Source of the DNA: Elusimicrobiota bacterium
GTDB taxonomy: Bacteria; Elusimicrobiota; Elusimicrobia; F11
DNA length: 25,914 nucleotides
NCBI GenBank assembly: GCA_046153645.1
Contig: JBJXGI010000087.1
Location: 1-25,914 of the forward strand
Reading direction: 5' to 3'
The notes beneath the pieces are model-generated. The model saw only the letters and a list, made by a program, of their open reading frames with translations, had not been told where the DNA came from and did not search any database. Shown in pieces: positions 1-25,914 of the stretch. Both the position numbers and the translations under genes were made by a program. Within the stretch, counting starts at the first letter, position 1. Each line of letters begins with the position of its first letter.

Positions 1-570
1 CGTGGCGCTTGCCCTATCTCGACTGGCAAAAGCCGCCCAAATCGAGACAAAGTAGTCGACGCTGTTTTTCGTCTCAATGGCACCAAGACCGTCAGCAGCG
101 GCCTTTCCCAGTTTAATCGCCTTGGCTTCACCACGCAGATGGCCGGGGCTCTCACTCGGACCGCTGACCGTCCGACTTATCAGAAATCGATCCTTGGCGT
201 TCCGTTGAAGGTCAGGTATCGACCGCGGACACAGCTAACGAAAATCTCCGCCGAGGAACAGACGCTTCTTGATGTGCTTCGGGACATTGACCATATTCCA
301 GATGCAACGCCCAAGGAAGCGTTGGAGAGGTTCAAGGCATTAATCCGAGACAACAAGATCAACTTGAATCATCTCACTCGTTTCGCGCTAAAGGAACCGC
401 CGCGCGTTCGTGCTCTGCTCGGCGCATTGATTGAAAATCTTTACCCCAACGCTCCGAAAAAAAAGGAATTGGTGGGTCGCCTCAAGAAAAGTTTAAACGA
501 GCTGACGACCTACCGACTTCGAGGGGTCCGCGAGGCATTGCCCACTGCAGATCATTGGGGTTTTAAGTAA
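1..570 (+). CDS. DUF6088-like / AbiEi-type antitoxin, 5'-truncated by the window edge and possibly frameshifted near nt 25-35
   Basis: Frame 1 is open from base 1 to 570 and reads ...SGLSQFNRLGFTTQMAG..., like the DUF6088 'N.LGLTTQ' motif. It also has 'LLDVLRDIDHIPD' and 'EPPRVRALLGALIE'. It lies 10 bp upstream of an AbiEii toxin. The ORF-track ATG139 is probably internal. Confidence 0.7.
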   Translation, partial: RGACPISTGKSRPNRDKVVDAVFRLNGTKTVSSGLSQFNRLGFTTQMAGALTRTADRPTYQKSILGVPLKVRYRPRTQLTKISAEEQTLLDVLRDIDHIPDATPKEALERFKALIRDNKINLNHLTRFALKEPPRVRALLGALIENLYPNAPKKKELVGRLKKSLNELTTYRLRGVREALPTADHWGFK

Positions 571-580
571 AATTGCCCCA

Positions 581-1549
581 ATGATTTTTCTCGCAAACCA
601 TCCGGATTTCTTAACTTTCGTTGGCAACACGGCCGCCGAGATCAAGCTCCCCGAAGAACTTGTTATCAAGGACTATTGGGTGACGGCTGTTCTACGAGTG
701 CTTGCCACCAGCGATGAATTGACAGGGAAAATCATTTTCAAAGGTGGCACCAGCCTTTCCAAGGGCTGGCATCTCATTGACCGGTTTTCCGAAGACATTG
801 ATATTTTGACGACCGGCCCCGACTTTGGCGCGCCTTATGAGAAACGTAGCCAGCGCGAAAAACTTTTGAAAAAAGTTCGTGACCTGATCCTTCAACAAAC
901 TCCACTTCAAATTCCTGATTTGCATGACCCTGATTACTATCTTATGGATGGCCATCGGTATTACGCGAAGATTCATTTTGCGTGGCCACAGGGAGATAAA
1001 GACACCGTTTTTCTGGAAATGGGATTTCGCGGCGGACCCAATCCTCATTCAAAGGTAGCTATCAATTCGTTCATTGGTGATCACATTCTTAAGTTGGACA
1101 AATCTGTCCAAGACGCGCTGGGTAAATGGGCAGAAGATTTCACACCCTTCACGATGGATTTATTGGAGCCCTCGCAAACATTCGTAGAAAAATTGCTCTA
1201 CCTCCACACCGCTGTTCCCAAAAAGGTGGAAGACGTTCGGACGCGTCACCTTTATGACATCGTCAGTATTTTTGAGTCACACTCAAACATTCCTGACCTC
1301 CTTCAATCCGGAGGATATAAAGAGCAACTTCGGAACGCCGTAGAAATCAGCAACCGGTGGTATGGAACCACACTCGATGCCGACGCCATCGATTTTAAGA
1401 GCAGCCCCATTCTGAATTTGACGGAAGGGCAAGCGGATGTACTGGCTTCGAGTTATAAGCGAGAGGGATTGCTGTATTTTCGAGGTCAGAAACCTTTCTC
1501 CGAGCTCTTAAAAGGGTTGGAAAAAATTAAACGAAAGCTTAAAGTTTAA
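581..1549 (+). CDS. abiEii: AbiEii/AbiGii-family nucleotidyltransferase toxin (type IV TA)
   Basis: Family motifs KDYWV, FKGGTSLSK, RFSEDID, TFVEK and RHLYDI. Confidence 0.9.
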   Translation: MIFLANHPDFLTFVGNTAAEIKLPEELVIKDYWVTAVLRVLATSDELTGKIIFKGGTSLSKGWHLIDRFSEDIDILTTGPDFGAPYEKRSQREKLLKKVRDLILQQTPLQIPDLHDPDYYLMDGHRYYAKIHFAWPQGDKDTVFLEMGFRGGPNPHSKVAINSFIGDHILKLDKSVQDALGKWAEDFTPFTMDLLEPSQTFVEKLLYLHTAVPKKVEDVRTRHLYDIVSIFESHSNIPDLLQSGGYKEQLRNAVEISNRWYGTTLDADAIDFKSSPILNLTEGQADVLASSYKREGLLYFRGQKPFSELLKGLEKIKRKLKV

Positions 1550-1550
1550 G

Positions 1551-2240
1551 CTAGGAAAACAGCGATTTCTCTTCAGCGGCCGGCTGGATGCACTCCTCAG
1601 ACTTTTCCCTCGAAGAATTTACCACCGATGAAACCTGATAAAAATCCATCTCGTCAGCAGAATAAGGTTTCAACAGGGGCAAAAGAGTTTTGGGTTCGGT
1701 TACGTGGGGCGACATCCATAGGCCTTCATCCTCTCGCTTAAGGATTACCGGCATCCGGTTGTGAATCGCACCCACAAGTTGGTTCGGTTCTGTGGTTACA
1801 ATTGCGATTGATTCAATTTCGTTCCCATCCGGCCGGCGCCACCGGTCCCAAAGTCCAGCCATCGAGAATAGCTCGTGGTTTTTCATCACAATCCGATGAG
1901 GAATTTTCTGCGTGCCGGCTCTCTTCCACTCAAAGAATCCATCCGTCGGAATTAAGCACCGCCGCTTACGAAAAGACTCTCGAAAGGCCGGGAGCTTATC
2001 CACCGTCTCTGCGCGCGCGTTTAAGCACTTCACACCAATCTTCGGGTCTTTTGACCAGCTGGGTATGAGGCCAAAGAACATTCGCCGGAGGACTCTTTTA
2101 CCATTGTCTTCAACGACGACGTAGACCGGATCGGTAGGCGAAATGTTGTAATCCGGCAGCATTTCGATGACGGGGCCTGTGATGAAGTACCGTCTTTCTA
2201 ATGCCTTGAGGTCACTAACGCGTGAGAATCGAGTGCACAT
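1551..2240 (-). CDS. SOS response-associated peptidase (SRAP/YedK/HMCES family; abasic-site crosslinking protein)
   Basis: N-terminal MC (catalytic Cys2), YNISPT, GLIPSW, NARAET, RRCLIP..GFFEW and IHNRMPVIL. Confidence 0.93.
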   Translation of the reverse strand: MCTRFSRVSDLKALERRYFITGPVIEMLPDYNISPTDPVYVVVEDNGKRVLRRMFFGLIPSWSKDPKIGVKCLNARAETVDKLPAFRESFRKRRCLIPTDGFFEWKRAGTQKIPHRIVMKNHELFSMAGLWDRWRRPDGNEIESIAIVTTEPNQLVGAIHNRMPVILKREDEGLWMSPHVTEPKTLLPLLKPYSADEMDFYQVSSVVNSSREKSEECIQPAAEEKSLFS

Positions 2241-2287
2241 AGGGTAATTCTACGAAATCCCCAGAAAAACAAACCTTTCCCATCGAC

Positions 2288-2427
2288 TGGCATACACTTG
2301 GCATACAGCCAGCGCGAATGGCATACAATTCGGAGCCGGTTTCCGAATGACTGGCATACGTTTTGGCATACAGTGGGGATCGTTATTGTCCTTCATTGCT
2401 CGTTATCGCTGGGGATGCTGTATGCCA
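2288..2427. repeat. TGGCATAC(A) repeat cluster: 5 direct copies and 1 inverted copy (putative tyrosine-integrase arm sites)
   Basis: TGGCATACA at 2288, 2299, 2319 and 2364; TGGCATACG at 2352; inverted TGTATGCCA at 2419-2427. Confidence 0.8.
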
Positions 2428-2597
2428 GAAAAAGCGCCCACAGTCGTTTTTCGGCTCTCGAATCACTCTGGGTTTTGGCCGATGCGCGCGTCGGATTCGA
2501 GGCAATTTATCGTCGATGAAACGTTTTCTCGACGGAAAATTTTGTGGTCAAACTTTGCTGGAGATTCGGAGCGGGGTTTTTCTGAGGAGTTATTGCA

Positions 2598-2852
2598 CTA
2601 CGTGCCGCTTGCGGGACGAGGAATCATCGTAATCGCATCCCACGGACAAATTTTCATACAAAGAGTGCATCCGGTACAAGTGTTATTGTCGACAATGACA
2701 TGGGAAGTGGCGGGGTCTTCGCTTTTTCTAACCAGACAGGCTTCATGAGGAGAAACAGCGATACATGCTTCACAACCTGTGCATTGGTCATAATTAACAA
2801 AAGCAATTTTCGATGATTTTCTTACCTGTGGTTTTGCGGGGGTTTCGGCCAT
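2598..2852 (-). CDS. Dicluster [4Fe-4S] ferredoxin-like protein
   Basis: Motifs CTGCEACIAVSP and CTGCTLCMKICP, followed by WDAI. Confidence 0.88.
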   Translation of the reverse strand: MAETPAKPQVRKSSKIAFVNYDQCTGCEACIAVSPHEACLVRKSEDPATSHVIVDNNTCTGCTLCMKICPWDAITMIPRPASGT

Positions 2853-2971
2853 GATTAATTTTTATATCTCCCAAAAATTTTTCTAAGTATAACAAAATAA
2901 TAACCTGGGGATATTCCCCCCACCAGACAAATTAGCTATAAAGCTTGGCACTTATATATCAGGAGACCACC

Positions 2972-3817
2972 ATGAATAAAATACAATTACTCACAGAACG
3001 ATACACCGACCTTATTATTTCCTATGCCCCAAAATTAGCTTCAGCTTTGGCTGTTTTTATTGTTGGTCTGTGGATCACCAATTTAATAACCAAAATCGTC
3101 TCCAATATTATGTTGAAACGAAATCTCGATGGATCTCTCCAATCTTTTTTAAGCAGCTTACTTAGCGTGAGTTTAAAAGTACTTCTCTTAGTCACGGTAG
3201 CAGGAATGCTGGGTCTTCAAACAACTTCTTTTGTGGCTGTCATTGGTGCTGCGGGCTTGGCAGTGGGATTGGCTCTCCAAGGGTCACTTTCAAACTTTGC
3301 CGGAGGCGTTTTGATATTGGTGTTTAAACCTTTTAAAGTAGGCGATCTTATTGAATCCAATGGTCAGTTTGGAGAGGTCAAAGAAATTCAGATTTTTAAC
3401 ACTGTTATTTTAACCCCTGAAAACAAAACGGTTATTCTGGCCAATTCAGCTGTTTCTAATGGAACTCTTATTAATTATTCAAGACATGGAAACCTTCGAA
3501 TTGATTTAACCATGACCATTGCCGCAAATATGAGTGTTATAAAAGCAAAACAAATCGCGATGAACGTTCTGACAAACCATCCCAAAATTTTAAAAGACCC
3601 GGCCCCCACAGTCAACGTTCTTGGTATTGGAGCCGGTGGAGCCGTCACATTGGCTGTTCGTCCCTATGCCACCCCCGCTGATTACTGGACAGTTTATTTT
3701 GATGGTTATGAATTATTAAAGAAAGCTTTTGATGAACAAGGAATTGAAGGGCCCATTCCTCATCAAGTTATTATTCAAAAACAAGAAGTTCTCAATGGGT
3801 CGCCCAGCGTTCATTAA
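2972..3817 (+). CDS. mscS: Small-conductance mechanosensitive channel
   Basis: GAAGLAVGLALQGSLSNFAGGVLIL..KPFKVGD. An AGGAG RBS at 2961-2965 supports ATG2972 over TTG2945. Confidence 0.93.
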   Translation: MNKIQLLTERYTDLIISYAPKLASALAVFIVGLWITNLITKIVSNIMLKRNLDGSLQSFLSSLLSVSLKVLLLVTVAGMLGLQTTSFVAVIGAAGLAVGLALQGSLSNFAGGVLILVFKPFKVGDLIESNGQFGEVKEIQIFNTVILTPENKTVILANSAVSNGTLINYSRHGNLRIDLTMTIAANMSVIKAKQIAMNVLTNHPKILKDPAPTVNVLGIGAGGAVTLAVRPYATPADYWTVYFDGYELLKKAFDEQGIEGPIPHQVIIQKQEVLNGSPSVH

Positions 3818-3819
3818 AC

Positions 3820-5148
3820 ATGAACGTTGTCATTATTGGTTGCGGTCCGGCAGGAGAAGCCGCTGCCAAAACTTTACGAAAGCTCTCAAAAAGCCAACCC
3901 GATCAAAATTTTTCAATTACCATTATTGAAAAAGAACAAGCGGGTGGTTTGTGTCTTAATAAAGGATGTATCCCCTCCAAAACTTTACTTGAACAAGTTC
4001 ATGGTTTAAGCAAACTTGGCCTTCCCATTCATTGGGACAATCTTCAGCAAAAGAAAAATGAAGTGGTTGATGGCATTCGTTCGCAACTGGAAACATCTCT
4101 TAAAACGTTAAAAATTAATGTGGTCTATGGAACCGCTCGTTTTATTTCCCCTCAAGAAATTGAAGTTGAAAACTTAAGTGGCAAACAAACACTCCATTTT
4201 GATAAAGCCATTATCGCAACTGGGACAGAATCAATTTTTCCTCCCCCTCTTGATCAATTTCGTGATGAACTTCTCACCAGCGATGAAATGCTTGATGTTT
4301 CTCGAACCCCAAAATCAGTCATTATTGTAGGAGGAGGCGCTATTGGTTGCGAATTTGCTTGCCTTTTACATGCGGCCGGGTCAGATGTCACAATCATTGA
4401 ACTAAAAAACCAATTATTACCAGGAGAAGATTTAGCCATTGCCCAAGCCTTACAAAAAAATTATGAAACGCGTGGCATTAAAGTTATTACTGAAACAAAA
4501 GTATCCGCTGTTCAAAAGCTCGACAAAGGCTGGCAAGTAACACTATTAAACGGCCTTCAGCTTGAAGCCAGAGAAATTTTAGTCAGTGTCGGACGTTCCC
4601 CCAATCATACAGCACTTCAATTGGAATTAGCCCACATTGAAATGAACGGAAAAATTCCAAAACTCAATGAATATCTTCAAACCTCTCATCCACATATATA
4701 CGTCGCTGGTGATGCCGGAACAACGCGCCTCGCCCATGCCGCCGCCGCGCAAGGAGAAGCCATTGCCGCTCATATTTTAGGTGGCAAGGAAAAATATGAC
4801 GACCGTTTTGTACCACGATGTCTTTATAGTTGGCCAGAAGTTGCCAGTGTTGGGAGTTGGAAATATGAATGTGAAGAAAAAAATGAACCCGTCAAAACAA
4901 CCCGCGCTTTTTTTAAAGGCTCAGCCAAAGCGCTGGCCAGCGGCGACAGTGAAGGGTTCGTTCAAATCGTTTTAAATCCAGACACCGGAAAAATTCTGGG
5001 TGCCCAAATTATTGGCCCTCATGCCACAGAACTTATTCATATTTTTTCAGTGGCACTCAAGACTGAAATGAATATCACTCAATTAAGTTCCGTTATGTTT
5101 GCTCATCCAACCTTAAGTGAAGTTTTAAAAGACGCCGCAAAAAAGTAG
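3820..5148 (+). CDS. lpdA: Dihydrolipoyl dehydrogenase (E3 / glycine cleavage L protein)
   Basis: GxGPAG FAD motif, GGLCLNKGCIPSK redox disulfide, GGGAIGCE NAD motif and C-terminal HPTLSE. Confidence 0.9.
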   Translation: MNVVIIGCGPAGEAAAKTLRKLSKSQPDQNFSITIIEKEQAGGLCLNKGCIPSKTLLEQVHGLSKLGLPIHWDNLQQKKNEVVDGIRSQLETSLKTLKINVVYGTARFISPQEIEVENLSGKQTLHFDKAIIATGTESIFPPPLDQFRDELLTSDEMLDVSRTPKSVIIVGGGAIGCEFACLLHAAGSDVTIIELKNQLLPGEDLAIAQALQKNYETRGIKVITETKVSAVQKLDKGWQVTLLNGLQLEAREILVSVGRSPNHTALQLELAHIEMNGKIPKLNEYLQTSHPHIYVAGDAGTTRLAHAAAAQGEAIAAHILGGKEKYDDRFVPRCLYSWPEVASVGSWKYECEEKNEPVKTTRAFFKGSAKALASGDSEGFVQIVLNPDTGKILGAQIIGPHATELIHIFSVALKTEMNITQLSSVMFAHPTLSEVLKDAAKK

Positions 5149-5149
5149 G

Positions 5150-5947
5150 ATGCAAGAGCAAACGCCCCCTTCACCATTCGCGGTTATCCTAGAAAAATCA
5201 TTAGAAGTGCCACTTGAAGTATTAGCGCAAGTGTTAGCAAAATTCAATCACGAACCTCTTCAAGATGCCACCAGAAAAGCAAACCACGCCTGGGGAATTA
5301 TCGCAGAAAACTTAAATGAAATTGAATGCAACACCCTTATAGATTTACTTCATCAAACAAATTTAAAAGGAATAAAAATTCCTCAGGAAAAATTACCTAT
5401 TTTCCCACCAGCCTTCACTTTTCTTCATTTAAGTTTTTTAGATTCTGGAATAAAGGGAATAAATGACCAAGGAACCGAATTTTCATTTCAATGGGACGAA
5501 ATAAATATTATTTCTGCAGCAGCCCTTAAAACTTCTCATGAAAAGAAAATGACACTCAAAGAAGGGCCCAGCAATACTCAAAAAATGTTGAGCATGGGAA
5601 TTATGATGGCAACCGGACTTCCGATATCTATTGGCGGAAAAACCAAAAAGACTGAAAAAACCATTTCACAAAATGAAACTTCATTTTTGCTTGAAGTCAT
5701 ATTAAAAGCCCCTTTGCGAAGGCTTCATATTTGGGCGGACCGCTTAAACTATTCATTTTTAAAAGAAAAAATGGTTTATGACCAACTTGGAAATTTTAAA
5801 TTGTTTATTAAAGAAGTTATTTCTAAAAACCAACAGGCAAAAACCAATAAAGGAATAAAAATCCTTTTGGCCAATCAACCGATAACAACAATGGGATATG
5901 AATCCCTGACTGACCTAGAACAAGAAGGCCGCTGGCTTAACTATTAA
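5150..5947 (+). CDS. Hypothetical protein (265 aa)
   Basis: Long ORF starting 1 bp after the lpdA stop, with one Gly-rich hydrophobic segment. No family recognised. Confidence 0.75.
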   Translation: MQEQTPPSPFAVILEKSLEVPLEVLAQVLAKFNHEPLQDATRKANHAWGIIAENLNEIECNTLIDLLHQTNLKGIKIPQEKLPIFPPAFTFLHLSFLDSGIKGINDQGTEFSFQWDEINIISAAALKTSHEKKMTLKEGPSNTQKMLSMGIMMATGLPISIGGKTKKTEKTISQNETSFLLEVILKAPLRRLHIWADRLNYSFLKEKMVYDQLGNFKLFIKEVISKNQQAKTNKGIKILLANQPITTMGYESLTDLEQEGRWLNY

Positions 5948-6031
5948 AATTCTAAAGCGTCATTTCTTGGTATTATTTTTTAAATAAATGCTGTTCATTA
6001 TGCTTATAATAAGTAAAAATTGAGGCGCAAA

Positions 6032-7186
6032 ATGGAACTAATACGGCGTTTTCTTCAACCCTCTCAACAAAGCTTTTTCCTTTTTGGTCCCCGAGGAACA
6101 GGAAAATCAACCTGGGTACAAACAACTTTTCCGAAAGCCCATCATATTAATCTACTAGAACCTGATGTTTTCCGTCGGTTATCATCCCATCCTGAACATT
6201 TAAAAGAATTAGTTGAAGCCAATTTGGGCAGAAAATCGTTTCTCATTGATGAAGTTCAAAAAATTCCTCAACTTCTGGGTTTGGTGCATTATTTGATTGA
6301 AAAATATCCGCAGATTCAATTTATATTGACCGGATCAAGTGCGCGAAAACTAAAAAAAACAGGGGTCGATTTACTAGCAGGGCGGGCCGTTCTTAAATAC
6401 ATGCATCCTTTTATAGCCTCAGAACTGAGAGAAAAATTTTCACTGAACAAAGCTTTAGATCAAGGACTTATCCCTCTGGTTTATCAGTCCCAAAATCCCG
6501 CAGAGACATTAAAAGCCTACCTGGCCCTATATATTCGAGAAGAAGTACAAATGGAAGGGCTCACCAGAAACATGGGAAATTTTCATCGATTCCTGGAAAC
6601 AATTGTATTTTCACACGGCTCAATATTGAATACCAACAATATTTCCAGAGAATCTGAGGTTAATAGAAAAACAGTAGATGATTATCTTTCTATTTTAGAA
6701 GATCTCATGATTGGGTTTCGTCTTTATGTTTTCACAAAAAAAACCAAACGCGAAACAATCACCCATCCAAAATTTTACTTATTCGATTCAGGTGTGTATC
6801 AGCACCTACGAACTCAAGGACCCTCGGATATTATTGAGCAATCTCAAGGATTGGCCTTAGAAGGCCTGGTGGCCCAACACTTACGCGCCTGGAAAGATTA
6901 TTCATTAGATAAGCACGATTTGTTTTACTGGCGAACGCGACATGGTGTAGAAGTTGATTTTGTTATTTATGGAAAAAAAGGTTTTTGGGCCATTGAAGTA
7001 AAAAACTCAAAAAAAGTGCGGCCAGAAGATTTGAAAGGGCTTCATGCTTTTTCAGAGGAATTTCCTGACTGTAAACCACTTCTACTTTACCGTGGGAAAG
7101 ATCGAATTAAAAAGAATCACATTCTTTGCATGCCCATCGAAAATTTTCTATTGCAACTCAAACCTGACCAATCCCTCCCTGAATAA
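6032..7186 (+). CDS. AAA_14 / DUF4143 ATPase with C-terminal PD-(D/E)xK-like domain
   Basis: GPRGTGKST Walker A, IDEVQK Walker B, LTGSS, LAGR, PKFYLFDSG and YWRT..GVEVDFV..IEVK. A GAGG RBS precedes ATG6032. Confidence 0.9.
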   Translation: MELIRRFLQPSQQSFFLFGPRGTGKSTWVQTTFPKAHHINLLEPDVFRRLSSHPEHLKELVEANLGRKSFLIDEVQKIPQLLGLVHYLIEKYPQIQFILTGSSARKLKKTGVDLLAGRAVLKYMHPFIASELREKFSLNKALDQGLIPLVYQSQNPAETLKAYLALYIREEVQMEGLTRNMGNFHRFLETIVFSHGSILNTNNISRESEVNRKTVDDYLSILEDLMIGFRLYVFTKKTKRETITHPKFYLFDSGVYQHLRTQGPSDIIEQSQGLALEGLVAQHLRAWKDYSLDKHDLFYWRTRHGVEVDFVIYGKKGFWAIEVKNSKKVRPEDLKGLHAFSEEFPDCKPLLLYRGKDRIKKNHILCMPIENFLLQLKPDQSLPE

Positions 7187-7193
7187 AAACCCT

Positions 7194-10100
7194 TTACGCT
7201 CCCTTGGCCACAATACGAGCAACTCCCACAACAAGTCCCAAATTACGAATCTGAATCATAGGTTGAACGGACAAAAGATCTTCTAAAACAACAAAATTGG
7301 CTTGATAGAAAAAGGCGCTTGGTAAAATATTTGAAATAGACAAAGACGCCAACACATCTTTTGGAAGGACAAAAATAACCTTATCTAACATTTGAGTCTG
7401 ATGAAGTTCACTTAACAACTCTTCAAACTTAACCTGGTCTAAAACGCCATTATCAAACAAATTCTGTTTAGGTAGTAATTTTAGATTCGTGTTTTTATTC
7501 TTCCGAACAAACTTTTTAAATTCAGTTTTATCTCTTTTATCAATAATTAACTGCGCATCAGGGTGAGATATTTCAGTTAAAGCGAAGTAACGATTTAATT
7601 TTCCTCTATCATTTAACCTGCTTACAACCTGAATCCTTTCTTTCAGGAATTCTTCCTTGGTTATTTTCTTGCCGTTCAAAGTCCCCACAGCACTTGCCAA
7701 GGCTTGCATTTCACTTTTTAAAATATCGTTTTGCGACTCCAAATCTAATCTAAAATAAAGTTCTCGAACCCATGCTTCCAATTCATGGGGAGAGGCCCGC
7801 TTAAAGTTTTCAGTGGTTGAGAATTTTTTGCCTATTTCTTCTCTAATAATATTACCCAACAAAGTGTCTAAAATATCTTCGGTCTTTTTAGCTTGAGGAA
7901 AATGGGCCTTTGGCACCACCAACATCGGCAAAACACCCCATTTGTTGTTTTGAGAATGCATAAAAAATGCCCAACCAAAAGCGACAAAGGGTGATATTGT
8001 TAAAGTTAGCCATGCGACATGTGGAAACAAAATCGGTAAATAGGGAAGAGTAAATAGAAGTGAATAAAACGCTCGAATGGGAAGTCTTCGGAAAATAAAC
8101 TGTCTTAAAGGTACCCGGTCTTCATCGGGCCCGGCAATAAGGTCAATCCAAAAATGAAGGACCGCGTGAATTCCTATATATATCAGGGCCCCCACAATTC
8201 CAAAATTGATGATCGCAACCAACCGAAATCCTTCTTCTATAGCGGGCATGATGTAATTTTTAAACACATTCCCGCCTTTATTTCCAATCCAAGACTGAGA
8301 AAAAGGCAGTTTAAACCATTGGCGAAGCTTAGCTATTGCTCTTAATTCTGTTTTTCTAACTCCTTCATGAGTCATACCTAATTTCTTTCCAATTTCATCA
8401 AGAGTTTCACCCAACTCAAAACGACCTTTCAATGTATATATCTCTTTCTCTGGCAACCTTGATATTAATAGTCTTAGTTGTTCTACTTCATCTGGCCCAA
8501 ATTCCACACCTAATCTCAATGATTTTGGATCTGGAATAATTCTTAAATCATCATCATCTGTTTCTTGCTGAAGACTTCTTATTTTTTTCTCTTCATTTTG
8601 AGCAAACCTTCTTAGTTCATGATGAATTCTAAATTTAACGTAAGTCACAAATCCAAAATTAAAATCCGGATTGAATGTTGCGGCGGCTCTTAACATTTCC
8701 AGTAGTCCATGCTGAATTAAATCGCCACTATCAATAGACATTGTTCTATATCTTTTTGCGACTCTTAAGAGAAAAGGGATATTAGGACCAACCAATTCAA
8801 ATCTCGCTTGGTTATACAGCGTTTCTAATCCAACTGTTTTACCGTCTCCTTTTATTTTATGTCTTACTTCATTTGAATATTCCCACTTATTAAAATTAGT
8901 TATGGCCTGAATCACAAGCCATTGTTCACTTATCTTAAGATCTGGATTATTTTTATTCCATTCTTGAATTATTGTTGCTATTTCAGAAGGAGGAGAATTT
9001 TCTAATTGAGTGTAAACGAAGGTTAACTTTTTAACATCTTCGGGAGATAATATATTCTCTATTTTTATAGCATCATTTAGTTCTCCTGGGTTATCTCCCC
9101 GTAATATTTTTTTTATGATTAATATAGGTGTGTCGGTTCCATTCAAATCCTTTTTCATTCTCTTCAAAAGAATCTTCTTGGCCGAGGGATGGTCCACTAG
9201 AGAAGGAAACATCTCAGAAGCAAGTCTTTGAATCTCTCTAGCAACTCGAGTTTCTTCATTTCTGCTCATTTTTTCACCATAAACCTTGAGAATGGATTGA
9301 AAGAAATCGACGTTGGTAACTACCATCGGCAAAACACCCCATTTGTTGTTCTGAGAGTGAATAAAAAATGCCCAACCAAAAGCGACAAAGGGTGATATTG
9401 TTAAAGTTAACCATGCAACATGAGGGAACAAAATCGGTAAATAGGGAAGAGTAAATAGAAGTGAATAAAACGCTCGGATGGGAAGTCTCCGGAAAATAAA
9501 CTGTCTTAAAGGTACCCCGTCTTCATCGGGCCCGGCAATAAGGTCAATCCAAAAATGAAGGACCGCGTGAATTCCTATATATATCAGGGCCCCCACAAGT
9601 CCATAATTGATGATCGCAACCAACCGGAATCCTTCTTCCATAGCGGGCATAAGGTAATTTTTTGTGACATTTCCCCCTCTATTTCCGATCCAAGATTGAG
9701 GAGAAAATGATTCTTCTAATAATTCCTTAAGCTTTGCTAACGCTTCATTTTTAACCATACCGACTCGAGCCTTTGATAATTTGAGTTCCCTTCCTATCTC
9801 ATCGAGAGTCATCCCACGAAAGAAATACATTTCTACAACTGCTCTTTGTTGACGATTCAATCGATCTAGCTTAGAGCGTATCTGATCGGCATGATCTACA
9901 TCTTTTCTGAAATCTGACTTCGTATCGGATAAAAACTCAAAATCAAATTCGTCTTCTTGGAATTTTTCTCCTACACTTGCCTCTTCATTAAGAAAAGCCT
10001 GAAGTCCACGATGAATTGCAGGCTTGGCATATGAAATAAATTGATAGCCTAAATCTGGTTCATAAGTTGCCGCCGCCTTTCGCATTGCAAGGAATCCCTC

Positions 10101-13100
10101 ATTAATTAATTCTGATATATTCATTTTGGGGTTCGATTTTCGATATTTTTTACAAACTAACAATAGATAACGCATATTAGGCACAGTCAGTTTGAATATG
10201 GCAACTTGGTAGGGTTTTTCTAGGCCTTCTTTCTTGTCGTCGCCTTTAATTTTTTTCACAACCACGTCTGAATATTTCCATTTATTAAGACGAGCTAGCG
10301 AAAAAAACACAATCCACTTTTCACGTATTTTTAAATCATCATTTTTATTATTCCATTCGCGAATAATATTTACCATTTGAGATGCTGTGGCATTTTCTAA
10401 ACGCGCATAAATAAGTTGTAGTTTTTTAATATCTGCGACACTTAAGGGAGGCTTACGATTTGATTTTTCAGGGCTTTTTTTAGCAGAATTTTTTTTAGCA
10501 TTCTTTTTTCTAATTAAAACTGGCCCTTCTTTTCCAGCCAAATCTCTTTTCATTCGGGTTAGCACCGCTTCTTTTGCTTGAGGGTTATCTAAAAGTAAAA
10601 GAAGCATTCGAGATGCACCAGCTTCAATTTTTTCTGTCAGGGCTCTTTCTTCAGCTACAGATAAAATGGGATGGTTGTTGAGAAGCGAAGCAAATTCACT
10701 ACTAGCAACCGACATTATTAAAACGCCCCATTTGTTATTCTCAGAATGCATAAAAAATGCCCAACCAAAAGCTACAAAGGGTGATATTGTTAAAGTTATC
10801 CATGAAATATGAGGGAACAAAATCGGTAAATAAGGAAGGGTAAAAAGTAGTGAATAAAAAGCACGAACCCAAAACCGACGAAAAACAAACTGCCTGAGCG
10901 TTACACGGTCTTCATTATGCCCAGCAATAAAATCGATCCAGAAATGAAGCGCGGCGTGAATAAAGATATAAACCACAGCCCCCATAATTCCGAACTGAAT
11001 AATTGCAAGCAACCGGAACCCTTCTTCTATCGCAGGCATAAGGAAATTTTTTGTGACATTCTCTCCTTTATTTCCTAACCAGGATTGAGAAGAAGCTTGA
11101 AATGCCAATTCTCTCAGTTTGTTTAAAGCAGCATCTTTATTTCGTCTTGCTTTGTTTGCTGAATATCTAAATAGTTTTCCAATTTCACTAAAAGTTTTTT
11201 TCTCAAAACCATTTAAACCAAAAAAATGATTTAAAATTAACCGATCTTCCTCTGATTCTAATTTATCGATAAATTGAATTAGATTATATATGTCGCCTGG
11301 TGAAGAGGGTTGAGTCATCCATTGCCGAAGTTTTCCAAATGCTCTGTCTTTGTTTTGACTAACACCTTCTCTTGAAATATTTAAAATCCTCCCAATCTCC
11401 GCGTCATTATAACCTTGAGAAAAAAGTTCTAAGACCTGTCTTTCTTTCTCTGTTAGTCGTTTCATTAATTCAGCTAATTTTTCTCTATCATCAAAATTAA
11501 CTGCTGTCCCTGGTTCATTCAACCTGGGATCATTTTTATTTCTTAGAATACCTTCGTCTACTTGAGGTGATCTATTTAACAATTCCTGTCTTTTAACCAA
11601 TTTTTGTAATTTATTTTTAATAGAAAATCGAGCATAGGAAACAAATTTAAGTCCTGGTAAAGGCTCAAAAGTTGCCGCAGCCCTTTGCATGGCTATTAAA
11701 CCAACTTGAAGCAATTCATCAGGATCAATATTAGATTTTAGGTATCTTTTATATATTCTTAAAAGAAAAGGAATATTAATGACAACCAGTTTAAATTTGG
11801 CCTTTTCATAAACACTTTCTAATCCCGCTTTTTTTTCGTCACCTTTAATTTTCTGAATAACTTTGTCTGAATATGACCAATCTGAAAAATGAGCCAGCGC
11901 ATGCATCACAATCCATCGCTCAGATATTTTGATATCAGAATTTTCTTGATTCCATTTTCGAATAACACTTGTTATTTCTGAAGATTTGACTGCGAGCAGA
12001 TTAGCCTGGAACACTTGCAACCTGCTAATCTCCGCTGGAGTTAATGGTAATTTTCCACTTGATGAATCGGCTTCTTTTTTATTTCTTTTTTCCAATTTTT
12101 TATCAATTGATACTGGCCCTTTTTTTGCTTTTAAATCTTTTTCCATTTGGTGGAGAACAGCGTCTTTGGCTTTCTCATTAGCTAAAAGAAGCGGCAACAT
12201 TCGACCTACGAGCTTTTCAATTTCTTTGGCGAAATCAGCTTCGGTTTTACCTTCTAATTCTCCAGAATGCTGCTCATAAATTTTCTGAACGTAATTCTTA
12301 TTTTCCAACGACATCGGTAAAACGCCCCATTTATTGTTCACAAAATGAAGAAAAGTGCCTATGCTGAAGGCTTCAAAATGTGAAAAGGTCCAAGTTAACC
12401 ATGACGTATGAGGAAATAAAACTGACAGATAGGGAAGTGTAAAAATAACCGAATAAAACATTCGAACAGGAAACCGTCGGAAAATAAATTGCAATAACGT
12501 TAACTGCTCACCAGAGGGAGAAAACATATCTCTATAAACATGGGCCAACGCATGTAAAACAATAAATACAATCGCGCCCCAGAGGCCTCCATGAGTAATA
12601 ACAAAAAAGCGTGCCAGTTCTTCATAAAAAAAACTTAGCCCTTTTTGCCGCTCGTAAATAACTCTAATAAGTTCTCCTGCTTTATTAAACCAACCACGTA
12701 AAATGCCACGTGGATCTTTGAGAGGATATTTGATTTGAGTTTCACCTTCAGTTCCATTTGATTTTTGAACCAACTGAAATATCCCTTGAACGGGCTCAAA
12801 ATTTTGAGGAATAAGTGAATTGGCTAAAAACAATTTTTCACCTTCAAACAACTGATCAAGCGGTGTTTTTTCTTGCGCAAATACGGTAAGGTAGTGTGAA
12901 CCATTTTGAGTTTCCAATTGAGTTAATTTGGGGGTGTATTGAATAACAATGTAGCCGGCCTCTTTTAAACGCTGGTCGATTCCGCTTGAGTGGAAGCCGC
13001 CTGTCACCAAAACTGCGTTTTGGTAATTTCCAAAATTCAAATTACAATTATCAATTGTCTTTTTTAATTTTGGAGATTTGTTTGGTATTTTATTTTTGGC

Positions 13101-14603
13101 ATTTGATTTTTTAATGCTCTCTAAAAAATGACTTGCCATTTTCTCATCGCGAATATTGGCTTGGATGTAGAAATTTTCGTAAGGACTTAAATCTAATATG
13201 AAATCATGGATCCCCGACCCGCCTGCCAGCCGTCGGGCAGACAGAGACATTCGGGGATGACGACTGAGTGCGTTTTTTAATGACGAATATTCTTCCCATT
13301 CGTCTTTGGTTAATGAGAAAGAAAGCAATTTTCCCATCAACATGATCCGTTTTGATTCTAAGACTAGATGACGTTCTGCTTCATTTTTAACCAGAGAAAA
13401 ACATGTTTTATTTTCTAACTCTTTAAGGTCAGAAAATAATTTTTCGAAGCTCATCTGATCAGTCAAAAGAACATATTGGAGATAAGAATTCATTGAAGGA
13501 AATTGTGAAAGTCGAACCCCCTGTTGACCACAAATGTTTTTTAAATACTCATAAAAGCGGGCGTTTGAAACCTTCCCCAATCGGTAAGCAACACTCATAG
13601 ATGTAAGATCTTTTATTTCAGATTTTTTTAACTTGGCCAATAAAATAGATAACAGCTGTTTCCGTTCTTGCTCGACCAAAGAAAAATTTAGTTGCGACTC
13701 CAAATGAAAAGCTTCAAGGAAATTTTGAATGGCAAAAGAATAAGATGGCGATAGTTGAGTGAGATATTCAATATATTTCCCTAAAGACAAATGATCTTCA
13801 TGATACAACTGAGAATATTCGTCCCATTTATATAACGCGGAATTAAAAACGATTTTTTTCTTTTCCTGTAATTCTTTTTTTAGAGTTTCAAGTTTTTGTT
13901 TGTTTTTATCAGTCGAGGATAATGAATCAAGATAAGCCTTCACGTTGGCTTTATAGTGCGTTTTGTCATCCACACCCATAATAAACGGGGATTTTTTTTG
14001 ATCATTTGAAGGACTGTTTAATAAGCCATAAATAGCGCCAGATATTTTTCCTTCGCGGAGAAGATATTGAGAAACTTTTTGATTGGCACTCTGAGAAAAA
14101 GCGTAAAAAGGAGAAAGATCAATCGGAGAAAAAGCGCCCTCTAACCCCAGCACGTTCACTGTATTTTGGTTGGTGAGAGCTTGCACTGTTTTTCCAATAT
14201 TTTTCTGTGCTTCTAAGTTCATATGAACATCTTGAATATGAACAATAACGCCTTTTGGAAGGGTGCTCTCTGGAACAACTATTTTTTGAATGGTGCCATA
14301 AGCCGGGGATAACGATTCAATGACCGGGTTTAAATGCGACAAGAGTGAGGGTGACATAGAAGAATTTAAAAAGGAAGGTAAAGTGGCTTGAATTTTAGGC
14401 AATTGATTGAGAAGCGGCGTATTATTTAATTCTGCTAAGGAACTCGGAAGCTGCGCTAGTTCCACTGAATTTTTTTTATGTACAGATCGGCGTCGTTCAT
14501 CCCAAACATTGGCTTCTGGTTTATAGGCAAAAGCACATTGAGATGAAAAATAAACTGCGGAAATTAAGACCGCTAAATATCGCATAAACCGTTTTTTAAG
14601 CAT
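7194..14603 (-). CDS. Giant 2469-aa modular protein: signal peptide, TraB/Tiki/ChaN-like domain, and 4 membrane repeats alternating with 3 sigma-70-like modules, plus a C-terminal tail
   Basis: Uninterrupted ORF. N-terminus MLKKRFMRYLAVLISAVYFSSQCAFA. Sigma region 2 motifs (e.g. DLIQHGLLEMLRAAATFNPD..FVTY) occur three times and region 4 HTHs (e.g. TLDEIGKKLGMTHEGVRKTELRAIAKLR) four times. Four hydrophobic repeats each end in NNKWGVL(P/I)M. Confidence 0.88.
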   Translation of the reverse strand: MLKKRFMRYLAVLISAVYFSSQCAFAYKPEANVWDERRRSVHKKNSVELAQLPSSLAELNNTPLLNQLPKIQATLPSFLNSSMSPSLLSHLNPVIESLSPAYGTIQKIVVPESTLPKGVIVHIQDVHMNLEAQKNIGKTVQALTNQNTVNVLGLEGAFSPIDLSPFYAFSQSANQKVSQYLLREGKISGAIYGLLNSPSNDQKKSPFIMGVDDKTHYKANVKAYLDSLSSTDKNKQKLETLKKELQEKKKIVFNSALYKWDEYSQLYHEDHLSLGKYIEYLTQLSPSYSFAIQNFLEAFHLESQLNFSLVEQERKQLLSILLAKLKKSEIKDLTSMSVAYRLGKVSNARFYEYLKNICGQQGVRLSQFPSMNSYLQYVLLTDQMSFEKLFSDLKELENKTCFSLVKNEAERHLVLESKRIMLMGKLLSFSLTKDEWEEYSSLKNALSRHPRMSLSARRLAGGSGIHDFILDLSPYENFYIQANIRDEKMASHFLESIKKSNAKNKIPNKSPKLKKTIDNCNLNFGNYQNAVLVTGGFHSSGIDQRLKEAGYIVIQYTPKLTQLETQNGSHYLTVFAQEKTPLDQLFEGEKLFLANSLIPQNFEPVQGIFQLVQKSNGTEGETQIKYPLKDPRGILRGWFNKAGELIRVIYERQKGLSFFYEELARFFVITHGGLWGAIVFIVLHALAHVYRDMFSPSGEQLTLLQFIFRRFPVRMFYSVIFTLPYLSVLFPHTSWLTWTFSHFEAFSIGTFLHFVNNKWGVLPMSLENKNYVQKIYEQHSGELEGKTEADFAKEIEKLVGRMLPLLLANEKAKDAVLHQMEKDLKAKKGPVSIDKKLEKRNKKEADSSSGKLPLTPAEISRLQVFQANLLAVKSSEITSVIRKWNQENSDIKISERWIVMHALAHFSDWSYSDKVIQKIKGDEKKAGLESVYEKAKFKLVVINIPFLLRIYKRYLKSNIDPDELLQVGLIAMQRAAATFEPLPGLKFVSYARFSIKNKLQKLVKRQELLNRSPQVDEGILRNKNDPRLNEPGTAVNFDDREKLAELMKRLTEKERQVLELFSQGYNDAEIGRILNISREGVSQNKDRAFGKLRQWMTQPSSPGDIYNLIQFIDKLESEEDRLILNHFFGLNGFEKKTFSEIGKLFRYSANKARRNKDAALNKLRELAFQASSQSWLGNKGENVTKNFLMPAIEEGFRLLAIIQFGIMGAVVYIFIHAALHFWIDFIAGHNEDRVTLRQFVFRRFWVRAFYSLLFTLPYLPILFPHISWITLTISPFVAFGWAFFMHSENNKWGVLIMSVASSEFASLLNNHPILSVAEERALTEKIEAGASRMLLLLLDNPQAKEAVLTRMKRDLAGKEGPVLIRKKNAKKNSAKKSPEKSNRKPPLSVADIKKLQLIYARLENATASQMVNIIREWNNKNDDLKIREKWIVFFSLARLNKWKYSDVVVKKIKGDDKKEGLEKPYQVAIFKLTVPNMRYLLLVCKKYRKSNPKMNISELINEGFLAMRKAAATYEPDLGYQFISYAKPAIHRGLQAFLNEEASVGEKFQEDEFDFEFLSDTKSDFRKDVDHADQIRSKLDRLNRQQRAVVEMYFFRGMTLDEIGRELKLSKARVGMVKNEALAKLKELLEESFSPQSWIGNRGGNVTKNYLMPAMEEGFRLVAIINYGLVGALIYIGIHAVLHFWIDLIAGPDEDGVPLRQFIFRRLPIRAFYSLLFTLPYLPILFPHVAWLTLTISPFVAFGWAFFIHSQNNKWGVLPMVVTNVDFFQSILKVYGEKMSRNEETRVAREIQRLASEMFPSLVDHPSAKKILLKRMKKDLNGTDTPILIIKKILRGDNPGELNDAIKIENILSPEDVKKLTFVYTQLENSPPSEIATIIQEWNKNNPDLKISEQWLVIQAITNFNKWEYSNEVRHKIKGDGKTVGLETLYNQARFELVGPNIPFLLRVAKRYRTMSIDSGDLIQHGLLEMLRAAATFNPDFNFGFVTYVKFRIHHELRRFAQNEEKKIRSLQQETDDDDLRIIPDPKSLRLGVEFGPDEVEQLRLLISRLPEKEIYTLKGRFELGETLDEIGKKLGMTHEGVRKTELRAIAKLRQWFKLPFSQSWIGNKGGNVFKNYIMPAIEEGFRLVAIINFGIVGALIYIGIHAVLHFWIDLIAGPDEDRVPLRQFIFRRLPIRAFYSLLFTLPYLPILFPHVAWLTLTISPFVAFGWAFFMHSQNNKWGVLPMLVVPKAHFPQAKKTEDILDTLLGNIIREEIGKKFSTTENFKRASPHELEAWVRELYFRLDLESQNDILKSEMQALASAVGTLNGKKITKEEFLKERIQVVSRLNDRGKLNRYFALTEISHPDAQLIIDKRDKTEFKKFVRKNKNTNLKLLPKQNLFDNGVLDQVKFEELLSELHQTQMLDKVIFVLPKDVLASLSISNILPSAFFYQANFVVLEDLLSVQPMIQIRNLGLVVGVARIVAKGA
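7923..8300 (-). repeat. Membrane repeat copy 4 (aa 2102-2227)
   Basis: 378 bp with about 26 mismatches to copy 3 by manual count (~93% identity). Confidence 0.92.
9324..9701 (-). repeat. Membrane repeat copy 3 (aa 1635-1760)
   Basis: PQSWIGNRGGN...MEEGFRL...HAVLH...HSQNNKWGVLPM. Confidence 0.92.
10713..11090 (-). repeat. Membrane repeat copy 2 (aa 1172-1297)
   Basis: SQSWLGNKGEN...IEEGFRL...HAALH...HSENNKWGVLIM. Same length as copies 3 and 4. Confidence 0.9.
12312..12640 (-). repeat. Membrane repeat copy 1 (aa ~655-764, most divergent)
   Basis: YEELARF...FIVLHALAH...FTLPYL..LFPH...HFVNNKWGVLPM. Confidence 0.85.
13025..13110. repeat. AT-rich palindromic element inserted in-frame in the giant gene
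   Basis: TCCAAAATT (13029-13037) and AATTTTGGA (13066-13074) form an inverted pair. Bases 13066-13090 match 17120-17143. Confidence 0.6.
13207..13261. repeat. GC-rich REP-like nested hairpin inside the giant gene
   Basis: Outer stem ATCCCCGA (13210-13217) / TCGGGGAT (13251-13258). Inner stem CTGCC / GGCAG. Confidence 0.7.
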
Positions 14604-14786
14604 AAACCATTATATTGAGGTTTAATTAAAATCACCTTTGATTAATAACCTCTTTTACTTTAACCCACTCCATTTTCATCCCCTCTGATGAATATCCTAT
14701 GCATTTATTGATGTATTTATCATATTGTTTTCGTATTAATTTCCCCTTAACAACTGGTAAATCTTTTGTAACATTTTGACCCTTTT

Positions 14787-15677
14787 ATGAACCAAGATAA
14801 AATTATCGTTGAAGGAAGGCCTTTTCGGCCCCGACTTCCGTCTTACTTGAAACAACCCATTCCGCAGGGCCCTGAATTCCAGAATGTCACAAAAGCGATT
14901 CAAGAGTTTAAACTAAATACTGTTTGTGAAGAAGCCAAATGCCCGAACCGAACCCATTGTTATGCACGGGGAACTCTCACCTTTCAAATTTTGGGTGATG
15001 TTTGTACAAGATCATGTGGGTTTTGCGCTGAAACTTTTGGGCGCCCGTCAGGGCCTATCGACTCAAGTGAACCACAAAGGGTTGTTGATGCGGCATTAAA
15101 ACTGAATTTAAAACACGTGGTGATTACCTCTCCCGCTCGGGACGATCTCAAAGATGACGGTGCTTCTCAATTTTGTGCGGTTATTCAAAAATTGAGACAA
15201 GAAGCCCCTCACATCACAGTTGAAATTCTCACTCCAGATTTTCAAGGGAAAGCAGATTGTTTGAAAATTGTGTTCGAGGCCAAACCCGATATCTTTAACC
15301 ATAATATTGAAACCATTCGACGTTTAACCCCTAAAGTCAGATCCAAAGCTACTTACGAGCGCACTCTTTTTGTTTTGAAATCGGCCAAAGAAGCGGGATT
15401 AACAACCAAATCTGGGGTGATGGTTGGACACGGCGAAACAGAGACGGAACTTTTTGAAACATTTCAAGATTTAAGAAACGTTGGTTGTGACATGTTAACC
15501 TTAGGACAGTATTTGCCCCCCTCCGTCAGACACCTTCCCGTAATGAAGTTTTATACCCCTGAAGATTTTTTTGCGCTACGTGAGAAAGCTCTTGCGTTGG
15601 GCTTTAAGAATGTAGCGGCAGGGCCGCTGGTGAGGAGTTCGTATCATGCCGATGAAGGAATTGAGCGGCGTACTTAG
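14787..15677 (+). CDS. lipA: Lipoyl synthase
   Basis: CEEAKCPNRTHC (CX4CX5C), radical-SAM motif CTRSCGFC, and C-terminal VRSSYHA. Confidence 0.96.
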   Translation: MNQDKIIVEGRPFRPRLPSYLKQPIPQGPEFQNVTKAIQEFKLNTVCEEAKCPNRTHCYARGTLTFQILGDVCTRSCGFCAETFGRPSGPIDSSEPQRVVDAALKLNLKHVVITSPARDDLKDDGASQFCAVIQKLRQEAPHITVEILTPDFQGKADCLKIVFEAKPDIFNHNIETIRRLTPKVRSKATYERTLFVLKSAKEAGLTTKSGVMVGHGETETELFETFQDLRNVGCDMLTLGQYLPPSVRHLPVMKFYTPEDFFALREKALALGFKNVAAGPLVRSSYHADEGIERRT

Positions 15678-15679
15678 AA

Positions 15680-15940
15680 AAAATTCCTCCCCATTTTATG
15701 GGGAGGTTGGTGGGGAATGGATAGGTTTTTCCTTATATTTTTTAGATTAAATTCTCTACAAAAGAATTATGATGACAATGAAATTGATTTTTTAAAATCA
15801 AGAAACCATAAATTTTTAAGATTTTGGAATAATCATGTTCTGATTAAAAGGGAAAGTGTTCTTGAATCAATGTGAAAATTTTTACAGGGAAGAACCCATT
15901 TATCCCCCACCAACCTCCCCATAAAATGGGGAGGGATTTT
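15680..15940. mobile_element. REP-flanked, MITE-like element with 30-bp perfect terminal inverted repeats
   Basis: CCTCCCCATTTTATGGGGAGGTTGGTGGGG (15686-15715) is the exact reverse complement of 15905-15934. Each arm contains its own CTCCCCAT-N3-ATGGGGAG hairpin. Confidence 0.8.
15717..15875 (+). pseudogene. Remnant of a DUF559 (Vsr-like endonuclease) gene, C-terminal part only
   Basis: Translates as ...KNYDDNEIDFLKSRNHKFLRFWNNHVLIKRESVLESM*, matching the DUF559 C-terminal pattern YD..R..FL...G..VLRFWN..V....E.VLE.I. Confidence 0.65.
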
Positions 15941-15957
15941 AAATTAATAAGGAATAT

Positions 15958-17043
15958 ATGAATCGCACCCCCTTCTACAACCACCACGTTAAACTCGGTG
16001 GCAAGATAGTCGATTTTTTCGGATGGGAACTCCCCGTTCAATATTCAACCATTACCCTCGAACATACCGCTGTCAGAACCAAAGCAGGTGTTTTCGATAT
16101 CTCTCATATGGGACAAGTATTTGTATGGGGTAATGATTCACTGAAATATCTTCAAAATTTACTCACCAACGACATTTCTAAAATTGGCCCCGGAAAAAGT
16201 ATCTACGCTCATATGTTGAATGAAAAAGGCGGAGTCATCGACGACTTATTTGTTTATCAATTAGAAGAATCGAAGTATTTGGTCATCATCAACGCTTCTC
16301 GTCGAACGGAAGACATGGCTTGGATGATGAAACACAAAAATAGTTTTCAAGTCGATATAATGGAAGCTCCTTTTGGATCGGCTCTCGCCATTCAAGGCCC
16401 GGCTTCATCAGATATTATGATGAGGCTCAATTCAGAAATCACAAAATTGCCACGTTTTGGAATTGGAGAGTTTGAAATTGGTGATTTAAATATTCATGTC
16501 GCACGCACGGGTTATACCGGAGAAGATGGCTTTGAATTTTTTGCTCCAGCAGGACATCTACTCATGACTTGGGATCAGTTATTTCAAGCGGGACAACCTT
16601 TGGGACTTATTCCGTGCGGGCTCGGCGCCCGAGATACACTCCGAACAGAAGTGGCTTACCCCCTTTATGGCCATGAATTAGATGAAAATCATACCCCTTT
16701 TGAAGCAGGTCTTAACTGGGTGGTTAAACTCGATAAATTAAATTTTATTGGGAAAGAGGCGTTGGTTCAGCAAAAAACAAATGGCCTCAAAGAACATCTG
16801 CTTGGTTTTAAAGTAGAAAAAGGCGGTGTGGCTCGACCTGGTGGAGAAATTTGGATGAACGGCCAGAAAATGGGAACAGTCGCCAGCGGAACTTTCTCGC
16901 CATCACTCAACATGGCCATTGGGATGGCATATTTCCCCATTTCCACCCCCAAAACAGGTCAAACATTTACGATTAAACAAGGAACTCGCGAGCTCGAAGC
17001 CACTACTATTTCCTTACCTTTTTACAAAAAAAATAAAATCTAA
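15958..17043 (+). CDS. gcvT: Glycine cleavage system T protein (aminomethyltransferase)
   Basis: FDISHMG, GGVIDD, RTGYTGEDGFE and GLGARDTLRTE..LYGHE. An AAGGA RBS is present. Confidence 0.96.
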   Translation: MNRTPFYNHHVKLGGKIVDFFGWELPVQYSTITLEHTAVRTKAGVFDISHMGQVFVWGNDSLKYLQNLLTNDISKIGPGKSIYAHMLNEKGGVIDDLFVYQLEESKYLVIINASRRTEDMAWMMKHKNSFQVDIMEAPFGSALAIQGPASSDIMMRLNSEITKLPRFGIGEFEIGDLNIHVARTGYTGEDGFEFFAPAGHLLMTWDQLFQAGQPLGLIPCGLGARDTLRTEVAYPLYGHELDENHTPFEAGLNWVVKLDKLNFIGKEALVQQKTNGLKEHLLGFKVEKGGVARPGGEIWMNGQKMGTVASGTFSPSLNMAIGMAYFPISTPKTGQTFTIKQGTRELEATTISLPFYKKNKI

Positions 17044-17165
17044 AATCCAAGTTTCAAAACTCAAACAAACTTCAAAAATTCAATTTTCAAAGAAACAATA
17101 ACTTGTAATTTGTTATTTAAATTTTGGAATTTGTATGGTATTTGGTGCTTGAGTTTTGGAATTTA
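17043..17165. repeat. AT-rich imperfect long palindrome between convergent genes (possible bidirectional terminator or repeat element)
   Basis: CAAAACTCAA (17055-17064) / TTGAGTTTTG (17149-17158). The left arm is (T)CAAA-rich and the right arm TTTG(G)-rich. Confidence 0.6.
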
Positions 17166-17180
17166 ATTTTTATGAGAGGT

Positions 17181-17447
17181 TTATGCAGATTTTTTTAGAT
17201 AAGTAATATCACCAAAACCCAAGACAAGTCCTGCGACGCTGATGTCTTCATCAATGTTATCCCAATGAAGCCCTGTACCACCACCACTTATTTCAAACTT
17301 AGTTCTTTCGATTGGACTAGCCTTTAATAAGCGCGGGAAAAAAGCTAAGGGCGTTGAAAGTTGCCGCCCATCTTTAAGGGCAACCCATAAATTATCTTCA
17401 TCAAACCAAACTTTTGAAGCAGCGATCTCAATTCCGGAAGTATTCAT
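17181..17447 (-). CDS. DUF2442 family protein (putative antitoxin)
   Basis: L.DGRQLSTPLAFFPRLLKAS..ER..FE.....GLHWDNIDEDISV. Confidence 0.9.
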   Translation of the reverse strand: MNTSGIEIAASKVWFDEDNLWVALKDGRQLSTPLAFFPRLLKASPIERTKFEISGGGTGLHWDNIDEDISVAGLVLGFGDITYLKKSA

Positions 17448-17673
17448 TCCAGCGACTCCTTATTAAACCAATATTTTTCTCGACAATTACTTCCAAATCT
17501 TTCAATTCTCGACTCGTCATTTCATAACTATAACCAACTAAAACGCTAGGTTCCACCCAAAACTTAGCCAATTTCTCTCCCTTCCGAATATGAATATGAC
17601 ACGGTTCCAGTGGAGATCCTTCATTTGAAAAGAAGAAAAATTTATATCCATTCCACTCAAATAACTTGGGCAT
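17428..17673 (-). CDS. DUF4160 family protein (putative toxin)
   Basis: MP.....GYKFFFFSNE...EPCHIHI......AKFW......W.EYF. Overlaps the DUF2442 gene by 20 bp. Confidence 0.9.
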   Translation of the reverse strand: MPKLFEWNGYKFFFFSNEGSPLEPCHIHIRKGEKLAKFWVEPSVLVGYSYEMTSRELKDLEVIVEKNIGLIRSRWNEYFRN

Positions 17674-17789
17674 GCAGGATTATATCTTGATTTCCATGAT
17701 CGCTCTAGTGTTAATCAATAAAAATTATTAGAATTCGTCGTCGAATCCCGGCTTTAAAACCCCGACAAAAATTTACTGAGGAGTTTCCT

Positions 17790-18170
17790 GTGCAAAACCC
17801 TGATAACTGTCGTTTTACCAAATCTCATGAATGGCTCTCCGTTGACGGTACCATTGGCATTTCCGAACACGCTCAAAAAGAAATTACCGATGTTGTTTTC
17901 GTTGAACTTCCCAAAATAGGAAAAGAAGTGAAAGCGGGGGATCCCGTGGCCGTGGTGGAATCGGTAAAAGCGGCTTTTGACATCTATGCGCCTGTATCAG
18001 GAAAAATTTCCAAAGTAAATTCAGAGGTTTCAAAAAATCCCGCATTGGTCAACCAGTCTCCTTATGGTAATGGTTGGCTTTTTACCATCGAGAAATCAAC
18101 CGCTGGTGAAGAAGAGAAACTCATGACACACGCGGACTACCAGAAATTTATTCTTACGGCCGCTCACTAA
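17790..18170 (+). CDS. gcvH: Glycine cleavage system H protein
   Basis: SHEW, lipoyl-Lys motif VESVKAAFDIYAPVSG, and P.LVN.SPYG.GW. A GAGGAG RBS precedes the GTG start. Confidence 0.96.
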   Translation: MQNPDNCRFTKSHEWLSVDGTIGISEHAQKEITDVVFVELPKIGKEVKAGDPVAVVESVKAAFDIYAPVSGKISKVNSEVSKNPALVNQSPYGNGWLFTIEKSTAGEEEKLMTHADYQKFILTAAH

Positions 18171-18171
18171 C

Positions 18172-19512
18172 ATGTACCATTCCACTTCCTCCACTGATGA
18201 AAAAAAATTATTAGACGCTATTGGGGTTTCTTCTTTTAAAGAACTGGTCAAAAAAGTCCCCTCGAAATATTTAAACCCAGGGCTGGGGCTTCAAAATGGT
18301 TTATCTGAAATGGAGCTCACTCAACAATTAACAGATTTGTCCCAGAAAAACCAAACCCCCCTTAGTTTTTTAGGCGCTGGCGCTTATGATCATTTTGTTT
18401 CCGCGGTTGTTCCGGCTTTAGCAGGCCGCGGTGAATTTTCGACGGCTTATACTCCTTATCAACCGGAAGCCAGCCAAGGAACACTTCAAACGATATTTGA
18501 GTTTCAAAGCATTGTTGCTGAACTTTATGGAATGGAGGTGGCCAACGCTTCTCTCTATGACGGTGCCAGTGCTTTAGCAGAAGCGGCTCTCGTTTCTTTT
18601 CGTCAAACCGAGAGAAAAACTCTTTTTATTCCTGACTCCTTACACCCCCATTATCGCCGAACACTTGAAACTTATTTTCAAGAAAACACCGGTTACAAGT
18701 TGGTTTTGGTGGGCGCCAATTCCCAGGGCACCATTGATCTCGATGACCTTCAAAACAAACTGAAAGCCCATGAGGGGCAAGTAGCGGGAGTTGTTCTTCA
18801 AACCCCTAATTTTTTTGGATGTTTAGAAGAGGGCGAAATTATTTCAAAAATAGCTCATGAAGCGGGGGCCCTTTGTATTGCGGCTTGTAACCCTATCGCA
18901 ATGGGTCTTATTTCTCCTCCTGGTGAATTCGGAGCCGATATTGCCGTTGGAGAAGGACAACCACTGGGACTTCCTGTTTCTTTCGGTGGTCCGTATCTAG
19001 GACTTTTTGCCTGTAAAAAAGAGTTGGTCAGGAAAATTCCGGGACGAATTTGTGGAAAAACAGTAGATGTTGATGGGAAAGAAGCCTATGTACTTACCCT
19101 TCAAGCCAGAGAACAACACATCAGAAGGGAAAAAGCGAATTCAAATATTTGTACCAATCAAAATTTATGCGCTACTTCATTTACCATTCAAGCCTCTCTT
19201 CTTGGCCCAGAAGGACTCAAAGAATTAGCCGAATTGAACTTACAATTGGCCCATTACGCCGCCGACCAAGTGGCACAGCTTCCAGGTTATAAATTAAAAT
19301 TTCCTGCCCCTTTCTTTAATGAATTTGTTGTTGAAACTCCATTCGATGGCGAATTATTACAAAAGAAAATGTTGGACTTAAATATTCTCGCGGGTCTTCC
19401 TCTTAAAATATTTTATCCGAAATTAGAAAATCATCTTCTCATTAACGTCACCGAGCGCCGTTCCAAGACAGAAATAGATCGCCTTATCAGCGCTTTAAGG
19501 AGCATGAAATGA
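18172..19512 (+). CDS. gcvPA: Glycine dehydrogenase (decarboxylating) subunit 1
   Basis: FLGAGAYDH, TAYTPYQPEASQG, NASLYDG and REQHIRREKANSNICTN. Confidence 0.96.
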   Translation: MYHSTSSTDEKKLLDAIGVSSFKELVKKVPSKYLNPGLGLQNGLSEMELTQQLTDLSQKNQTPLSFLGAGAYDHFVSAVVPALAGRGEFSTAYTPYQPEASQGTLQTIFEFQSIVAELYGMEVANASLYDGASALAEAALVSFRQTERKTLFIPDSLHPHYRRTLETYFQENTGYKLVLVGANSQGTIDLDDLQNKLKAHEGQVAGVVLQTPNFFGCLEEGEIISKIAHEAGALCIAACNPIAMGLISPPGEFGADIAVGEGQPLGLPVSFGGPYLGLFACKKELVRKIPGRICGKTVDVDGKEAYVLTLQAREQHIRREKANSNICTNQNLCATSFTIQASLLGPEGLKELAELNLQLAHYAADQVAQLPGYKLKFPAPFFNEFVVETPFDGELLQKKMLDLNILAGLPLKIFYPKLENHLLINVTERRSKTEIDRLISALRSMK

Positions 19513-21023
19513 GCCGTTTAGAGCCACTTCTTATTGAACAATCAGTCAAAGGACGCCGAGGCTTGCATATTCCATCATCTCCGGTCTCACGACCAATGAC
19601 AGATTTCATCCCCCAAAACTTACTAAGAAAGAAAAAACCAAATTTAGCAGAAGTCACAGAACTAGAGGTGGTACGTCACTTCACTCGTTTATCCCAGCTT
19701 AATTTTTGTATTGATACCAATTTTTATCCTTTGGGAAGTTGCACGATGAAATACAACCCAAAGGTCAATGATGCCATGGCCGCGCTCCCTGGTTTTAAAG
19801 GAGCTCATCCTTTGGCCCCTGAACAAAGTGTTCAAGGATTATTAGAGGTTCTCTATAATTTAGAACATTGGCTTTCTCGAATGACGGGGTTAGATGCCTT
19901 CACACTGCATCCCGCCGCGGGTGCTCAGGGAGAATTTGCCGGTATTCTTGTCGCGCAAGCCTATCACCGATTTAAAGGAAACAATAAAAATACTGTTCTT
20001 GTGCCTGATTCCGCGCATGGAACCAACCCCGCCAGTGCCGCTTTTGCCGGGATGGATGTTGTTCAAGTCAAATCAATGGCCAGTGGTCATATTGATTTAA
20101 CAGATTTTCGCTCAAAGCTAAACGACGATGTGGGATTGGTTATGATTACCCTTCCCAATACCCTCGGACAATTTGAAGAAGACATTGAAACCATTGCAAA
20201 AGAGACACATGCCAAAGGGGCCCTTCTTTATTTAGATGGGGCCAATTTTAATGCTTTGGCGGGTCTTGTTCGCCCTGGTGACCTAGGTTTTGATATCTGC
20301 CACATTAACCTTCACAAAACTTTTTCGACCCCTCATGGAGGCGGAGGACCTGGAGCAGGACCGGTGGGCGTCAAAAAAGAATTAGAACAGTTTTTACCTA
20401 TTCCGCGTGTTATCAAAGAAGGAAATATTTACAAATTAAAAGATTCTAAACATCAGTTTCCTCAATCAATTGGCCAACTGAGAAGTTTTTTTGGAAACAC
20501 CGGCATTTTGATTCGAGCCTATGCCTATATGCTGGCCATGGGTGAAGATGGAATCAAAGACATGAGTCGCCGAGCCATTATTAATGCCAATTATATTCGC
20601 GTTCGTTTATCTAAATTATTTAAATCAGTTTCTGATGAGCCTTGTATGCATGAAGCCGTTTTTTCAGGAACACCCGTTCTCAAAAACGGAATTAAAACTC
20701 TTGATATTGCCAAACGACTTTTGGATTTTGGCTTTTATGCCCCAACTATTTATTTTCCGCTAATTGTTCCTGAAGCGCTTATGATTGAGCCCACAGAAAC
20801 AGAAAACATTGAAACGCTAGAAGAGTTTTGTCAGACCATGGAAAAAATTGTGGGTGAAATTGATTCTAACCCGCAATATTTAAAAGCTGCGCCGCATACA
20901 ACGCCAGTTCGCCGTTTAGATGAAGTTAAAGCCGCTCGAGTACCCATTCTCAAATGGCCAGAATCAAATGAACCGATGCTATTTTCTGGGGAGGGAAAAT
21001 GTCTTCTCAAGAACCTTCCATGA
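19509..21023 (+). CDS. gcvPB: Glycine dehydrogenase (decarboxylating) subunit 2
   Basis: YPLGSCTMKYNPK, SAHGTNPASA, and the PLP-Lys motif HINLHKTFSTPHGGGGPG. ATGA overlap with gcvPA. Confidence 0.96.
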   Translation: MSRLEPLLIEQSVKGRRGLHIPSSPVSRPMTDFIPQNLLRKKKPNLAEVTELEVVRHFTRLSQLNFCIDTNFYPLGSCTMKYNPKVNDAMAALPGFKGAHPLAPEQSVQGLLEVLYNLEHWLSRMTGLDAFTLHPAAGAQGEFAGILVAQAYHRFKGNNKNTVLVPDSAHGTNPASAAFAGMDVVQVKSMASGHIDLTDFRSKLNDDVGLVMITLPNTLGQFEEDIETIAKETHAKGALLYLDGANFNALAGLVRPGDLGFDICHINLHKTFSTPHGGGGPGAGPVGVKKELEQFLPIPRVIKEGNIYKLKDSKHQFPQSIGQLRSFFGNTGILIRAYAYMLAMGEDGIKDMSRRAIINANYIRVRLSKLFKSVSDEPCMHEAVFSGTPVLKNGIKTLDIAKRLLDFGFYAPTIYFPLIVPEALMIEPTETENIETLEEFCQTMEKIVGEIDSNPQYLKAAPHTTPVRRLDEVKAARVPILKWPESNEPMLFSGEGKCLLKNLP

Positions 21024-21742
21024 TCGGCCCTTGGAGTTTCTCAGATTCAGGTTTTCTCTCAGGATTAGACAACATGAGAATGGATCAAGAACTTCTCGAT
21101 AAAAATAGCAACGAACAAAAAGTTTTTCCCTCTCTTCGTTTTTTTGGTTGGAATGAACCCACTGTTACCTACGGTTATCTTATGAACGCAGAAAAAGCCA
21201 CCACATGGGCGTTATCTCAAAATGTTAAAAATGTTGTTGTTCGACCCACAGGAGGTGGAGTGGCTCTTCACCAACCTTCAGATATCTCTCTTTCACTATT
21301 TTGGCCCAAAGAACTTGGCCTTCTTCCCGAAACACCCAGAACTTGTTACGCTGAAATTCATCGAATCCTCAAAGATGGCCTTGAAGACTATTTATCTGAA
21401 AGCAAAATAAATTTAGACCCCTCCTTACATTCAAAAAAAGAAAACTCATGTGAAACGGCTCCAACTGAAAAATTAGACCGCTTTTCTCTTTGTTTCCAAG
21501 AGCCTGTTTGTAACGATATTTTAATCAATCAAGAAAAAATAGTAGGCGGAGCGCTTCGCATCACCAAAAAAGCTCTTCTTTATCAGGGAACCCTTCAACT
21601 TCAAGATAATTGGAACCGTGCCACTCTTTCAGAAAACCTACTCAACAGTTTTAAACGTTATTTTTCACTTCCTGAATCACTAGAAAAGACCGTTAAAAAA
21701 GAAAAAACATCGGATCCTTTTTCTTTTTCATTGAGCAATTAA
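20999..21742 (+). CDS. Lipoate-protein ligase family protein, LipM-like octanoyltransferase (alternative start 21020)
   Basis: NM.MD..LL, LRFFGW..P...GY, RPTGGGVALH and CF...ND....KIVGGA. No C-terminal LplA accessory domain. Confidence 0.85.
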   Translation: MSSQEPSMIGPWSFSDSGFLSGLDNMRMDQELLDKNSNEQKVFPSLRFFGWNEPTVTYGYLMNAEKATTWALSQNVKNVVVRPTGGGVALHQPSDISLSLFWPKELGLLPETPRTCYAEIHRILKDGLEDYLSESKINLDPSLHSKKENSCETAPTEKLDRFSLCFQEPVCNDILINQEKIVGGALRITKKALLYQGTLQLQDNWNRATLSENLLNSFKRYFSLPESLEKTVKKEKTSDPFSFSLSN

Positions 21743-21748
21743 AACAGT

Positions 21749-23158
21749 ATGGCGCCTCCTCCAGAATTACACCCCATTGAATTATTTGTCCCTGAAATAA
21801 AACAACTTTTAGAAAAAAAGCGTCTTATCGAACTAAAAGAGGTATTGGAAGAAATTAATCCCATTGATTTAGCCGATGGAATGCGGTCTTTTTCACCAGA
21901 GGAACAAGTTCTTCTCCTTAAACTTTTAAAACCCATTCGTTTAATGGAGGTTTTTGAAGAACTAGACATTCAAAAACAAGAATATATTGTCAACCACTTA
22001 GAAGACCAAACCCTGGCCCCCCTCTTAGAAGGAATTCCACCAGAAGTGACGGCGGAACTTTTTAAAAAGCTCCCCGATAAGATAGTTAAAAAAATGACCA
22101 AGCTCATGAACCATGAGAAAATAACAGTCGTCAATGAGATACTGGAATATCCAGATCACACCGCTGGTTCGATTATGAGTCAAGAATTTTTAAGCGTGGA
22201 TAAAGACCTCACGGCAAAAGCAGCCATTGAACGTTTACAAGCTTGTACCCGCGTTCGCAGCGGACAAGATATCAACACACTCTATGCAACCAACGGAAAT
22301 CGCAAACTCATTGGGGCTCTATCTTTACAAACTTTAATTGGAGCGCCCGGAGATATTAAAATCAAAGAAATCATGTCTCCTGTTTCGGTTATAAAGATTA
22401 ATGTTAAAACAGACAAAGAAGAAGCGTCTAAAATTTTTACTCGATATAAAGTTCTCTCGGCGCCTGTTGTTAATGATGACAACAGGCTTGTGGGTGTTTT
22501 AAGCGCAGAAGATGCCATTGAAGTTATCGAACAAGAAAACACAGAAGACATTCAAAAACTCGCCGGCGTTGAAGCCTTAGAACAACCTTATTTTAAAACT
22601 CGCGTCATCGATATGGTGAAAAAACGTGCCACTTGGCTTTGTGTCCTTTTTCTAGGTCAAACTCTCACTGCCACAGCCATGGGTTTTTTTGAAGGAGAAA
22701 TTGCCAGAGCGGCCGTTTTAGCTTTATTTATTCCCCTTGTTATATCCAGTGGTGGTAACTCAGGTTCCCAAGCAGCGACACTTATTGTTAGAGCCCTTTC
22801 TTTAAAAGAAATTACTTTCCGAGATTGGTGGCACGTTGTTAGGAGAGAATTTTCATCGGGTTTGGCTCTTGGCGTGATTTTAGGATCACTTGGTTTTTTA
22901 GGAATTTTCACATGGGGAAATTTAAGCCATCTTTATGGTCCACATTATATTTTGGTCGCAACAACAGTCGCATTGGCCTTGGTTTTAATTGTTTTATGGG
23001 GTTCTGTGGTGGGATCATTACTCCCTATTTTTCTAAAGAAACTAAAATTGGATCCGGCTGTGGCTTCTGCACCCTTCGTCGCCACACTCGTTGATGTGAC
23101 GGGTCTTATTATTTATTTTTCAGTGGCGAGCATTATTTTAAGAGGCACTCTTCTTTGA
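21749..23158 (+). CDS. mgtE: Magnesium transporter MgtE
   Basis: N domain plus CBS pair (TAGSIM), SGGNSGSQ and LDPAVASAPFVATLVDVTG. Confidence 0.96.
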   Translation: MAPPPELHPIELFVPEIKQLLEKKRLIELKEVLEEINPIDLADGMRSFSPEEQVLLLKLLKPIRLMEVFEELDIQKQEYIVNHLEDQTLAPLLEGIPPEVTAELFKKLPDKIVKKMTKLMNHEKITVVNEILEYPDHTAGSIMSQEFLSVDKDLTAKAAIERLQACTRVRSGQDINTLYATNGNRKLIGALSLQTLIGAPGDIKIKEIMSPVSVIKINVKTDKEEASKIFTRYKVLSAPVVNDDNRLVGVLSAEDAIEVIEQENTEDIQKLAGVEALEQPYFKTRVIDMVKKRATWLCVLFLGQTLTATAMGFFEGEIARAAVLALFIPLVISSGGNSGSQAATLIVRALSLKEITFRDWWHVVRREFSSGLALGVILGSLGFLGIFTWGNLSHLYGPHYILVATTVALALVLIVLWGSVVGSLLPIFLKKLKLDPAVASAPFVATLVDVTGLIIYFSVASIILRGTLL

Positions 23159-23604
23159 AGGAAAATAAGAAAAGTTCTTTTAGTGATCTTCTTAAGATCA
23201 TGAAAACGCTTCGCTCAGATAAAGGATGCCCTTGGGACAAAGAACAAACGCATTTTTCCCTTCTCAAATATCTCAAAGAAGAATCTGAAGAACTTTCTCA
23301 GGCCGTCCAAAAAAAAGATTGGTTTAATCTCCAAGAAGAATTGGGAGACGTGTTATTGCAAGTTATATTTCATTCTCAAATGGCGAGCGAAAAAGGCGCC
23401 TTTCATATTTCCGATGTCATCGACACATTGGCAAAAAAATTAACACTTCGTCATCCCCATGTTTTTGGCTCTCAAAAAAATAAGAAATGGACATCGCAAG
23501 ATGTCAAAGATAACTGGAACGATTTAAAAACCAAAGAAAAATTTTGGAAAGATAAAGCCTCTAAAAAATTAAATCTCAGAATGAGGAAAGTAGAATTAAT
23601 ATAA
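23155..23604 (+). CDS. mazG: MazG-family nucleotide pyrophosphohydrolase (single domain)
   Basis: LR...GCPWDKEQTH.SL..YL.EE..E, EELGDVLLQV.FH and RHPHVF. Confidence 0.88.
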   Translation: MKENKKSSFSDLLKIMKTLRSDKGCPWDKEQTHFSLLKYLKEESEELSQAVQKKDWFNLQEELGDVLLQVIFHSQMASEKGAFHISDVIDTLAKKLTLRHPHVFGSQKNKKWTSQDVKDNWNDLKTKEKFWKDKASKKLNLRMRKVELI

Positions 23605-23614
23605 GGAACCCCCG

Positions 23615-24004
23615 ATGAAAACAAAACTAGGATATACCGACAAACACGCCATTTCAGGAATCGACAAAAAACTTTCTCCCATTGAATGTTGGCCCAACCA
23701 ATTTCCAAGTTATGAAATCGTGATCACAATTCCTGAATACACCTCTATTTGCCCTAAAACACAATTACCTGATTTTGGAACCATCACGATTAAATATGTT
23801 CCCCACAAACTCTGCCTCGAACTCAAATCGCTGAAAATGTATTTATTGGAATACCGAGATTTAGGAATTTTTTACGAAAATGCCGTTAACAAAATCCTCA
23901 AAGACATCGTTAAAGCCTGCCAACCCAAATGGTGCCTTGTTAAAGGGGATTTTTCCTCCCGAGGCGGCATTCACAGTTCGATAGAAGCTCGATATAAGAA
24001 ATAA
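23615..24004 (+). CDS. queF: PreQ0 reductase, short unimodular type
   Basis: PEYTSICPKTQLPDFG, ELKSLK.Y and RGGI. Confidence 0.93.
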   Translation: MKTKLGYTDKHAISGIDKKLSPIECWPNQFPSYEIVITIPEYTSICPKTQLPDFGTITIKYVPHKLCLELKSLKMYLLEYRDLGIFYENAVNKILKDIVKACQPKWCLVKGDFSSRGGIHSSIEARYKK

Positions 24005-24019
24005 AGCAGCACTAAAAAA

Positions 24020-25189
24020 CTACCACTTGAGTTTAGAAATTCGTTGGATGGCTTCGGCAAGACGGCTTTCTTCCACCGTTAGGGCGAAGCGAACATAACC
24101 TTCGCCGGAAGGGCCAAAGCCATTGCCAGGCGTGCACATCACGTGGGCTTCTTCTAAAATTTTGGTCACCACTTGCATAGACGAATACCCTTTCGGATTT
24201 TTGGCCCACACATAAAAAGTGGCTTCTGGTGTATTTAAATCCCAACCAATCTTTTTGAGTGCAGGAACAAACACATCTCGGCGGCCTTTATACATTTGCC
24301 TCATTTCTTCAACGCAAGTTTGGGGACCCGTGAGGGCTGCGATGCCAGCGGCTTGAACCACTTCAAAAGCACCGGAATCGTAATTATCTTTTACTGTTCC
24401 CAATTGTTTAACAACGTCTTTATTGCCACAAACCCAACCGATTCTCCAACCGGTCATGTTGTAAGTTTTTGAAAGTGAATGAAATTCAATACCCACGTCT
24501 TTAGCACCAGGAGTTGAAAGAAAGCTAATCGGCGGTTTTCCATAGTACATTTCGGAATAGGCATTATCATGGGCGATCACAATTGAATATTTCTTGGCAA
24601 ATTCTACAACTTGAGAAAAAAATTCTTCAGTTACACTCGCAGAAGTTGGATTGTTGGGATATCCAAGAAACATGAGACTGGCTCTCTCCAAAACATCCAT
24701 CGGAATGGCGCCTAAATCGGGGAGAAAATGATTTTCAGCTAAAAGCGGCATGTAATAAACTTCTCCGCCAGCCAAAATAGTTGAGCCTTGATAAACCGGA
24801 TAACCAGGATCTGGCACCAATACAATTTCGTTGGGATCAATGATTGCCAAAGGAAGGTGACCAATTCCTTCTTTTGATCCAATCAAACTATAAACCTCTG
24901 TCGTAGGATCGACATCCACTTGAAAGCGTTTTTTCATGAAACTTGATACCGCATTTCTAAAATCGGAAAGACCTGAACCAAAGGGATACTTATGATGGGA
25001 AGGGTTATCCAGCGCTTTTTTGGCAGCCTCAATAATATGGGAAGGTGTGGGTTTATCCGGGTCTCCCACGCCCAATGAAATAAGGTCAACACCTGTTGCC
25101 ATAACGGCTTTTTTCTTCCGATCTAATTCCGCAAACAAATAAGGTGGTAATTTCTGTAACCGTTGGTTAAGTGATGAACGAACCTGCAT
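24020..25189 (-). CDS. dapL: LL-diaminopimelate aminotransferase
   Basis: LPPYLFA, GVGDPD, GSKEGI, YPNNPT, and PLP-Lys motif SLSKTYNMTGWRIG. Lies directly downstream of dapB. Confidence 0.85.
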   Translation of the reverse strand: MQVRSSLNQRLQKLPPYLFAELDRKKKAVMATGVDLISLGVGDPDKPTPSHIIEAAKKALDNPSHHKYPFGSGLSDFRNAVSSFMKKRFQVDVDPTTEVYSLIGSKEGIGHLPLAIIDPNEIVLVPDPGYPVYQGSTILAGGEVYYMPLLAENHFLPDLGAIPMDVLERASLMFLGYPNNPTSASVTEEFFSQVVEFAKKYSIVIAHDNAYSEMYYGKPPISFLSTPGAKDVGIEFHSLSKTYNMTGWRIGWVCGNKDVVKQLGTVKDNYDSGAFEVVQAAGIAALTGPQTCVEEMRQMYKGRRDVFVPALKKIGWDLNTPEATFYVWAKNPKGYSSMQVVTKILEEAHVMCTPGNGFGPSGEGYVRFALTVEESRLAEAIQRISKLKW

Positions 25190-25204
25190 ACAATCTCCTT
25201 AAAT

Positions 25205-25914
25205 TTAAATTCCTAAAACATCTTGCATAGAATAAAAACCTGGCTTTTTTGATGATAACCACGCAGCCGCATCAAGGGCCCCCGCTGCGAAAGCGTCTCT
25301 TGAATGAGCGCGGTGAGTAAGTTCCAAGCGTTCTCCAGCACCAGCCAGAAGGACAGTGTGGTCTCCCACAATATCGCCAGCTCTTAGCGCTAAAATTCCA
25401 ACCTCTTTTTTGGGACGCGCGCCTATCAACCCTTCTCTTCCGTAACAAAAATCTTTTTCAGAACGATGAGCACCTTCTTTCACAGATTGAGCCAATCGCA
25501 TCGCGCTGCCTGAAGGGGCGTCTTTTTTTAGATTGTGATGGGCTTCAACAATCTCAATATCGTAATGAGCAAGTGCTTTGGAGGCGTCTTTCACTAGTTT
25601 AAAAAGCAAATTCATTCCTACACTCATATTCGGTGAAAAAACGATTGGTATTTTCTTAGAAAAACCTTTTAGTTTATTGAGAGCATTTGAAGTAAAACCA
25701 GTCGTTCCAACAACCAAAGCTTTTTTTTCTTGCGCAGCTTTAGCCGCCAATTTCAAAGTCGCTTCAGGATTTGTGAAATCAATAGCCACGTCCGTATCAT
25801 TTAAATGATCAGCGAGGTCATGAATGCAGCTGAAGGACGCTGGAGTTGATAGCGAGAGCGGTTCAAGCTTTCGATCACTTCCGTAAAGCACCTCAAACCG
25901 TGAGTCTTTTAATG
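25205..25914 (-). CDS. dapB: 4-hydroxy-tetrahydrodipicolinate reductase (5' end beyond the window)
   Basis: IDFT, VVGTTG, SPNMSVG, EAHH..KKDAPSGSA and RAGDIVGDH. The frame stays open to the window edge. Confidence 0.95.
   Translation of the reverse strand, partial: LKDSRFEVLYGSDRKLEPLSLSTPASFSCIHDLADHLNDTDVAIDFTNPEATLKLAAKAAQEKKALVVGTTGFTSNALNKLKGFSKKIPIVFSPNMSVGMNLLFKLVKDASKALAHYDIEIVEAHHNLKKDAPSGSAMRLAQSVKEGAHRSEKDFCYGREGLIGARPKKEVGILALRAGDIVGDHTVLLAGAGERLELTHRAHSRDAFAAGALDAAAWLSSKKPGFYSMQDVLGI

Follow-up and report, generated by a model that had tools for sequence, protein, structure and literature searches.

The window analysed here, a 25,914-nucleotide stretch of DNA from an Elusimicrobiota bacterium, carries a giant gene, P0001, that encodes 2,469 aa in a single open reading frame (Table 1) and is flanked by genes for an AAA_14/DUF4143 protein and lipoyl synthase. 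The repeat element upstream of P0001 is common to many giant genes of the same genome; its enriched 8-mers include one that occurs in 7 of 36 upstream regions where 0.16 would be expected. The N-terminus reads as a signal peptide, with a basic start, a hydrophobic core, and an AxA site, and those of the paralogues are similar. The C-terminal domain is common to three paralogous giants of this genome. Toxin families are absent from the Pfam matches and from the top NCBIfam matches of P0001. Giants of this kind make up a family within the Elusimicrobiota whose members share a signal peptide and a TIKI-fold head and carry interchangeable cargo; across the family, the modules separate unrelated cargo.

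Table 1. Features of the P0001 locus, in window coordinates.
Feature	Position	Strand	Residues or basis
Giant ORF P0001, running from a signal peptide through a TIKI-fold head and four membrane modules interleaved with three sigma-like domains to a C-terminal domain	7194..14603	-	
Upstream DNA element, TTACA / TTTAC / TTAAG repeats	14735..14773	-	enriched 8-mers; limits by eye
Signal-peptide-like N-terminus, Sec-type, aa 1-26	14526..14603	-	read from sequence
TIKI/ChaN/EreA-fold head with large helical insert; second candidate protease	12804..14297	-	TIKI catalytic set: D125, H127, E155, R485, H538
Membrane module 1, aa 648-762	12318..12662	-	E661/E662, H684, H753, N757
Sigma-70-like cargo 1	11094..12314	-	Pfam and alignment
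Membrane module 2, aa 1173-1295	10719..11087	-	E1193/E1194, H1216, H1286, N1290
Sigma-70-like cargo 2	9708..10715	-	Pfam and alignment
Membrane module 3, aa 1636-1758 (modelled copy)	9330..9698	-	E1656/E1657, H1679, H1749, N1753
Sigma-70-like cargo 3	8307..9326	-	Pfam and alignment
Membrane module 4, aa 2103-2225	7929..8297	-	E2123/E2124, H2146, H2216, N2220
C-terminal domain, matches no Pfam family	7197..7925	-	

Each P0001 module has ~125 residues and four hydrophobic helices. As originally predicted, all four repeats carry EExxR (EELAR in module 1, EEGFR in the other three), which occurs in P0001 exactly four times, all four carry HAxxH with F or Y four residues earlier, and all four carry HxxxN; every one of these sites lies in, or ends, a hydrophobic helix inside the interval in which it had been placed. 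The prediction that modules stand on either side of every sigma domain also agrees with the layout, in which each of the three is bracketed. A fifth HALAH, at aa 901, lies inside the first sigma domain and outside any module. Relative to repeat 3, repeat 4 is 91% identical, repeat 2 is 75%, and repeat 1 is 47%, and the DNA of repeats 3 and 4 is 95% identical. Because the repeats are this similar, the presence of the motifs in all four copies amounts to about two independent observations.

Across the family, the corresponding pattern (E..H..HxxxN/D in hydrophobic context) exceeds chance. Composed after the modules had been seen, and run identically on the controls, it picks out 79 of the 259 membrane clusters from 151 giants, compared with 4 of 273 clusters from other ORFs of the same genome and 3 of 256 from reversed giants; in an enlarged set the counts are 120 of 461 and, reversed, 4 of 463. 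The triad is shown by 91 of 245 giants, and many giants are truncated. Over 60 modules linked to the P0001 repeats, the Glu is conserved in 58, the first His in 59, the His of the second motif in 59, and the Asn in 54, counts that are partly built in because the collecting profile weights those columns; the remaining columns are ~21% identical. The residue four positions before the first His is F in 45 of these modules and Y in 12, and the second Glu of the EE pair varies, being kept in 27 of 33 modules. In all 14 members of the P0001 clade, the first His is also followed by an invariant additional His at +4 and an invariant Asp at +8.

The repeats had been assigned to the CPBP/PrsW clan on the strength of these motifs, and direct profile similarity does not bear this out. 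The P0001 repeats gave no match to PF02517 at E ≤ 10, and single repeats searched against Pfam at E ≤ 10 matched nothing but EI24, weakly. In hhalign against 22 stand-alone CPBP proteins, the four repeats reached a probability of 1.0% and the 15-member clade 0.5%, in both cases no better than shuffled decoys. PrsW (PF13367) is not supported as the nearest family, since the repeats have Arg and not Lys in the EExx motif and no match lies above the cut-off in this genome; weak matches to PrsW occur in 3 of 31 distant modules (best E 0.0011). The YhfC/DUF2324 group (PF10086) fares no better: EExxR is present, yet the genome holds no PF10086 match at E ≤ 1. A PDB sequence search returned nothing relevant, an ESM Atlas search with the repeats gave no usable match, and scanning genome contigs for back-translated patterns of the four repeats gave 60 stretches, none of them confirmed. 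An HMM search of 1.84 billion representatives returned eight matches, among which P0007 and P0008 were dropped as repeat-rich false positives.

Despite these results, three indirect lines suggest kinship of the modules with the CPBP/Rce1 clan, namely transitive profile links, a fold ranking, and the family-wide Glu, His, His, and Asn described above. Two paralogous giants, C29 and C19, match PF02517 above the cut-off (27.9 and 22.8 bits) in the module directly after the head, and C29 is the closest paralogue of P0001 as judged by the head domain. Local profile iteration stabilised at 33 modules, among them the PF02517-positive ones of C29 and L070, and picked up none of the ordinary membrane proteins among ~3,000 background ORFs; an iteration seeded with just the C29 module recovered nothing else. 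Iterated profiles tie the P0001 repeats to the 60 modules counted above, nearly all in giant ORFs, and some of these modules exceed the PF02517 cut-off. A profile of the P0001 clade only, run on 401 genomes, found 13 new places, 11 of them in ORFs of at least 1,971 aa and several with canonical EExxxR. A 117-aa match from the same search, in genome G153, was treated as spurious. Twelve of 31 aligned modules match PF02517 at E ≤ 1, eight of these not having been selected by PF02517, and the two NCBIfam families that several modules match are both CPBP: MrtJ (5 of 31) and MroQ (4 of 31). A broad module profile, which includes PF02517-selected members, aligned to the stand-alone CPBPs in hhalign with a probability of 73% (E 3e-5).

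The fold ranking comes from an AlphaFold model of module 3 (pLDDT 86.6), in which DSSP assigns helices A and B to a single run (H10-55). Among 48,161 chains compared in VIA, rank 1 is 6u0o_A from the SagB-SpdC entry, read as the SpdC chain from its length and the entry title (Z 6.5, rmsd 3.8, 104 aligned), and rank 2 is Rce1, 4cad_C (Z 5.7, rmsd 3.9, 109 aligned), with both Z scores under the level that VIA itself calls meaningful for helical bundles. APH-1 was not found among the best 50 of these chains. If the alignment to Rce1 has no gaps, its end offsets place E1656 on E140, H1749 on H227, and N1753 on N231, which are catalytic in Rce1. The Foldseek check put forward with the original prediction gave no match of module 3 at E ≤ 0.001, and VIA run on Foldseek's 238 candidates had no CPBP chain among the best 50.

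The modules resemble CPBP/Rce1 proteins (PF02517; MmRce1, PDB 4CAD; the myxosortase-type MrtJ and MroQ) in the order and identity of Glu, His, and His-x3-Asn, in the F/Y four residues before the first His, and perhaps in a four-helix core. They differ in that Rce1 has eight helices around a cavity and a P0001 module has four, that the Glu-to-His spacing is 23 residues in the module and 33 in Rce1, and that the P0001 repeats have EExxR, with Glu-Glu, instead of EExxxR, although linked modules elsewhere have EExxxR. Furthermore, CPBP members are stand-alone enzymes, whereas P0001 modules are repeated inside one chain and carry the extra His and Asp. SpdC of Staphylococcus aureus (PDB 6U0O) has an Rce1-like fold and functions without its putative catalytic residues. 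It has eight helices, stands alone, and in known assays is a non-catalytic scaffold for SagB, unlike the internal four-helix modules of P0001.

Lys and Arg make up 11-15% of both flanks and the middle loop of the modules, compared with 0.5-1.1% of the two remaining loops. This bias puts the cargo and the putative active site on the same, cytoplasm-type face, and cleavage in cis is therefore topologically possible. The HxxxN is followed by a short hydrophobic tail that ends in a Met/Ala-Ser-like manner right before the next cargo. Tail patterns, composed after the tails had been seen, occur after 27 of 55 linked modules against a 13% background and, in a stricter form, after 10 of 55 against 1.5%; in the broad set the enrichment is 2-3-fold (16 of 88 against 6.9%). 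In a held-out test on 6 new modules (94 proteins), three set patterns matched none of the 4 usable tails. Met-Ser is present by eye in two of these four. The Met after each repeat could be read as the relic start codon of a captured gene, but this became less likely because in relatives the position holds Ala, Gly, or Leu.

The head is a second candidate protease, with a TIKI fold built on a parallel beta-sheet core. Its best five matches in VIA are all TIKI (Z 7.5-8.6, rmsd 3.4-6.4, 154-186 aligned), 12 of 25 heads match PF04187 (best E 4.5e-6), and Foldseek gave no match at E ≤ 0.001. The fold is that of the TIKI superfamily (ChaN PF04187, EreA/Bcr135, HopBA1, RRSP), and as in RRSP there is an acid-x-His, a Glu 30 residues on, an Arg, and a His; it departs from the TIKI set in having Asp for the first Glu and in a helical insert of ~260 residues. 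In the aligned heads of 245 giants, the first Asp (232/232) and His (232/232), which were built into the search pattern behind 80 of the loci, are as invariant as the Glu (235/235), Arg (236/236), and second His (235/235). No hydrophobic segment lies between the head and module 1, and the head is on the same face as the tails.

Pfam matches sigma-70 region 2 in three stretches of P0001 and region 4 in four, within three domains between the repeats. Cargo 1 has a region 1.2-like start, a non-conserved region, region 2, region 4, and an extra region 4, without region 3. Compared with RpoD of the same genome, the sigma domains lack region 3, which leaves a gap of ~55 residues, and all three have other residues in place of the tryptophan pair of region 2.3. 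Both elements have a role in promoter melting, and since they are missing, the domains may not be ordinary promoter-opening factors. The cargo has diverged to 38-40% identity while modules 2-4 have kept 75-91%. Sigma cargo adjoining modules recurs in L013, L049, and C71.

Each repeat may be a stripped-down four-helix core of a CPBP/Rce1-clan glutamic protease, used as a portable spacer in Elusimicrobiota giants. If the site works as in Rce1, a water molecule would be activated by the first Glu together with the first His, and the HxxxN pair would serve as the oxyanion hole. The likeliest substrate would be the giant's own chain, probably at the hydrophobic tail after HxxxN, and the pieces set free from P0001 would be three atypical sigma-70 domains. 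That P0001 is a self-processing polyprotein with CPBP-like cutting spacers is proposed here at about even odds.

The modules could also have the CPBP fold and be non-proteolytic, acting as membrane staples for the cargo; their polar residues would then bind a lipid, a metal, or a partner helix. SpdC, the top structural match, has the Rce1 fold yet acts non-catalytically, four of Rce1's eight helices are missing from the module core, and the invariant extra His and Asp of the P0001 clade could form a metal site; tethering like that of pro-sigmaK would be enough to keep a sigma factor inactive. This account is nonetheless unlikely, as the positions catalytic in Rce1 are nearly invariant over modules that otherwise share little identity, and the position that does vary, the second Glu, is non-catalytic in Rce1. 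It is also rather improbable that the modules are active on other targets, be it a non-peptide bond or other membrane proteins, in their own cell or in a target cell, or that the head cuts at the tail motif and the modules serve only to display it. Known CPBP members do cut other proteins, at prenylated CaaX or Cys-containing C-terminal sorting signals, and work in trans, while the whole TIKI catalytic set is kept in every aligned head and the head shares the face of the tails with no hydrophobic segment before module 1. However, trans action needs one copy and not one per cargo boundary, and modules 2-4 have stayed alike where the cargo diverged.

The original prediction saw in this arrangement built-in regulated intramembrane proteolysis. 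A dedicated device of this kind, freeing functional sigma factors in the producing cell, is very unlikely, even though modules bracket each sigma domain here and adjoin sigma cargo in other giants, the cargo lies on the K/R-rich face, and the upstream element common to giant genes must be read by some regulator. A device specific to sigma factors is too narrow, since sigma domains adjoin 6 of 60 modules and occur in 10 of 245 giants, and for the regulation neither a sensor nor an anti-sigma factor was identified. The absence of region 3 and the replacement of the tryptophan pair in the three copies also argue against functional sigma factors, and the signal peptide together with an even helix number would put the sigma domains outside the producer's cytoplasm. 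RsiW/PrsW-type regulated proteolysis, in addition, has a separate membrane anti-sigma substrate and a signal-dependent site-1 cut, whereas the sigma domains of P0001 are fused to the modules. Quite improbable, in turn, is that the giants are delivered effector polyproteins whose modules insert in a host or prey membrane and cut the cargo free. The signal peptide would then export the chain, the cargo would face the target cell's cytoplasm after module insertion, and the three sigma domains released from P0001 would be mimics that seize or divert the RNA polymerase of the target. Such delivery would make the export signal and the cytoplasm-type charge bias compatible and would account for the cytoplasmic enzymes found in giants.

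As in the proposed self-processing polyprotein, a CPBP-clan membrane peptidase is combined with variable cargo in the PrsW-autoprocessed polymorphic toxins, for which release by autoproteolysis has been proposed (Zhang et al., 2012; PMC3482391). The toxins described there pair a single eight-helix PrsW domain at the N-terminus with a toxin at the C-terminus, whereas P0001 has several internal four-helix modules, a TIKI head, and housekeeping-like cargo. Work on Omnitrophota and Elusimicrobiota giants describes a signal peptide, many membrane helices, a mosaic of enzyme domains, and suspected processing, implicates C39 or S8 peptidases, and calls the cleavage points unknown (10.1101/2023.11.21.568195; 10.64898/2026.06.07.730766; PMC11573180). 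One of these papers omitted membrane regions from folding, and CPBP and CAAX do not occur in the text of the 2023 preprint (10.1101/2023.11.21.568195). These papers leave open whether bacterial giants stay one chain or get cut, by what, and where. The question becomes testable in E. coli with the 125-residue module, for which four residues and a candidate site can be named. If active, the module would be a bacterial equivalent, working within the membrane, of the way viruses process polyproteins, and to our knowledge the smallest CPBP-clan protease. The modules also show where domains begin and end in hundreds of giants that lack annotation. P0001 itself contributes a clean test case, sigma cargo, and a structural link. 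As a minor observation, P0001 ends in Ala, as do 31 of 47 family ORFs of its own genome.

The four membrane repeats of P0001, the giant ORF of the window, carry EExxR, HAxxH and HxxxN exactly where the original prediction placed them (see table), and that observation is confirmed. Between the repeats lie three sigma-70-like domains, which are 38-40% identical to one another. Relative to repeat 3, repeats 4, 2 and 1 are 91, 75 and 47% identical, and repeats 3 and 4 have 103 of 125 codons in common. The four copies are not independent observations, so the case must rest on relatives.

Features of the window, of P0001 and of related giants (G000, source genome; C71 and C86, its contigs; L013 and P0005, other sources of related proteins)
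Feature	Location	Strand	Remark
Giant ORF, P0001	7194-14603	minus	2,469 aa
TIKI-fold head	12804-14297	minus	invariant catalytic set
EExxR	aa 661, 1193, 1656, 2123
HAxxH	aa 684, 1216, 1679, 2146
HxxxN	aa 753, 1286, 1749, 2216
Tail Met residues	aa 764, 1297, 1760, 2227
Element upstream of P0001	14735-14773	minus	spaced TTACA / TTTAC / TTAAG-like repeats
Inverted repeat	15680-15940		58-nt arms
Contig end of higher GC	1-2240		48-50% vs ~38%
DUF4160/DUF2442 gene pair	17181-17673	minus
Paralogous giant	G000:C71:4302-9788
Giant with tandem modules	G000:C86:11315-41881		10,189 aa
Further module types	L013:3717-11048; P0005

A profile built from the four repeats gave matches in 6 of 61 related genomes, each time within ORFs of at least 656 aa, and a profile of a 14-member clade matched 14 of 401 genomes of the phylum, with 11 of 13 new places in ORFs of at least 1,971 aa and canonical EExxxR, FxxxH and HxxxN in several. 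With a broader profile, 12 of 12 genomes from the family gave matches, although four of them had supplied no sequence to the profile. Local iteration gave 33, then 60 non-redundant modules; significant hits fell mainly in ORFs of at least 1,000 aa (57/70), with two of the 70 in ORFs below 400 aa. The best-kept columns of the 60 modules are the first Glu (58), two His (59 each) and Asn (54). The second Glu of the motif varies, and in Rce1 it is non-catalytic (accessible text of PMC5874806). Further module types with WE...H...HxxHN-like motifs separate cargo domains in L013 and P0005, outside the profile's catch, and the C86 giant has tandem membrane modules with HExxH-like motifs.

In the ORFs matched by the four-repeat profile the module divides unrelated cargo, comprising receiver, glutamate dehydrogenase-like, HD and GNAT domains as read from sequence and, for these same ORFs, adenylate kinase, dehydroquinate synthase, methyltransferase and 4-alpha-glucanotransferase by Pfam. 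A sigma domain adjoins only 6 of 60 modules and is present in 10 of 245 giants; the module is therefore a general spacer and not the sigma-release device originally proposed. Sigma-specific regulated proteolysis is very improbable. Each of the three sigma domains of P0001 begins with a region-1.2-like segment and continues with a shortened non-conserved region and regions 2 and 4. Region 3 is absent from all of them, as is the tryptophan pair present in the RpoD of the source genome; the domains may be alternative factors or decoys. In the C71 paralogue, two modules flank a sigma region 2 together with several region-4-like repeats.

The repeats had also been proposed to be CPBP-clan proteases; the motifs of the clan are given in the ECOD paper (available text). 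Kinship with the clan is very probable from paralogue scores, iteration, fold ranks and conserved columns, whereas the direct tests gave no support: the P0001 repeats matched no clan model, and a profile comparison by hhalign against 22 stand-alone CPBP proteins left them at decoy level. In the module directly behind the head, where P0001 has module 1, the PF02517 cut-off is passed by the closest paralogue and by a second giant, and giants across the phylum pass it too. Iteration, in a database enriched in PF02517-selected loci, connects the P0001 repeats to PF02517-positive modules, and weak PF02517 matches occur in 12 of 31 modules, 8 of them without PF02517-based selection. A model of repeat 3 (pLDDT 86.6, from 31 sequences) was compared with 48,161 chains, among which a SagB-SpdC entry came first and Rce1 second, at modest Z (6.5 and 5.7); both have the CPBP fold (Schaefer et al., bioRxiv 2020, available text). 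The match spans Rce1 residues 125-246; provided that it has no gaps at its ends, it aligns E1656 with E140, H1749 with H227 and N1753 with N231, and these Rce1 positions are three of its four catalytic residues (PMC5874806, accessible text). Exact PF02517 membership does not hold for the repeats, with their EExxR, four helices and no score, and they are filed as a divergent variant of the clan.

By the positive-inside rule, K/R-rich segments mark the cytoplasm-type face. K/R residues make up 14.8% of the module N-flank, 14.6% of the middle loop and 11.2% of the C-flank vs 0.5 and 1.1% of the two remaining loops, which by this rule places both module ends and the cargo on that face. The Rce1 cavity opens there as well (PMC5874806, accessible text); with ends, cargo and cavity opening on one face, cis cleavage by the modules is thus topologically possible. 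P0001 starts with a signal-peptide-like segment, however, and the chain from the head to module 1 contains no hydrophobic helix. If the head were exported by the ordinary Sec route, all modules would be inverted. The conflict between an export-like start and a cytoplasm-type charge bias motivates the rather improbable reading that the giants are exported and inserted in a target-cell membrane, where the modules free their cargo.

In many modules a hydrophobic stretch lies 6 to ~30 residues past HxxxN and ends in Met/Ala-Ser plus a hydrophobic residue directly before the cargo. This tail pattern is clearly enriched in the linked set (27/55 vs 13%; 10/55 vs 1.5%), weakly so in the broad set (16/88 vs 6.9%), and found in 0 of 4 of a small held-out set; as a candidate cleavage site it is a lead only. 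HxxxD replaces HxxxN in 32 of 120 triads of giants, where the tail motif is not enriched, and these possibly form a second module class.

The original interpretation is partly supported, and the chance that P0001 is a self-processing polyprotein is about even. The nearest precedent is the PrsW autoprocessing of fused toxins proposed by Zhang et al. 2012 (PMC3482391, available portion). It is unlikely that the modules are a non-catalytic anchor; for SpdC a non-catalytic role is shown (Schaefer et al., bioRxiv 2020, available text). Equally doubtful is that they act on another substrate, as CPBP enzymes do in trans on C-terminal sorting signals (Haft 2023, accessible text, in which neither "Elusimicrob" nor "giant" occurs), or that the head does the cutting. 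The available parts of the giant-protein papers (10.1101/2023.11.21.568195; 10.64898/2026.06.07.730766; PMC11573180) leave processing open, and among the papers listed by searches of mostly non-subscription literature none connects CPBP modules with giant proteins.

The head, absent from the original prediction, is a second candidate protease. It is a TIKI fold: its model (pLDDT 80) has Bcr136, ChaN, Bcr135, HopBA1 and EreC as its five best structural matches (Z 7.5-8.6), and 12 of 25 head copies match ChaN PF04187. D125, H127, E155, R485 and H538, which parallel the RRSP catalytic set (PMC6254334, accessible text), are invariant in all 232-236 aligned among 245 heads, with the invariance of the first Asp and His biased by the sequence-fetch pattern. 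Within the source genome, 48 ORFs, mostly giants and some fragments, resemble the first 600 residues of P0001; scanning genome contigs gave 294 relatives, of which the best 80 all bear Elusimicrobia/Elusimicrobiota or Ca. Obscuribacterium titles.

Of 36 regions upstream of giant genes in the source genome, many share the element found ahead of P0001. It lies ~130-170 nt before the P0001 start, nearer in other giant genes, and resembles a shared operator or promoter. The inverted repeat lies in the gap that separates the lipoyl synthase gene from its neighbour and has related pieces on at least 5 other contigs; it is MITE- or REP-like. The contig end of higher GC, possibly a mobile island, encodes an AbiEii nucleotidyltransferase with a probable partner gene upstream, and an SRAP gene. 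The DUF4160/DUF2442 pair is inserted between neighbouring genes that we take to be glycine-cleavage-like.
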